From the NCBI GenBank assembly GCA_003290465.1, contig CP030759.1, positions 1,205,144-1,269,143 on the forward strand: a stretch of 64,000 bases of DNA, in the 5' to 3' direction. A model generated the notes under the pieces. It was not told the DNA's origin, made no database searches, and was given only the letters and a program-made list of their open reading frames with translations. Numbering within the stretch: the stretch's first letter is position 1; each line of letters opens with the position of its first letter. This document shows positions 1-64,000 of the stretch, piece by piece. The translations under genes and the position numbers were made by a program. The stretch is from Candidatus Sumerlaea chitinivorans. Its GTDB lineage: Bacteria > Sumerlaeota > Sumerlaeia > Sumerlaeales > Sumerlaeaceae.

Positions 1-533
1 GCTCATCCGCGAGGATGAGGTCTGGATTGTTTATCAGCGCACGTGCCAGAGCAACCCGCTGCTGCTCGCCACCTGACAATTTGGCAGGCCGGTGGTGAAG
101 TCGCTCCCCAAGTCCAAGCGCTGTCAGACGCTCGGTCGCCTCGCGTTCGAGTTCACTCCGGGGGCGCCCCAGAATCAAGCCGGGAATCATGACATTCTCC
201 AGTGCGCTGAACTCTGCCAACAGATGATGAAACTGGAAAATGAACCCCACATTACGGTTTCGAATCTGAGCGAGCTCTGCACTGTTTAAACGGGAGAGCT
301 CTTGACCTCGTAAGAAGATCTGGCCGGCAGTGACGCGGTCCAAGGCGCCTAACAGGTGAAGAAGCGTGCTTTTGCCCACGCCACTTGCTCCAACAATTGA
401 GACTATCTCCCCCTCGCGTACCGTAAGATTGACCCCACGCAAAACATGCAGTTCGCGCGTGGCGTCTAAGTACGATTTGTGAACGTTGCGCGCTTCAAGC
501 ACGATGGAATTCTGGGAGGGGCTCTTACTCATA
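1..533 (-). CDS. lolD: ABC transporter ATP-binding protein, LolD/MacB-type (N-terminal part; gene runs off the window start)
   Basis: Reverse-strand translation from ATG at 531-533 reads MSKSPSQNSIVLEARNVHKSY...GASGVGKSTLLHLLG (Walker A)...LSGGEQQRVALARAL (ABC signature)...LILADE (Walker B). Start overlaps the stop of the adjacent FtsX-type permease gene. Absent from ORF track because no stop lies inside the window. Confidence 0.8.
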
Positions 534-1757
534 GCGCAGCGCCTCAACGGGATCCAGTCGTGCGGCTTGGCGGGCGGGATAGTACGAGGCCGCAAGGCAA
601 ATGGTAAGAGCTGAGAAAACGATGAGGATGTTCCACCATGGATTGATAAGGATCGGAATTCGATCTGACAGATAGGCTTCAGAGAGCAGGTCTATTTTTA
701 CATGGTATTTCAGTAAATAACACGTCCCGAGCCCGAGCACCGCGCCAATTGCCGTTCCCACCATTCCAATGAATGTCCCCTGGAAAAGAAAAATCCGCAG
801 AATGGCTTGCTCAGTCGCCCCCATGGATTTGAGAATTCCGATCTCCCGGGTTTTTTCGATCACCACCATGATGAGAGTCCCGATGATGTTGAAGGCCGCT
901 ACGAGGACGATAAGCAGAAGAATGATAAACATTGCCCATTTTTCGAGTACGAGTGCGTCGAAAAGAACAGGATTTCGCTCTCGCCACGTTGTGACGGTGT
1001 AATCGGGTCCAACCGCGGCCTGCACTTTTTTGCGCGCTTCGTCCACCTTCTCGGGATCATTTACCACTAAATGGATCCCATCGACCTCATTCGGAGGCAC
1101 CATGAATAGCGCTCGAGCTGTCTCCAAGCTTGTATATCCAATCATTTCGTCGGCTTCGGGAAAACCACTTTCGAACGCCCCGCACACAATCGCATTGCGC
1201 GCCAAAGCAGCTCCTCCAGTGGGAGTCCGCACAACTTTTGGAGAGAGCACGGTCACTTTTGTGCCGAGAGGGATGTAGAGCTTTTGAAGAATTTTTTTGC
1301 CCAACACGATTTCGCCGGGACCGGGCAGTTTTTTCCCAACGACTTTGTCCATGAGACGGGTCACATGCTGTTCCGCCTCCAAATCCACCCCTTGAATAAA
1401 AATCGCCGTCTGGCGTGGCTCCTCCCCTTCCCCAGGAACCACTTGGATGAGAGCTTGGCGCATAATGACGGGCCCCGCCGCTTTTACCTCAGGCACCGAG
1501 CGGACGATGGGCAACAGCTTGTCAGGATCCACCGGTGGCGAGTCCGTGGTGGTTCGAACAATTTCAATGTGCGCATAGGCACCGATGATTTTCTGGACAA
1601 GGTTTGAATCGAATCCCTCCATCACCGCAAGGACCACAATCAATGCGTAGACCCCCAGGGCGACACCCGCGATCGAGATGATCGTTATGAGTGAGATCAG
1701 CGCCTTATGTGTCCCTGAGAATAGATAGCGGCGTGCAATAAACGGCTCGAACCGCAA
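525..1757 (-). CDS. lolE: Lipoprotein-release ABC transporter permease, LolC/LolE (FtsX) family
   Basis: 410 aa; N-terminus MRFEPFIARRYLFSGTHKALISLITIISIAGVALGV typical of LolC/E; large extracytoplasmic domain between TM1 and TM2; C-terminal FtsX-type TM bundle. Apparent TTG start. Confidence 0.8.
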   Translation of the reverse strand: MRFEPFIARRYLFSGTHKALISLITIISIAGVALGVYALIVVLAVMEGFDSNLVQKIIGAYAHIEIVRTTTDSPPVDPDKLLPIVRSVPEVKAAGPVIMRQALIQVVPGEGEEPRQTAIFIQGVDLEAEQHVTRLMDKVVGKKLPGPGEIVLGKKILQKLYIPLGTKVTVLSPKVVRTPTGGAALARNAIVCGAFESGFPEADEMIGYTSLETARALFMVPPNEVDGIHLVVNDPEKVDEARKKVQAAVGPDYTVTTWRERNPVLFDALVLEKWAMFIILLLIVLVAAFNIIGTLIMVVIEKTREIGILKSMGATEQAILRIFLFQGTFIGMVGTAIGAVLGLGTCYLLKYHVKIDLLSEAYLSDRIPILINPWWNILIVFSALTICLAASYYPARQAARLDPVEALRYE

Positions 1758-1924
1758 CGATCACTCCTCTACTCAGTCATAGTTGCCCACGTAACTCTGT
1801 GGGATGATTGTCAGTCGACTCGCCGGTGCAAGTACAAACGCCATGCGTTGCGTCTGACAGGTGTCTCAAACAGTGCACTAAGAACCAGTTTCTCATCCAA
1901 GTTTAAACTGCATCAGAAAAGCTG

Positions 1925-1962
1925 TGGGGCTCTCCGACCTTTTGTCGGTCAGGAGAGCCCCA
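1925..1962 (-). terminator. Rho-independent terminator downstream of hppA
   Basis: Inverted repeat ggggctctccgacc / ggtcaggagagcccc forms a ~14-bp GC-rich stem just downstream of the hppA stop (1997); on the minus strand it is followed by a U-rich tract (cuuuucu). Coordinates approximate. Confidence 0.6.
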
Positions 1963-1996
1963 CAAGGATCTCGTTTTTTTGCGCGTTGCGTCACGC

Positions 1997-4180
1997 TTAA
2001 ATGAACAGTGGTGCAAGCACTAAGGTGACGGTGCTTAATAGCTTGATCAGCACGTGCAAGGAGGGGCCAGCCGTATCCTTGAATGGATCTCCAACGGTGT
2101 CGCCGACGACGGCTGCTTTATGGGCATCCGAGCCCTTTCCACCATATTGGCCCGTCTCGATATACTTCTTGGCATTGTCCCACGCACCGCCACCATTGTT
2201 CATGAAGAGTGCCATCAGAATGCCGGCAATCGTGCCGACCATAAGCAAGGCGGCGACAGACTGAGGTGCAACCCCTTCTTTCGTGACGAATTTCAGGCCG
2301 AAACCCAGCGCCGCGGGCACGACCACGGGGAGAATTCCCGGCAAGACCATTTCTTTCAAAGCGGCCTTGGTCACGATATCCACGCAGCGAGCGTAATCGG
2401 GTTTGTCCTTACCCTCCATAATTCCCGGCTTTTCACGGAATTGCCGCCGCACCTCCTCGATGACGGACTGCGCGGCTTTACCCACGGAGCGAATCGCAAG
2501 CGCGGAGAACAAGAAGACAAGCATAGCGCCGATCGATGCCCCAATGAACACCGGCACGTGCCCAAGGTCCACCGTGGTCATAATGGCTTTCCCGGCATGA
2601 CGTAGATACTCATTCACTTCATCGATGTAGGCTTGGAACAGCAGGAACGCGGCTAACGCGGCAGATCCAACCGCATAGCCTTTCGTCAAGGCTTTGGTGG
2701 TATTGCCAACTGCGTCGAGGCGGTCGGTCTTTTCGCGAATGCTTTCGGGCTGCTGGCTCATTTCCACGATTCCGCCCGCGTTGTCCGTGATGGGTCCAAA
2801 GGTGTCCATTGCCAAGATGTAGGCGGCAGTGGACAACATGCCCATGGTCGCAATCGCGGTACCGTACAAACCGGCGGCCGTGGGGCTAATACCCGCTTTG
2901 GTCATTCCACCCCAGCCACCGAGGACATGCAGCATCCCCAATTGGCCAAATTTATAGGCAAGCATCAGGGCCACCGAAATCACAACGATCGGAATGGCCG
3001 TGCACTCCATACCAACCGATAAGCCAGAGATGATGGTGGTGGCAGGGCCAGTACGGCAGGAGTCCGCGATCCATTTCACGGGGCGATACCGATACTCAGT
3101 GTAATACTGCGTAATCCACACGAACGCGTAAGAGCATAGGATACCGACGACTCCGGCGAGGAAGAAGTAAATCTGGCCCTTCAGAAGCAACAGGACAGCA
3201 ATGTAGAACCCGATAATCCCTAAAATCGTTGTGACGAGGTAGCCGCGGTTGAGGGCCGACATGGGATCCTCCCATCCACTCTCCTCGCTGCCTTTGACCT
3301 TTACCGAAAGCACACCGACGATCGAGGCGATGAGTCCCAAAGCACGCGCAAAGAGCGGGAACATGATTGCGCCCAAACCAAACACGGGGCCGTTTTCACC
3401 TGTGATTTTGTAGAGGGCGATACCGAGAATCATGGCCCCAATGTTCTCCGCAGCGGTGGATTCGAAAAGGTCTGCGCCACGGCCCGCACAATCGCCAACA
3501 TTGTCGCCCACGAGGTCAGCGATCACCGCTGGATTTCGAGGATCGTCCTCAGGAATGCCCGCCTCGACTTTGCCAACAAGATCAGCACCAACGTCGGCAG
3601 CCTTCGTGTAGATTCCTCCGCCGAGCTGAGCAAACAGCGCGACGAAGGAGGCGCCAAAGCCGTAACCTACGATTTGCAAAGGTACGATATCGGGGTTCTT
3701 CAATCCGTCAAAAATCCAAAAGAGTAACCCGACACCCAACAGCGACATCGCAACCACCATAATACCCGAAACGGCTCCTCCGCGTAGAGCAACTTGGAGG
3801 GCAGTATTGAGGTTTTTGGTCGCTGCAGATGCAGTACGAATGTTCGAACGAATGGAAATATACATGCCGATGAAACCGGCAAACCCTGAGCAAAATGCAC
3901 CGAACAGGAAAGAAATAAACGTCCGAATGGCCAGCTGGCTGCCCTTCTCCTTGAAGTAGAAGGCAAAGAGGATTGCCGCCAAAACCACAGACAGAATCGC
4001 AATGGTTTTGTACTGGCGCTTTAGGAACGCTTCCGCGCCCTCTTTAATCGCGTTGGAGATCACCTGCATGGCGGGTGTCCCCGTGTCTTTGGCCAATACC
4101 CATTTCGCCATTGCAAAGGCGACGATGAGTCCGGCAACTGAGATCAGCATCGTAACAGCGAAGACAAGTTGCGGCGTCAT
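1997..4180 (-). CDS. hppA: Membrane-bound proton-translocating pyrophosphatase (H+-PPase)
   Basis: ORF 1997..4240; motifs [40 protein letters not shown], many TM helices. Start re-assigned to ATG at 4180 (MTPQLVFAV...); track start is GTG. Confidence 0.93.
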
Positions 4181-4589
4181 AGAACCCTTTCCTAAATAAA
4201 ATTTTGTCGGGAGCCGGAGCCCCCGAGACACTCCTAACACTCACGCGCGCACTTAACGTGTCAAGCGAACTCACGCCCCATTAGGCCACAAAGATGCCAA
4301 GAGGCTTGCAGCAAAGACACGAAGAAAGCACGACGCTACCGAAAGCCAAACAAACAGCTTTTTAGTCTATGTATTCAAAAGATGGTCACAGGATAAGTTA
4401 AATCGTTCCAATTATTTAGTACAAATAATGTACTCTTTCCGCGCAAACATTGACCCTGCGGAACTTGTGGGACGCGAGAGAAGTTCATGCTTGCCGCCAC
4501 AGATCGGTATTATGCGATGGTTTATATGCGCGTCTTAGTTGGCGCCCGGTAAATGATTGAGGGGAGGCAAATGCACGAAGTGAATCAAC

Positions 4590-4635
4590 AAAAAGGCCTT
4601 GTCGGGTTGAGCCCAAAAGGGGGACTCAACCCGAC
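4590..4635 (-). terminator. Rho-independent terminator downstream of the 4670-6064 gene
   Basis: Perfect inverted repeat gtcgggttgag...ctcaacccgac (11-bp stem) downstream of the minus-strand stop at 4670, followed on the minus strand by CCUUUUUGUUG. Coordinates approximate. Confidence 0.65.
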
Positions 4636-4669
4636 AGGCTGAACGGAAATCTGCAAACTTAGCTATGAG

Positions 4670-6064
4670 CTATTGTTTGCTACGGAAAGCGCCGATGAAC
4701 GCATCCAGTTCACTACGGAACTTGGTTAGGTAGGGGGTAAAGTCGGGATCCTGCGGCACAAACATTTCAATCTCTATAAGCTTTGGGGCAATGCTGACAA
4801 TCTTGCCATCTTCGACTTCCACGATCGCGTGACCGATTTGCCGTCCTTCGAAGCCTCCCGTGAGGACCCACGTGTTGCCAACGCGTTGGGCGTTGTTCAT
4901 GTAGTAGTCCTTCGCCTTGCCGGCAGTAAACTCTCCGCACACCACGATGGCAATGCTCTTAGCGGTATCGCCTAACTTTTCAAGCAGCGCGGGGACATCC
5001 TCGCGCGTGTAGTACGCCAAAAGAATGATGAGGTCGCTTTCTTTTTTGGCCTTTGGCAGCGTTTCCTTGAGCGCAGCCACTGGATCGGTGATCTCATAAT
5101 CAGGCTGCGGAGCAGTGGGAATGCGACCGTCCACTGGCTTCGTGACCCCAACAATCGCTACACTCACTTTCTTGCCGTTCATGAGCTTGAGCTTACTTAC
5201 GCGATACGCTGGAAACGCTAACTTCCCGTTTTGGGTGCGGACGTTTGCCGAAACAAATGGCAACGAAAAGCTCGTTTGGAGATCCTGTAGAAAATTGAGC
5301 CCACTGCTGAGGTCGGTAGTACCGACATTTACCGCATCAACTTGCATTTTTGCTAAAGCTTCTGCTATGTAACGAACCCCGATTTTGCTCGGCTCATTTG
5401 CGGGCACCCGCAAATAGCCCCCAGCGTCTACCTTGAGCTGCGGCTGGCCCCCTTCGGCAATAAGTTTGGCGATTTTAGCTTCGCGATCAATGCCACCGAG
5501 GGGATGAGCTGGGCAAGAGCAGGGCTCGAGGCTTGAACGACGATTGCTGGAGTGCAGCAACGAGAAGGCGCGTTCCATAGACTGCGGGGCACTCGTGGGG
5601 CGCAGATGGGCCAGCAAAACCTCCATGCTCACGGTCGTCGGCCGGGCTGCAAATTGGGTGGGTTTGCGTTGAGAGGCCTGCCGTGCCCTCATCTGTGCAA
5701 GCGTCTCTGAAGAAATGCTGGTTTGTCGGGGGCGCGTCGTCAAGCCAGCCCGACGCCGCATTTCCATTATCTCGGTCGTGCTAAAGGTTCGCCGTACCAG
5801 TGGTGGGGTGGACATCCGACGTGCTGGTCGCGCAACCAGTGGACCACTCGTTGCGCGTCCCGCTTTCAAGGGCGCCTCGAGACGCTTTTCTTGCCCCAAC
5901 AAAGGGTTTGGGGTTTCCGAAACAGCTGCCGTGCCAGCTACTTGGGCGAGGGCGCCTCCGACGCAGAAGAGCACGAAAACACCCATGAACCATGCCCCCA
6001 CTCGGCGAGCAGGTTTGTCAGCCAATTTCCAACGTCCCAACATCATTATCCTCCTTGAAAACAC
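4670..6064 (-). CDS. Membrane-anchored hypothetical protein with low-complexity linker and C-terminal degenerate 5'-nucleotidase/metallophosphatase-like domain
   Basis: 464 aa; N-terminal hydrophobic segment AWFMGVFVLFCVGGALAQVAG; Arg/Ser/Thr/Pro-rich linker; C-terminal region (LPFVSANVRTQNGK...KVSVAIVGVT...DLIILLAYYT...IAIVVCGE) follows the UshA/5'-nucleotidase N-domain pattern, but positions normally GNHEFD and GHSH read GTTDLS and VCGE. Start codon uncertain. Confidence 0.5.
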   Translation of the reverse strand: MFSRRIMMLGRWKLADKPARRVGAWFMGVFVLFCVGGALAQVAGTAAVSETPNPLLGQEKRLEAPLKAGRATSGPLVARPARRMSTPPLVRRTFSTTEIMEMRRRAGLTTRPRQTSISSETLAQMRARQASQRKPTQFAARPTTVSMEVLLAHLRPTSAPQSMERAFSLLHSSNRRSSLEPCSCPAHPLGGIDREAKIAKLIAEGGQPQLKVDAGGYLRVPANEPSKIGVRYIAEALAKMQVDAVNVGTTDLSSGLNFLQDLQTSFSLPFVSANVRTQNGKLAFPAYRVSKLKLMNGKKVSVAIVGVTKPVDGRIPTAPQPDYEITDPVAALKETLPKAKKESDLIILLAYYTREDVPALLEKLGDTAKSIAIVVCGEFTAGKAKDYYMNNAQRVGNTWVLTGGFEGRQIGHAIVEVEDGKIVSIAPKLIEIEMFVPQDPDFTPYLTKFRSELDAFIGAFRSKQ

Positions 6065-6161
6065 TCAGCTCTGGGAATGGTGATTATGCACAGCCTACCA
6101 GCTATTCCACCTGCGTCTACCCGTGGGCAGTTTTCTGTCTAAGCGACGGGGCCTCCAAACG

Positions 6162-7757
6162 TCACTGGGCATTTTTCCCCAACGACTCTCGGATGCTATT
6201 GGCCCAACGCCGCACCTCGTCCGCTCGGCTCCCCCCAACTTGTAGGTACCGCTCGTAGTATTTCAACGCTTGTTGCTTATCCTGGAGATGATCATCGTAG
6301 ATGATGCCGAGGTTCAGTAGGGCTTTTTCATAGTTTGGGTCGAGCTCGAGAACTTTTTTGAACTGCTCAGCGGCTTTCGCATATTCGCCCTTTTCCATGT
6401 AAACAACCCCCAAGTTGTTGCGAGCGAATTTGTGTTTAGGATCGAGCTCCAAAGCTCTGCGAAATGCACCAATCGCGAGGTCGAGGCGGCGCAATTCTCG
6501 ATACACATTGCCACGCCGGTAGTAAATTTGCGGCTCATTAGGATTTTGAGCGATGGCACGATCAAATTGCGCCTCAGCCGCGTCCAGCTCACCTGCACGA
6601 GCTAAGGCCTCTGCAAGTAAGGCTCGCGTCTCCACATCATTTGGATTCAGTCGCAAAGCCTGCTCATATTCGTTTGCAGCCTCGACCCAACGCTCCGACT
6701 TGCGATAAGAATCGGCCTTCTCCCGGTGAAAAGCGAATGTTCCAAGAGCCACCTTCTCGCGATTACCGTAACCTATGGATCCTCGCTCCGCCCGACTTTC
6801 TTCGCTAAAAGCGACCCGGTTCACTTCTTCTGCCGTCGGCCGCCCGCCTTCAGTGGGCCCAGGACCTTTCCCACCTTCAGAAACGCGTTCTGGGGCATGA
6901 TCCCGTATCTCAATATCCTGACCTTCTTCTTGATTCCCCATCGCTGGCTTCCGCGCCTCGAATCCCCTCTTAGCTCCTGATGGCTTTGAGCCCGCACCCG
7001 TCTGCGCCTGAGCGCTCTTCCCGCGCTTATCCTGCGGTTGTTCGGCGTTCACGATTTCACGAGCAGGAACCTCATGAACGATTTCGACCGGCTGCTGAGG
7101 GATGACCTGGTCGCGCACTCCTCCGACAGGGATCGCATTCTGGGGGCTACGGGGAATAGGTGGGGAAAAAGCTTCACTGCTGACTTTTGGCGGCTTTGGC
7201 AAAAGGAGTCCGACCCGACCAATGAGAGGCCGAGGTTCTGGGGTCGCATCGTCAGGTGCGACTTCGGGCTTGCGAAGGGATTGGATGGTCTCGACTTCCG
7301 ACTGAAGCGCGTCGACGTTGGTGCGGGCAGACTCCTCGCCTTCCTCACTCGAGGCCCCATGCGCTGAACGTCGGCGACTCGCCTGACTGCGGACACCAAG
7401 TTTGGCCAACTCCGCCTTTGCGAGTTCATACTCAGGATTGAGCTCGAGGGCTTTCTCAAAAGCTTCCCGAGCTTCGTCCTTACGCCCTAACCGGGCATAG
7501 ATCCGTCCCAACTCGCAATAGGCTGCCGGCGAGGGTGCGAGGCTCACGGATTTTTGAACCGCCTCGGCAGCTTGTTCGAGCTGCCCGTTGCTTGCGAGAG
7601 CCTTGCCATGAGCAAGGTACTCGATCGCCTGACGACGCCCTTCAAGCGGTCGCGCAGCCGGTCCTGCATTCACGACTCCGGCGAATAGTGCCAATCCAGC
7701 CACGAAAAGTGTGATTCTGCTCGCCATTTCCTGTGTCCACATTCGTTTTTGTATCAT
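6162..7757 (-). CDS. Tetratricopeptide-repeat (TPR) protein, secreted or periplasmic
   Basis: 531 aa; N-terminal signal-like segment ITLFVAGLALFAGVVNAG; TPR-like repeats at both ends (AYCELGRIYARLGRKDEAREAFEKALELNPEY; YYRRGNVYRELRRLDLAIGAFRRALELDPKH; GVVYMEKGEYAKAAEQFKKVLELDPNY); central Pro/Gly/Glu-rich low-complexity region. Confidence 0.75.
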   Translation of the reverse strand: MIQKRMWTQEMASRITLFVAGLALFAGVVNAGPAARPLEGRRQAIEYLAHGKALASNGQLEQAAEAVQKSVSLAPSPAAYCELGRIYARLGRKDEAREAFEKALELNPEYELAKAELAKLGVRSQASRRRSAHGASSEEGEESARTNVDALQSEVETIQSLRKPEVAPDDATPEPRPLIGRVGLLLPKPPKVSSEAFSPPIPRSPQNAIPVGGVRDQVIPQQPVEIVHEVPAREIVNAEQPQDKRGKSAQAQTGAGSKPSGAKRGFEARKPAMGNQEEGQDIEIRDHAPERVSEGGKGPGPTEGGRPTAEEVNRVAFSEESRAERGSIGYGNREKVALGTFAFHREKADSYRKSERWVEAANEYEQALRLNPNDVETRALLAEALARAGELDAAEAQFDRAIAQNPNEPQIYYRRGNVYRELRRLDLAIGAFRRALELDPKHKFARNNLGVVYMEKGEYAKAAEQFKKVLELDPNYEKALLNLGIIYDDHLQDKQQALKYYERYLQVGGSRADEVRRWANSIRESLGKNAQ

Positions 7758-7817
7758 TCTTCCCTCGAGGAAGGGGAATTTTAGCTGTTCTGGGGCAGCT
7801 TAAGCTCGGCAGCCGGT

Positions 7818-8501
7818 TTAGTACGAGTACGCTTCATCCTCAAACACAAGCTTGCCATTCGCGAAACTAAAAACCATTTCCTTGGCTGACTTGAAAGGTG
7901 AACGATAAAGCCAAGTTTCGCGCCGAATGTTCGGCGCAATCGTTGTCGCAATTACTTCGCTTGGGAGGCCATAAACCAAGATGGTTCGCTCCTGATCTGT
8001 GAGCGGACCTTCGTAAACCATGGTGCGGTCCACAAATTGAAATAGGTGATTCAGCCGATGATAAACCCATTCCACGACCAGTTCGCCGCGAGTGGATTTA
8101 TAGGGTCCTCGGAGGTAGTCCGGCTGTCCCCACTCGCGAAGGATTGCTTTCTGCTCTTCGGATAGGACTTCGTCAGGTTGGCGTTTGAGGCGCTTCCCTC
8201 GCATTACATGTTCCACCCCGTGAACGTTCTCATAGTAAGGATACTTACGAAAATGAAGAACGTTATGGGTGTTTTGGGCTGGATAGCGCTTCGTGAGGAT
8301 GGGGCGGCCATCTTCGGTAAAGTCGTACTTGGGGCGTGGCGGACAGACCTGATTCGGCTGATAGCGACTTGGCTGCTCTCCGGATTTCCCCGTGTTAAAA
8401 AACGGGAACGAGAACAGCGGCTTTTGGGCATAAGTTGGCGAAGCCATCAAGATCGGAATAGCAAGGAAAAGAAGACTCCTACTCAGCCACTTGTTGCGCA
8501 T
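7818..8501 (-). CDS. Hypothetical secreted protein
   Basis: 227 aa; signal peptide MRNKWLSRSLLFLAIPILMASPTYAQ; no recognisable catalytic motif. Confidence 0.5.
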   Translation of the reverse strand: MRNKWLSRSLLFLAIPILMASPTYAQKPLFSFPFFNTGKSGEQPSRYQPNQVCPPRPKYDFTEDGRPILTKRYPAQNTHNVLHFRKYPYYENVHGVEHVMRGKRLKRQPDEVLSEEQKAILREWGQPDYLRGPYKSTRGELVVEWVYHRLNHLFQFVDRTMVYEGPLTDQERTILVYGLPSEVIATTIAPNIRRETWLYRSPFKSAKEMVFSFANGKLVFEDEAYSY

Positions 8502-8800
8502 CCGTTAGCACCTCAATTCTTGACCACTTCAGTTATGGCACCCAGCCACGTAAGCCAAACTGCTGCGCCGTGTCCACCGAGCGCCGTATTTTCTGTATTA
8601 TTCACACTGATCTGATTGCTGTAAGCAAGCAAGATCTGCGCCCAAACATTCTGCACTTGTTGGCTGCGCAGTGTGCGAATTTGCTGTACAAAGGGATTGA
8701 AGAGGGGGCGTAGTAAACGCGATTCTGCGTTTGCGGTTGGGATTTTTCCCCCAAAATCATGAAGTTAGTAATCCGTCGAAGGGAAATCGGTGCTCAAATG

Positions 8801-9235
8801 AAAAAACTGGTTTTGACGATTATTGGATCATTCGTCGTGACGGTCGCTTTCGCAGGGGGAGAACTCCCGCGTGGTGCGGCCGCACCTGAGCCGGTCCGTG
8901 TGTTCAAGCCGCGAGACGAACAGAAGCGGCTTGGCCCGCCTGCGGGTGATCAAACCGTTTGTCGTGAGGCACCGTTGCCTGCTCCGTACCGGCCGATTGG
9001 GTGGGGTAAGAAACTCCATGAGAAGTATGGCCCGACGTACTATTACCCGTCTGAGCGCGCCTATGAGGGACTGAACCCTACGTATTATCCGTTTTTCCAT
9101 CCGCGCTTGTGGCCGAACTACAAAGCCCCAGCGCAATATCCCCGCAACCATTTCTGCGGCAGTAGCCGAAGCGGCTGGTATTGGGATGAGTACGACGACT
9201 GGGTGCGGGGCGGCCGTTACGAAGAGCGCCAGTAA
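8801..9235 (+). CDS. Hypothetical secreted Tyr/Pro-rich protein
   Basis: ORF 8759..9235; start re-assigned to MKKLVLTIIGSFVVTVAFAGG (signal peptide). The overlapping minus-strand ORF 8828..9310 is Arg-rich and less protein-like. Confidence 0.45.
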   Translation, partial: KKLVLTIIGSFVVTVAFAGGELPRGAAAPEPVRVFKPRDEQKRLGPPAGDQTVCREAPLPAPYRPIGWGKKLHEKYGPTYYYPSERAYEGLNPTYYPFFHPRLWPNYKAPAQYPRNHFCGSSRSGWYWDEYDDWVRGGRYEERQ

Positions 9236-9553
9236 GACATAGGCAAAAATTGCACAGTTCGGGGCGAAAACGTTCGCGTAGGGAACATTTTTAGGACCAA
9301 ATTTGTCCAATATCTGGACTCACTCAGTGAATATCTCTTCCGGCCGAGCCGATGCGGGACAGCAGCATAAGTTTAGGAACTTCAACAAGATTTGTGCGGA
9401 TGGATGGTTTGAAGAAGGATAGAATCGACCACTCCGTTCTGCCACCTGAGCAAACGGAACAAACTTTGCTCCACTTGCAACGAACGATTGAACAGTCTTT
9501 GAGCTTGAATTTGGTACAGTGAATCGGAAGCATTTCTTCAGAAAGTGGGAAAA

Positions 9554-10369
9554 ATGGTGAGTACAATATCCACAAGGCGAAGAACCCATTCCAAAGCGCA
9601 GAAGCGTTTACGGGGTAAGACCTTGTCACGCGTAGCCGAACCCCTCGATCTGCACGATGAGGTGGTGGAGAGCGAGCCAGAGCAGCGTGCTTTGCTTCCA
9701 CGGGAGGAACCAGAAACAGTGCTGGAGAACGACTTCGAAAACCAAGAGAATCTCCTTATTGAAGAGCCTACCCCGAGCGAGGAAGAACAGCGCTTCCTCA
9801 CGGCGGAAGAAGAAAGGGAGATTATACGCCGAGTCCAGCAAGGCGACCGTGCGGCTTTCGAACAGCTGGTCGCTGCCTATGAACAGAAAGCCTATTACAC
9901 GGCACTGCAGTTTGTGAACAATCCAGAGGATGCGAAGGATTTGTCCCAAGACTGCTTCGTCAAGGCGTACAAAGCAATCAAGACGTTCGATATTAACTCT
10001 CCATTCTTCCCGTGGTTTTACAAAATCATCAAGAATCACTGCCTGAACTTCCTAAAGAAAAACCAACGGGTGCGTAGCGACTATATGTCGCAAATGGAGG
10101 AGGACAACCATCAGCAATTTGAAGACTCGCGCCAGCCAACGCCGAGTGACTGGTTCGTCAACGATGACGTTCGACACAAGCTGTGGCAGGCCATCGAGCG
10201 GCTCAAACCCGATTTCCGCGAAATCATCGTGATGAAGCACTTCCACAACCTCTCCTATAAGGAGATTGCGGAAGCACTCCAGATTCCAATCGGAACGGTG
10301 ATGAGTCGTCTGTTCAATGCGCGTCAGGAACTGCGGGAGAAATACGAAGAAGTTTTGAAAGGCAAATAG
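9554..10369 (+). CDS. RNA polymerase sigma factor, ECF (sigma-70 family) with acidic N-terminal extension
   Basis: Region 2 (FEQLVAAYEQKAYYTALQFVNNPEDAKDLSQDCFVKAYKAI...PFFPWFYKIIKNHCLNFLKK) and region 4 HTH (IIVMKHFHNLSYKEIAEALQIPIGTVMSRLFNARQELR). About 90 aa of acidic low-complexity sequence precede region 2. Track start is GTG at 9545; first ATG at 9554. Confidence 0.8.
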   Translation: MVSTISTRRRTHSKAQKRLRGKTLSRVAEPLDLHDEVVESEPEQRALLPREEPETVLENDFENQENLLIEEPTPSEEEQRFLTAEEEREIIRRVQQGDRAAFEQLVAAYEQKAYYTALQFVNNPEDAKDLSQDCFVKAYKAIKTFDINSPFFPWFYKIIKNHCLNFLKKNQRVRSDYMSQMEEDNHQQFEDSRQPTPSDWFVNDDVRHKLWQAIERLKPDFREIIVMKHFHNLSYKEIAEALQIPIGTVMSRLFNARQELREKYEEVLKGK

Positions 10370-10398
10370 GCGCCCATTTCAAGCAAGCGAAAGACTTA

Positions 10399-10438
10399 GC
10401 CCCGTCGCCGGGAAAAGCGACGGGGCTCTTTCTTATTT
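10399..10438 (+). terminator. Rho-independent terminator after the sigma factor gene
   Basis: gccccgtcgc-cgggaaaa-gcgacggggc stem-loop followed by tctttcttattt, about 30 bp downstream of the stop at 10369. Confidence 0.75.
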
Positions 10439-10815
10439 GCAGAGCAAAAACAAATGCCGCCCCCCTCCCACCGCACCTGAGTTCACTGCAATAGATCTCA
10501 GTAGTCGGAGGTTTGGAAAAAGATCGCCCACGAAGATCTCATGGCGGAGGCAGCACGGAAATCCCTGACTGGGGTTGCGGCTCCACCGAAAAAGATTGGT
10601 AGAACAAAGTTCCTCCGTTACACTCGAGAATGGAGCCTTGATTTCGACAGACTGCGCAAATCTCCTTAACTCCATTGGTAAGGCTTACAGATCAACCTGC
10701 GCAATCACCCCTTATAACCGTTGAACAGCCTCTCGTCTCGTGGGACTCCCCTTCGGACGAAGGAGACACCAGCTTTACTCTATAGCAGACGCGCAGTTGT
10801 TCGCCCACGCGTTCA

Positions 10816-11955
10816 TCACGGCAGAGCATCGAGCAGTTGGTCGAGTTCCGACTCATCATTGTAAAAATGCGGGGAGACCCGCAAGAAGCCCCGCCGAGCA
10901 GCAATGAGAATCTTGCGCTCCTGAAGTTGCTGAACGATTTCGGAAGGGGAGATCCCTTCCTTGATGAAACTCACAATTCCCGCGCGGCTGGCCACGTCTG
11001 TCGGTGTGATGATTGAGTATCCCTTTCTTCGAACCCCTTCGATTACATACTCCGTGAGCTCCTGAACTCTGGCACCGATTCGCTCGAGTCCCACGTCAAG
11101 AAGAAGGCGGAGAGAACTTCCTAAAGCATGAATGGTCATCAAGTTATGGGACCCTTCCTCAAAACGCCGCGCATCTGGCTTATACGGCTGATCGTAGTTG
11201 TCGTAATCCTGCGGATTGGCAAGACCACACCAACCACACATGTTCAGATTCAGCTCCGGGATCCGCGAGCGCCGCACGTAAAGAATACCACACCCCTCAG
11301 GCGCCAAGAGCCACTTGTGGCCATCTGCTGAGAGAAAATCGACAGGAATTTCCTGAACGTCCAAAGGTAGAACGCCCAAGCCTTGGATAGCGTCCAAGAA
11401 GAACATCACGCCGCGCTCGGTACAAATCTGGGCCAAAGCTGCGATGTCGTTGCGCACCCCCGTGCCATATTCCACCCATGAGACCGCGAGGAGACGGGTT
11501 CGCTCATCTATTGCAGCAATAACGTCATCCAATCGAAAACGGTAATCCGGCTGTTCAGCAACCAGTCGCAACTCAACGCCCCGCTCAGCCAGATTTCGCC
11601 AAGGGTGAACATTTGCGGGGAACTCATGGGCAAACCCAACAATGTTGTCACCGGGGCGCCAGTTAATCGAGTTCGCAATAATTAGGATCCCGTGCGTGGT
11701 GTTGTGGGTGAAACAAATATCGCGAGGTTCAGCATTGATAAGGCGAGCTGCAGCCTCCCGCGCCTGTGCCATTCCATGCAGCCATGCGGCATAGTTCGCC
11801 GGACCTTCCTCAGCAGCATCTCTGGCGAATTCTGTGATCGCCATCTGCGTGGAAACAGGGATAGGCGCCACACCTGCATGGTTGAGAAAAACGTACTGCT
11901 CCTTGATTGGAAACTCGCTTCTCAGATCGAACGGAAACTCAGTATTCTTGCTCAT
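10816..11955 (-). CDS. Class V aminotransferase / cysteine desulfurase-family PLP enzyme
   Basis: 379 aa; FLNHAGVAP N-terminus, SADGHKWLLAPEGCGILYV (PLP-lysine motif), overall length and pattern of aminotransferase class V. Confidence 0.75.
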   Translation of the reverse strand: MSKNTEFPFDLRSEFPIKEQYVFLNHAGVAPIPVSTQMAITEFARDAAEEGPANYAAWLHGMAQAREAAARLINAEPRDICFTHNTTHGILIIANSINWRPGDNIVGFAHEFPANVHPWRNLAERGVELRLVAEQPDYRFRLDDVIAAIDERTRLLAVSWVEYGTGVRNDIAALAQICTERGVMFFLDAIQGLGVLPLDVQEIPVDFLSADGHKWLLAPEGCGILYVRRSRIPELNLNMCGWCGLANPQDYDNYDQPYKPDARRFEEGSHNLMTIHALGSSLRLLLDVGLERIGARVQELTEYVIEGVRRKGYSIITPTDVASRAGIVSFIKEGISPSEIVQQLQERKILIAARRGFLRVSPHFYNDESELDQLLDALP

Positions 11956-12128
11956 ACAATCGTAAGAATCTAAGAGCTTGCGTGAATTGCAAGCGGGGAA
12001 CGCGCTCCCATAGAGCCCTTCGCCTCAGAAACACTTCGCAGAAGTTGCATTTTGATGATTGACATCGACCGATGGAGCCACTTGGAGAAATTTTAGTTTC
12101 AAAACAATGGGCTTAGACAAAATCTGCG

Positions 12129-13178
12129 ATGAAAGAATTCCCTGACGAGCTGTCGACCGAACACGAATTAGAAGAGCTGCTGAGTGAGCCAACCCCCGAG
12201 ACAGTTGAAATGTTTCGTCGCCTTTCAGGCGATCTGATGATTCTTGGTGCCTCAGGGAAAATGGGTCCTTCGCTTGCACGTATGGCGGCGAAAGCTGCCC
12301 GCCGTGCAGGTAATCCCATGCGAGTCATTGCAGTGGCCCGTTTCTCTGATCCTCAGGCCCGGACGCTCCTCGAGAACGATGGTATAGAAACCATCGCTGT
12401 TGATCTACTGGATTATGAACAGGTCCTTCGCTTGCCGCGCGCGAAGTATGTCCTGTATTTAGTTGGGCGCAAATTTGGTAGGGCGGGCACGGAGACGTTG
12501 ACGTGGGCAACGAATGCAGTTGTCCCTGCCTACTTGCTCGAAGCCTGCCGCGGCTCTTATGTCGTTGCGTTTTCGACCGGGTGTGTTTACCCCTTAGTAC
12601 CCGTGCAGAGCCAAGGCTGTTCCGAGCAGGATCCGGCCGGCCCGGTTGGCGAATATGCGTGGTCGTGTTTAGCTCGGGAGCGTGTGTTCGAGTTTCTAAG
12701 TACGCGTTACGACACGCCTGTTCTCCTCTATCGCCTCAACTATGCCAATGCCGTACGTTATGGCGTGCTCACGGATCTGGCCACCACGATAGCGCGTGGC
12801 GAGCCGGTGGACCTGTCCGTAGTAGCTGTCAATCTGATCTGGCAGGGCGACGCGAACAATTTTGCCCTGCGGTGCCTCGAGTTCGCAAAAGTTCCACCCG
12901 AGGTATTGAACATCACCGGACCTGAGAAATGGTGGATTCGCGACCTCGCTATGGAAATCGGGCGTCTGATGAATAAGCCAGTGACTTTTTGCGGCTCCCC
13001 CACTGGTGTCGCGTATCTCAGTGATGCTTCGCGTGCCTGTGAACTGTTTGGTGCGCCTCGCGTCCCGATCCAAGTGGTTACTCGGTGGACCGCTCGTTGG
13101 GTAGCATCCGGCAAACCCATCTTAGGAAAACCAACCCACTTCCAAGTTACCGATGGTCAATTTCTCGATCCTGCATAA
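12129..13178 (+). CDS. NAD-dependent epimerase/dehydratase-family protein (Rossmann fold)
   Basis: 349 aa; glycine-rich dinucleotide-binding motif ILGASGKMG near N-terminus; extended-SDR-like length. Substrate not assignable. Confidence 0.6.
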   Translation: MKEFPDELSTEHELEELLSEPTPETVEMFRRLSGDLMILGASGKMGPSLARMAAKAARRAGNPMRVIAVARFSDPQARTLLENDGIETIAVDLLDYEQVLRLPRAKYVLYLVGRKFGRAGTETLTWATNAVVPAYLLEACRGSYVVAFSTGCVYPLVPVQSQGCSEQDPAGPVGEYAWSCLARERVFEFLSTRYDTPVLLYRLNYANAVRYGVLTDLATTIARGEPVDLSVVAVNLIWQGDANNFALRCLEFAKVPPEVLNITGPEKWWIRDLAMEIGRLMNKPVTFCGSPTGVAYLSDASRACELFGAPRVPIQVVTRWTARWVASGKPILGKPTHFQVTDGQFLDPA

Positions 13179-13202
13179 ATTGTGAGGAGGAAATCTGCCC
13201 TT

Positions 13203-14276
13203 ATGTCGCTTCCCATGCCTGATTCGGAAGTTCTTGCCACGCTGCGCCGGGGGGTCGTGATTCCGGCAAGTCCGCTCGCTCTGGACGCGGAGAAAAGGCT
13301 CGATACGCGTCGTCAAACGGCCCTCATGCGCTATTACTGCGCAGCAGGCGCTGGCGGGGTTGCTGTAGCAGTGCACACCACGCAGTTTGAGATTCGAGAC
13401 GCCGCAACTCGCATGTTCGAACAGGTGCTGGAAACCTGCTCGCGTGCGATCGATGAAGCCGGACGTGCCCAGCGCCGACGAATTGTAAAAATCGCAGGCG
13501 TGTGTGGGCGTACAACGCAAGCATTAGACGAAGCCCGCAAAGCTGCAGATTTCGGCTACGACGCCGCACTACTCAGTCTTGCTGCTCTTCAGAATTCATC
13601 CGAGGAAGAGCTAATTCGGCATTGCCAAGCAGTGAGTCAGATCATTCCGCTCGTCGGTTTCTATCTTCAACCCGCCGTAGGGGGCAGAATCTTGCCCTTC
13701 TCATTCTGGCGTCGGTTCGTAGAAATAGAAAACGTCGTCGCTATCAAGATTGCCCCATTCAATCGCTATCAGACGCTTGACGTCGTGCGAGCAGTTGCAC
13801 TGGCCGGTCGGGATGAGGAAATTGCCCTCTACACGGGCAACGACGATAACATCATTGCGGATTTACTCACCCCATTTACGCTGCAAACCCAAGCGGGACC
13901 CGTGCGCCTACGCATTCGCGGTGGACTCTTGGGACAGTGGAGTGTTTGGACGCGCACCGCGGTCCGGCTTCTCCATGAAATTCACGAGGCGTTGGCAACG
14001 TCAGACCACATCCCAATCAGCTTACTTGAAAAGAATGCCCAGCTAACCGATGCAAACGCGGCCATCTTTGACGCTGCCCACGGTTTTGCCGGGTGCATCG
14101 CAGGCATCCACGAAGTCCTGCGACGGCAAGGGCTGCTCGAATTCACACATGCGTTGGATGAGAAGGTTCAACTCTCGCCGGGGCAAGCGGAAGAAATCAC
14201 TCGGGTGACGCGCGACTACCCGTGGCTCCCAGATGATGACTTCGTGAGTGCACACCTTGCCGAATGGCTCGACTGA
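13203..14276 (+). CDS. Dihydrodipicolinate synthase-family (class I aldolase, TIM-barrel) protein
   Basis: ORF 13182..14276; start re-assigned to ATG at 13203, preceded by AGGAGG. DapA-family pattern with candidate Schiff-base lysine in VVAIKIAPFN. 4-bp spacing from upstream epimerase gene suggests an operon. Confidence 0.6.
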   Translation: MSLPMPDSEVLATLRRGVVIPASPLALDAEKRLDTRRQTALMRYYCAAGAGGVAVAVHTTQFEIRDAATRMFEQVLETCSRAIDEAGRAQRRRIVKIAGVCGRTTQALDEARKAADFGYDAALLSLAALQNSSEEELIRHCQAVSQIIPLVGFYLQPAVGGRILPFSFWRRFVEIENVVAIKIAPFNRYQTLDVVRAVALAGRDEEIALYTGNDDNIIADLLTPFTLQTQAGPVRLRIRGGLLGQWSVWTRTAVRLLHEIHEALATSDHIPISLLEKNAQLTDANAAIFDAAHGFAGCIAGIHEVLRRQGLLEFTHALDEKVQLSPGQAEEITRVTRDYPWLPDDDFVSAHLAEWLD

Positions 14277-14391
14277 GCTCAGACGCACGTTCTGAAGCGA
14301 AAATAGCCCCGGTCGGCGTCAGTCTCAAGCTGCCCCCACTAAAGCAGCAGGGATACGCAACTGGTGCATATAGCACGTTCGCCAATGAAGT

Positions 14392-14772
14392 TTATGGAGA
14401 GGGCACAGGAATGATGCGTTTGACTGAGACACGCGGGCGACCCGCGGGGACGTGTGCGGTCACGACCAACGATTGCGTGGTAGCCTCTGCTCCGTCATTA
14501 AGGAGTGAGACCTCCACCACACCGGATTCAAACTCAAATCGGCTGGTCTGTGTCGTCGCGCGATCGCTCGCGTGGGCTTGTACTGCGCACACTGCACCTC
14601 TTGCCAGCCACTCCGCCTGTGCGCGCTCGACGGCGGCCGCAACGCGCTTAACGCTACGTACGTGAGACTCGGCAAGTCCGAACATAAGTATCGTCAGCAC
14701 GGCAAGAGCCCCCACAAGGTAGAGCATCGTCGTGCCGCGCTGCGTTTTCAATTTGACCTCGCTCGACCTCAT
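14392..14772 (-). CDS. Minor pseudopilin-like protein (GspK/J-like?)
   Basis: 126 aa; leader MRSSEVKLKTQRG followed by hydrophobic helix TTMLYLVGALAVLTILMFGLA; Tyr instead of Glu at +5; last gene of the pilin-like trio. Confidence 0.45.
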   Translation of the reverse strand: MRSSEVKLKTQRGTTMLYLVGALAVLTILMFGLAESHVRSVKRVAAAVERAQAEWLARGAVCAVQAHASDRATTQTSRFEFESGVVEVSLLNDGAEATTQSLVVTAHVPAGRPRVSVKRIIPVPSP

Positions 14773-15338
14773 CAGCGCTTCTCCTCCTTTCCTGCCCCAG
14801 TCAACGTCGCGGCCAAGGGGTCAGGCACTGCGTAAACTGTCAGCTGCTGGGTACTATGAAAAGCGTCGAACCCATCGCGAGTGGCTATTTCTAATACGAA
14901 TGCGCCCTCGCGCGTTTGAGACACCGAGACCGTTGTGAGATCCGATGCTAACCGCTGCTTGGCGATCGGGCGTCTGTCCGCTCCGTAACGCGTGCGTATT
15001 ACGCCGAACGTCCCCTCAGGGTTTTGCGTGATCTGGTACTCACATCTTGGAGCAACGGGATCCGCCTGCTCGAGCACCAACAGACGTTTTTCAGTAGCGG
15101 ACGTTTCCTGAAGGTGCCCTCGAATGGTCTTGTGGATGTCCGTACGCCATGCCTGCTCTAAGGTCACAAGTTCTTCCAAACGGAGTTGCTGGGCAGTCAC
15201 CCCCCGCTCGAGGCGGATCGTCATGATAAACACGGAGAAGACGCTGCCCATGAGAATTGCCATGGCAGCGATGACAATGAGCATCTCTATAAGCGTCACG
15301 GCCCGGTCAAATCGTTGCTTCAGCCAGTTCTTATTCAT
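14772..15338 (-). CDS. Prepilin-type N-terminal cleavage/methylation-domain protein (pseudopilin)
   Basis: 188 aa; basic leader MNKNWLKQRFDRA followed by VTLIEMLIVIAAMAILMG (class III signal with Glu at +5), but Ala rather than Gly at -1. Confidence 0.65.
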   Translation of the reverse strand: MNKNWLKQRFDRAVTLIEMLIVIAAMAILMGSVFSVFIMTIRLERGVTAQQLRLEELVTLEQAWRTDIHKTIRGHLQETSATEKRLLVLEQADPVAPRCEYQITQNPEGTFGVIRTRYGADRRPIAKQRLASDLTTVSVSQTREGAFVLEIATRDGFDAFHSTQQLTVYAVPDPLAATLTGAGKEEKR

Positions 15339-15799
15339 GGCTGCCTCCCTTGGTGTAGGCGTGTTGTCATGGTTACGCGCAAAGGACGATGCGGGAACGC
15401 CCCAAACATGCAGGATGCAGTTGCCGAAAGCTCCAGCATTCCGTGCTCGCGTCGTCGCACCCGCAACACGGTCTGTTCATTCGGGGCAAGGTCGGCTGCG
15501 GTCGGATTCGCAAAGGGATGTTCCCCTTCGGTGAGGGTTGCCAGACGCTCCGGCGACGCGACTTTCCACCATTCAAGTTCGTTCTGAGCCAACACACTGA
15601 GCCTTAGGCGTTCTTGGCTCACCCGAGTCCCCATCAGTGCCCGCTCACCGATTGTTAGGAATGCCAGAAATCCGGCGCTGACAATCGCAGCGACGACAAT
15701 CAGTTCAAGCAAGGTTATGGCGCGCGAGCGGTGCAGTGTCAGTTTGAGAAAGATTCGACGTCTGCGTTCCATATCGGCGGTCCTCCTTCTCACAGCCAC
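15335..15799 (-). CDS. Prepilin-type N-terminal cleavage/methylation-domain protein (pseudopilin)
   Basis: 154 aa; leader ...LHRSRA followed by ITLLELIVVAAIVSAGFLAFL (Glu at +5, Ala at -1). Track start is GTG; an in-frame ATG (MERRRR...) lies at 15772. Confidence 0.65.
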   Translation of the reverse strand: MAVRRRTADMERRRRIFLKLTLHRSRAITLLELIVVAAIVSAGFLAFLTIGERALMGTRVSQERLRLSVLAQNELEWWKVASPERLATLTEGEHPFANPTAADLAPNEQTVLRVRRREHGMLELSATASCMFGAFPHRPLRVTMTTRLHQGRQP

Positions 15800-16824
15800 T
15801 TATGCAACGTTTGGAAATGAGCAAAAATGCTTGCGACGTACGAGCCGACCAAGAGCCCGAGAACGCAAATAAGTGCGGGCTCGAGAAGGCGGTAAGCCAC
15901 CTCGAGATTGCCAAAGTCTTCCAGACTGCGTGCCGCAAGCCTACGGAAATACTGCTCCACATTCTCGCGCTCCTCAGCGCGCTCCAAGAGCCAGACTTCG
16001 GATCTGGGGAACCACGAGACCTTTGCGAGTCCTCGAGAAAGTGGCGTTCCGTGCTCGATCGCTTCGCGCAGTTCCTTCACGGTCTCGCCGACCAATGGCA
16101 AATCTGGCGTCTCGAGGATCGTGGCGAGCGCCTCGCGCAGGGGCACGCCCTCACTCAGCATAACATCCAGCATCGCCGAAAGGTGGTAGAGTCGCGCATG
16201 ACGCAATGTACGACCATAGACGGGAAGGCGGAGCAAAAGGCGATCTGCGGTAGCTGACCCTGGCCGAAAAACGCTAACAACGGTTAGCCCAACGCTGGTC
16301 AACCACACGAGCACGATGACCACCGTGAGGCAAAGCAAAGCGAGACGTACTGGCAAGAATCCGTGTAAATACGCCTCTCGCTGCCCTGTTGGGATGAATG
16401 CAAGAGCCACCTCCTGCAGCGGCCCGTACACGAACGCATAAAACACGACCGAGATAGCTGCAAGCAGCGTGAGAACTACCGCTGGGTAGACCAAGGCAGC
16501 CAAGAGAGCGTTCTGCAAACGACGCCGCATTTGAAGATACTCAAGGTATTTACTTAGGGCCTGTGGGAGCCGCCCACTGACTTCGCCAGCTCGAGTGATC
16601 GCGAGAAGGACAGGAGGTAATCGGTCGGCAACTCGTGCCAGCGCTTCGCTCAACGACTGACCAGCTTGGAGACCATTACTTACCACGTCCAGCCTCTTAC
16701 CAAGCGGACTCTGGCCAAGGCGCTCTTTCGCGCATCTCAGTGCGTCCGTCAGATCGACTCCCACTGCCCCAGCTCCAGCCAGTTCACTGACGAGTAGCTC
16801 AATTTCCTTCCAGCGGTAAGACAT
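15790..16824 (-). CDS. Type II secretion / type IV pilus platform protein, GspF/PilC family (paralog D)
   Basis: 344 aa; two T2SSF-like repeats (LQAGQSLSEALARVADRLPPVLLAITRAGEVSGRLPQAL and LSEGVPLREALATILETPDLPLVGETVKELREAIEHG) separated by TM helices; ATG preceded by GAGGAG. Confidence 0.75.
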   Translation of the reverse strand: MSYRWKEIELLVSELAGAGAVGVDLTDALRCAKERLGQSPLGKRLDVVSNGLQAGQSLSEALARVADRLPPVLLAITRAGEVSGRLPQALSKYLEYLQMRRRLQNALLAALVYPAVVLTLLAAISVVFYAFVYGPLQEVALAFIPTGQREAYLHGFLPVRLALLCLTVVIVLVWLTSVGLTVVSVFRPGSATADRLLLRLPVYGRTLRHARLYHLSAMLDVMLSEGVPLREALATILETPDLPLVGETVKELREAIEHGTPLSRGLAKVSWFPRSEVWLLERAEERENVEQYFRRLAARSLEDFGNLEVAYRLLEPALICVLGLLVGSYVASIFAHFQTLHKWL

Positions 16825-16834
16825 GGTTCACTCC

Positions 16835-18088
16835 TCACGTGTAAGGGATGCAGGTCACAATTTTGAAAATGGCGAGGTAGACAGTGGTCGCGAGTCCAAC
16901 ACCGCTTAAGAGAACAATGCTGTGAGCAGAGATGCCGAGCGTGTGTGCGAGAGCATGCCGTTGCTTTACCCAAATCTCTAACTGGGCCCTTCCTGCGGTG
17001 AGCAGAACATTCGGCATGGAGTCTGAGCTCTGTGCACGAGCAAGCAGATTTGAGAACTCTCTGGAAAGTTGCGGAACAATTGCGAACACTTCCTTCAGCG
17101 GCATACCGGACGCGAGTCGCTTCTCCAACTTAGGCAAAAATGCCCGCAACACAGGATCGCGAGACGCCTGCACAGCAGCCCGCAGGGCCTGCTCTATCGA
17201 CACGCCATACTTTAGGAATGTACCGAGAGTGAGCGAGAAGCGTATGAGCGCCTCTTGCCATGAAAACTCACGCAGCGGGCCGGCAATCGCGCGCACCATG
17301 CGACACGCGAGCGCACTTCGCCGATAAACGAAGTGCAGGACACGAATCGCCACTGCCAAGACGAGAACACCTACCACTACGTAGGACCACACGGCAAGCA
17401 ACCCATAGGAGAACGGCCAAACCTTCGCCGGTGCCACATCGGACTGCAGGAATTCTTGTTCCAAAACGCTGAATCGCAAAAGGATCAGCCAAGAAACGGC
17501 GAGAAGAACGAGACCCTCGGAATATGCAAGTGCTAGGTGGCGATTTGCGCCAAACCTGGACGGACTCGAGAGAGCCGGCTCTGATAACATGCTGAGCGCG
17601 GCACTCAGTGAGTCGCCTTTTTCGGCAGTTGTGATGACTGCAAGATCTGAGCTCGGGAAGATTGCCGGTCGCTTGCTCAGCGCGTTGGACAGAGGCGCTC
17701 CTGTGCGGAGTTCAGCCGCTATCTCGGTGAAAACTTTCTTCATGGCCTGTGGCAGGTCGCTGTTGGCAAACCCCTCGGTGATGCGTGCGGGATCGCCCCC
17801 AAGCTCGATGCCATCGCGCAAGTAGCAATAATAGGCTCTTCGTAGCACCGCCACGCGATACCGCGCATAGCGCGACTGTGCGAACAGGTGAATGTACATC
17901 ACCCAAACAGTAAGCAGAAGCAGCGCTAAGCCAAAGCGCACCATCTGATCCGCAGTACTCCTTGGCACACCCTCAACCTCTGTCGCTGCAGCAAGCACTT
18001 CTCTCCAAATGAAAACCGAACCGAGCGCGAGGGGCACAAACAGTATTGCCAGAACGATCGAGGATTTCGCCTTCAACAACATGGCCAT
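16835..18088 (-). CDS. Type II secretion / type IV pilus platform protein, GspF/PilC family (paralog C)
   Basis: ORF 16835..18313; start re-assigned to ATG at 18088 (MAMLLKAKSSIVLAILFVPLALG). Two T2SSF-like repeats (...LAVITTAEKGDSLSAALSMLSE; ...RAAVQASRDPVLRAFLPKLEKRLASGMPLKEVF) plus TM helices. Confidence 0.7.
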   Translation of the reverse strand: MAMLLKAKSSIVLAILFVPLALGSVFIWREVLAAATEVEGVPRSTADQMVRFGLALLLLTVWVMYIHLFAQSRYARYRVAVLRRAYYCYLRDGIELGGDPARITEGFANSDLPQAMKKVFTEIAAELRTGAPLSNALSKRPAIFPSSDLAVITTAEKGDSLSAALSMLSEPALSSPSRFGANRHLALAYSEGLVLLAVSWLILLRFSVLEQEFLQSDVAPAKVWPFSYGLLAVWSYVVVGVLVLAVAIRVLHFVYRRSALACRMVRAIAGPLREFSWQEALIRFSLTLGTFLKYGVSIEQALRAAVQASRDPVLRAFLPKLEKRLASGMPLKEVFAIVPQLSREFSNLLARAQSSDSMPNVLLTAGRAQLEIWVKQRHALAHTLGISAHSIVLLSGVGLATTVYLAIFKIVTCIPYT

Positions 18089-18131
18089 CGCCTCGCGTGG
18101 AAAATTAGCTGGCCAGCCTGCGCCCCCATCC

Positions 18132-19397
18132 TCACGCCTCCCCCACGATGCGTCGGGCTTCAGCAAGTGTGATAAGGCCAGCAGCAACACACTGAAGAGC
18201 TGCCTTCCAAAGTGAGGTGGTCCCGCTTGCGAGCACCAGTTGGCGCAGCTCTGCTGTTGGGGCTTTGCGTACAATTGCCTCGCGAAGTGGATCGTCGGGC
18301 ACGGAAACCTCAAAGCCAGCTCGACGCCCGCGATATCCCGTTTCCGAGCACGCTGGGCATCCCCCTACCTCGTACAAATGGTCTGGAATAGGAAGCCCTT
18401 CCCCCGCCCATAAGTTTTCCGTACCCGTTGCCGAAATCGGGCGCTTACATTGCGCGCACAGCTGTCGAGCGAGCCGCTGGGCAACGACCCCAGAAATGGC
18501 GCCCGCCAGAAGAAATGGCTCAATCCCCATGTGCAAGAGACGGGCGTAAACCTGCGCTGTCGTGCCACTGTGAATCGTCGAAAGCACCAAATGACCGCTG
18601 AGGCCTGCTTGCATGACGGTGGCGGCTGTTTCCTCGTCGCGTATTTCCCCAACGACAATCACGTCTGGGTCCATTCGCAGAAGAGTGCGAAGACCCGTGA
18701 GAAAGGTGAGCCCGCCCGTCGGATCGATCTGTGTCTGATTGACCCCATCTATCTCCTGCTCGATGGGATCCTCAAGAGTCGCGATATTCGGGATAAGGGG
18801 AGAACGATCGAGGAGAAAGCGCAGGGCTGCGTAGATCGAGGTGCTCTTGCCGCTGCTACAAGGGCCGGTAAATAGTATGACACCGTGCGACCGAAGAAGG
18901 GCTCGCTGAAGCCGCCCCAAATCAGTCGCAGACAGGCCCAACTCTTCAAGTCGGCGAGGAGCGATCTGGGTAGGGAGCCGCAGGACAGCCTTCTCGCCGT
19001 GGAGGGTTGGCATGAACGCGGCCCGAAGCGCCAAGCCATCATCGTTTCCGAGCCGACCGTCCTGCGGCAAACGCTTTCGATACGTAAGAACCTTCGCAAG
19101 CATTTTCAGGCGCGCTATGACGTTTTCGCCGCGCTTGCGCGACAATCTTGCGACAGGGATCAGTTGACCATCCACCCGGTAGCGGACGAGGTAATGATCT
19201 GGTCTTGCTTCCAAATGAATGTCACTTGCGCGCAACTCCTGAGCGGCGTTCAAGATCCTGTCCGTCAATTCGGGGACGGCCATTTCGTCTAAGGCCCCCA
19301 ACTGTTCGATTTCTTGCTTCAGGAAAGCAAGAACCGTTGGCGGCTCATGCTGGTCCGCTTCTGCTGCCACTCTGTTTTCCTTCGTGATTTCCGTCAT
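18132..19397 (-). CDS. GspE/PilB-family secretion ATPase (short form)
   Basis: Walker A FTGPCSSGKSTSIYA, Walker B-like DPDVIVVGEIRD, His-box HLVLSTIHSGTTA, C-terminal tetracysteine CAQC...CPAC. Track ORF starts at TTG 19538; ATG at 19397 (MTEITKENR) has an AAGGA RBS, giving about 421 aa. Confidence 0.8.
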   Translation of the reverse strand: MTEITKENRVAAEADQHEPPTVLAFLKQEIEQLGALDEMAVPELTDRILNAAQELRASDIHLEARPDHYLVRYRVDGQLIPVARLSRKRGENVIARLKMLAKVLTYRKRLPQDGRLGNDDGLALRAAFMPTLHGEKAVLRLPTQIAPRRLEELGLSATDLGRLQRALLRSHGVILFTGPCSSGKSTSIYAALRFLLDRSPLIPNIATLEDPIEQEIDGVNQTQIDPTGGLTFLTGLRTLLRMDPDVIVVGEIRDEETAATVMQAGLSGHLVLSTIHSGTTAQVYARLLHMGIEPFLLAGAISGVVAQRLARQLCAQCKRPISATGTENLWAGEGLPIPDHLYEVGGCPACSETGYRGRRAGFEVSVPDDPLREAIVRKAPTAELRQLVLASGTTSLWKAALQCVAAGLITLAEARRIVGEA

Positions 19398-19557
19398 ATC
19401 TTTAAGGTCCTTCGCCTGAGTGTTAGACGTCCAAGCCATGCGATTCGTTGACACTTGCCTCGCAATTGCTCTATCCCGCTCCAAATCCCCGTTCCTTGCT
19501 GCCGCTCCTCGCACACCTTGACTTCGCAAAGTTGGCAAATCGGTGGAGAATCCTGGT

Positions 19558-20610
19558 TTACCGCATCCCGAAGATCCAAAACATGAGCAACGGCCAGACG
19601 GTGAGGACGTATATGCCCATGAGTAAGCCGAGGAACGCCATCATCATGGGTTCGATTGCGCGAAGGGAGCGCCCAAATTCGTCAAGTTCATCAAGCGTGC
19701 GCTGGGCAAGGTCCTGAAAGTATTCGGTGACTGTGTCCTGAAGAAAGGCTTGTTCCATTAACCAGCACTCGTGGGAGGGGAACCATTCTTCTTTTCCAAG
19801 CGCCTCTGTGGGCGAAGCCCCACGAGCGAGCGTGTCACGTAGTTTTTTGCACACTCCTGCCAAAAGTGGTTCTTCACGCATTTGGGCAATTGCCTCGAGT
19901 CCGTCCCGCAAGCAAGCTGCTCCTCCCGAAACGAAGGTCCCCATTAGGGTAGCAAAATGGTACAAATTTGCGCGTGCGACCACGACGCCAAAGAATGGTA
20001 GGGTCGTAAGAAAACGTTCGAAGCGGGCTCTCCGCGGAGCAGAGAGGATAAGAGCAGACACTGCAAAAGTACTGAGGGCCAACACTACCAACGTACACAG
20101 GACTGCCCACCGCAAAAGGCGTACGGGTAACAAAAACTCAGTGCTCTGGGATTCAAATCCGCGGCTCATGGCTGCAAATTCCAACAATGCATACGGTTCA
20201 TTCGAAAGCGACGCGAGATACGACTCACAAACAATCATCAGAATGGCCGCGATCACCAAAACCACCACGGGATAGGTAATTGTGCGCAGGTAGGCACTCT
20301 GAATACGCCGGCGGGCTTCGACGTACGCGACAATCCGCCGAAACCACACATCCAGCTCGCCTGAGGTCTCGCCCGCAGCGATCAAGCTAATGATCGGACG
20401 AGGCAGCGGGCAGCGGGCCTTGGTCAAGGCTTCGCTCAAGCTGAGGCCTAATCGAAGGAATTCCTCTGTCACCTCAAGTGCTTGAGCAAATCTACGATTC
20501 TTCACTCCCCTACGGATAGCCGGGAGCACATCTACCGGAGCCAGTCCGACCGAAAGTCCGGCACTAAGTTCCCGTACAAAGAGCTCCAAATCTCGCCATG
20601 AGGTTCGCAT
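19558..20610 (-). CDS. Type II secretion / type IV pilus platform protein, GspF/PilC family (paralog B)
   Basis: 350 aa; two T2SSF-like repeats (RFAQALEVTEEFLRLGLSLSEALTKA...IISLIAAGETSGELDVWF; LMGTFVSGGAACLRDGLEAIAQ...LMEQAFLQDTVTEYFQDLAQ), three predicted TM segments; ATG preceded by AGGAGGG. Confidence 0.75.
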   Translation of the reverse strand: MRTSWRDLELFVRELSAGLSVGLAPVDVLPAIRRGVKNRRFAQALEVTEEFLRLGLSLSEALTKARCPLPRPIISLIAAGETSGELDVWFRRIVAYVEARRRIQSAYLRTITYPVVVLVIAAILMIVCESYLASLSNEPYALLEFAAMSRGFESQSTEFLLPVRLLRWAVLCTLVVLALSTFAVSALILSAPRRARFERFLTTLPFFGVVVARANLYHFATLMGTFVSGGAACLRDGLEAIAQMREEPLLAGVCKKLRDTLARGASPTEALGKEEWFPSHECWLMEQAFLQDTVTEYFQDLAQRTLDELDEFGRSLRAIEPMMMAFLGLLMGIYVLTVWPLLMFWIFGMR

Positions 20611-20620
20611 CGGTTCCCTC

Positions 20621-21844
20621 CTACTCGAATGGCACGATAGTTACGACAGAGAAGAGGCTGAGATAGATGGCTGACACCAAAATGATGCCAAAAGCTAAGA
20701 CGGCGAGATGCACAATCGCTGCAATAAGCTGCATCATTAGAGCCCGTTGAAGTTTCCACTTTTGCTGAAGCTCGTAGGCACCTGCGCAAAGGACCTCAGG
20801 CGCGGTTTCCGACACGCTAGCCCGCATAAGCACCTGATGAAACACCGTGGGAAGAGACGGAATCCCAGCGAAGAGATTCGGCAACGAAGCACCGGCCCTG
20901 ATTCGTTCCCGTAGGAGCGGAAGGCATCGCTGCAGAACCGGGTCCCCCGTGGCTCGTACTGCCGAGTCAAATGCAGACAAGGGATCTACGTTCCATTTCA
21001 GAAGCATTCCAAGCGTGTGTGCAAAGCGGGCCAACTTTCGAAGCCAAAGAAGTTCGGCCAGCCGTTCACTTCTGTTTGCAAGAAGGCGCCGAACCCAGAG
21101 GCTTCGTCGTTCGAGAACACGAATTCCCCACAGAAGAACAAGCAACAATACCAGACCCTGCCATAAAGGAACCGAGTATCGAACGACCTGCTGCGTGAAA
21201 ACGGGTGGTTGCTTGTGGAGATCCGCGTAGAGTTCCGCAATCCTCGGCAAGGTTTGAATGGCGAATAGGCCAAGGATAAAAGAGAATACGATGAGCTCTC
21301 CAACGATGATCCCAACCCACACCTTGCGGCTAAAACCATGCTCGCGATCCACTAACTCCTCACTTGCGAGAAACCGCAAAGCCTCGGGAAGGCTGTCCGA
21401 ATCCTCTGCAGCGGAAATGACTGCAAGGTGCGCACCGGGGACGGGCGCGCGTCGGAACAAGGTGGGTTTTAACGTCTCCGCCAGCGAAGCACCAACCTCC
21501 AATCGCTTCGATGCCCGTAGCAACAGGCGCCGCACGCGCCATGGCATCTTGATGGAGCTTGAGGCAAAGGCACGGGTAGCGTCGGCAAGTCTGCCGCGTA
21601 CCAAGCACGCTGTCCCGAGGTAACGGTAAAACTGATACCTCCAGCCATAGGGCGCCCCTGCGGTAGATCTCCCTAAGAGCAAGGCAAAAGCGTAAACAGT
21701 AAGTAAAATCCCACCTAAGAACAAGATTGAGTCATGAAACACACGAAAGAGGTTCCGGTCCGCCTGTTCCACCCACGCGATGAGCATGACGTAGAGATAA
21801 GCGGGTAAGAGAACCCAGAACAGATATCGTGGCACTCGACTCAT
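20621..21844 (-). CDS. Type II secretion / type IV pilus platform protein, GspF/PilC family (paralog A)
   Basis: 407 aa; N-terminal TM helices then two T2SSF-like repeats (LEVGASLAETLKP...HLAVISAAEDSDSLPEALRFLA; FDSAVRATGDPVLQRCLPLLRERIRAGASLPNLF...LMRASVSETAPEVL); ATG preceded by AAAGGGGA. First gene of the cluster. Confidence 0.7.
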   Translation of the reverse strand: MSRVPRYLFWVLLPAYLYVMLIAWVEQADRNLFRVFHDSILFLGGILLTVYAFALLLGRSTAGAPYGWRYQFYRYLGTACLVRGRLADATRAFASSSIKMPWRVRRLLLRASKRLEVGASLAETLKPTLFRRAPVPGAHLAVISAAEDSDSLPEALRFLASEELVDREHGFSRKVWVGIIVGELIVFSFILGLFAIQTLPRIAELYADLHKQPPVFTQQVVRYSVPLWQGLVLLLVLLWGIRVLERRSLWVRRLLANRSERLAELLWLRKLARFAHTLGMLLKWNVDPLSAFDSAVRATGDPVLQRCLPLLRERIRAGASLPNLFAGIPSLPTVFHQVLMRASVSETAPEVLCAGAYELQQKWKLQRALMMQLIAAIVHLAVLAFGIILVSAIYLSLFSVVTIVPFE

Positions 21845-22088
21845 TCTAACTGTCCCCTTTCAGTAGCCCACTGCGTTGGTAGCGTGGTGAAAGCCTAATC
21901 ACGCCTAGGAAGAGCAACCTCTGCTGAACCTGCGCAAAGGGGTGTCCCGCTCGCTTCCCCCCGTGCCGTCGTTCCCGTAATCATTGTTCACCAGCCGTCC
22001 GGTCCATCCCGCTTAAACGCTCCTTTGTCGTCACCATGTTAGACGGAGAGGCTCGGGTGAGTGGTTGACACGGTTTCCAGAATTTTTT

Positions 22089-22967
22089 CTAATCGCATGG
22101 GACAGGAGTAGATTCCCCGCGCGTCCCCTCGAGTGTGGCCACGGCAGCGGAGCCAAGGATCATCGCCGCGCCGATCCAGAAGCGCATCGGCATTGTGTCC
22201 CCCAGGAATAGAGTTCCAAACATGGCGCTCCAAACCACCACAGTAAGCGAGAGCAATCCGCCTTGCGCCGCCGTCAAAACCCGGTAGGCATTCGTCATCA
22301 GGAGCTGAGCGACCGTTGCAAATGCCACCATGCCGACCACAAGCAGCCATTCCCGAGCGTGCGGAACCACAAAGTGCAATGCGGTGGGAAAAGCCGTCAC
22401 AATGGTCCCTACGAGGGTAAAGAAAATCACAATCCAGCCACTCGACTCGGTTCCGCGAAGGAGCCGCACGCTGACGATCGCTGATCCGGTCAGAGCCCCC
22501 GCCGCAAGTCCGACGAGGTCCCCAAAGCTAAACGCAAAGTGTCCAGTTGAGAAATCCAAGGTGAGAAGGGTCCCCACAACCCCGAGTGGAAGCGACCAGA
22601 GGGTAAGCCGATGTGGTTTTTCGCGCAGTTCAAACCACGCAAAGAGGGCCGACCACACGGGATACGTATAGCAGTAGAGCGTTGCCTTCGGTAGCCCAAT
22701 GTGATCGATGGCGTAGAAATAACAAAGCAGCGCGGCGGTACCAGCGACCCCACGCCACAGAAGGCGTCGGTAATTCCCGGGACGTCCAAGGGGGCGACGT
22801 GTGACCACGTAGAGGCACACGACGAGGATGAGACCGAAGAGACTGCGGAAGAAGACTTTCTCTATGCTCGGTAAACGCGGGAGCAGGCGCGTACACAACG
22901 CCATCAAGGCAAAACAGAACGCGGAGGCAAGCATAAGGAGCTGACCGCGGAGAACTCCGTGACGCAT
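22089..22967 (-). CDS. EamA/DMT-family transporter
   Basis: 292 aa, about 10 TM helices, duplicated EamA-like halves (LMLASAFCFALMALCTRL...; ...SAMFGTLFLGDTMPMRFWIGAAMILGSAAVA). Confidence 0.75.
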   Translation of the reverse strand: MRHGVLRGQLLMLASAFCFALMALCTRLLPRLPSIEKVFFRSLFGLILVVCLYVVTRRPLGRPGNYRRLLWRGVAGTAALLCYFYAIDHIGLPKATLYCYTYPVWSALFAWFELREKPHRLTLWSLPLGVVGTLLTLDFSTGHFAFSFGDLVGLAAGALTGSAIVSVRLLRGTESSGWIVIFFTLVGTIVTAFPTALHFVVPHAREWLLVVGMVAFATVAQLLMTNAYRVLTAAQGGLLSLTVVVWSAMFGTLFLGDTMPMRFWIGAAMILGSAAVATLEGTRGESTPVPCD

Positions 22968-22971
22968 CGCT

Positions 22972-24660
22972 TTAGCGTTCCTTTATCGTGTCTGGGAGGG
23001 TGGGCCGAGCCGATGCACGAGGCTTATAGAGGAAAAATTGCCACAGGTGCCCTCCTTGAATCACCCGATCGAGCCGGTATGTGTCGCGTAAAGCTTCCCG
23101 CATTCCGGGCGTGAACGCATCCGTGTAGGCGTCCGAAAACAAGTCCGTCGTGGACGCAAAAATTGTGAAACGCCCGGCCCGAATATCTTTCAGAAACCTT
23201 GATTCGTCCCAACGACCTTGCCGCGCCAATTCACTCATAATAAACGGCTGAAACAGCACAGGCTTTTCTGCGAAGAGCGCATAGGCGGCCACCTCGCTCA
23301 CGACGTCCCCCGAAGCTCGGGCGAGTTCGCTCGTTAAGCGAGCTGCAGCTTCGAAATCCGCGGGTGTCGGCCGCTTCCATTCGCCGAAAATCACCTTTTC
23401 CCAGCGGTGCAGGTGCACTGCGTGAAGTGCGAGGAGAAACGCCATTAGGAGAATCCACGCCTTCCATGAGTCGGACTGCGCGGCGGTGCGTTTCCGTAAT
23501 CCATATCCGATAGCAACCCCAACCGCAAGGCTCCACGCTGCAAGAGGTTCAAGGAGATAATTCTCCGCGCTTCCAGCTTTAGGAAGAGAGAGGAAATTCG
23601 TGACAGACAACATCTGGTAAGCGACGCAAGCGATAAGAAGGAAGCGCGTTCGCAAAAGTTCCTGTTCCGCCCTCGAGGTCACAGCCGTCGAGACAGGATT
23701 AGAAGAGGCCGCCGCGTCCAGTGTGCCATGAATCGTCGCGAGAGGACGCCAGGACCGGACAAGTTCACGCACAAGAAGGGCAAAAGCCAGGAGCCCGGCG
23801 AGCAGCCACCAACGGTAGAAGCGCCACACATGGGCCGCCCACACCAGCAAGTCCGGCCAGTGATAGCGATTCATGTTGTACCAAATTGTGTGAACAGCGA
23901 ATTGCCCACCCGTAAGAGCACTCAGGGCAAGGAACGGCAGGCCTGCCGCAGCTACAAATGTAACCGCGTAACGTCGAAAGGCAGCACGGTCCCACACCCA
24001 CAAAGCAATTAGCGAAACAACGGGCACGGAATACATCGTCTGCTTGGTGAACAAAGCCAGTGCAGCAAGACATGCTGCGCCGATATGCATCCACTTTTTC
24101 TCGGAACCCCCAAGCAGAAGCGCCAAGCTCGACAGCGTCAGCGCTAAGGCGAGCAAATCTACGCGAAAGTAGGCCGACCAGTTGTAGCACTCAAAGGTGG
24201 CTAAGAAAAGAAGCGGAGCAAGCAGAGCAGCAAAGATCTGACGCGTGAGTGCATAGACGATGGTGAACAGTAGAATGCCGGTGGAGAACACCGACAGTGC
24301 AGTGATGAGGCGCCCGACAAAGAAGCTGGGAGTGTGAAGATTCGTCAGGCTTCCTGCCACCCAGAGATAGAAGGGAGGATAGGTCCCAACGAGATAGGGG
24401 TAGTCGTTCAGTTCGCGGTAGAGCGGTTTGCCTTGGGCAACACGTACAGCTTGAGCGAGGAGTGCCCCTTCTTCGTTGTCCAGTTGAAGCATCGGATGAG
24501 CAAGCGCCTCAGTCACACGTACATAAACGTGTGGGATCAGCACCGCCAGCCCCAACACACATAAGACTACGAGCCCCCGAATGAGTATGGCACCGAAGTC
24601 GTCGGGCCATCGGTTTTCCTGCGTTGCTTCCTCCTCAACCTGCACAGGATTGTTCATCAT
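22972..24660 (-). CDS. Polytopic membrane glycosyltransferase (GT39/ArnT/PMT-like fold)
   Basis: ORF 22972..24717; likely start at MMNNPVQ. Multi-TM N-terminal region with Tyr/Trp-rich loops and a C-terminal soluble domain, typical of lipid-linked-sugar-using glycosyltransferases. Family assignment is by pattern only. Confidence 0.5.
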   Translation of the reverse strand: MMNNPVQVEEEATQENRWPDDFGAILIRGLVVLCVLGLAVLIPHVYVRVTEALAHPMLQLDNEEGALLAQAVRVAQGKPLYRELNDYPYLVGTYPPFYLWVAGSLTNLHTPSFFVGRLITALSVFSTGILLFTIVYALTRQIFAALLAPLLFLATFECYNWSAYFRVDLLALALTLSSLALLLGGSEKKWMHIGAACLAALALFTKQTMYSVPVVSLIALWVWDRAAFRRYAVTFVAAAGLPFLALSALTGGQFAVHTIWYNMNRYHWPDLLVWAAHVWRFYRWWLLAGLLAFALLVRELVRSWRPLATIHGTLDAAASSNPVSTAVTSRAEQELLRTRFLLIACVAYQMLSVTNFLSLPKAGSAENYLLEPLAAWSLAVGVAIGYGLRKRTAAQSDSWKAWILLMAFLLALHAVHLHRWEKVIFGEWKRPTPADFEAAARLTSELARASGDVVSEVAAYALFAEKPVLFQPFIMSELARQGRWDESRFLKDIRAGRFTIFASTTDLFSDAYTDAFTPGMREALRDTYRLDRVIQGGHLWQFFLYKPRASARPTLPDTIKER

Positions 24661-25879
24661 CCGCCTCTTGAGGAGCAGAATGAATGGTCTGGGTCGCCGC
24701 AAGCCGGTGGAGGCCACGCAACACCGCGGCGCCTACAACGTCACCGCGTAAAGCTTCCATGCACATGGGCTGCTTGTCGCAGGTCTTTAAATAGCATGGG
24801 CTGCAGCTGAAATCGGTCACAATTTTCTCACCACGATCATAAAGCTCAATTTCAACGGGGGAAGTTGAGCCAAAGATTGCGACGACCCATTTCTGTCGGG
24901 CAATCGCGATATGCATTGCCAGACTGTCGGAGCTCACGACTAAATCACAGGCATCCACCACACCGACGAACTCGTCGAGCGTATTGCCGCAGCCGGTGTC
25001 GAAGAGATAGGGACAGCGCTGAAGGATCTGGGCGTTGAGTTCGCGCTCGGCTTCACCTCCGAGAAGCAGCAACGATACGTGTGGAAGGTGCGCATGCAAG
25101 AACTCGCACAACTCAACCCACCCTGCTAAGGTCCACTGCTTGGTTCGAAAAACTGAGCCGCAACCCGTGTTGATCCCGATGCGCGGTGGCTGGGGTACCC
25201 CGGCGAGAATCTCGGCGCGACGACGCTGACCGTTTTCAGTCAAAAAAAGTTGGTAGGGATCGCGCGCGTATGGCAGGCAGGCCATTTCGGCAATGATTTC
25301 TGGATACGTTTTCCGATTCTTGCGAAATTTCAGCTCGTCGCTCACCCCGAGAAGCAAGGCATATTCCGACTCAGGATTGAATACCGTCGGCGTATTCCAT
25401 TGCGTAGGTGCAAAACCAAGGTGTCTACGGGCAGGAACCTTTCCCGCAAGTGCAAGCGGCTCACTTTCCTTCTCAAAGTTTAAGAGAAGATCAAACGTCT
25501 CGCGCATGAGGGTTTGAACCGTTTCGCCGTCGAGGGCCAACAACCGGTCTATATTCGGGTTTGCCATCAGCAACGGAATGGACGGAGGGGCAGTCACCCA
25601 CGTGATATGGGAGCGGGGATACGCTCGGCGCAACGGAGCCAAAAGGGTTGTCGTGCGGAGCACATCGCCCATGGCACCGGTTTTGATGATCAGGATGCGC
25701 ACCTGTCCGGCCTCACCAAAGGCGCCCGGGGCGGTCACCTTGACTGGACTTGCCGGGTTGCCAACCACCTCGCTCCGCCGCTCGTACCATTGGCAATCTC
25801 GGCATTCATTGCCGTACTTGCACGGCTTGTAGCCGTTGTAGAGAACGCAATCGAATTTGATGTCTCTGAATTCAAGCAT
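24635..25879 (-). CDS. Glycosyltransferase family 9 (ADP-heptose:LPS heptosyltransferase-like) with Cys-rich N-terminal extension
   Basis: 414 aa; GT9 pattern VRILIIKTGAMGDVLRTTTLLAPLRRAYPRSHITWV and C-terminal ...CDLVVSSDSLAMHIAIARQKWVVAIFGSTSP; N-terminal ~40 aa MLEFRDIKFDCVLYNGYKPCKYGNECRDCQWY contains 5 Cys. Confidence 0.75.
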   Translation of the reverse strand: MLEFRDIKFDCVLYNGYKPCKYGNECRDCQWYERRSEVVGNPASPVKVTAPGAFGEAGQVRILIIKTGAMGDVLRTTTLLAPLRRAYPRSHITWVTAPPSIPLLMANPNIDRLLALDGETVQTLMRETFDLLLNFEKESEPLALAGKVPARRHLGFAPTQWNTPTVFNPESEYALLLGVSDELKFRKNRKTYPEIIAEMACLPYARDPYQLFLTENGQRRRAEILAGVPQPPRIGINTGCGSVFRTKQWTLAGWVELCEFLHAHLPHVSLLLLGGEAERELNAQILQRCPYLFDTGCGNTLDEFVGVVDACDLVVSSDSLAMHIAIARQKWVVAIFGSTSPVEIELYDRGEKIVTDFSCSPCYLKTCDKQPMCMEALRGDVVGAAVLRGLHRLAATQTIHSAPQEADDEQSCAG

Positions 25880-26039
25880 CGTTGCTGCGGACTAAACGCA
25901 ACAGTAACAGAATGTTCAATTGCATTTCAGGTGGGGAACGCACAGGACCCAACACCTCAGATTTCGCCTCGAGCGAGCTCTGGCCCCCATCGGGTTGTCA
26001 GAACTTCACACGGTGGGAACGCCATGCCACCGGCTTTCG

Positions 26040-28412
26040 CTATTCTGCAGAGTTTTCCCCCTTGGAGTTCGCAGCGGCAAGGGCTTGGCGAAACTGGATC
26101 TCGTAGAACCGGGCATATCGCCCACCCAATTTCACAAGTTCGTCGTGGGTACCACGTTCTACGATTTTCCCCTGATCAAGCACGAGAATGCTGTCCGCAT
26201 GCAGAATCGTGGAGAGTCGGTGGGCGATGACAAAGACCGTCCGGCCCTTGATGATGCGGCTAAGGGCTTCTTGGATGAGAGCTTCAGTCTCGGAGTCGAG
26301 CTGGCTGGTGGCCTCGTCCAGGATAAGGATTGGGGCGTTCTTCACAAATGCACGGGCAATGGCCAAACGTTGGCGTTCTCCGCCCGAGAGACGGACGCCG
26401 CGCCCACCGACCACTGTGTCGTAGCCGTGGGGCAATCGCATGATAAAATTGTGGGCATTTGCTGCTTTTGCGGCTTCGATGATTCGCTCCCGAGGAATAT
26501 CATCCGGCATACCGTACGCAATGTTACGGGCGATGGTGTCATTGAAGAGAATCACATCCTGAGTTATGATGGCAATCTGGTCGCGCAGAGAACGCAGCCG
26601 AACACTGCGGATATCCACACCATCAAATAGGATCCGTCCCTCGGTGGGGTCGTAAAAGCGCGGCAGTAGATTTACAAGGGTGGTTTTACCCGCCCCCGTT
26701 TCGCCAACAATCGCGGTGACATGGCCGGCGGGGACGGTGAAGTGGACATCCTTCAGCACATGGTGGGACTCCGCAGAATACCGAAACCACACGTGCTCGA
26801 AGGAAATCTCGCGTTGGACAGGTCGCAGTTCGGGAGCACTCGGGTCATCCACAATCTTCGCTTTTGTGTCTAAGACGCGGAATACCCGATCACTCCCAGC
26901 CATGCCACGTTGAATTTTTGCAATGACCCGGCTGCTGCCCTTTAGGGGGCGGAAAACTTGTGTGAGGAACAAAATAAAGAGGACGAAGTCTGAGCCGCTA
27001 AGCTCGCGAGTCTGAAGCACATAGTAGCCACCCGCCAGAATCATGGCAGAGACTGTCACGATGCCCAAGAGAGCGACCAAACCAGTTCCGAGCTCTTCGG
27101 CGATGACTGTTTTTAGAGTGCGACCGAAAACATTCCAGCTTTCACGCTCGTAGCGGTTTGCCTCCTTCGTCTCCATATTGTAAGCCTTCACGACCCGGAT
27201 TCCGCTGAATGTCTCTTCGGCTATTGAGGCAATTTGGGCACGGATCTCTTGGACACGCTTTGAGATTTTACGCACCTTGCGCCCAATTCCATAGAGCAGC
27301 AATCCCAGAATCGGGGCGACGCCAAAACTGAGCAGCGTGAGTGGCGGAGAAATAAAGAGCATTGCGATGATGAGCGTGACAACCGTGAGAGGCGTTTTGA
27401 GAACATTTGAGAAAAGCACTTCAATGGCGCCGCTGATCGCCATGACATCTTGCATGATTGTGGATAGAAGCGTACCGACAGCCCGGCGATTGTAGTACTC
27501 CATGTCCAGCGTCAGCATATGCCTGTAGACATGGTTGCGGAGCCGTAACAAACAGAGGTTTCCCAGATAGGCGCTCAAGTACCCCGCAAAAAAGGCGGCA
27601 GTCACCATGCAGAGCGCAGAGACGACCATGGCCCCCAGAATCAGACCCAGCAAACGGAACTTATTCTCGGAGCTGGTCATGACGTAGTCCTGAAGTCGCT
27701 CAAGATACGGAAGTGTGCGTTTCGTGAACTCGGCTTTGAGGGACGAAATCCATCCCGTGTGGTGCTTTTTCGTGAGCACGGGCACGGGCACATCCTTCAG
27801 CTTAGTGGTGAGGAGTGCAACAGCCGGTGGAGCCCCCTCAGGATAGATTTCGAACCACTCGTGAGGATCGAGCCCATGTAGATTGGTTTCCCCTTGCGGT
27901 AGGATAATGGTGAGCTTGACGCCACGTTGTGCAGAAACCATGCGGCCAAAATAACATTGGGCCCAGCCACTTTCATCAATTCGGTGAACTTGTGATAAAT
28001 CAAGAATGACCCACTTGTGCGGGGGCTTGAGTAACGCTGCTAAAGCGCCGTGGAGTTCCTCCGCCGCACGTGATCCCGCAAGTTCCCCTGCGGCGCGCAA
28101 GGCATACGTTTCCTCCCCAACGGGTTGAGGCGGAGCAAGCTCGAATGATGCTTTTTCAGCGGCCTTGGTGACATCGGTCAGACGGTTCTTGATAAGAAGC
28201 TCAAGTGCGGGACGAGTAAGCGAAAGTGTCGTCACTGTGAACAGGGCCTCAAAGAGCATCGCTAGTACAAGGCCAGCGACGACCCACTTGGTGCCATGCA
28301 AATACGTCACGAGACGCCGGTAAAGGCCTAAATCCGTGTAGCGACGTTTACTCACTCGGCCGACTTCCCACCGACAGCGCTTTCGAGCTTCTGCAAATAA
28401 ATCGCGAGACAA
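26040..28412 (-). CDS. ABC exporter (fused TMD-NBD, MsbA-like) with STAS-like domain inserted after TM1
   Basis: 790 aa; NBD motifs GETGAGKTTL (Walker A), LSGGERQRLAIARAF (signature), ILILDEATSQLD (Walker B), AHRLSTI. Between TM1 (WVVAGLVLAMLFEALFTVTTLSL) and the next TM helix lies ~170 aa including YALRAAGELAGSRAAEELHGALAALLKPPHKWVILDLSQVHRIDESGWAQCYFGRMVSAQRGVKLTIILP, matching the anti-sigma-antagonist (STAS) pattern. Start overlaps the upstream ORF by about 60 bp. Confidence 0.8.
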   Translation of the reverse strand: MSRDLFAEARKRCRWEVGRVSKRRYTDLGLYRRLVTYLHGTKWVVAGLVLAMLFEALFTVTTLSLTRPALELLIKNRLTDVTKAAEKASFELAPPQPVGEETYALRAAGELAGSRAAEELHGALAALLKPPHKWVILDLSQVHRIDESGWAQCYFGRMVSAQRGVKLTIILPQGETNLHGLDPHEWFEIYPEGAPPAVALLTTKLKDVPVPVLTKKHHTGWISSLKAEFTKRTLPYLERLQDYVMTSSENKFRLLGLILGAMVVSALCMVTAAFFAGYLSAYLGNLCLLRLRNHVYRHMLTLDMEYYNRRAVGTLLSTIMQDVMAISGAIEVLFSNVLKTPLTVVTLIIAMLFISPPLTLLSFGVAPILGLLLYGIGRKVRKISKRVQEIRAQIASIAEETFSGIRVVKAYNMETKEANRYERESWNVFGRTLKTVIAEELGTGLVALLGIVTVSAMILAGGYYVLQTRELSGSDFVLFILFLTQVFRPLKGSSRVIAKIQRGMAGSDRVFRVLDTKAKIVDDPSAPELRPVQREISFEHVWFRYSAESHHVLKDVHFTVPAGHVTAIVGETGAGKTTLVNLLPRFYDPTEGRILFDGVDIRSVRLRSLRDQIAIITQDVILFNDTIARNIAYGMPDDIPRERIIEAAKAANAHNFIMRLPHGYDTVVGGRGVRLSGGERQRLAIARAFVKNAPILILDEATSQLDSETEALIQEALSRIIKGRTVFVIAHRLSTILHADSILVLDQGKIVERGTHDELVKLGGRYARFYEIQFRQALAAANSKGENSAE

Positions 28413-29053
28413 GCGATTAGATAAACAATCGTGAAGCCCCCGCTAAACATTTCACGCGCCCAAACACCCCATGGGATCTTGAAAATTGTTTGCGGGCGGT
28501 GCGGATGGACGACACGCAACATCTCCGTGTCCACCATTTCCTCCAAGTCGCTGATGAACTGGAATCCTCGTTTCTCGAGTTGTGGCCGTAGCGTGATATT
28601 GTGAAATGAAGCAAAATCAAACACCATACGGATCGAAATCCGACGTGGCAAGAGCATATCATCCAAAAAATCTTCGCGGACCCAACTCTCCAGCCGGGTC
28701 TTAGGATCCAAAGGCATCGGTGCGTTCGCAACCTCGGAAAGATCGTAGACAAGATGCGGACCGCTTGAAGCAAAAAGCTTGCGAGCTTCGTGCTCCAAAA
28801 CCTCCATCACCGAGGCCGCCATCTCGTCCGGCAGGTTCCACGGAATAAAAGCCAAGACCACTTGGGGATCGACCTGCGCCAAGAGTAATTGCGATTGCTC
28901 AAACGCCTCGAAAGCAAAATCATAGTAGAGAGGGCGCAAGGCCGCCCACCGTTCAATGCCCTCCGTGACCTCGGCAAGCTCCAGATTCTTCTGCGCCACC
29001 AAGTCAGCGCAGCGGTTCAAATCGTAAAGTAATATCGGGTTCGAGTTTTCCAT
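28352..29053 (-). CDS. Hypothetical protein, first gene of the envelope operon
   Basis: ORF 28352..29092; likely start MENSNPILLYD. No recognisable motif. Co-directional with and overlapping the ABC exporter gene. Confidence 0.45.
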   Translation of the reverse strand: MENSNPILLYDLNRCADLVAQKNLELAEVTEGIERWAALRPLYYDFAFEAFEQSQLLLAQVDPQVVLAFIPWNLPDEMAASVMEVLEHEARKLFASSGPHLVYDLSEVANAPMPLDPKTRLESWVREDFLDDMLLPRRISIRMVFDFASFHNITLRPQLEKRGFQFISDLEEMVDTEMLRVVHPHRPQTIFKIPWGVWAREMFSGGFTIVYLIACLAIYLQKLESAVGGKSAE

Positions 29054-29389
29054 CCTGAGCCTTGGTCTTAGCCACTCCGGTTCACAAATCAATGCGAATG
29101 CACTAACGCGCGAATAACAAAAGCATTCGCAATGGGGCAGATTGAACCGCGCGATGACAATGAAAACAGGTGTTTTGCAATTCAGCTACCTGAACTGGAG
29201 ATCAGTTTCGGCAATGCATAGAAAGGCCGATGGATTGGATCGTTACAAACGTACATTCGTTTATCTTGATCGTCGAATCACAGGAACAATGAAGTCGTAA
29301 GTAATGTCAGAATAACCGAGAAGCGCTGGCCGCGCGCTCTCAAGTGAGGGGTGTGATCGCAGTCGAAGTCCACTGTGGAGGTGTGTACG

Positions 29390-29779
29390 ATGACTGCTAC
29401 AAACATTTCCCACAAAGTCCTTGTTCTCCTGCCTGAAAGAGACAAGCCCGCATTCGCTGTTTCCACTGGAACTCCACACCCGATTGAATGGGTCGAGGCC
29501 ACGTCACTCGAGGAGGCCGCGCGTATGCTGCGCGAGCTCGAGTTCGATTTTACGGTGATTGATGCGGACAACCCCTCGATTGATTACCGGAAGTGCATTC
29601 ATTTCGTAAAATCCACTCAACCCAAAGCCCGGGTGGTTGTGGCTGCAGAGATTGGGGATGACGAAATGTGGCTGGATGCGCTCGATGCGGGGGCTTGCGA
29701 TCTCGTGGAGAAACCCATTGATGGGACGTATCTTGAGCGTCTGTGCCACCGCGCAGCAAGCCGCGCCGCCGCCGCGTAG
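29390..29779 (+). CDS. Stand-alone receiver (REC)-like domain protein, degenerate
   Basis: ORF 29375..29779; ATG at 29390 preceded by GGAGG. Fold pattern of a CheY-like receiver (KVLVLL...FDFTVIDADNP...ARVVVAAEIGDD...DAGACDLVEKP) with candidate phospho-Asp and conserved Lys, but lacking the N-terminal acidic DD pair and the conserved Thr/Ser. Confidence 0.5.
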   Translation: MTATNISHKVLVLLPERDKPAFAVSTGTPHPIEWVEATSLEEAARMLRELEFDFTVIDADNPSIDYRKCIHFVKSTQPKARVVVAAEIGDDEMWLDALDAGACDLVEKPIDGTYLERLCHRAASRAAAA

Positions 29780-29898
29780 AATTGTTTGCCATAATTTTCT
29801 AAAATTTGTGAAGTGCACCTTGACAACCACCTTCTTGTTTTCGCGAAGTTCTCTTTGTTAGAATGGGAAAATAGCGAATTTTGGTCATAGGAGAGCGC

Positions 29899-30936
29899 AT
29901 GTTACTACCATCGCACTCGAAGAGGAACAAGAAGCGGGTTATTCTTTTTTTAGATACAGGTGATAATTGCCGATGTCCACTCGCAAAAGGCTACCTCACA
30001 AAACTTCTCGAAGAGCGTGGTATACGCCACATTGAGGTTAAAACGGCTGGTGTCATGACGCCAACGGGGCTCCTCCCCCAACCAGAAGTCGTCCAGTTAC
30101 TTAAAGAGGAAGGGGTCGACATCTCGCACCATCGCTCTCACCCCGTCACCGTCCAAATGATCGAAGATGCCGATCTCATCCTTGGGATGTCGTCTTTTCA
30201 CGTCCAGACGGCGATTCGCCGGTCGCCGGCCGCTCGGGGCAAAGCATTTCTTCTCAAAGAATATGTGGGTTATAGCGGCAAGGCCATCCAAATTGGCGAC
30301 CCAATGGGGGGGACGATGGAAATCTTCAAGAAATGCTTCGAGCAAATCAAGGATGCCCTCGAAAAGCTCGTCGAAATGGATATTATCCGCAAGCCGCCCG
30401 AAGACTGGACCGAACCCCCAGCACGAGCTCCGCGCGAAGGTGAACCCTTAGAGGCAGAGGCTGTAGGGGCAGGCGGAGATGGGCACGTAGGTTCGACCAC
30501 AACCGCAAAAAAAGAAACGGCTGCTGCAGGAGCGATCGAAGCTGGTACAAAACCCCGGCGCCGAGGGCGCCCACCCAAAAGCGCGCAGAAATCCGTAGAG
30601 GTGGCCCAATCCGCAGAACTCAAACGCAAGCGGGGACGTCCGCCGAAAAGCGCCAAAGCCGGTGAAGCTCAGGCGCCAGCAAAAGCTCCAAAAATAGGAA
30701 AGGCTACCGCCGCCGAGACAGGGCGCCGGAGAGCGAGTGCCCCCAAAGCCAAGAAAGCGGCAGCAGGACGGAGCAGACGCGTAGCGGTCAAAGGTTCTGC
30801 GAAAGCGGAATCAGCCCCAAAAGTGAGAGAAAAAAGCACTTCTAAGAAGCAGAAGACCGGGGAGAAAACCTCAACCAGAACTCCTCAACGTACAAAGAAA
30901 GCATCTGCAAAAACAGCTACAAAAAAATCCAAGTAA
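29899..30936 (+). CDS. LMW-PTP-fold protein with Cys-to-Asp P-loop substitution and C-terminal AT-hook tail
   Basis: ORF 29881..30936 (TTG); ATG at 29899 preceded by AGGAG. N-terminus VILFLDTGDNCRCPLAKG aligns residue-for-residue with the LMW-PTP P-loop (I-x-F-V-C-T-G-N-x-C-R-S-P), with Asp at the nucleophile position; DPMGG general-acid loop retained. C-terminal ~180 aa Lys/Ala/Pro-rich with two AT-hook cores (KPRRRGRPPKS, KRKRGRPPKS). Confidence 0.65.
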   Translation: MLLPSHSKRNKKRVILFLDTGDNCRCPLAKGYLTKLLEERGIRHIEVKTAGVMTPTGLLPQPEVVQLLKEEGVDISHHRSHPVTVQMIEDADLILGMSSFHVQTAIRRSPAARGKAFLLKEYVGYSGKAIQIGDPMGGTMEIFKKCFEQIKDALEKLVEMDIIRKPPEDWTEPPARAPREGEPLEAEAVGAGGDGHVGSTTTAKKETAAAGAIEAGTKPRRRGRPPKSAQKSVEVAQSAELKRKRGRPPKSAKAGEAQAPAKAPKIGKATAAETGRRRASAPKAKKAAAGRSRRVAVKGSAKAESAPKVREKSTSKKQKTGEKTSTRTPQRTKKASAKTATKKSK

Positions 30937-30948
30937 GGAGCACTGTGC

Positions 30949-32934
30949 ATGAACAGTAGCTATCGTTCAATGTCAGTTAACGTGATTCTTTTACTACTCG
31001 CGGGAGTGCTAATTGGAAACGTATCAGTTGGCGCTCCCGAGAAAACGCGCAAGTCTCGTGTCACGCTAAAAGATGAGCAGCCAGAATTATCAACGACCCA
31101 TGTCAATGGGCCTTCTGTCGCATCTGGCAAGAATGACAAGATAAGCGCGCAGTCAGATGGTCCGACTTCAAGGGTTGCCACCTCCAAGGATGGAAAGACG
31201 GACAAAGTCACAACCTCCATTGATGTCGGGACGCCTGGGAATTTCCTGCTTGCTCGCGTCAAGGACAAGTACCTGCGGGATCCCGATGTCATGAACTATA
31301 AGCAACTGATGGACATCACCGAAGGTGGGGTGTGGACGGATGTCCGTGATCGTGAAACACTTGAGGACATGGTCCTTCAGGAAGTACTCTTTGATATCGT
31401 CCCCACTCTTCGTAAGGAGGAACATGGGAGCCTCCATGGTACGTATCCTTCCACCATGGAAGAGCGCATGTACCTTCGGGTCAGGATGCGCGAAGAGATA
31501 GAAAAAGAAACCACCCCGACTCGCGAGCAGCTCGAAGAATGGACTGCACGCAACATTTCCCGCTTCACCCGACCTGAGCGCGTGCACGCTTATCACCTCT
31601 TCATGCAGGTCTCGAAGGATAATCCGACCAGCAGCCTTGAAGCAGTGCGGCAGCGGATGGAAAAGGTAAAACAAGAGGCGGACGCCGGGACATCTTTTGC
31701 GCAGCTTGCTCGCAAGTACTCGGAAGCTGCCAGCGCCAAGGTGGGAGGCGAGATTGGATGGGTGACCCGCCGAATGCCAATCGGCGCGGAAAATAAGCCG
31801 ATGAACATTGTCCTCGAGAACGCCCTGTTTGCTCTTAAAACCGGTCAGGTCTCGGACATTCTTCAGACCTCCCATGGGCTCCACCTTATGTATGTTGCGG
31901 ACCGGCTCACGACCTACGTTCCTACAGTGGATGACCTCATTACAAGCCGTATCTTGCCGAGAAGTGCACAGGTGGAACTTGTTGCGCAGAAATGGCGGGA
32001 TTTGACGTCCGCAACCCGTCAGCGCTATCACGCGAAGATCCTCTTCGATCTAAATAAAGGCACCAAGCTGACGACCGACGTTCCTGCGGTGGAGTTCAAC
32101 GGCCAGAAGTGGACGGTGGGGGAACTTGAGCAATTGTATGGTCAGCGCTTCGTTTCCGCCTACCGCCTGCGTCAAGACACGACAGAGACTTTGGTAGGGC
32201 TCCTGAATGAAGTCCTGGACGAAATGGCGCAGGTACAGCTCGCACTCGACAGGAAGCTGGACAAAGATACCACCGTCGCCCGCAATTTGAAACTTCTTCA
32301 TGATCGAGTACTTTTCAAGAAAGCCTTCCAGCAGTACGTTGCGCAAACTTCACCGATTACTGAGAAGAAAATCAGAGATAAGTACGAGGCGGAAAAGGAC
32401 CGGAATCGGCTACCAGAGGCCACGGGTTACATCATTTCGATCAAAGTGCAACCAACGACGGTAGGCTTGGACCGCGAAGAAGCGCGAAAAATCGCGCGCG
32501 AGAAAGCTGAAGAGATCCGCAAACAGATCCTCGCGGGAGCTGATATCGAAAAGCTTGCTCGGGAGCACTCCCAAGACGATCGCGCCTCCTCGGGCGGACT
32601 GGTCCCGCGAAGCCGTCTTGCATCGCTGCATGACCTCTCGGGCCGACGTTTTGCCGCAGTGGCAAGTACACTCAAACCCGGTGAGGTGAGCGATGTGCGT
32701 GACTTTGGCGACGTCTTCGTAGTGGTGAAGCTTGTCGAACGCTGGCCCGGTGAGCCTCCTGCTATTGAAGAGGTGCGCGAGCGCTTGAAGGCAGCTCTCA
32801 CGAATGAGGCAAACCGTACTGCACGTGACCGGCTGATTAACGCGGCTGCACAAAAAGGCCTGTTGCGGTGGGCGAATCCGGCTGCAAGTTATGGAATCAC
32901 GCCCAAACCCAATCTGGCAGATGACCCGCAATGA
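30949..32934 (+). CDS. Periplasmic chaperone / peptidyl-prolyl isomerase, SurA/PpiD/PrsA-like (parvulin domains)
   Basis: 661 aa; signal peptide MSVNVILLLLAGVLIGNVSVGA; parvulin-like segments (FAQLARKYSEAASAKVGGEIGWVTR; LAREHSQDDRASSGGLVPRSRL...); ATG preceded by AAGGAG; 13 bp after the upstream gene. Confidence 0.7.
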   Translation: MNSSYRSMSVNVILLLLAGVLIGNVSVGAPEKTRKSRVTLKDEQPELSTTHVNGPSVASGKNDKISAQSDGPTSRVATSKDGKTDKVTTSIDVGTPGNFLLARVKDKYLRDPDVMNYKQLMDITEGGVWTDVRDRETLEDMVLQEVLFDIVPTLRKEEHGSLHGTYPSTMEERMYLRVRMREEIEKETTPTREQLEEWTARNISRFTRPERVHAYHLFMQVSKDNPTSSLEAVRQRMEKVKQEADAGTSFAQLARKYSEAASAKVGGEIGWVTRRMPIGAENKPMNIVLENALFALKTGQVSDILQTSHGLHLMYVADRLTTYVPTVDDLITSRILPRSAQVELVAQKWRDLTSATRQRYHAKILFDLNKGTKLTTDVPAVEFNGQKWTVGELEQLYGQRFVSAYRLRQDTTETLVGLLNEVLDEMAQVQLALDRKLDKDTTVARNLKLLHDRVLFKKAFQQYVAQTSPITEKKIRDKYEAEKDRNRLPEATGYIISIKVQPTTVGLDREEARKIAREKAEEIRKQILAGADIEKLAREHSQDDRASSGGLVPRSRLASLHDLSGRRFAAVASTLKPGEVSDVRDFGDVFVVVKLVERWPGEPPAIEEVRERLKAALTNEANRTARDRLINAAAQKGLLRWANPAASYGITPKPNLADDPQ

Positions 32935-32964
32935 GCTTACATCGTAAGCGATTGGATTGATTGG

Positions 32965-33005
32965 GCTGGCAGATGCCACTCCAAGGCATCTGCCAGCTTT
33001 TTTTT
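32965..33005 (+). terminator. Rho-independent terminator of the REC-like / PTP-like / SurA-like operon
   Basis: gctggcagatgcc-actccaa-ggcatctgccagc (13-bp perfect stem) followed by tttttttt. Confidence 0.85.
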
Positions 33006-33094
33006 GCGTTAGTGAAAAGCTGGGCAGGTGAGGGATAGATTGCTTTGCAGCACTTTTAAAACAATCAAACCGTGCCCGACAGGATAGTTTGACG

Positions 33095-33340
33095 TCATTC
33101 GGCTGGGGGTTCGGCGACCATTATTTGCCACTCGACTTCGCTGAACAATGCCGCAACGTCAGCCTCGATGTCTTCGGGGTCAGCCCACGGCTTGATGGCG
33201 AACTCAATCCATGCTCGGTCGTGCTCATCACACATGAAGTGAATTCCCGCCAACTCGCGGTGTTGGTGGAGAAACTGTTGGATGAGATCGCGATGACGGG
33301 CCCGCCACTCGAGCAGCTCACTCAGTGTCATGACCGACAC
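33095..33340 (-). CDS. Hypothetical small acidic protein
   Basis: 81 aa ORF (MSVMTLSELLEWRARHRDLIQQFLHQHRELAGIHFMCDEHDRAWIEF...); protein-like composition; no motif recognised. Confidence 0.4.
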   Translation of the reverse strand: MSVMTLSELLEWRARHRDLIQQFLHQHRELAGIHFMCDEHDRAWIEFAIKPWADPEDIEADVAALFSEVEWQIMVAEPPAE

Positions 33341-33352
33341 TCACCATAAAAA

Positions 33353-33442
33353 TGGCGGTGGGAGTAGGATTCGAACCTACGAGGGGCTTGCACCCCTGGC
33401 GGTTTTCAAGACCGCTGCCTTAAACCACTCGGCCATCCCACC
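33353..33442 (-). tRNA. tRNA-Ser (anticodon TGA)
   Basis: Reverse strand reads GGTGGGA-TG-GCCGAGTGGTTTAAGGC-A-GCGGT-CTTGAAA-ACCGC-(long variable arm CAGGGGTGCAAGCCCCTC)-GTAGG-TTCGAAT-CCTAC-TCCCACC-G-CCA. 7-bp acceptor stem, type-II variable arm, anticodon UGA, encoded CCA. Coordinates checked against the overlapping ORF's codon frame. Confidence 0.9.
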
Positions 33443-33479
33443 GCGCACGAACATTTTACATTCATCCGCGGCGCGTACT

Positions 33480-34316
33480 TCACCTGTTTGTCGCTTCAGT
33501 CTCGCCGGAAAGCTCACGACTACGACGTGTAGCTGCCTCAACGCATTTCTCGACAAGTGTCGAGAAGCCTCCCTCAGAAAGTACTCGCAGCCCGGCTTCC
33601 GTCGTACCCCCTTTTGTTGTCACGGCCTGCCGCAATTCGGAAAGAGGCTTCCCACTTTCTAAAGCCATTTTCGACGCCCCGTATAGCGTTTGGAGAACGA
33701 GTTTGGTTGCTGCATCCTCGGGTAAACCCAGCTTCTGCGCGGCTTGGATGAGGCACTCGGCAAAATAAAAAACATAGGCAGGTCCACTGCCGCTCAGCCC
33801 CGTTACGACGTCCAACAAATCCTCCTCAAGCACCACGGTAATGCCTATGGCGTCAAACAGCCTTCGAACGGTTTCGATATCGTCCGCGGTGGCATAACGA
33901 CCTGCCGAAATCGCAGTAGCACCACAGCCAATGAGTGCGGGTGTATTCGGCATGACACGGATCACACGGGGGGTTCCGCGCAAACGCTTCTCAATGAATG
34001 AGGAACGAATGCCGGCGCAAATCGAAACAAAGAGTTGGTCTGTACGCGTGAGTTCAGCTATTTCGGCACAAACATCGGCCACGTGAAAGGGCTTCACAGC
34101 GAAGATCACAATGTCGGCAAACTGCGTAACTTCTCGATTCGTGTTCACGGATCTGCAGTTAGTCGCCCGAGTAAATCCTTCCCGCTGCTGCAGGACGACA
34201 TCCGAGGCAACAATATCTTCCGCACGAACAAGACCTGCACGCACCACTCCCCCAGCAATGGCTCGCGCCATATTCCCAGCGCCCAAGAATCCAATTCGCT
34301 TCTTCACTTCATCCAT
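33480..34316 (-). CDS. proC: Pyrroline-5-carboxylate reductase
   Basis: 278 aa; N-terminal Rossmann IGFLGAGNMARAIAGG; C-terminal P5CR pattern GSGPAYVFYFAECLIQAAQKLGL...ATTKGGTTEAGL. Confidence 0.9.
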   Translation of the reverse strand: MDEVKKRIGFLGAGNMARAIAGGVVRAGLVRAEDIVASDVVLQQREGFTRATNCRSVNTNREVTQFADIVIFAVKPFHVADVCAEIAELTRTDQLFVSICAGIRSSFIEKRLRGTPRVIRVMPNTPALIGCGATAISAGRYATADDIETVRRLFDAIGITVVLEEDLLDVVTGLSGSGPAYVFYFAECLIQAAQKLGLPEDAATKLVLQTLYGASKMALESGKPLSELRQAVTTKGGTTEAGLRVLSEGGFSTLVEKCVEAATRRSRELSGETEATNR

Positions 34317-34499
34317 TTGACCTTACCTGATCTGTGTCTGATCGTACTCGCTCTACCGGTGCATAGACGAATATTGAAGGCAAGCTTTTGACACAAGTAT
34401 TCGTTGCATGTTCGGGCGGTTGCGTCGTGCTATAGAAAGCACGAAGCAGTCTCTTGCATTAGCGAAGGCAAGGCTGGGTTCGTATCGGTTGGCGAAATC

Positions 34500-35240
34500 A
34501 TGGTCGAGACCGTTAAACAACAGATCCACGAGCAGATACGGATTGTTCAAGAGCGCATAGCTCGGGCGGCTCAGCGAGTGGGACGCCGCCCTGAGGAGGT
34601 GCGGCTTATCGCCGTGACCAAGACTCATCCTGTGGAGTTTGTGGTCGCAGCAATGGAAGCTGGGATTACGGACATCGGAGAAAACCGAGTTCAGGAGGCG
34701 ATTGCGAAATTTGGCGCTCTTCGTTTGACCCCAATCGCCCAACAGTTGAAGCCACGTTTCCATCTCATTGGCCATCTGCAGACGAACAAAGCAAAGCTTG
34801 CGGTGGAGTGGTTTGACCTGATTCACTCGTTGGATTCCATTAAACTTGCGGATGAGCTCGAGAAACATGCAGCGACTCATGGCCGTATGTGTGAAGTTCT
34901 CATCCAAGTGAACGTGTCAGGTGAGGAAACAAAGTTCGGGATTGAACCCGTGCAGGTCAGAAGTCTCGTAGAACATATCTTGCAGGAATGCCCTCATCTG
35001 GTGGTGCGGGGATTTATGACGATGGCGCCCTTTGAAGCCATTGCGGAGGCAACGCGGCCTCATTTTCGCAAACTTCGCGAGTTGCGGGATTCCCTGCTCC
35101 AACAATTTTGCGGATGCGAGCGTTTCTTAGCTCACGAGCTATCCATGGGAATGACCAACGATTATGAGGTCGCAATCGAAGAAGGAGCCACGATGGTGCG
35201 TATTGGCAGCGCCATCTTTGGTGTGCGGGCTGCCCATTGA
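34500..35240 (+). CDS. yggS: YggS-family pyridoxal-phosphate homeostasis protein
   Basis: ORF 34404..35240; start re-assigned to MVETVKQQI (34500). Pattern RLIAVTKTHPVEFVVAAMEAGITDIGENRVQEA...HLIGHLQTNKAK...VRGFMTMAP...LSMGMTNDYEVAIEEGATMVRIGSAIFG. Confidence 0.88.
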   Translation: MVETVKQQIHEQIRIVQERIARAAQRVGRRPEEVRLIAVTKTHPVEFVVAAMEAGITDIGENRVQEAIAKFGALRLTPIAQQLKPRFHLIGHLQTNKAKLAVEWFDLIHSLDSIKLADELEKHAATHGRMCEVLIQVNVSGEETKFGIEPVQVRSLVEHILQECPHLVVRGFMTMAPFEAIAEATRPHFRKLRELRDSLLQQFCGCERFLAHELSMGMTNDYEVAIEEGATMVRIGSAIFGVRAAH

Positions 35241-35301
35241 GAAGGCTATGGAGAACTCGGATGCCGCAAAAGTGATAACCTCTTGAAATAGAAAGGATGG
35301 G

Positions 35302-36384
35302 GTGTTGCACAACGCAGCCAGCCACAAAGGGCCTGACACTGTTGGCAAAGGTAATGTGTCTTCAGTGTCATTAGCGAACGACGACACATGTTGCTCTGCT
35401 GTTCTTGAGGTGAATGAGCTATGTGTCGAATTCGCCACGGCAGAGGGACAGTACCGCGCAGTGGACGGAGTGACATTTGAACTCCGGAGAGGTGCCACCG
35501 TTGGCCTCGTCGGCGAGTCGGGCTCGGGTAAAACTGTAACCGCTTTGAGTATCATGCAGCTTCTCCCGAAACCGACGGGTCGCGTTCTCTCCGGCTCGAT
35601 CCGTTTTCTCGGACAAGAACTTGTGGGGCAGCCTGAGCATGAGCTCCGTGCACTCCGTGGGAACCGCATTTCGATGATCTTTCAGGAACCCACCACTTGC
35701 TTGAATCCTCTGATAACCGTAGGCGACCAAGTCGCTGAAGTGCTTCGTGTGCATAAAGGGTTGAGCCGACGTGATGCGCTGGAAGAGACCTTGAAACTCT
35801 TTGAACTCGTCAAAATTGCGGCGCCACGCGAGCGACTGCATGCGTATCCGCATCAGTTGAGCGGTGGGATGCGTCAGCGGGTGATGATTGCAATGGCAAT
35901 TGCGTGCAATCCTGACCTGCTGATCGCAGATGAGCCGACCACAGCCTTGGATGTCACGGTTCAGGCGCAAATTCTGGCCCTTCTGGAGGAACTTCGCGTT
36001 CAATCCTCGGCTGCGATTCTTCTTATTACGCATGATCTCGGCATTGTGGCCGAAATGTGTGACGAAGTCTTGGTTATGTACGCTGGGCAGATTGTCGAGC
36101 AGGCCGACGTCTACACTCTTTTCTCGCGTCCCCTCCATCCATACACTTTGGGCCTGCTTCGTTCGCTCCCCAAAATGGAGCACGGAAAAAGTCGGCTAAC
36201 TCTCTACAGCATTCCGGGAACAGTGCCAGACCCTCGCCATTTCCCGAGCGGGTGCCGATTTCATCCTCGTTGTGAATTTGCAGAGGCTCGGTGTAAGAGC
36301 GAAATCCCTGCTTTCACGCACGCCGACAAAAACCACCTCGTGCGATGTCACCTGTGGGATAAAATTGAATCACGTGAGCTCTGA
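35302..36384 (+). CDS. Peptide/nickel-type ABC transporter ATP-binding protein (OppD/DppD-like), orphan
   Basis: 360 aa; Walker A GESGSGKTVT, signature LSGGMRQRVMIAMAIA, Walker B LLIADEPTTALD, C-terminal oligopeptide-ABC extension with Cys pairs. True start probably downstream of the track start. No cognate permease or binding protein adjacent. Confidence 0.75.
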   Translation: MLHNAASHKGPDTVGKGNVSSVSLANDDTCCSAVLEVNELCVEFATAEGQYRAVDGVTFELRRGATVGLVGESGSGKTVTALSIMQLLPKPTGRVLSGSIRFLGQELVGQPEHELRALRGNRISMIFQEPTTCLNPLITVGDQVAEVLRVHKGLSRRDALEETLKLFELVKIAAPRERLHAYPHQLSGGMRQRVMIAMAIACNPDLLIADEPTTALDVTVQAQILALLEELRVQSSAAILLITHDLGIVAEMCDEVLVMYAGQIVEQADVYTLFSRPLHPYTLGLLRSLPKMEHGKSRLTLYSIPGTVPDPRHFPSGCRFHPRCEFAEARCKSEIPAFTHADKNHLVRCHLWDKIESREL

Positions 36385-36478
36385 GGCGTTATTCAGCGCT
36401 TGACTGCATCAGACGCTACTAATAGAGGTGAGCATTGTCATTGAGTACAGTATATGAAACTCAGGAGCAATCCGAGCC

Positions 36479-37663
36479 ATGCAGACGTTGAGATTTGCTC
36501 TCGTGGCAGCCGTGCTGACGGCCATGGTCATGAGCCCCTCGCTTGAAGAGCCGCGCGTTGCCACTGTGGAAACCCCTCGTGAGGCCCCCATGGCAGTGCT
36601 CCGTGTCCAACCCATGGTTCCGACAATTGCCGCCCCGAGTCGGGCACCCATTTCGGCTTATGCATCAGCCCACAAACCTTTGGAAGGAATTCGCATTTGC
36701 ATCGATCCCGGCCATGGCGGACAAGAAAAATGGGACAAGATCCTCTACACCGGCGGAACACGCGGCGTGGTTACGGGCCAAACCGAAAGCGATGTGAATT
36801 TGCGCGTTGCGCTCTTGCTGCGGCAATACCTGGAAGCTGCCGGGGCCGACGTCATTATGACTCGAACTTCGGATGAGCGTTGTACGAACTGCGGCGATAA
36901 ACGAGACGAACTGGATTTCCGCCCCAATTTGGCGAACTCGACAAACTCCGATATTTTCGTGAGCATTCACCACAACGAGGCAAATGACCCCTCAGTAAAT
37001 TATACGATGACGTTCTTCCCCGCCGGCATGCCCAGTGCAGCCTCGTTGGCTGATAACGTGGCTTCTGCGGTGTCACGTTACCTGGGTACTCCATGCGCCG
37101 GGGCAAGACCGGGAACCTATCGGATTTTACAGAAGGCAAAGATGCCGGCGGTCTTAGTTGAGGCATCGTTTATGAGTAATCCGAGTGAGGACCTTCGGCT
37201 TCAGTCGCTTGCCTACAACAAGCTGGAGGCCAAGGCGATCGCCACGGGTATCCTCAACTATGTTCGAGCCACAAAAGGGCGTCCTGTCGATTTCTCCACA
37301 ATCTTTGCGCCAATTGACGAACAAGCTCCTGCGGCGCAAGCAATTGCGGATGCGACCATCGTGCGAAAGACAATTCGCGAGAAAAAGTCCCTCTTCGGAC
37401 GCAAATATGAAGAGGTAGCGCTCGACGCCACGGGGCGTGTCATCAGCCGACGAGACATTGGTGGTGGCAGCCTGAGTAAAAAACGTCCAGCCGCCCAAAA
37501 GGTTGTCGCTTCGGCAACTGGAAAGCGTCAAATTTCAAGCAGCGTCACAAAGGCCTCGAAATCTGCATCGGTAGCGCACTCCAAGGCGCCTGCCAAGAAA
37601 GCCTCCAGCGGGAAAGCAAGTTCTGCAAAACCGACGAAGACCAAAAAAATGGTTGTCAAATAG
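36479..37663 (+). CDS. N-acetylmuramoyl-L-alanine amidase (Amidase_3 family) with basic C-terminal tail
   Basis: 394 aa; signal peptide; catalytic pattern [10 protein letters not shown]...[10 protein letters not shown]...[10 protein letters not shown]...[10 protein letters not shown]...[13 protein letters not shown]; C-terminal ~60 aa Lys/Ser/Ala-rich. Confidence 0.85.
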
Positions 37664-37712
37664 CTGCCGCTCAGGGGTTGTACACTCGAAATTATTGCAT
37701 CGAGGTGCAAAC

Positions 37713-39584
37713 ATGCGTAGTGACACCATTAAGCGGGGCTTAGAGCGTGCTCCCCACCGTGCACTCCTGAAAGCAACCGGCGTCCGCGATGAAGACATGC
37801 ATAAGCCGTTCATCGCGATTGCGAACTCTTACGTGGACATTATACCTGGTCATGTCCACCTTAAAGAGGTCGGCGAATACGTTAAGGCCTGTGTGCGCCA
37901 GGCTGGTGGCGTGCCTTTTGTCTTCAACACCATTGGCGTGGATGACGGCATTGCTATGGGACACACAGGCATGAAGTATTCGTTGCCGTCGCGCGAACTC
38001 ATCGCAGATTCCGTGGAAACCATGATCCGCGCCCACTGCTTCGATGCAATGATTTGCATCCCAAACTGTGATAAGATTGTCCCCGGCATGCTCATGGGCG
38101 CGATGCGGTGCAATATCCCCACCATTTTTGTCAGCGGTGGGCCGATGGAAGCCGGTCGCACAGCAAGCGGCCAAACCGTGGACTTAATCAGTGTCTTCGA
38201 AGGGGTGGGCGCACGCCAAGCGAACCAAATCTCGGACGAAGAGTTGAAACAACGCGAAGACGCGGGCTGCCCAACCTGTGGCTCGTGCAGCGGAATGTTC
38301 ACGGCGAATTCTATGAATTGCCTGTGCGAAGCATTAGGTATGGCGTTGCCAGGTAACGGGACAGTTTTGGCCACAAATCGCGAGCGCCTAAAGCTGTACC
38401 GGTGGGCAGCTTTCCAGATCATGGAGCTGCTCCGGAGAGATATTAAACCACGCGATATCGCTACGCTTGAGGCCTTCGACAATGCGATGATCTTGGACAT
38501 GGCGATGGGAGGCTCAACAAATACGCTCCTGCACCTACTCGCGATCGCCCGCGAGGCGGGCATTGAGTACACGATGGATCGCGTAAACGAACTCTCTCGC
38601 AAAACACCCAACCTGTGCAAGGTGTCCCCCTCGTCGAAGTACCACGTCGAAGATGTGGCACGGGCGGGTGGCATTCACACAATTCTGTGGGAAATCTTGC
38701 AGGGCAAGCCTGGGTTACTTACTGAAAGCTGCCTGACGGTGACCGGCGAAACACTTGGGGACAACATCAGGAAGTACTCAGTACGGTCCCCAGAATGTTG
38801 TGAAATCGGTCGGATTCAGACAGAGCGGGGAAGCATCCCGACCGGGCGCTTGCGTGATGAGGTGGTTGCAATTCTTCAAGAGGAAACTCAACGCGTGCGG
38901 AGCGGCCATGAGGAGCCTGAGCCCGAGACGGCGGTGCGGGCTGCGGATTCCATGCCTTTTGATGCGTTCGATGTAATTCGTACCGTTCAGAATGCATACT
39001 CCCCCGAAGGCGGATTGTCGATTCTGTATGGCAACCTTGCCGAACGGGGTGCTGTCGTGAAAACAGCTGGCGTCGACCCCAAAATGCTTGTCCATAGCGG
39101 CCCCGCGGTTGTGTTCGAGTCGCAAGAGGATGCGTGTAAGGGAATTTTAAGCGGTAAGGTGAAGCCCGGAGATGTGGTGGTGATTCGAAACGAAGGGCCG
39201 AAGGGTGGCCCTGGCATGCAGGAAATGCTTGCTCCAACGTCCTACATCAAGGGCATGGGCCTTGGCGACAAGTGCGCGCTTGTTACCGACGGGCGTTTCA
39301 GTGGGGGCACTGCCGGCGCATGCATTGGGCACGTCTCGCCCGAAGCTGCGGCTGGTGGTGTGATTGGTCTTCTTAAGGACGGCGATATTATTGATATTGA
39401 TATACCGAACCACAAGCTCAACGTGCGGCTCAGCCCTGAGGAAATTGCTCGGAGGCGCGAAGAACTGGAGAAAGCTGGTGGATGGAAATCTCGCTTGCCC
39501 GAAGAACTCCGCCGCGGTTGGCTGGGCCGCTATATGGCAATGGCCACAAGCGCGGACACAGGTGCGGTGCTGCGCTGGGAGTAA
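37713..39584 (+). CDS. ilvD: Dihydroxy-acid dehydratase
   Basis: ORF 37653..39584; ATG at 37713 preceded by GAGGTG ([23 protein letters not shown]). Motifs [47 protein letters not shown] (Fe-S cysteines), GRFSGGT. Confidence 0.92.
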
Positions 39585-39681
39585 ATGAGTGTTTTGACCT
39601 TACTCTCGCCGGCGAATGGCAATCGGCCTTGGTGCTTTGGCGCTGCCTCAGAATAGGGAGAAGGTAGGCTCTTTAAAGAGC

Positions 39682-40860
39682 ATGAAACCCAAGCAGGTTC
39701 TTATCGCTCACCAGAACTCAATTCCCCATTACCGAGTTCGCTTTTATGAACTACTTGAGGAACGTCGGCCGCGGGACTGGGAATTTCGTGTTGTATTCGA
39801 TACGTGCCCGAAGCGTTACCAGCGATTCTTTAAAGTTCCCATCACGCCGTCTCAGTTTAAATTCCCCATTCTCGATGTACGGTCGTTTTTCCTGCATCCG
39901 CAACGAGATGACGTTGTTTGGCAGACTTTTTTTCTTGCGGCACGGCAAGCCGACCTTCTGATCACTGACACATATCTTAAGAACCTGACTTATCCGGCGA
40001 CCTTAATGTGGAAAGGTTTTGGCCAAAAACGCATTTTCTGGGGTATCAGTCGTCATCGGAGCATTCCTAAAGAAGAGCAGTCTCCGCCCAAGCGCCTCTT
40101 GGAATGGATAAAACAGCGAATGATAAGGTGTGCTGACCTTTTTTTTGCTTACACGCCGGGTGAAAAGGAGTGGCTCATTGCTCACGGTTGGCCAGAAGAT
40201 CGCGTCATTAGTCTGAACAACACAATAGATACTCTCGCTCTACGTCGCGACTATCTTGCTCTAAAAGATAAGCGTGGGGCCGTTCGGTCAGAGTTGGGGG
40301 TCAGTGACCGGCATGTGCTGATCTACGTGGGAAGACTCATCCAAGGCAAGCGGGTTGAATTTCTTTTGGATTCGTTTCGTCGATGGCAAGCGGTAGATCC
40401 CATGGCAACTCTCTTTGTTTCGGGTGGGGGTGATTTCGGGAACAAACTCGAATCCCTGGCGAAGGAAGCGTTTCCAGAAGGAACCGTTCATTATTTTGGA
40501 GCACTGCCGGACGCGGAACTGTCGAGAATCTTATTGGCCTCCGATGTCTACGTCATTCCGGGCAGAGTAGGCTTGGCCCCGCTAACCGCAATGTGTTTTG
40601 ACTTGCCAGTGGTTGCCTTCGACCTGCCAATCCATAGCCCTGAGATTGAGTATTTGACCCCTGAGAATTCAGTAATCCTGCCGGCGTCGACCACGCCCGA
40701 AGAGTTTGCTGAGCAACTGCCTAAGATTTTTGAACAGTTTAGCGACCCTGCACGGCGGGCCAAGATCTACCCGTCCATCGCTCACCTAACAATGGAAGCT
40801 ATGGTGGACCGCTTTATCGAGGGGATCGAGCGGGTCTTCGCTCTCGACCGGAAAGCCTAA
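39682..40860 (+). CDS. Glycosyltransferase, group 1 (GT4-like)
   Basis: ORF 39616..40860; start MKPKQVLIAH (39682). C-terminal GT1 pattern LIYVGRLIQGKRVEFLLDSF...VIPGRVGLAPLTAMCFDLPVVAFD. Confidence 0.7.
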   Translation: MKPKQVLIAHQNSIPHYRVRFYELLEERRPRDWEFRVVFDTCPKRYQRFFKVPITPSQFKFPILDVRSFFLHPQRDDVVWQTFFLAARQADLLITDTYLKNLTYPATLMWKGFGQKRIFWGISRHRSIPKEEQSPPKRLLEWIKQRMIRCADLFFAYTPGEKEWLIAHGWPEDRVISLNNTIDTLALRRDYLALKDKRGAVRSELGVSDRHVLIYVGRLIQGKRVEFLLDSFRRWQAVDPMATLFVSGGGDFGNKLESLAKEAFPEGTVHYFGALPDAELSRILLASDVYVIPGRVGLAPLTAMCFDLPVVAFDLPIHSPEIEYLTPENSVILPASTTPEEFAEQLPKIFEQFSDPARRAKIYPSIAHLTMEAMVDRFIEGIERVFALDRKA

Positions 40861-40869
40861 CGCTGCTGC

Positions 40870-41496
40870 CTACGTGTCATTCGGCCCAGCCTCAACTCCC
40901 GCGGAGGTATCGGGGAAAAGCTCTTCTTGTACGGCGTCTGGAATTGTGTGGCAATAACGACATCGCGCCTCGTATGCATCACCTGCGCCAATCAGGACAA
41001 GGTCTTTGTTTTGTACTTTTCGTTGGGTGCGGTGGGCAGGAGCACCACACACCACGCAAATAGCGAGCATTTTTTGAACGTACTCCGCAACCGCCATGAG
41101 TTCAGGCACAGGATGCCACGGACGGCCGCGGTAATCTTGATCGAGCCCAGCACAAATCACTCGGATCCCTCGGTTTGCCAACTCCTCGCACACGGCAACT
41201 ATTTCGGAACCGAGAAATTGAACCTCGTCAATTCCAACAACTTCAGTATCCGGCTCAAGATAACGGTAGATATCTGCTGCTGCCCCAATCGTAACGCACG
41301 GAATCTGCTGTTGTGAGTGGGAGGAAATGCAACTTTCGCTATAGCGGGTGTCGATCTGAGGCTTGAAAGCAATAACCTTTTGGCGGGCAATCTGAGCGCG
41401 GCGCAGACGCCGGATAAGCTCTTCGCTCTTACCGCTAAACATACTTCCACAAATGACTTCGATCCAACCACGGTTTGGATATTTCAGAACATGCAT
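40870..41496 (-). CDS. tdk: Thymidine kinase
   Basis: 208 aa; P-loop GSMFSGKSEELIRR, VIGIDEVQF, C-terminal zinc ribbon CVVCGAPAHRTQR...ARCRYCH. Confidence 0.9.
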   Translation of the reverse strand: MHVLKYPNRGWIEVICGSMFSGKSEELIRRLRRAQIARQKVIAFKPQIDTRYSESCISSHSQQQIPCVTIGAAADIYRYLEPDTEVVGIDEVQFLGSEIVAVCEELANRGIRVICAGLDQDYRGRPWHPVPELMAVAEYVQKMLAICVVCGAPAHRTQRKVQNKDLVLIGAGDAYEARCRYCHTIPDAVQEELFPDTSAGVEAGPNDT

Positions 41497-41616
41497 GACC
41501 CCATTGCCCTCGAGGATTGCGCCTTCGTCAAGCTTGGACGTAGGACGTTTTCTTGCTCAGCTCTCTTGCAGTCACACCATATTGAAAAACGCCCAAAAAC
41601 GTCGGTTGCGTCGCGA

Positions 41617-42726
41617 TTATCGTTCCAGCAGTACTTCCAAAATCCGCCTTGCAGCGTGGCCATCGCCAAAGGGGTTTTGGTGAATCGAAGTCGGTGGGTG
41701 AACGACTTTTGTCCGCGCGAGGCATTCTTGTGCGGCTTGAATAAGTCTCTCCGCATTTGTGCCAACAATGTGCGCCCTCCCCGTTTCCAAAACCTCCGGT
41801 CTTTCCGTCACTTCACGCGTGATGAGAAGCTCTTTCCCAAGCGCGGTAGCTTCTTCTTGTACCCCACCCGAATCCGTAATTACGAGGGTTGCGTGCTTGA
41901 GCAAAGTCAGGAAGGAAGGGTAATCGGGCGGCTCGATCACTTGGACATTCGCGCACGGGTCAAGCAACTCACGGACAACATCACGCACGTTCGGATTCGG
42001 ATGTACGGGGAACACCCATTCGACTTCCGGATGTTGTTCTGCAAGCTTCCGCAAGGCCATTAGGACAGCCCTCAGTGGAGCACCAAAATTTTCACGCCGA
42101 TGAAGTGTGATGAGCACAAATCGGCGAGCTATGATGCTGCGAATCTGTTCCGAAATCGGCAGTTCTTGACGCAGCACCCATTGAACGGCGTCCACAACCG
42201 TGTTGCCGGTCACATAGATACGGTCCGGCGATATCCCTTCCTGTAGCAGATTCACTCGGGCTTGTTGAGTTGGGGCAAAGTGGTACTGGGCAATATGGCT
42301 AATTAGGCGCCTATTGATTTCTTCAGGAAACGGCGCGTAGGGATCGGCGGTGCGTAGACCTGCTTCCACGTGAGCCACGGGAATGCGTTCATAGAACGCA
42401 CACATTGCTCCCACAAATGCACTGGTAGTGTCACCCTGCACAATCACCCAATCCGGTCGCTCCTCGGCAAGGATGGGCGGCAGTGTCTCGAACAATCGGG
42501 CAGTGAGTTGCGGCAAGGTTTGGTTGGGTATCATCACGCCAAGCCAATGGTGCGGCTGCAGTCCAAAGACGTCGCACGCTTGCTTCAGCAACTCGTTATG
42601 CTGCCCTGTTGCACAAATCCTCACCTCAGCCCTTGGTTCGATCGCTTGGGCTTGGATGGCAATGGGAGCGAGTTTTATCGCCTCCGGACGCGTACCAAAA
42701 ATCAGAAGCAGTCTTTTCTGTCTCAT
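41617..42726 (-). CDS. wecB: UDP-N-acetylglucosamine 2-epimerase (non-hydrolysing)
   Basis: 369 aa; LLIFGTRPEAIKLAPI, HVEAGLRT, QGDTTSAF and overall WecB/MnaA pattern. Confidence 0.88.
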   Translation of the reverse strand: MRQKRLLLIFGTRPEAIKLAPIAIQAQAIEPRAEVRICATGQHNELLKQACDVFGLQPHHWLGVMIPNQTLPQLTARLFETLPPILAEERPDWVIVQGDTTSAFVGAMCAFYERIPVAHVEAGLRTADPYAPFPEEINRRLISHIAQYHFAPTQQARVNLLQEGISPDRIYVTGNTVVDAVQWVLRQELPISEQIRSIIARRFVLITLHRRENFGAPLRAVLMALRKLAEQHPEVEWVFPVHPNPNVRDVVRELLDPCANVQVIEPPDYPSFLTLLKHATLVITDSGGVQEEATALGKELLITREVTERPEVLETGRAHIVGTNAERLIQAAQECLARTKVVHPPTSIHQNPFGDGHAARRILEVLLER

Positions 42727-42896
42727 GGTTGGCCTTCTTAGTTGGGAATTCTAACAAGTCCTTGCCAAATCAAATTTTGCCTTGATAGTAATTAGGACCA
42801 CAACGGTCGCGGTTCGCGGAAAATCCGTTGGCATGTTTTCGTTGATTGACGTTCATCAGTTTATCACCACGAACTACGTTTCAGAAAGGTTCGGAA

Positions 42897-43763
42897 ATGG
42901 CCGAGAATCTAAAGGCGCTGCGGCGACGCCTGCGGACAATTCGAAACACCAAGCAGATTACGCGCGCGATGGAAATGGTTAGCGCGGCAAAGTTGCGCCG
43001 TGCACAAAATGCGCTTTTTGCAGGAAGGCCTTACGCGTCCAAGCTTACGGACGTGTTAGCTCGCCTCAGTGCAAGCGGCACCGTCGCACACCCCCTTCTT
43101 GCTCAGCGGGAGCTGCGGCAAAGGTGGCTTGTTGTTGTGACTGCCGACCGCGGGCTTGCCGGAGCGTTCAACGCGCAAATCATAAAACAAGCCGAACAAT
43201 TCCTGCGGGAAAATCCTGAAAACGTAGCTCTCGTGTGCATTGGAAAAAAGGGGTTCGACTACTTTCGGACGAAGAAATGGCAGATTGCGTGGGCGGTGAC
43301 CGACCTCAATGCCAGAATCTCCTCGCAACGAGCAAACGAAATCGCTGATCGCCTTATGGAGAGTTTCCTAAACGAGGAGACCGACGAGGTTCTGTTGCTC
43401 TACAACAAATTTATCTCCACACTGGTGTATCGGCCTGCTCTGGAGCCCATTTTGCCACTGCGGGCTATCACAGGGCAGGAGACGGAAACCCGAAGTTCGG
43501 TACGAGAATACCTGCTGGAGCCCTCACCCGATGCTGTCCTTCAGGCCTTGCTGCCGCGCTTCGTTCGAAGTAAAATCTTTATCATGTTAGCAGAAACCTT
43601 CACTGCTGAGCACAGCGCCAGAATGGTGGCAATGAGTGGGGCAACACGCAATTGCGAAGAGCTTACGGACAAACTCACGCTCAGGTTGAACAAAGTACGC
43701 CAAGCGGCAATCACGAAGGAGATTATTGAAATCGTGAGTGGGGCCGAGGCACTGAAGGCCTGA
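42897..43763 (+). CDS. atpG: F-type ATP synthase gamma subunit
   Basis: ORF 42846..43763 (TTG); ATG at 42897 after AAAGG. N-terminus MAENLKALRRRLRTIRNTKQITRAMEMVSAAKLRRAQ and C-terminus ...ITKEIIEIVSGAEALKA are canonical gamma-subunit helices. No other atp genes adjacent. Confidence 0.9.
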   Translation: MAENLKALRRRLRTIRNTKQITRAMEMVSAAKLRRAQNALFAGRPYASKLTDVLARLSASGTVAHPLLAQRELRQRWLVVVTADRGLAGAFNAQIIKQAEQFLRENPENVALVCIGKKGFDYFRTKKWQIAWAVTDLNARISSQRANEIADRLMESFLNEETDEVLLLYNKFISTLVYRPALEPILPLRAITGQETETRSSVREYLLEPSPDAVLQALLPRFVRSKIFIMLAETFTAEHSARMVAMSGATRNCEELTDKLTLRLNKVRQAAITKEIIEIVSGAEALKA

Positions 43764-43784
43764 TTTGGACTCGCGATTCTCACG

Positions 43785-44654
43785 ATGAAAGAGGCTGAAG
43801 CCAGCAAACGCAAACATAGTGGCGCAGGAGAGGATTTCGCTGCCGCGATCGCCGATCTTCCGCTCATCAGCCGTGTTTACTTTTTTCCAGAAATTGATTC
43901 GACTTCGACGTGGGCGCACCAACTTCTTCTCAAGTCTGGGTACTCAGCCGCTCTCCACGGCTCGATTGTTCTCGCAGACTACCAGACTGCCGGTCGAGGA
44001 CGATACCAGCGTGCATGGGTAAGTCCTCCGCAACGGTCTTTACTATTCACCCTGATTCTAAGTGCCAACGCTTTCCCGTTCAAAGCACAACGCTCTCTTG
44101 CGACGAGGAGCCAGCATGTCGCCCAATGGCTGAGCCTTGCCGCTCCATTGTCCGTTTGCGAGGGACTGCAGGAGGCAGCGCAAATACCGGCGCGCGTGAA
44201 GTATCCAAACGATGTGTACGTGCACGACAGTAAGATTGCGGGTATCTTGCTCGAGAATTCTGGCAGCGAACATGAATGGTTTCTTGTAGGAATTGGCGTG
44301 AACGTAAATCAGACTCGCGACGAGCTGCCGTCCCCAGCCGAATGCCAAGCAACGTCACTTTTTTGTGAGACCCAGCGGCAGTTTGAGCGGCCCCGCGTAC
44401 TTCGGGCCATTCTCGAAAAGCTGAGTCGGTGGTGGGAATTAGGAGATATTGCCCCCCTCACCCGACGGATGAATGAGTTGTGCTACACCATTGGGCGACT
44501 GGTGAAGATTGTCCTCCCAGAGACCGAAATTATGGGAGTCGCTTTAGGAATTGCTCCCGGCGGGGCACTTCTGGTACGGGATTCAGCGGGACGCACCCGC
44601 GAAGTGTATGCGGGTGATATCCGGGAACTGCGCTTTATAGAGCCAAAGCCATAG
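43785..44654 (+). CDS. birA: Biotin--[acetyl-CoA-carboxylase] ligase
   Basis: 289 aa; YQTAGRGRYQRAWVSPP (GRGRxGR biotin-binding loop), KYPNDVYV, KIAGILLE. No obvious N-terminal HTH. Confidence 0.85.
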   Translation: MKEAEASKRKHSGAGEDFAAAIADLPLISRVYFFPEIDSTSTWAHQLLLKSGYSAALHGSIVLADYQTAGRGRYQRAWVSPPQRSLLFTLILSANAFPFKAQRSLATRSQHVAQWLSLAAPLSVCEGLQEAAQIPARVKYPNDVYVHDSKIAGILLENSGSEHEWFLVGIGVNVNQTRDELPSPAECQATSLFCETQRQFERPRVLRAILEKLSRWWELGDIAPLTRRMNELCYTIGRLVKIVLPETEIMGVALGIAPGGALLVRDSAGRTREVYAGDIRELRFIEPKP

Positions 44655-44686
44655 CGAAAGGCAACGGAGGTTAAAGGTAACCACGA

Positions 44687-45502
44687 ATGCTTCTTACCGT
44701 TGATATTGGAAATACAAACATCGCTCTTGGGCTTTTTGATGGAGACTCGTGCGTTCGTTTCTGGCGCGCAGCCAGCGACACCAGACGGACAGTGGATGAG
44801 TACGCCGTGTTACTTGAGGCGTTGCTGGCCCATAGCGCGGTAGATGTGCAATGCATAGAAGGCGTGGTCATTGGAAGCGTCGTACCGGTACTCTCTGACA
44901 CATTGAATGATGCCTTACAGCGCGTATTCGGACGTGTCCCCTTCCATGTCACTTACACGGTCCCGATGCCTGTCAAAAACCGCTATGCAAAACCGAATGA
45001 AGTGGGTGTGGACCGTCTCGCCAACGCAGTAGCTGGAGTTGAGCTCGTCGGAGCTCCTACAATTATCGTAGATGTGGGTACGGCTATCACGCTTGATGTG
45101 GTGAACAAACGAAAAGAGTACTTGGGCGGGGCAATCTTGCCCGGCCTTGAGATGAGTGCGGAGGCCTTGGCAAAACGTACCGCCCGCCTACCGCGCGTTG
45201 CTCCACATGAACCCCATCATGTCATTGGGCGAACAACCGTCGAAAGCATCCGCTCGGGTTTGCTCAACGGACTTGTTGGCTCGGTGGATTATCTCATCGA
45301 ACGAATGTGGGAAGAACTCGGCTATCGGACGGCAGTTATTGCCACGGGCGGCCTTGCAGGCCTTGTGACCCACCGCTCTCGGTTGGTCAAAGAAAGTCGA
45401 GAGGACCTTACCCTCTTGGGGCTAAAGCGCATCTTTGAATTCAACCACACCAAAAAGATCCTCAAAGCACGTCGAACTGCCCGCAATACTGGCAGAGCGT
45501 GA
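44687..45502 (+). CDS. coaX: Type III pantothenate kinase
   Basis: 271 aa; MLLTVDIGNTNIALGLF, IIVDVGTAITLDVV, ATGGLA; conserved birA-coaX adjacency. Confidence 0.9.
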   Translation: MLLTVDIGNTNIALGLFDGDSCVRFWRAASDTRRTVDEYAVLLEALLAHSAVDVQCIEGVVIGSVVPVLSDTLNDALQRVFGRVPFHVTYTVPMPVKNRYAKPNEVGVDRLANAVAGVELVGAPTIIVDVGTAITLDVVNKRKEYLGGAILPGLEMSAEALAKRTARLPRVAPHEPHHVIGRTTVESIRSGLLNGLVGSVDYLIERMWEELGYRTAVIATGGLAGLVTHRSRLVKESREDLTLLGLKRIFEFNHTKKILKARRTARNTGRA

Positions 45503-45514
45503 CCCCTCACTCAT

Positions 45515-46978
45515 TTATGCGGTTTTACCATTGCGTCGAGAGAGAGCCCACTTCAGGAGAGGTGGGGTCATCATAGTGGTCACAACGACCATAATGACGA
45601 TCGCGGAGAAGGTGTCGGTAGCAATCACGCTGTGCCCTTCGGGCGTTCGCATTGCGGCGCCGATACTCGCGACGATGAGTCCTACCTCGCCTCGCGGGAC
45701 CATGCCCAAACCCACAACCATTCGTTTGAGCCCTTTTTCTAAGACACCGAGAGCGCAGATTTGCTTTCCGGCGATAGCTGCAACAGTGAGAGCAAGAGCG
45801 AATCCCAGAACGTGCCACTGGGCAAATACTGCAAGTTGGACTTTCATTCCCATGTGGACGAAGAACACCGGAACAAGAAAGTCACAGACCGGCTTCAGAA
45901 GCTTTTCCAAAGGTTCTTCGCGCCCCTCCCAGTTGAGGAAAGTCGCTTCTTCGAGTACGAGCCCCGCTGCGAAAGCCCCAACAATCGGAGCTAATCCAAT
46001 CTTTGCGGCGATATAGGAAATCGCAAAGCACCAAATTAGCGTGACAGTGAGTAGAATCCCTTTTCCACGCAAATACGTTGCCCAGTGGAACAGTTTCCGT
46101 GAAACAGTCAATCCAAGAGCAATGGCAAGGATGAAGAAAAGGAGAGCCTTTACGACAATCCACGCGACCGCCCAGAGGCTGATCTCTTGTCCAGAGTTCA
46201 CGGCAGTAATAATGCCTTGGACCGCTGCAAGCACGATGAGGCCGAGGACATCGTCGATGACTGCGGCCCCCAAGACAATCTTAGCCTCGCGCAGTTGCAT
46301 TTTCCCTAAGTCCGATAGCACGCGTGCCGTAATGCCAACACTTGTGGCTGCAAGCACTGCCCCCAGATATAAATGCACTGTCCACGGTTCCTGAGGCAGA
46401 AAGATTTCGCCCACGAGAAAACCAAGCGCTACTGGCGCTACGACCCCTAAGCACGCCACGAGAAGCGATGATGGCCCAACGGACACCATCTCGCGAACAG
46501 TGGCTTCAAGACCAACCTCGAAGAGCAACAGAATCACTCCGATTTCGGCGATGACGGTAATGAACAAATCTACGGTTGGGTCATGAACAATGCGGTCGAG
46601 TGAGTCGGACAAAAACGGCATGTGGAATAGAGAGAGATTGCCGAGCACCATGCCGAAAATCAGTTCTCCCAGGACAGCCGGTTGCCCAAACCGCTCAAAC
46701 AAATCGCCGCCCACTTTCGCAGCGAGCAGAATTAAGATCAGGACAATGAGGACTTCCTCCACCAGCCCCGCGGCATGAGGTTTATCGGCCTTCGATTCTG
46801 GCACCCCAGTCGTGGAACTGGAATGCGGCGATGACTCCATCGCGGGAGCAGTAGTCACGGACTCTCCTGCTGTGGGGGAAGCAAAGCCCAATGGGCTTTG
46901 ACCTGTCACGAAAAAGTAGAGCACACTTGTGACAACAGCGAGCAGCAACGCACGATAAAAACGGCCTCGTCTCAACAT
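45515..46978 (-). CDS. Cation:proton antiporter (CPA1/CPA2, Na+/H+ exchanger family)
   Basis: 487 aa polytopic membrane protein; pattern AVLGELIFGMVLGN...LLLFEVGLEATVREM...; N-terminal ~60 aa Ser/Thr-rich extension. Confidence 0.8.
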   Translation of the reverse strand: MLRRGRFYRALLLAVVTSVLYFFVTGQSPLGFASPTAGESVTTAPAMESSPHSSSTTGVPESKADKPHAAGLVEEVLIVLILILLAAKVGGDLFERFGQPAVLGELIFGMVLGNLSLFHMPFLSDSLDRIVHDPTVDLFITVIAEIGVILLLFEVGLEATVREMVSVGPSSLLVACLGVVAPVALGFLVGEIFLPQEPWTVHLYLGAVLAATSVGITARVLSDLGKMQLREAKIVLGAAVIDDVLGLIVLAAVQGIITAVNSGQEISLWAVAWIVVKALLFFILAIALGLTVSRKLFHWATYLRGKGILLTVTLIWCFAISYIAAKIGLAPIVGAFAAGLVLEEATFLNWEGREEPLEKLLKPVCDFLVPVFFVHMGMKVQLAVFAQWHVLGFALALTVAAIAGKQICALGVLEKGLKRMVVGLGMVPRGEVGLIVASIGAAMRTPEGHSVIATDTFSAIVIMVVVTTMMTPPLLKWALSRRNGKTA

Positions 46979-47070
46979 GAGGGAAGTCTGTTTCGTAGTG
47001 TTTGATGAGAGTCAATCGGAACCGAATACGTGGGGAGACGAGAGGGTAAATTCTTGCCGGACCCTTCCGA

Positions 47071-47154
47071 GCGGGCGTGGCGGAATGGCAGACGCGCCGG
47101 ACTTAGGATCCGGTTCCGCAAGGAGTGGAGGTTCAAGTCCTCTCGCCCGCACCA
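47071..47154 (+). tRNA. tRNA-Leu (anticodon TAG)
   Basis: GCGGGCG-TG-GCGGAATGGCAGACGC-G-CCGGA-CTTAGGA-TCCGG-(variable arm TTCCGCAAGGAGT)-GGAGG-TTCAAGT-CCTCT-CGCCCGC-A-CCA. 7-bp acceptor stem, anticodon UAG, long variable arm, encoded CCA. Coordinates checked against the overlapping ORF's codon frame. Confidence 0.88.
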
Positions 47155-47206
47155 CCTTCACGGACTAAAGTCCTATTTCTTCCCCACTCAAACTTCTTCG
47201 TGTGCC

Positions 47207-48451
47207 TCAATAGAAATAGGTATCAAAAATTCGTCGCATACGCTCGATGAAACGGCTTACCACATTCTCATGGTGTATTGGATAGGCCACAAGGGGATCG
47301 TTTCGCAGTGCCCCCATTACCAGACCAACACAGGTCGAGTAGGCAGGGGATTTTACAGCATTCTTCAACCCGTGGATACAATCGGGATAGCGCACCACGA
47401 CCTCATCACTTTTGTCGAGCACACGACCAGCAACATCTTCGATGCCTTTGAGTAGGGCGGTTCCCCCTGTCAGCACCACGCCTGCTTTGAGGCGCTGGTC
47501 AATGCGTGCTGCCGTAAGCAAGTCACGCACCTTTGTAAAAATCAGCTCAAGCTGAGCTTCGACAATTTCACAAAGAAATGCGCGAGAGACCGTACGAGTC
47601 TTGTCCGCGAGCACATCCGTGTATTCGACCACTTCCGTCGGATCAACCCCCCGCGAAGTTGCTTGTGCTGAACGAATCTTCAAATTTTCGGCCTCTTCAG
47701 GGGAACAATGAAGCACCTTGTATATGTCGCGTGTCACGTTGTCGCCCCCGCATGGCACAACACCAGTGAAAATCACGCTATCATTATCAATCACCGCGAT
47801 ATCGGTGGTTCCCCCGCCAATGTCGAGTAGGATGACACCCGCCTTCCGTGCCTCGGGTGTTAGAGTCGCAACAGCGCTTGCAAGACTTTCAAGCACGGTT
47901 TCTCGTGGAGTAATTCCCGCGCGCTGTATACAGCGCGTAATGTTGCCCATGCTAAAGGTATCCGCAAGGACGATGTGCATGTGGACTGTGAGCTGGTTGC
48001 CGGTCATACCGATCGGATTCTGCACACCGTGAGCATCGTCGACACTGTAGCTGTTAGGAATGCAGTGGAGAATAGTTTCTCCTTCCTGACGCGGCAACTT
48101 TTCAATCGTGCGCTGAATGACTTTACGCCGGTCCTCTTCCGTGACCCCACGCTGGGGATTTGCAATCTCGATTCCCCCACTGACGTTTAGGCTGCGCACG
48201 TGATTCCCGGCGATGCCGACGAACACCTCGCGAATGCGGTAGCCGGAGTTTTCCTCACATGCTTGCACGGCACTCTGGATGGAAGCTACCGTTTGCTCAA
48301 TGTCGACGACTTTGCCGCAACGCAAACCATAAGAGGGGCGGGGCGCAAATCCAATGATGTTGATCTGATCCTTGTCGTCAATATAACCTTGGATCGCACA
48401 GATCTTGGTTGTACCGATATCGAGCCCCGTGACAATTCGCTTTTTTCCCAT
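47207..48451 (-). CDS. ftsA: Cell division protein FtsA (actin-like ATPase)
   Basis: 414 aa; IVTGLDIGTTKICAI, VFVGIAGNHV, ILLDIGGGTTDIAVI, C-terminal amphipathic tail. Confidence 0.88.
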   Translation of the reverse strand: MGKKRIVTGLDIGTTKICAIQGYIDDKDQINIIGFAPRPSYGLRCGKVVDIEQTVASIQSAVQACEENSGYRIREVFVGIAGNHVRSLNVSGGIEIANPQRGVTEEDRRKVIQRTIEKLPRQEGETILHCIPNSYSVDDAHGVQNPIGMTGNQLTVHMHIVLADTFSMGNITRCIQRAGITPRETVLESLASAVATLTPEARKAGVILLDIGGGTTDIAVIDNDSVIFTGVVPCGGDNVTRDIYKVLHCSPEEAENLKIRSAQATSRGVDPTEVVEYTDVLADKTRTVSRAFLCEIVEAQLELIFTKVRDLLTAARIDQRLKAGVVLTGGTALLKGIEDVAGRVLDKSDEVVVRYPDCIHGLKNAVKSPAYSTCVGLVMGALRNDPLVAYPIHHENVVSRFIERMRRIFDTYFY

Positions 48452-48467
48452 TCACACTCTCTCCTCG

Positions 48468-49712
48468 TCACTCCGACTGGTCATCAACTGGGGCCAAAAG
48501 AATGGGCTGGCGAGTCTGAGAGGCCTGCCTCCGCCAGAAGAAAAACCGAGAACGGCGCTGAGGTACTTCGGGTTGTAGATCAGAAACCACGCTGGGTTCG
48601 TGAGAGAATTCGATTGTTCCATCTTCCACATTGCCTGCCTGTCGGCTACGATTCTCACTACGTACCGATTCGCTTTTTCGTTTTGTTTGGGGGTTTTGAT
48701 TCTCTGAGGCTGGCCCGCCAAATGATGCTGAACGTGCATTTGATGCCGTTTTGTCTGCATGAGAATCTTTTTTCTTTTCGGCCGCCTCGCTCTCTTTTGC
48801 TGTCGCCTCGATATCCTCAAGCAGCCCAGCCCGAAGGGCGAGCGCGGTCGCACGATCCATGTAAACGATCTGATTGCGAAACCGCAGATCGACATACGCG
48901 AGCGAAAATGGGTCGTTCCCCTGCTGCTTTTGTTGCTGCACGAAGAAGTCCAGCGCGGGCAATTTCTCCACTGGGTTCTTATCTCCGAACCGCACTTCCA
49001 TTCCGCCCCGCAGACGAGCTGTGATATTGTCAAACTGGGCAACGGGATCCTTCGCAAGGTTGACCTCAGACAGCCACGAATACAATTCTGGATTTCGGTC
49101 ACGTAACGTCTCTACCAGTTCAAGTGCGCGCCGGAGGACGACGTTGGGAATCTGCTTGCCCACTTCCACTTCACTACCGGCTATTCCTGTAATGTAGGGT
49201 AAATCATACTCGCGCAATGCGGCAGGCCGTACCCGATCCACAACGTATCCTTCTCGATCCACAAGATAGAAGCCGTCCGCACTGACGATGGCGACGGGCA
49301 CACGTTCTGCAGCACTAACAAGTAAGGTATCGGGATACGAAATAGACACGCGTGGTTGCCGGATTTTAGGATACGCCGCCAAGTCGCGCTGGAGTTTGGT
49401 GAGGTTAATTGCTAACAAATTTGGGTTAGGACCTAAGAGCTCGCTCGTCAGCGAACGAAGCTCATCTTCGAGTGGTTTGGATACTCCCACGATTTTTAGG
49501 GTACGGAGGCGGAAATACGGTTGGTCCAAGACCCATTGGTAGGAAGCTTGCGCTATCGCCCAAACCGCGAGGGAGGTCCCAATGAGATAAAACAAAAACA
49601 GCAATGGCGAACGACGACGACGGCCACGGTGATCCCGTGATTTTGGTGCACGACGGCCCGAAGTCACGTCACGAACCACTTCTCTTTTTGATTTTGGTGC
49701 GAGATAGGCCAT
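48468..49712 (-). CDS. ftsQ: Cell division protein FtsQ/DivIB (POTRA domain) with long disordered C-terminal extension
   Basis: 414 aa; basic N-terminus, single TM (LLFLFYLIGTSLAVWAIA), POTRA-like FRLRTLKIVGVSKPLEDELRS; ~120-aa Lys/Glu/Ser-rich C-terminal tail; immediately upstream of ftsA. Confidence 0.75.
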   Translation of the reverse strand: MAYLAPKSKREVVRDVTSGRRAPKSRDHRGRRRRSPLLFLFYLIGTSLAVWAIAQASYQWVLDQPYFRLRTLKIVGVSKPLEDELRSLTSELLGPNPNLLAINLTKLQRDLAAYPKIRQPRVSISYPDTLLVSAAERVPVAIVSADGFYLVDREGYVVDRVRPAALREYDLPYITGIAGSEVEVGKQIPNVVLRRALELVETLRDRNPELYSWLSEVNLAKDPVAQFDNITARLRGGMEVRFGDKNPVEKLPALDFFVQQQKQQGNDPFSLAYVDLRFRNQIVYMDRATALALRAGLLEDIEATAKESEAAEKKKDSHADKTASNARSASFGGPASENQNPQTKRKSESVRSENRSRQAGNVEDGTIEFSHEPSVVSDLQPEVPQRRSRFFFWRRQASQTRQPILLAPVDDQSE

Positions 49713-50089
49713 CGTCCAGCCCTACTGCATCCCTTTCCCTCACCCAACCCTAAACCTGCTAATTAGTTGGGTTATTTGGGGTTAGCCGTAAGATCTTCAA
49801 GTAATTTTGTACAAAGCTTCTATGTAAGACGACAATCGAAGCTTGGTACCGGTTTCCAGCCAGAGCATTCGTGACAGAGCTTTGCTACCAAAGCAAGAGG
49901 TTTTCCAGCAAAACCTGTGATTGCTCGCACAAAAGGCGGCTCTCCGACTCCCGCCGCTTCCCGGCTCGTGATTTCTCAGCAGCCTCCACCAGAATCGTGC
50001 TTGCACAAAAGACAACGGCACCATCAGCTTCATCCTGATTCTCAATTCTCACGTGAGAATACAACACAGACCCTCAAGGCGGACAACAG

Positions 50090-51301
50090 ATGAGCTCGCA
50101 ACACGGCGATTTGCACGAGTCATTTTTGCGCTACGTGTGCCAGACATCGCCTTTCCCGACTGCATTCGAAGTGAGTCACGCGAAGGGGTGTTATCTCTAC
50201 GACCGAGCGGGGCGGGCATATCTCGATTTTATTTCGGGCATCTCTGTGAACAATCTTGGGCATAATCACCCGGCGATCCAAGCCGCGGTGATGCAACAAA
50301 TTGAGCGATATGCCCACACGATGGTGTATGGCGAACACATTCAAGAGCCTCAAGTGAAGTTGGCTCGGGCTTTGGCGGAGATCGCGCCGGAGAATTTGAA
50401 TTGCGTCTACTTTCTCTCTACTGGGGCCGAGGCAAACGATGCGGCACTTAAGCTTGCTGCAAAGTTGACCGGTAGGCGCCGGTTTTGCGCGTTTCACAAG
50501 GCTTATCACGGGGACACGGTGGGAGCGGCGTCCTGTTTTGGGGACGAGTCATTTCGCCACCCTTACCAGCATATCCTTCTTCCTGTCACATTTCTGGAAT
50601 TTGGCAAGGTTGATGATCTGGAGAAGATCACTGAGGATATTGCAGCGGTGCTTGTGGAACCAGTGCAAGGCGAGGGAGGAATTCGGGTTCCATTGCCAAG
50701 TTTTTTACAAAGTCTGCGGCAGCGATGCACTGCTACTGGAACTTTGCTAATTTTTGATGAGGTACAAACCGCATTGGGACGCGTCGGCGATTGGTTTGCG
50801 GCCACTCTTTTCAACGTTACCCCCGACTTGATCACCATGGCAAAAGCTTTGGGCGGTGGGTATCCTCTCGGTGCCTTGGTCGGCGAACGAGAGATGCTTC
50901 GGAGGTTTGCCGCTGAGCCGCCCTTTTCGCATATCACCACTTTTGGTGGACATCCAGTCTCGTGCGCAGCTGGGTTAGCGGTGATCCGCACCATCCGCAG
51001 CGAGCGTCTACTAAGCAACGCCCGACGCATGGGCAAGAAGCTGATGGAGGGGCTGCAGAAGATTTGCCTTCGAGACGAGCGTGTGCGAGAAGTGCGTGGG
51101 ACAGGGCTTATGATCGGGGTCGAGCTCATGGATTCTCAGCTTGCCCGCAAGGTAGTGACGGACTGTCGCGAACGTGGGCTCATCCTTGAGACTACGCTGC
51201 TCGACGAGCGCGTCGTGCGGTTCAGTCCCCCTTTGATCGTAAGTGAACAGGAGTGTAGCACCGCGCTCGAGATTTTTGAAACCGTTCTGAAGGAGTGCTG
51301 A
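50090..51301 (+). CDS. Class III aminotransferase (acetylornithine/ornithine aminotransferase-like)
   Basis: 403 aa; DFISGISVNNLGHNHP, LSTGAEANDAALKLA, LLIFDEVQTALGRVG, TMAKALGGG (PLP lysine in AKALGGG). Confidence 0.8.
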   Translation: MSSQHGDLHESFLRYVCQTSPFPTAFEVSHAKGCYLYDRAGRAYLDFISGISVNNLGHNHPAIQAAVMQQIERYAHTMVYGEHIQEPQVKLARALAEIAPENLNCVYFLSTGAEANDAALKLAAKLTGRRRFCAFHKAYHGDTVGAASCFGDESFRHPYQHILLPVTFLEFGKVDDLEKITEDIAAVLVEPVQGEGGIRVPLPSFLQSLRQRCTATGTLLIFDEVQTALGRVGDWFAATLFNVTPDLITMAKALGGGYPLGALVGEREMLRRFAAEPPFSHITTFGGHPVSCAAGLAVIRTIRSERLLSNARRMGKKLMEGLQKICLRDERVREVRGTGLMIGVELMDSQLARKVVTDCRERGLILETTLLDERVVRFSPPLIVSEQECSTALEIFETVLKEC

Positions 51302-51313
51302 AGATCGCGCCCT

Positions 51314-53146
51314 TTATGTCGACGCGATGAGAGGGGCGGAAGACTTCTCGGAAGTGTCTTGCCCTCCTTGAGCACCGTCGCGAAATTGCAGTTCGTAAAG
51401 CCTGCGGTAGAGGCCATTCCGCGAGAGCAACTCGGTATGTGTACCTACTTCCCGCACCTTCCCATGATGCAACACGATAATCTTGTCGGCATGGCGAATG
51501 GTCGACAGACGATGCGCAACCACGATAGAGGTTCGACCGTGGAGAAGCTTTTGCAGGGCATCTTGAATGATCAGCTCGGTTTCCGTATCAATGCTCGCCG
51601 TTGCTTCATCGAGTAGCAGAATTTGTGGATCGAAAGCTAATGCTCGCGCAAAGGCCAAGAGCTGCTTCTGCCCCACCGACAATGTTGCCCCCCGTTCTCG
51701 CACCTCATGGCGATAGTTCTCCGGGAATTTCTCGATGAAGAGTGCAGCGTTTACGTACCGTGCACTTTCACGAACTTTCTCCATCGAAATGCTGTCCCTT
51801 CCCAATCGGATATTTGACGCAATATCTCCGCTAAATAGGAAGACGTCTTGAAGAACAATCGCGAGCAGGCTTCGAAGAGAGTGCAAGTCCATCTTCCGAA
51901 TATCTGTGCCATCGATACGAATCGCCCCCCGTTGCACATCGTAGAAACGCGCGAGCAGATTCAAAATCGTGCTTTTGCCACTTCCCGTCGGACCTACGAT
52001 TGCGACGGTCTCGCCACGGCGAACTTCGAAACTGACATCGCGTAGGACCCACTCCTCGCCTTGGTAAGCAAACCAGACATTTTCGAAAGTTATGGAGCGT
52101 TCCATGCGAGAGACTTTGATCGCGTTCGGTGGCGAAACAATCCGTGGCTGAGTGTCGAGCAGTTTGAAAATTCGCTCGGCAGCAGCCATGGCGGTTTGGT
52201 AAATGTTAAATTTATCGCTCAGATCCTTGATGGGCTGGAAAAAGCGCTGCGTGTATTGGATGAATAGGTAGACCGTCCCCAAAGTGATCGAGCCGTCAAG
52301 CGATCCGATCCCGCCCCGCCAAAGAATGAGCGCAAGTGCGATTGCGGCAATTAATTCGATTGCTGGGAGGAAGATTGCATGCGCGAAAACTGTGCGCATG
52401 TGCGCCCGGCGCAATTCCTCATTAATCGCCGCGAACTTCTCCCCCATCGCTTTCTGGCGGTTGTAAGTTTGAACGGTTCTTATCCCTCCGAGAGATTCCT
52501 GAACAAACGCATTGAGCTGGGAAAGTTTTGCGCGCACCTCACTGTAGCCCGCACGCACATGCGTGCTAAACAAATGACCGGCAATAAGCACAAGGGGAGC
52601 AGTCGTAAACACGAGAAGTGTCAGGATGTGGCTTGTCTTGAGCATAAGCACGACAATGGCAATCAACAAAAAGATGTCCCCTGCGACTGTCATCACGCCT
52701 TGGCTGAAAAGTTCGTTGAGGGCTTGCACATCACTCGTGACGCGCGTGAGAAGGCGTCCCACTGGATTGCGATCAAAAAATGCGAGGTCAAGCTTCTGCA
52801 GGTGAGCAAAAAGCTCATGACGCAGGCGACGCATTCCTTCTTGGCCCACAAATGCGATGAGCCATCCCTGCCAGTACTCGAGAAAGAAACCGACAACGAC
52901 GGTGAGAAGATAAAGCGCGCTCATTTGCGCAATCCCCAGGACATCACCCGCCGCAATGTAATTGTCGATCGTAAGCTTGACAAGGTACGGGCCCACGAGC
53001 TGAAGCACCGCCATTGCTAACGAGACCGCGCTCGAGAGTACGATCAGTTTCCAGTAGGGTCGAACAAACCTCAGTAAGCGAATCGTGAGCCGATGATCCG
53101 CTAACTCAGAGCTGTGGTCCTGTTCGATGTAAGATGAAGCCAACAT
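51314..53146 (-). CDS. ABC exporter, fused permease/ATPase (MsbA/lipid A exporter-like)
   Basis: 610 aa; six N-terminal TM helices; GPTGSGKSTIL (Walker A), LSVGQKQLLAFARAL (signature), LLLDEATASID (Walker B), AHRLSTI. Confidence 0.85.
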   Translation of the reverse strand: MLASSYIEQDHSSELADHRLTIRLLRFVRPYWKLIVLSSAVSLAMAVLQLVGPYLVKLTIDNYIAAGDVLGIAQMSALYLLTVVVGFFLEYWQGWLIAFVGQEGMRRLRHELFAHLQKLDLAFFDRNPVGRLLTRVTSDVQALNELFSQGVMTVAGDIFLLIAIVVLMLKTSHILTLLVFTTAPLVLIAGHLFSTHVRAGYSEVRAKLSQLNAFVQESLGGIRTVQTYNRQKAMGEKFAAINEELRRAHMRTVFAHAIFLPAIELIAAIALALILWRGGIGSLDGSITLGTVYLFIQYTQRFFQPIKDLSDKFNIYQTAMAAAERIFKLLDTQPRIVSPPNAIKVSRMERSITFENVWFAYQGEEWVLRDVSFEVRRGETVAIVGPTGSGKSTILNLLARFYDVQRGAIRIDGTDIRKMDLHSLRSLLAIVLQDVFLFSGDIASNIRLGRDSISMEKVRESARYVNAALFIEKFPENYRHEVRERGATLSVGQKQLLAFARALAFDPQILLLDEATASIDTETELIIQDALQKLLHGRTSIVVAHRLSTIRHADKIIVLHHGKVREVGTHTELLSRNGLYRRLYELQFRDGAQGGQDTSEKSSAPLIAST

Positions 53147-53281
53147 TGCGTGCGAAGTCTGGAGAATCTAACGCTAACGAGACAAAGTATTGTCGCGACT
53201 TCCGAAATTCGCGGAATGCGAAGTCCTTGAGTACGCACTAGCCCGTAGTATGGATGAGGGATTGAGAAGTTAGAAAAAGCA

Positions 53282-54448
53282 TTGCTTTCTAGGGTCCGCT
53301 ATCATCCGTTGATAGCCATGGGTGCAATTAATTTCAGCAGGAAGTGGTCAAACCTTTTCGGGCTTGTGTTTGTGGGCGCTGCAATTGTTTGGAGCGTTGT
53401 GGCCATCCCGTGCTGGAGCACATCGTCACAAGCACCATTCAGTGCGCGAGGTCAGGGGAACGCAGCCAATACGTCTCGTTCTGGCAAGGGCACACATCCT
53501 GCTCTTCCTTCCGTTCGACTCGGTGATATTGCCCCGCTGGATTTGAGCAAACTGCCTCAGTTACCCACAGGGGAACGCTATGTAGCAGTGGTGAATGGCA
53601 CGACAATTACGGAGCGACGTTTCGCTGCAGAGCTTGCCCTTGCGATCGAACAGCAACAGTTCTCACAGATTCCTTCTCCCACGACGTCCGATGAAGCCGC
53701 GGGATTGCGAGCCGCCCTCGCCCAACCGGTCCTCGATCAACTCATCGCCAATGTTTTGATCAAGCAGCTTGCAGAGCGCCGACGAGTTTCTGTCGCCGAT
53801 GCAGAAGTAGAGCGTGCTGTCAACCAAACGAACGAGAAGCTCCCTCCGGGACGGAAGTTGCAGGACCTCGCGGTCTCCTATGGCCTCACTTTTGACGAGA
53901 TCAAAGATACGTTTCGAGCGCTGCTTCTTGCCGCGAAAATTGAAGACACTTTTGGGCGTGATGAGCGAGATCCCACTCCAGAGGAGCTCCGGAACTTCCT
54001 CAAGAGCCATCCTGAAGCAAACACACCAAACGAAGAAATTCGGGTGAGTGCGATTTTGCTCAAGTTGCCGAATCAAGCCACAACCGAGACTCGTGAGCGG
54101 ACCCGCAGGCTTGCGGAGAGAATTGTCCAAGAGCTGCGTGGCGGAGCCGATTTCTGTGAGCTTGCGATGAACTACTCACAGGATCGGGCTTCTGCTCCAA
54201 AGTGTGGTGATCTTGGTTACGTTTCACGCGGCAAGATGGATCCAGAATTCGACAAGGTCGCGTTCTCATTACCAATCGGAAAAATCAGCGACGTGGTGGC
54301 CACCCCTCGCGGGTTTTACATCATCTTGGTGCGCGAGAAACATCCTACGAGCGCTCGTCAGGCTTATCGTCAGTTCAAAAAACGTGAAGCCTACCTGCGG
54401 TGGTTCGAAGAAGAAAAACGCAAGGCAAAGATCGAAAAATTCTTGTAG
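53282..54448 (+). CDS. Peptidyl-prolyl cis-trans isomerase, parvulin/SurA-like
   Basis: 388 aa; N-terminal TM/signal anchor; C-terminal PpiC pattern FCELAMNYSQDRASAPKCGDLGYVSRGKMDPEFDKVAFSLPIGKISDVVATPRGFYIILV. Start may be at the internal Met at 53318. Confidence 0.75.
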   Translation: MLSRVRYHPLIAMGAINFSRKWSNLFGLVFVGAAIVWSVVAIPCWSTSSQAPFSARGQGNAANTSRSGKGTHPALPSVRLGDIAPLDLSKLPQLPTGERYVAVVNGTTITERRFAAELALAIEQQQFSQIPSPTTSDEAAGLRAALAQPVLDQLIANVLIKQLAERRRVSVADAEVERAVNQTNEKLPPGRKLQDLAVSYGLTFDEIKDTFRALLLAAKIEDTFGRDERDPTPEELRNFLKSHPEANTPNEEIRVSAILLKLPNQATTETRERTRRLAERIVQELRGGADFCELAMNYSQDRASAPKCGDLGYVSRGKMDPEFDKVAFSLPIGKISDVVATPRGFYIILVREKHPTSARQAYRQFKKREAYLRWFEEEKRKAKIEKFL

Positions 54449-54561
54449 CATAGCATCCTTGCGCCACAGTGGCCCAACTTCAGTTCTCAGTTGAATTCGG
54501 CTTTTGCCGGCGGCAGTTGGCTGAGTAAGACTTGCGGGAATCAAGAAAGGGTAAGGGAAAA

Positions 54562-55866
54562 ATGGTAAAGGGAAATGTGTCGGTCCAGAGCGTGAACGAG
54601 CTTTTGCCGGAGATCAAGGTCACCCCTCCCGGTCCGAAAGCGAAAGCAGTGATCGAGAGAGACCACGCGATCATGTCCCCCTCCTACACTCGTGACTACG
54701 GCTTTGTGATGGAGCGCGGTGAAGGTTGCGTGGTTTGGGACGTCGACGGAAATCGGTACCTTGATCTTGCTGCCGGGATCGCTGTCTGTTCGACCGGCCA
54801 TTCCCATCCTAAGGTCGTAGCCGCTATTCAGGAACAAGCCTCGAAATTCCTGCATATGAGCGGAACGGACTTCTACTATGAGGTTCAAATCCGCCTTGCG
54901 GAACGGCTCGCCAAATACGCCCCAATCTCGGGCCCCAAGCGAGTTTTTTTCACAAATTCCGGCGCTGAATCCATCGAGTGTGCTATTAAGCTCGCGCGCC
55001 ACCACACGCGAGGCCATCAGATGTTGGCCTTTTACGGATCATTCCACGGACGCACGATGGGGGCGCTCTCACTAACCTCGAGCAAGAATATCCAGCGCAG
55101 AAACTTCGGCCCATTCCTGAGCGGGGTGGTGCACGTAGACTACCAGCAGCCCGTTGAGCTCATCGAGCGCAATGTGATCAAGCGCGTAATTGATGAGGGA
55201 AATTTTGCTGCGGTCTTTGTGGAGCCAATTCAGGGTGAAGGTGGCTATATTGTGCCGAGCAAGCAATGGCTACTGGAATTGCGCGAGCTTTGCACTCGCT
55301 ACGGGATTGTATTGGTCGCCGACGAAGTGCAGTGCGGCATGGGGCGCACCGGCAAGATGTTCGCTTGCGAGCACTTTGGCCTCGAGCCAGACATCATTTG
55401 CACTGCGAAGGGTATCGCCTCCGGTTTACCGCTCGGCGCCGTCATCGCTCGCGCAGACATTATGAACTGGCAACCCGGTCAACACGCCTCCACCTTTGGC
55501 GGAAATCCTGTTGCTTGTGCAGCGGCGAACGCCACGTTGGATCTTCTCGAAGAATCTCTCATGGAAAATGCGAGCGTCGTCGGTGCGTATCTCGTCGAGC
55601 AGCTCCACGCACTCTGCCAGCGAGTGAAAATTCTTGCGAACCCCCGAGGCCTTGGTCTGATGGTGGGGATCGATGCCGTGGACAAGGAGGGGAAACCCTC
55701 CCCCGATCTGCGCAATAAAATTGTGACCAGCCTCTTCTACGAAGGAGTTCTCATCTTGGGCTGCGGTGCCCATAGCATCCGTTTCTGCCCGCCACTTGTT
55801 CTCCAAAAAGAACAAGTGGATTACGCGATCGCAGCATTAGAGCGCGTATGCGCGAAACTCCAATAA
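54562..55866 (+). CDS. Class III aminotransferase (4-aminobutyrate / omega-aminotransferase-like)
   Basis: ORF 54532..55866 (TTG); ATG at 54562 after AAGGG. Pattern DLAAGIAVCSTGHSHP, FTNSGAESIECAIKLAR, LVADEVQCGMGRTGKMFA, CTAKGIASG (PLP lysine). Confidence 0.82.
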   Translation: MVKGNVSVQSVNELLPEIKVTPPGPKAKAVIERDHAIMSPSYTRDYGFVMERGEGCVVWDVDGNRYLDLAAGIAVCSTGHSHPKVVAAIQEQASKFLHMSGTDFYYEVQIRLAERLAKYAPISGPKRVFFTNSGAESIECAIKLARHHTRGHQMLAFYGSFHGRTMGALSLTSSKNIQRRNFGPFLSGVVHVDYQQPVELIERNVIKRVIDEGNFAAVFVEPIQGEGGYIVPSKQWLLELRELCTRYGIVLVADEVQCGMGRTGKMFACEHFGLEPDIICTAKGIASGLPLGAVIARADIMNWQPGQHASTFGGNPVACAAANATLDLLEESLMENASVVGAYLVEQLHALCQRVKILANPRGLGLMVGIDAVDKEGKPSPDLRNKIVTSLFYEGVLILGCGAHSIRFCPPLVLQKEQVDYAIAALERVCAKLQ

Positions 55867-55958
55867 AGCTCGGGGCTGAACCAACGCGCTGAGTTGAATG
55901 GCTGGAAAACGGCCTCCCAGTGATTCGCTGGTTGGCATTACTGACCAAAGCGGAAAGC

Positions 55959-55986
55959 TTGCGGGTGTAGAAAAATGTGATAAGAT
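55959..55986 (+). promoter_or_regulatory. Candidate sigma-70-type promoter upstream of coaE
   Basis: TTGCGG - 16 nt - TAAGAT about 80 bp upstream of the coaE start; weak match to TTGACA/TATAAT. Coordinates approximate. Confidence 0.25.
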
Positions 55987-56067
55987 TTGCACAAACGGCT
56001 GTAACTTATAGCGACGCCAGTGCAGCTTATCCCCCGCACAAGCATCCGAGAGTGAGCTTTTAGTATT

Positions 56068-56667
56068 GTGATCTTGGGGTTAACTGGTACTATTGGAAGC
56101 GGGAAAAGCACTGTTGCTCGCATGTTTCAGGAACTTGCGGGGGCGATCGTCATCGACGCAGATTCCATCGCCCACGAAGTTCAAGAGCCCGGTGGCGCCG
56201 CCTACGAGGCCATCCTCAACGCGTTCGGAAAGGAAGTTTTGCTGCCGGACGGCAGAATTTCGCGAGCAAAACTCGGCGAACTTGTTTTTCGGGATCCGAA
56301 GAAACGGACTGTACTAAACGAAATTATTCATCCCCGCGTTCGTGAGCGCGAATTAGAGTTACTTGAGAAATATCGTGAGCACCCATTGGTGATCTTGATG
56401 GTTCCATTGCTGTTTGAGAACCAAATGGAATCACTGGTGGACAAGGTTGTGGTTGTCGCCACGGATGACGCGATTCGGCGCGAGAGACTTAAGGCGCGGT
56501 CGGGGTGGGATGATGAAGAGATTTCCCGAAGGTTGGCTGCTCAACTTTCGGACGATGAGAAGGTTCGACGAGCTGACTACGTGATCTGGAACAGCGGTTC
56601 AATGCAAGAAACCCAGTCACAAGTCGAAGCGCTACTCAAAGAGCTTGGCTTTCTGCAGACGACTTAA
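56068..56667 (+). CDS. coaE: Dephospho-CoA kinase
   Basis: 199 aa; GTG start; MILGLTGTIGSGKSTVARMF (P-loop), IDADSIAHEV, length typical of CoaE. Confidence 0.9.
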   Translation: MILGLTGTIGSGKSTVARMFQELAGAIVIDADSIAHEVQEPGGAAYEAILNAFGKEVLLPDGRISRAKLGELVFRDPKKRTVLNEIIHPRVRERELELLEKYREHPLVILMVPLLFENQMESLVDKVVVVATDDAIRRERLKARSGWDDEEISRRLAAQLSDDEKVRRADYVIWNSGSMQETQSQVEALLKELGFLQTT

Positions 56668-56808
56668 CGGATCACCCAAGATTCGTTCGCGTTAGCCTGC
56701 AGTGCCTGTTTTTCACCCCTAAAGCCTGTGCACTGCAAGTGGGTGTCGGAGGTACGCCCCTTGCCCACAGGCCAAAACAGAGAATCGAAGCAAAGGAGAA
56801 TGTCACCT

Positions 56809-58074
<1,266 letters not shown>

Positions 58075-58405
58075 GGGGATTCCACTTCTGAGGATGCCAG
58101 CAGGCCACGCTATGGGGTCGCAGCTATTCTCTCACTTCTATGCGCGGGGCTGTGCGGCAGCGGATACTGAGCGTCCTTGTTACGTCGTGTTCTAACAAAC
58201 AAGCGCTGCAACTCTCCTCGAAAAGTCTGCCCGGAGTTAGCAGCGCAGAAGCTCCCCATAGGGAAGGTCGCGCGAGGATGCGGTTCGAGACGACGATGGT
58301 TGCCGCGGAAACACGTTCGCGCGAATCCCTTAAGCGTGATCGCCCCCTCGGCGAAAGTTAAGGTACTCACTTATGCTCGCGAACATTTCGGCCTCGGCAG
58401 CTGAC

Positions 58406-59242
58406 TCATGGATTGCGAAACGATACCATGGTTTCTGTAATCACATTGTCCGCTTGGCGCGTATCGACGTGACTCTCCGCCGGTGACCTCGAACCAGTCA
58501 AAAAGCGTCCGACTCTTCCCGGCCAACGCCATGAAAAAGCCCACAACGAGACGGTCCAGCCGATTGCTCCACCCATCAGGATGTCCTCGAGATAATGGTG
58601 GCTGGACTTCACGCGCGCAAGGGCTGCGAGCACAGCAAGACCAAGCCAAATCCACCGCGCCTCCGGATACATCGCGCACAAAAAGGCGGCAAGGGCAAAC
58701 GCCGCACAGGCATGACCCGACGGAAAAGAAGCATCCCAATCTGCAAACCACAGACGATTGCGATGGAGGCCAAGCCACAGATCCCGGTGTTCTATCGGAA
58801 TGTACTTGTCGGGATGCCTTTGGGCACGCTCGAGCATGACCTTTTCGCGATGAGCATCCAAGTTGATTGACCATTCGGGACGGCGGCGTCCCGCAGTTTC
58901 CTTGATAACACTATTCAGACCTCCCGCCGCAAGAGCGCCAACCACGAGGTATGGAAGGAAATGTCGGCGACGCCGATCTAACATCCAGACCGTCAGGAGA
59001 ACAACCACGGGGGCGAAGGGATTGGCATATTGCAGGGCTAAAGCGAACAAATGCTGAAGGGGAGCATTTTCAAGAGCAGGTTGCAAAACACGAAAAATCG
59101 CTACGCCATACGGGATGAGCGCAAGCGATAAAAGGGCTGCAGCTCCGGGAACAAGCACGGAACGCCAGGACCATGGAAGCAGCACCCAATCCGTACACTT
59201 ATCAGGTGTAGAACCCACCGATCCTTCAGCAGCACTATCCAT
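58406..59242 (-). CDS. PAP2-family phosphatase (phosphatidic acid / undecaprenyl-PP phosphatase-like)
   Basis: 278 aa membrane protein; PAP2 signature elements ...AGRRRPEW, SFPSGH, ...SSHHYLEDIL. Confidence 0.75.
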   Translation of the reverse strand: MDSAAEGSVGSTPDKCTDWVLLPWSWRSVLVPGAAALLSLALIPYGVAIFRVLQPALENAPLQHLFALALQYANPFAPVVVLLTVWMLDRRRRHFLPYLVVGALAAGGLNSVIKETAGRRRPEWSINLDAHREKVMLERAQRHPDKYIPIEHRDLWLGLHRNRLWFADWDASFPSGHACAAFALAAFLCAMYPEARWIWLGLAVLAALARVKSSHHYLEDILMGGAIGWTVSLWAFSWRWPGRVGRFLTGSRSPAESHVDTRQADNVITETMVSFRNP

Positions 59243-59301
59243 ACTTTCTATGATTTCCGCGTGCGTCAGGAGAAATGGACACTCAGAACTTCTGCCGAAG
59301 C

Positions 59302-59793
59302 TTATGTGCGCGGGTCGGGGTTATTCAGAATCTTTGCCGCTTGTTCAGCCCGGAATGCTTCGAGTTTGGTGCGGTAGCTCGGTTCGCTTTGCGCGAGAAT
59401 GGCTATTGCGAATAGCGCGGCATTGACGGCTCCCGCTTTCCCAATTGCAAACGTCGCCACGGGCACGCCTGCGGGCATCTGGACCATGGAAAGCAGAGAG
59501 TCGAGGCCCTGCAGGGCATCGGATTTCATCGGCACAGCAAGAACGGGTAAGGTAGTCTTTGCGGCCAGAACACCGGCTAAGTGCGCTGCCCCCCCCGCTG
59601 CTGCAATCAGCACCGAGAGGCCTCGCGCGGCAGCGGTCGCGGCATACTCAAAAGCTGCATCCGGAGTGCGATGGGCGGAACAAACACGCACTTCACAACT
59701 AACTCCAAACCGCTCCAACGTTTCCACACAATGACGCATGGTCTCCCAGTCGGATTTCGATCCCATGAGCACACCGACCTGTGGTTGGGACAT
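59302..59793 (-). CDS. purE: 5-(carboxyamino)imidazole ribonucleotide mutase
   Basis: ORF 59302..59919; start re-assigned to MSQPQVGVLMGSKSDWE (59793). Pattern VRVCSAHRTPD, IAAAGGAAHLAGVLAAKTTLPVLAVP. Confidence 0.88.
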   Translation of the reverse strand: MSQPQVGVLMGSKSDWETMRHCVETLERFGVSCEVRVCSAHRTPDAAFEYAATAAARGLSVLIAAAGGAAHLAGVLAAKTTLPVLAVPMKSDALQGLDSLLSMVQMPAGVPVATFAIGKAGAVNAALFAIAILAQSEPSYRTKLEAFRAEQAAKILNNPDPRT

Positions 59794-59912
59794 TGCACGA
59801 TCTCCTTCAAAATCCTCGATGGTTTCGAACGCGCGTTTTCCTGGTTCAAAGGCCGATGGACTCGCAAGGAGAACCAGACGTCGTCGTGTGTGACAAATTT
59901 GTGTCGGGACGC

Positions 59913-61055
59913 CTACCACTCCCTCCTCGGCAATAAGCGAAACAAGTGGTGTAACGCTATACCAATCAAAATGGCCCAGACATACCCATAGGGAACGAGG
60001 GCAGCAAGCAAGCCTCCACTCAAAGCGATAAAGAGTTCTTCACGGTTTGGAGCCACATCCTTGATGAAACGCATCAAAGTTATGGCTTCAAAGACCAGAA
60101 TGACACCAAGTATTGAGGTCGGGAACACTTGAACAAGGTCGGAAAACGCCTTCGAAAAAAACAAGCCAACCACAAGCCAAATGCTTCCATAAATTACGAC
60201 ACTCCCTCCGGTGCGCGCCCCAAAGAAACAATGGCCTGCCATACCACCGCACCCGTGGCACGTCGGAATGCCTCCAAGAAGAGGTTGAACAAAATTCATC
60301 AAGCTATAGGTCACGCCAAGTTTTCGAACGGTGATGCGGCGCTCTGGGAAGAGATCATTTGCGACAGCCGTCGTGGCAAAGAGAGAATTGGACATGCTCA
60401 GGGGAAGTTGTGGTAAAGAAAGCAACAAGAAACCTGTCCAAAGGTCTTCCCACGAAACAGTATGCAAGGTTGGAAGACGAAACTCGATCCCTTGAATTAT
60501 GCTCGAGAACGGGACCTTGCCCTGAAACACAGTCCACACTAACCCCAAAGCCACCACCACTAACGCGGCTGGTAACCGACGATTTCCTATCAGCAGAATC
60601 ACGATCCCCGCCCCCACAAAAGCAAGAAGCCAGCCGAGGGGCCCTTCTCGTGGGATATAATCTTTAAGTGCTAATGAGGCCAGCTGCAGCCCTAATCCGA
60701 ATTGGACACCGCGGATGGCGGAACGGGGAATCAACCGACATAGCCAGTCGAGAATTCCACTCGCTGATAGTATAAGCATCACAATTGCAATCGCAAGTCC
60801 GCCCCCCCAGAGAACATTTGCCGGCAGCTTCTGCGCGAGCACAATCACAGCCATGGCTTTGAGTGGCTGCACCGGCATGGGGATCCCATAGACAAGCCCA
60901 GTCAAGAGCTGCGCCACGCCAAATCCCACGAGGGGTCCCACTGGATCCATCTTGGTTGATTGGATGATGCCGACGATGAGGGGTAGATCGGTACCAATAT
61001 CTCCAAACGCCCCTGCAAGTTCGTTTCGGTTAAAAGAGATTCGTGGTTTCCACAT
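59913..61055 (-). CDS. Putative sulfate/molybdate transporter-family membrane protein
   Basis: ORF 59913..61118; likely start MWKPRISFNRNELAGAFGDIGTDLPLIVGI (61055). About 10 TM helices; N-terminal AGAFGDIGTDLPL motif resembles MOT1/SulP-related transporters. Family assignment tentative. Confidence 0.5.
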   Translation of the reverse strand: MWKPRISFNRNELAGAFGDIGTDLPLIVGIIQSTKMDPVGPLVGFGVAQLLTGLVYGIPMPVQPLKAMAVIVLAQKLPANVLWGGGLAIAIVMLILSASGILDWLCRLIPRSAIRGVQFGLGLQLASLALKDYIPREGPLGWLLAFVGAGIVILLIGNRRLPAALVVVALGLVWTVFQGKVPFSSIIQGIEFRLPTLHTVSWEDLWTGFLLLSLPQLPLSMSNSLFATTAVANDLFPERRITVRKLGVTYSLMNFVQPLLGGIPTCHGCGGMAGHCFFGARTGGSVVIYGSIWLVVGLFFSKAFSDLVQVFPTSILGVILVFEAITLMRFIKDVAPNREELFIALSGGLLAALVPYGYVWAILIGIALHHLFRLLPRREW

Positions 61056-61375
61056 GGCTCCCTTGCCAAAGCGCCGATGGAGCCTCAGCGTTTGCAAGAA
61101 GAATGTTCCCTCGGCCACGCAGCTCCAAACTCGACATTTCTTGACATTAGTTAATGGCGAGCGTGACTCTTGCGAAGGGGCTCACCCGGTTCTTCCGCGC
61201 CCCAACTGACGGACGCCACGTTGCGAGCACGAGTGAAGCAAACTCACTAATGTTACTCCTCGCGAAGATCCGGCTGTTACCTTGTATGCGAGGGTCGCCA
61301 AAGGACGCCCAACACCGCAGGGCAACTTTTCCTTACCACAAGAAACTAAGGACGCAATCAATCTGAACCAATGTA

Positions 61376-61398
61376 GTTTTGTATAATTGATACAAAAC
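61376..61398 (+). promoter_or_regulatory. Perfect 9-5-9 inverted repeat overlapping a consensus -10 box upstream of ackA (candidate operator)
   Basis: GTTTTGTAT-aattg-ATACAAAAC; TATAAT at 61382-61387 lies inside the left arm and spacer; in an AT-rich intergenic region about 110 bp upstream of the ackA ATG. Confidence 0.5.
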
Positions 61399-61509
61399 AG
61401 TCGAGAATATGCTTGATTGCTCAGGATTCTTTATTTGATTGTGGAATAAATTGCGTGCGAAAAGGTACTGTGTCATCGGCTTAATCTTCTTTCAATAAAA
61501 GGAATCTGT

Positions 61510-62748
61510 ATGAAAGTTCTCGTTTTGAATGTTGGAAGTTCTTCGGTAAAATTTGAGCTCATTGAAACAAGCCTCGAAGCAATCCAAAATGGCACGGAAC
61601 GCAAACTGGGCCGGGGGCTGGTCGACAAAATCGGCATGACGACCTCGACGGTGAAGTTTCAGGCGCCCGGTAAAGATCAATTTGTGGACACACCCAATGT
61701 GCCGGACCACCAGACAGCCATCAAGCATGTGCTGAGTCTGTTGTGCGATCCAAAGACCGGTGCCATTGCGAATGTGAGTGAAATTGAAGCCGTCGGACAC
61801 CGCGTAGTCCATGGCGGCGAGGACTTTGTACAGTCGACACTCATTGACGATGCGGCGCTCGAGAAAATCCGTGAGTGCTTTGAGCTCGCCCCCCTTCACA
61901 ACCCCCACAATTATAAGGGCATTCGTTTGATGCAAGAAGCCCTTCCGAACATTCCGCATGTGGCAGTGTTCGATACCAGCTTCCACCAAACGATGCCCAA
62001 ATACGCATATATTTATGCGCTTCCTTACGAAGTCTATCAAAAGTATAAAGTGCGCCGATACGGGTTCCATGGTACGTCGCATCGGTACATGACCTATGCG
62101 CTCGAGACGCGCTTCGCCAAAAAGCCCAGAAAAGAGTTCAAGGCCATCACTGTTCACTTGGGCAATGGCTGCTCACTGGCTGCAGTTGACGGTGGTCGTT
62201 CCATTGACACCTCGATGGGCTTCACTCCCCTTGAGGGCCTGATCATGGGCACACGGTGCGGCGATGTGGATCCCGCCGTGATCCTATACCTCATGGCCAA
62301 GGAAGATCACTCGCTGCAGGAGATGAACACGATCCTTAACAAATTCAGCGGCCTGAAAGGAATCTCCGGCGTCTCAAACGATATGCGCGAGCTCGTGGCT
62401 GCGATGCGTGAAGGGAACGAGCGGGCCACTTTGGCGGTACGCGCATTCGCCTACCGCGTGCGCAAATATATTGGTGCGTACCATGCAGCATTGGGCGGAG
62501 CGGATTATATCGCATTTGCGGGCGGCATTGGCGAGAACAGTCCATTGGTGCGGGAACTGATCCTCGACGGGATGGAGAAGCTGGGAATCATTCTCGACAA
62601 AGGCCGCAATAACTCGGTCGGCGGGACAGGGAGCCTAGGTGGTGAAATCACGGCAGAGGGCTCTCCGATTCGCGCCTTTGTGGTGCCGACGGACGAAGAA
62701 CTTGTCATCGCTCGTGACACCGTCCGTTGCATCGCGGGCGTACTGTAA
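61510..62748 (+). CDS. ackA: Acetate kinase
   Basis: 412 aa; MKVLVLNVGSSSVKFEL, VGHRVVHGG, AVFDTSFHQTMP, RYGFHGTSH; ATG preceded by AAAGGA. Confidence 0.93.
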   Translation: MKVLVLNVGSSSVKFELIETSLEAIQNGTERKLGRGLVDKIGMTTSTVKFQAPGKDQFVDTPNVPDHQTAIKHVLSLLCDPKTGAIANVSEIEAVGHRVVHGGEDFVQSTLIDDAALEKIRECFELAPLHNPHNYKGIRLMQEALPNIPHVAVFDTSFHQTMPKYAYIYALPYEVYQKYKVRRYGFHGTSHRYMTYALETRFAKKPRKEFKAITVHLGNGCSLAAVDGGRSIDTSMGFTPLEGLIMGTRCGDVDPAVILYLMAKEDHSLQEMNTILNKFSGLKGISGVSNDMRELVAAMREGNERATLAVRAFAYRVRKYIGAYHAALGGADYIAFAGGIGENSPLVRELILDGMEKLGIILDKGRNNSVGGTGSLGGEITAEGSPIRAFVVPTDEELVIARDTVRCIAGVL

Positions 62749-62874
62749 TCGGCGCGTGATCTCGGCAAATTGGTGGATCGCCGCTTCCGAGTTGAATGCG
62801 GAAGCGGCTTTTACTTTGGCCTCTCACGCATTTTGCTTCACAAAGAAACTGTGGGCAGAGGATAAGTTTAGGCT

Positions 62875-63390
62875 ATGAAGCGATATATTCTGACTTTCAC
62901 AGGAGCGGACCGGCCGGGGCTGATTGCCGCCATTGCGACAGTGCTGGCCGAAGAAGGGGTGGACATCGAAGACGTTTCCATGACCCGGCTATCGGGCAAT
63001 TTTGCGCTGATCCTGTTAGCCCGTGTGGGTGAGGAAGGGCGATTGCGAGAGCGTATGGGTGCTACTGCAGCAGACCTCGGCCTGCATTGGGACCTCGAAC
63101 CAGCCGTCGAGGAAATTGAGCACGAAAAACCCAACTTATTTGTCTCTGCAGTAGGTCCAAATCGGGTGGGGATTGTAGCTAAGCTCGCTACGACATTGGC
63201 GCGGCACAATGCGAACATCCTTGAGATGACTACCCGCTTGCTGGAACGCACAAGCGTACCAGTTTATCTTGTCCGCATTGAGGCCTACGTTCCGGAGGCG
63301 ATTGAAGCTCTGGAAATGGATCTTCAGGAGGCCGCACGTGAAATCGGGGTAGAGATTCGCGTGGAGCCCATTTCGATCGAGGAGTTATAG
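62875..63390 (+). CDS. Tandem ACT-domain regulatory protein (GcvR-like)
   Basis: 171 aa; two ACT-like halves (ILTFTGADRPGLIAAIATVLAEEGVDIEDV; LFVSAVGPNRVGIVAKLATTLARHNANILEM). Confidence 0.7.
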   Translation: MKRYILTFTGADRPGLIAAIATVLAEEGVDIEDVSMTRLSGNFALILLARVGEEGRLRERMGATAADLGLHWDLEPAVEEIEHEKPNLFVSAVGPNRVGIVAKLATTLARHNANILEMTTRLLERTSVPVYLVRIEAYVPEAIEALEMDLQEAAREIGVEIRVEPISIEEL

Positions 63391-63395
63391 GCGCA

Positions 63396-63887
63396 GTGCC
63401 CGCCCGTCCGATTCTTACCCTGCCCCATCCCCTCCTGCGCGCAAAAGCCGAAGTCGTGCAACCGCCATTTGACGCTGTTTCCGAAGTCATTCGGGACCTA
63501 TGGGAGACGCTGGATGCCCACGTTGGGGTAGGCATTGCAGCCCCCCAAATCGGAGAGTCGCTACGCATCATCGTGGCGGACGCAACCCGCGCCAAACGGC
63601 CGGTGAAAAACCACGGCAGACTTACTCTCATCAATCCGGTCATTCTCGAACGCGAAGGAACAATTGCATTTCGGGAAGGATGTCTCTCCGTGCCTGATTA
63701 CGTTGCCTTCGTAGAGCGCTCGCGCGTGGTGACGGTAAGCGCTCTGGCGCCCGATGGCTCACCGTTAGTGGTCACAGCCGAGGGGTTCGAAGCGGTCATT
63801 CTTCAGCACGAAATTGACCACTTAGACGGCATCCTTTTCATCGACCGGATCCGGCACGCCCGCGACATCAAGCTGCGCCCCCGGTAG
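63396..63887 (+). CDS. def: Peptide deformylase
   Basis: 163 aa; GTG start; GVGIAAPQIG, EGCLSVPD, HEIDHLDG metal-binding motifs. Confidence 0.92.
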   Translation: MPARPILTLPHPLLRAKAEVVQPPFDAVSEVIRDLWETLDAHVGVGIAAPQIGESLRIIVADATRAKRPVKNHGRLTLINPVILEREGTIAFREGCLSVPDYVAFVERSRVVTVSALAPDGSPLVVTAEGFEAVILQHEIDHLDGILFIDRIRHARDIKLRPR

Positions 63888-64000
63888 CCGTCTTCCACGT
63901 CCGAAAAGCACCCGTGAGATTGCGCACCCGAAAACCGTGTTGTGTCAGGAGCCTCGATGCATAATAGGAGCGCTGACCCGCGGCACAATAGACAATGACG

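Follow-up and report, generated by a model that had tools for sequence, protein, structure and literature searches.

What purpose, if any, is served by a perfect inverted repeat in the DNA just upstream of an acetate kinase gene? The question is raised by a single short site in Candidatus Sumerlaea chitinivorans, a bacterium of the Sumerlaeota, to our knowledge a phylum known only from metagenomes. The site lies in a 64,000-nucleotide stretch of DNA that was analysed as a whole and is referred to here as the window. A sequence-only reading of this stretch had described a perfect 9-bp inverted repeat with a 5-bp spacer and a consensus TATAAT box embedded at 61382-61387, a description that the sequence bears out, and had taken the site for the operator of a dimeric repressor that occludes the -10 element of the ackA promoter. 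The two genes between which the repeat is found are the following, in window positions:

59913-61118, minus strand: gene for an MFS_MOT1-family (molybdate-type) transporter, divergent from ackA (family match; likely true start 61055)
61510-62748, plus strand: ackA, acetate kinase, downstream of the element (PF00871/TIGR00016; 100% identity to AXA35915.1)

AXA35915.1 is the acetate kinase of Candidatus Sumerlaea chitinivorans, encoded on a 3.29-Mb contig. The gene is followed, 32 nt past its stop codon, by an intrinsic terminator at 62780-62812 (GCCGCTTCCG-agttgaatg-CGGAAGCGGC then TTTT). Because ackA has this terminator of its own and a divergent upstream neighbour, it is monocistronic, and its promoter is confined to the gap of 391-454 bp that separates it from the MOT1 gene. 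The range reflects an ambiguous MOT1 start, either GTG 61118 or ATG 61055: the longest open reading frame leaves a gap of 391 bp and a start at 61055 one of about 454 bp, with 380-aa gene calls in other assemblies favouring 61055. The gap had been described as AT-rich, about 390 bp long and with the palindrome some 110 bp from ackA. Its length by the longest reading frame and the distance (111 nt from the end of the palindrome to the ackA ATG at 61510) both stand, whereas AT-richness holds for the ackA-proximal 170 bp only, where GC is 34% versus 46% in the entire gap and about 54% in the window. The element lies 260-320 bp upstream of the MOT1 gene and could equally well serve that gene.

The surroundings of the two genes show some features of their own. 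The MOT1 gene overlaps purE by 7 nt (window 59302-61118) and is annotated together with it as one fused 591-aa product in GCA_026005155. One related lineage (L001/L002/L135) is without the MOT1 gene and has instead a 667-bp gene-free gap (L001:2334-3000) with several unrelated strong hairpins (z = -4.0). Downstream, the order ackA, a gene for a two-ACT-domain protein (PRK00194-like) and def is kept across Sumerlaeaceae (window 61510-63887; L001-L005, L217, L218), and it persists in genomes with other genes upstream of ackA. The two-ACT-domain protein next to ackA showed no DNA-binding domain. No regulator gene adjoins ackA either, the nearest, some 4.7 kb downstream, being an ArsR/BigR-like one that belongs to a rhodanese operon. 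Just past the right end of the window, on the minus strand (L215:10473-13123), this operon comprises an ArsR/SmtB (BigR/TsoR-like) regulator, a rhodanese-YgaP and a CoA-disulfide-reductase-rhodanese fusion; it resembles a sulfide or sulfite stress module and stands beside def in relatives too. Far from this locus, the largest intergenic gap of the window (29093-29880, 788 bp) coincides with its lowest-GC kilobase and with a gene-strand switch, a few kb beyond the cumulative GC-skew minimum (about 22-24 kb). It was considered as a replication origin and dropped, no DnaA-box cluster being found there.

The palindrome upstream of ackA is the core of a larger, mirror-symmetric element of 67 bp, which together with a nearby repeat of one of its arms comprises:

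61354-61361, no strand assigned: outer left arm, GCAATCAA (repeat search, with shuffle and simulation tests)
61376-61398, no strand assigned: central palindrome, GTTTTGTAT-aattg-ATACAAAAC (sequence reading and repeat search)
61382-61387, plus strand: TATAAT, a perfect hexamer and candidate -10 element of ackA (from sequence; its best -35 partner, TCAATC, is poor)
61413-61420, no strand assigned: outer right arm, TTGATTGC (repeat search, with shuffle and simulation tests)
61435-61441, plus strand: TTGATTG, a third copy and direct repeat of the outer right arm (alternative partner of the outer left arm in the RNA MFE fold)

The palindrome itself consists of GTTTTGTAT at 61376-61384, AATTG at 61385-61389 and ATACAAAAC at 61390-61398, and is better read as an 11-1-11 palindrome with one mismatch, centred on T61387. 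The two outer arms form a second perfect inverted repeat, of 8 bp, whose centre at 61387 is exactly that of the palindrome. The gap between inner and outer arm is 14 nt on the left and on the right alike, so that the composite, at 61354-61420, reads GCAATCAA-N14-GTTTTGTAT-N5-ATACAAAAC-N14-TTGATTGC. Each of the 17 pairs between the arms is a Watson-Crick pair; G-U does not occur. The 14-nt segments between the tiers are complementary at 3 of 14 positions, which is the random level, and the dyad is therefore not a decayed long inverted duplication. Between inner and outer half-sites there is no sequence relationship, and a single protein contacting both tiers is therefore not an obvious solution. 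TTGAT occurs four times in a stretch of 90 bp, and TTGATTG three times. Two other repeats were noticed in the same gap: AAGGACGC is present twice, 47 bp apart (61301-61308 and 61348-61355), the second time right next to the outer left arm, and the inverted pair ACGCAAT / ATTGCGT (61351-61357 / 61450-61456) is not co-centred with the palindrome.

Taken alone, the perfect 9-bp inverted repeat is weak evidence of anything beyond chance. Of perfect inverted repeats with arms of 9 bp or longer and a spacer no longer than 10, the window has 10 distinct cases (14 when nested ones are counted), where about 3.5 would be expected; three or four of the 10 are GC-rich terminators and five lie inside coding sequence. 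Dinucleotide shuffles of the ackA intergenic region yield such a 9-bp repeat in 1.0-1.5% of cases, and since the window has about 28 intergenic regions, one chance case is to be expected every few windows. The 67-bp two-tier element, by its co-centred second repeat, is probably not random. A two-tier dyad was found in none of 200 Markov-simulated 64-kb windows versus exactly one in the real window, in a test framed after seeing the data. Shuffling of the AT-rich 170 bp produced it in 19 of 956,000 trials, a rate of 2e-5 that amounts to about 0.03-0.04 per genome, and shuffling of the flanks only gave a co-centred outer repeat with P = 0.0014, both tests again being post hoc. As all tests of the composite dyad were defined after the data had been seen, their significance has to be discounted accordingly.

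Whether the embedded hexamer marks the ackA promoter is the point on which the proposed occlusion of a -10 element fares unevenly. In its favour, the dyad is unusual, it lies in the only region where the ackA promoter can be, its core half-sites look operator-like, and the TATAAT at 61382 is the only perfect one in any intergenic DNA of the window. Against it, no acceptable -35 accompanies the hexamer, the best candidate being TCAATC at a poor match and 18-nt spacing, and the PWM score of the site is 4.3 versus a shuffle mean of 7.4 for the best site, as judged by a sigma-70-type consensus that may not be that of Sumerlaeota. In the gap as a whole, a PWM scan found no sigma-70-type promoter candidate scoring above shuffled sequence, and a separate promoter scan found no promoter-like site. 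An alternative candidate, TTGATA-15-TATGCT, would place the palindrome over a -35 instead. A Bacteroidetes-type -7 element, TAnnTTTG, was also considered and rejected: TAGTTTTG at 61374 fits the motif, which however shows no enrichment in intergenic DNA (4 of 25 occurrences). Occlusion of the TATAAT is, on balance, a plausible assumption.

In the sequence-only reading, the absence of the motif upstream of other genes, or of ackA in relatives, was to count against an operator, and both kinds of recurrence were indeed missing from the DNA searched. No further copy of the palindrome was found at 3-5 mismatches within 84 kb of S. chitinivorans DNA (the window plus a total of 20 kb of flanking DNA, 2.5% of 3.29 Mb), nor in the 64-kb window at up to 3 mismatches. 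BLAST of a 121-bp stretch containing the element against the same 84 kb and the relatives' loci gave no other copy, full or partial, and plasmid and phage collections yielded no match. Upstream of ackA, the element is absent from all eight other Sumerlaeota lineages examined (L001/L002/L135, L003/L004, L136, L005, L006/L007 and L217-L219). The nearest of these, L001/L002/L135, L003/L004 and L136, have an AckA that is 83-86% identical, and their ackA upstream regions contain no palindrome and no significant dyad; the synteny purE-MOT1-ackA-ACT-def is intact in L003/L004 and, minus MOT1, in L001/L002. The more distant L005-L007 and L217-L219 have other genes upstream of ackA and no such site. 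A metagenome search with AckA supplied two further close relatives, the remaining loci being those of distant AckA homologues (at most 54% identity). The outer-arm pattern ATCAA...TTGAT was tried as a recurring ackA-upstream motif and set aside, as it occurs in 2 of the 8 other lineages, which is near chance (P about 0.03 by a rough estimate).

Comparison of the upstream regions themselves offers a glimpse of how the palindrome may have come about. In multiple, global and local alignments, the relatives' ackA upstream regions align to the window little better than shuffled sequences do, and the sole alignment to beat shuffles is a local one with L001 (P = 0.01). There the left arm GTTTTGT is present, and the right arm corresponds to insertions of 8 nt and 11 nt in the window, reverse-complementary to the left arm; this suggests that the right arm arose by small insertions. 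Seven other assemblies of the same species, from NCBI, JGI and Logan and from different samples (L008-L014), are identical over the 391 bp upstream and differ by no more than one substitution in ackA. S. chitinivorans appears to be clonal worldwide, and these assemblies are therefore uninformative on conservation. Judged from the genomes compared, the element is specific to this one species.

The explanation tentatively preferred here, and one that falls short of being probable, is an operator peculiar to this lineage, to which a protein would bind over the likely core promoter of ackA. The element would work as DNA, recognized by a symmetric protein (a dimer or a higher-order assembly), and would belong to the divergent control region of ackA and MOT1. 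If the TATAAT is the -10 element of ackA, occupation of the core by such a protein would mask roughly -19 to +5 and shut out RNA polymerase, amounting to repression by occlusion, and the outer arms could provide auxiliary contacts for cooperative, symmetric spreading. The exact Watson-Crick arms and their strictly equal spacing point to a constraint on duplex DNA, since an RNA helix needs neither.

The most serious competitor, if itself a somewhat unlikely one, is that the element is a neutral by-product of chance or of a short template-switch (quasi-palindrome) mutation, with no dedicated function beyond possibly holding a -10 hexamer. Quasi-palindrome and template-switch mutations copy a complementary arm and thereby create perfect, lineage-specific inverted repeats, and insertions in the right arm that mirror the left one, as in the L001 alignment, are what a template switch produces. 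A neutral origin also agrees with the number of perfect 9-bp repeats expected per 64 kb and with the five of 10 found in coding sequence, with the 1-1.5% of regional shuffles that contain such a repeat, and with an element that no relative conserves and that has no second copy in 84 kb; in a species clonal over seven assemblies there would have been no time for decay. The co-centred outer repeat is harder to accommodate, being very improbable by chance in the simulated windows, per shuffled region and per genome alike, and it is left unexplained by quasi-palindrome mutation as well: a fold-back template switch would lengthen the stem contiguously, without a 14-nt gap, and the poor match between the inter-tier segments speaks against a long inverted duplication that later decayed. 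The same symmetry bears on a second alternative, less likely again, in which the element is a structured RNA, that is, a stem-loop or three-way junction in a long ackA (plus-strand) or MOT1 (minus-strand) leader that affects mRNA stability, translation or elongation. The 121 nt at 61330-61450 fold at -29.2 kcal/mol (z = -3.4 to -3.8), no other segment of the gap being strongly negative, the outer left arm has two alternative partners (61413-20 and 61435-42), and the plus strand folds better than the minus strand. Folded as DNA, the same segment gives z = -3.5, and the core hairpin as RNA is weak (dG -7.9 kcal/mol, z = -2.5). An RNA would have no use for perfect Watson-Crick arms and exact 14 x 14 symmetry, however, and a search of both strands of 60900-61700 against Rfam 15, the Moco riboswitch included, gave nothing at E <= 1. 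Moreover, no promoter candidate lies upstream of the element, the element is without homologues and the relatives without an equivalent fold (the L001 hairpins being unrelated), and with TATAAT as the -10 the transcript would start inside the right arm, so that the hairpin could not form.

Very improbable by comparison is the remnant of a mobile element that would have landed in the intergenic region as a MITE-like or IS-footprint palindrome, extending over 61336-61444 and flanked by 17-nt inverted repeats of 76% identity. Its nested inverted repeats do reach 109 bp, the DNA is AT-rich and lineage-specific, and one copy per 2.5% of the genome would fit a family of tens of copies. Yet neither a full nor a partial copy turned up elsewhere in the 84 kb, in the relatives' loci or in the plasmid and phage collections, a target-site duplication is not evident, and the L001 alignment, which takes in the flanks of the core across the element, speaks against insertion as a block. 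An intrinsic terminator was rejected, the stem being AT-rich (-7.9 kcal/mol) with no T-run on either strand and the flanking genes being divergent.

If a protein-binding operator is nevertheless the preferred reading, a known family of sites might be recognized in it. CRP/FNR, Fur/Zur/PerR, LexA, TnrA, CodY, ModE, dif, attC and sigma-54 promoter sequences were each rejected on geometry or sequence, by comparison with what we take to be their motifs. The Rex operator (TTGTGAA-N4-TTCACAA) was likewise discarded: it is an 18-bp, even-centred site with no match upstream of ackA at up to 3 mismatches, and the palindrome is a 17-bp, odd-centred one. A search for DnaA boxes showed no enrichment, and a literature search with the motif string of the palindrome returned nothing relevant. 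A scan of genome contigs with the pattern TTTTGTAT-N5-ATACAAAA gave at least 120 matches, those listed being in unrelated taxa and mostly due to chance, as a pattern of 14-16 bases is too common in 596 Gb. Among the 120 matches listed, nine have the spacer AC-N-GT, giving TTTTGTATAC-N-GTATACAAAA, where a rough estimate would expect about 0.5. The Geobacteraceae sites of this form among the matches listed lie in the promoter of the monomeric isocitrate dehydrogenase gene (icd), and the palindrome there is the published HgtR operator. HgtR (GSU3364) is a predicted ribbon-helix-helix repressor of 62 aa with homologues reported only from Geobacter, and its site TTGTATACAGTATACTAA, footprinted in front of gltA, also precedes icd, nuoA, atpG and further genes (PMC2817479).

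Sites of the same type occur outside Geobacter. The form TTTTGTATA(C/T)-N-GTATACAAAA was seen at L031:3149-3169, L069:6774-6794, L042:4234-4254 and L096:4876-4896, at L020:2920-2940 and L129:2326-2346, and at L023:5614-5634, L133:4561-4581 and L025:2867-2887. In Desulfobacterales, an HgtR-type palindrome sits between the TTGACA and the -10 of fadB-like genes (3-hydroxyacyl-CoA dehydrogenase / enoyl-CoA hydratase), and another is present in Syntrophorhabdus. Genes for GntR/FCD regulators adjoin the palindromes in L133 and L025, a Saprospiraceae and a Lachnospiraceae contig. Since these palindromes lie in core promoters of icd and fadB-like genes and beside GntR/FCD genes, it seems that they are used as operators, and other regulators, perhaps of GntR/FadR type, may use the HgtR-type operator outside Geobacter. 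A different recurrence was noted for TTTTGTATCCCACATACAAAA in Bacteroidota and Clostridia (L035:2032, L047:6605, L063:7195, L057:4269, and as the reverse complement in L090, L120, L127 and L134). Its flanks are similar among the Bacteroidota matches (for example ...ACCCGAAT), and it is probably a conserved segment of a coding or RNA gene rather than an operator.

There is a bolder version of the operator reading, considerably less likely than the lineage-specific operator itself. In it, the 67-bp dyad would serve as operator for a protein that globally represses central carbon and energy metabolism in Sumerlaeota; the repressor, HgtR-like or another ribbon-helix-helix protein, would nucleate on TTGTAT-N5-ATACAA and spread symmetrically to the outer arms. 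If true, this uncultured phylum would gain its first defined cis-regulatory element, and a class of operators described to date from Geobacter alone would be extended. Should the element be functional in whatever way, it would provide a first handle on the switching of acetate fermentation (ackA) in Sumerlaeota, with a hint that TTGTAT...ATACAA operators (of HgtR / GntR type) reach well beyond Geobacter; if it is neutral, it would be a neat case of a perfect palindrome born de novo in promoter DNA. As one short site in one clonal species is concerned, the stakes are modest.

How close the element comes to known systems depends on which is chosen. The E. coli GntR/FadR regulator DgoR binds IR1, TTGTAGTACAA, inverted repeats that overlap the regulated promoter (PMC11705089). 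The half-sites TTGTA and TACAA are shared with the Sumerlaea core, but they are 1 bp apart in IR1 and 7 bp apart in the core (TTGTA-7 bp-TACAA), which accordingly does not conform to the GntR/FadR spacing TnGT-N(0-3)-ACnA. A gap of 7 bp between half-sites is a misfit to the usual geometry of a winged-helix dimer, and near ackA, the part of the window examined and its 10-kb extensions contain no GntR gene.

The HgtR operator offers another likeness. The Sumerlaea core agrees with the HgtR dyad TTGTATAC-N-GTATACAA (also TTGTATAC-N-GTATAC(A/T)AA) at 13 of 16 positions, with 0.02 such agreements expected per window, in a post hoc comparison reached through a pattern search that fixed the outer arms of the core. 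All three disagreements are in the central AC-N-GT. HgtR sites number at least 12 per genome versus no second Sumerlaea site in 84 kb (2.5% of the genome), a stretch that includes the upstream regions of atpG, atpC and the H+-PPase gene, and no outer tier has been described for them. In common, both are 17-bp, odd-centred dyads with TTGTAT...ATACAA as outer half-sites, both lie over or just downstream of core promoters (a likely one, for ackA) of genes for central carbon or energy metabolism, and the Geobacter icd sites among the matches listed have the same TTTT/AAAA flanks as the Sumerlaea core.

The classical trp, LexA and lac operators are conserved among related species and usually recur as a regulon or stand beside the gene for their regulator. 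For the Sumerlaea element, the relatives compared showed no conservation and the 84 kb searched no recurrence; in its architecture it is nonetheless like them, as a symmetric site that overlaps a -10-like hexamer and the predicted start. If real, it belongs to a well-known kind of element.
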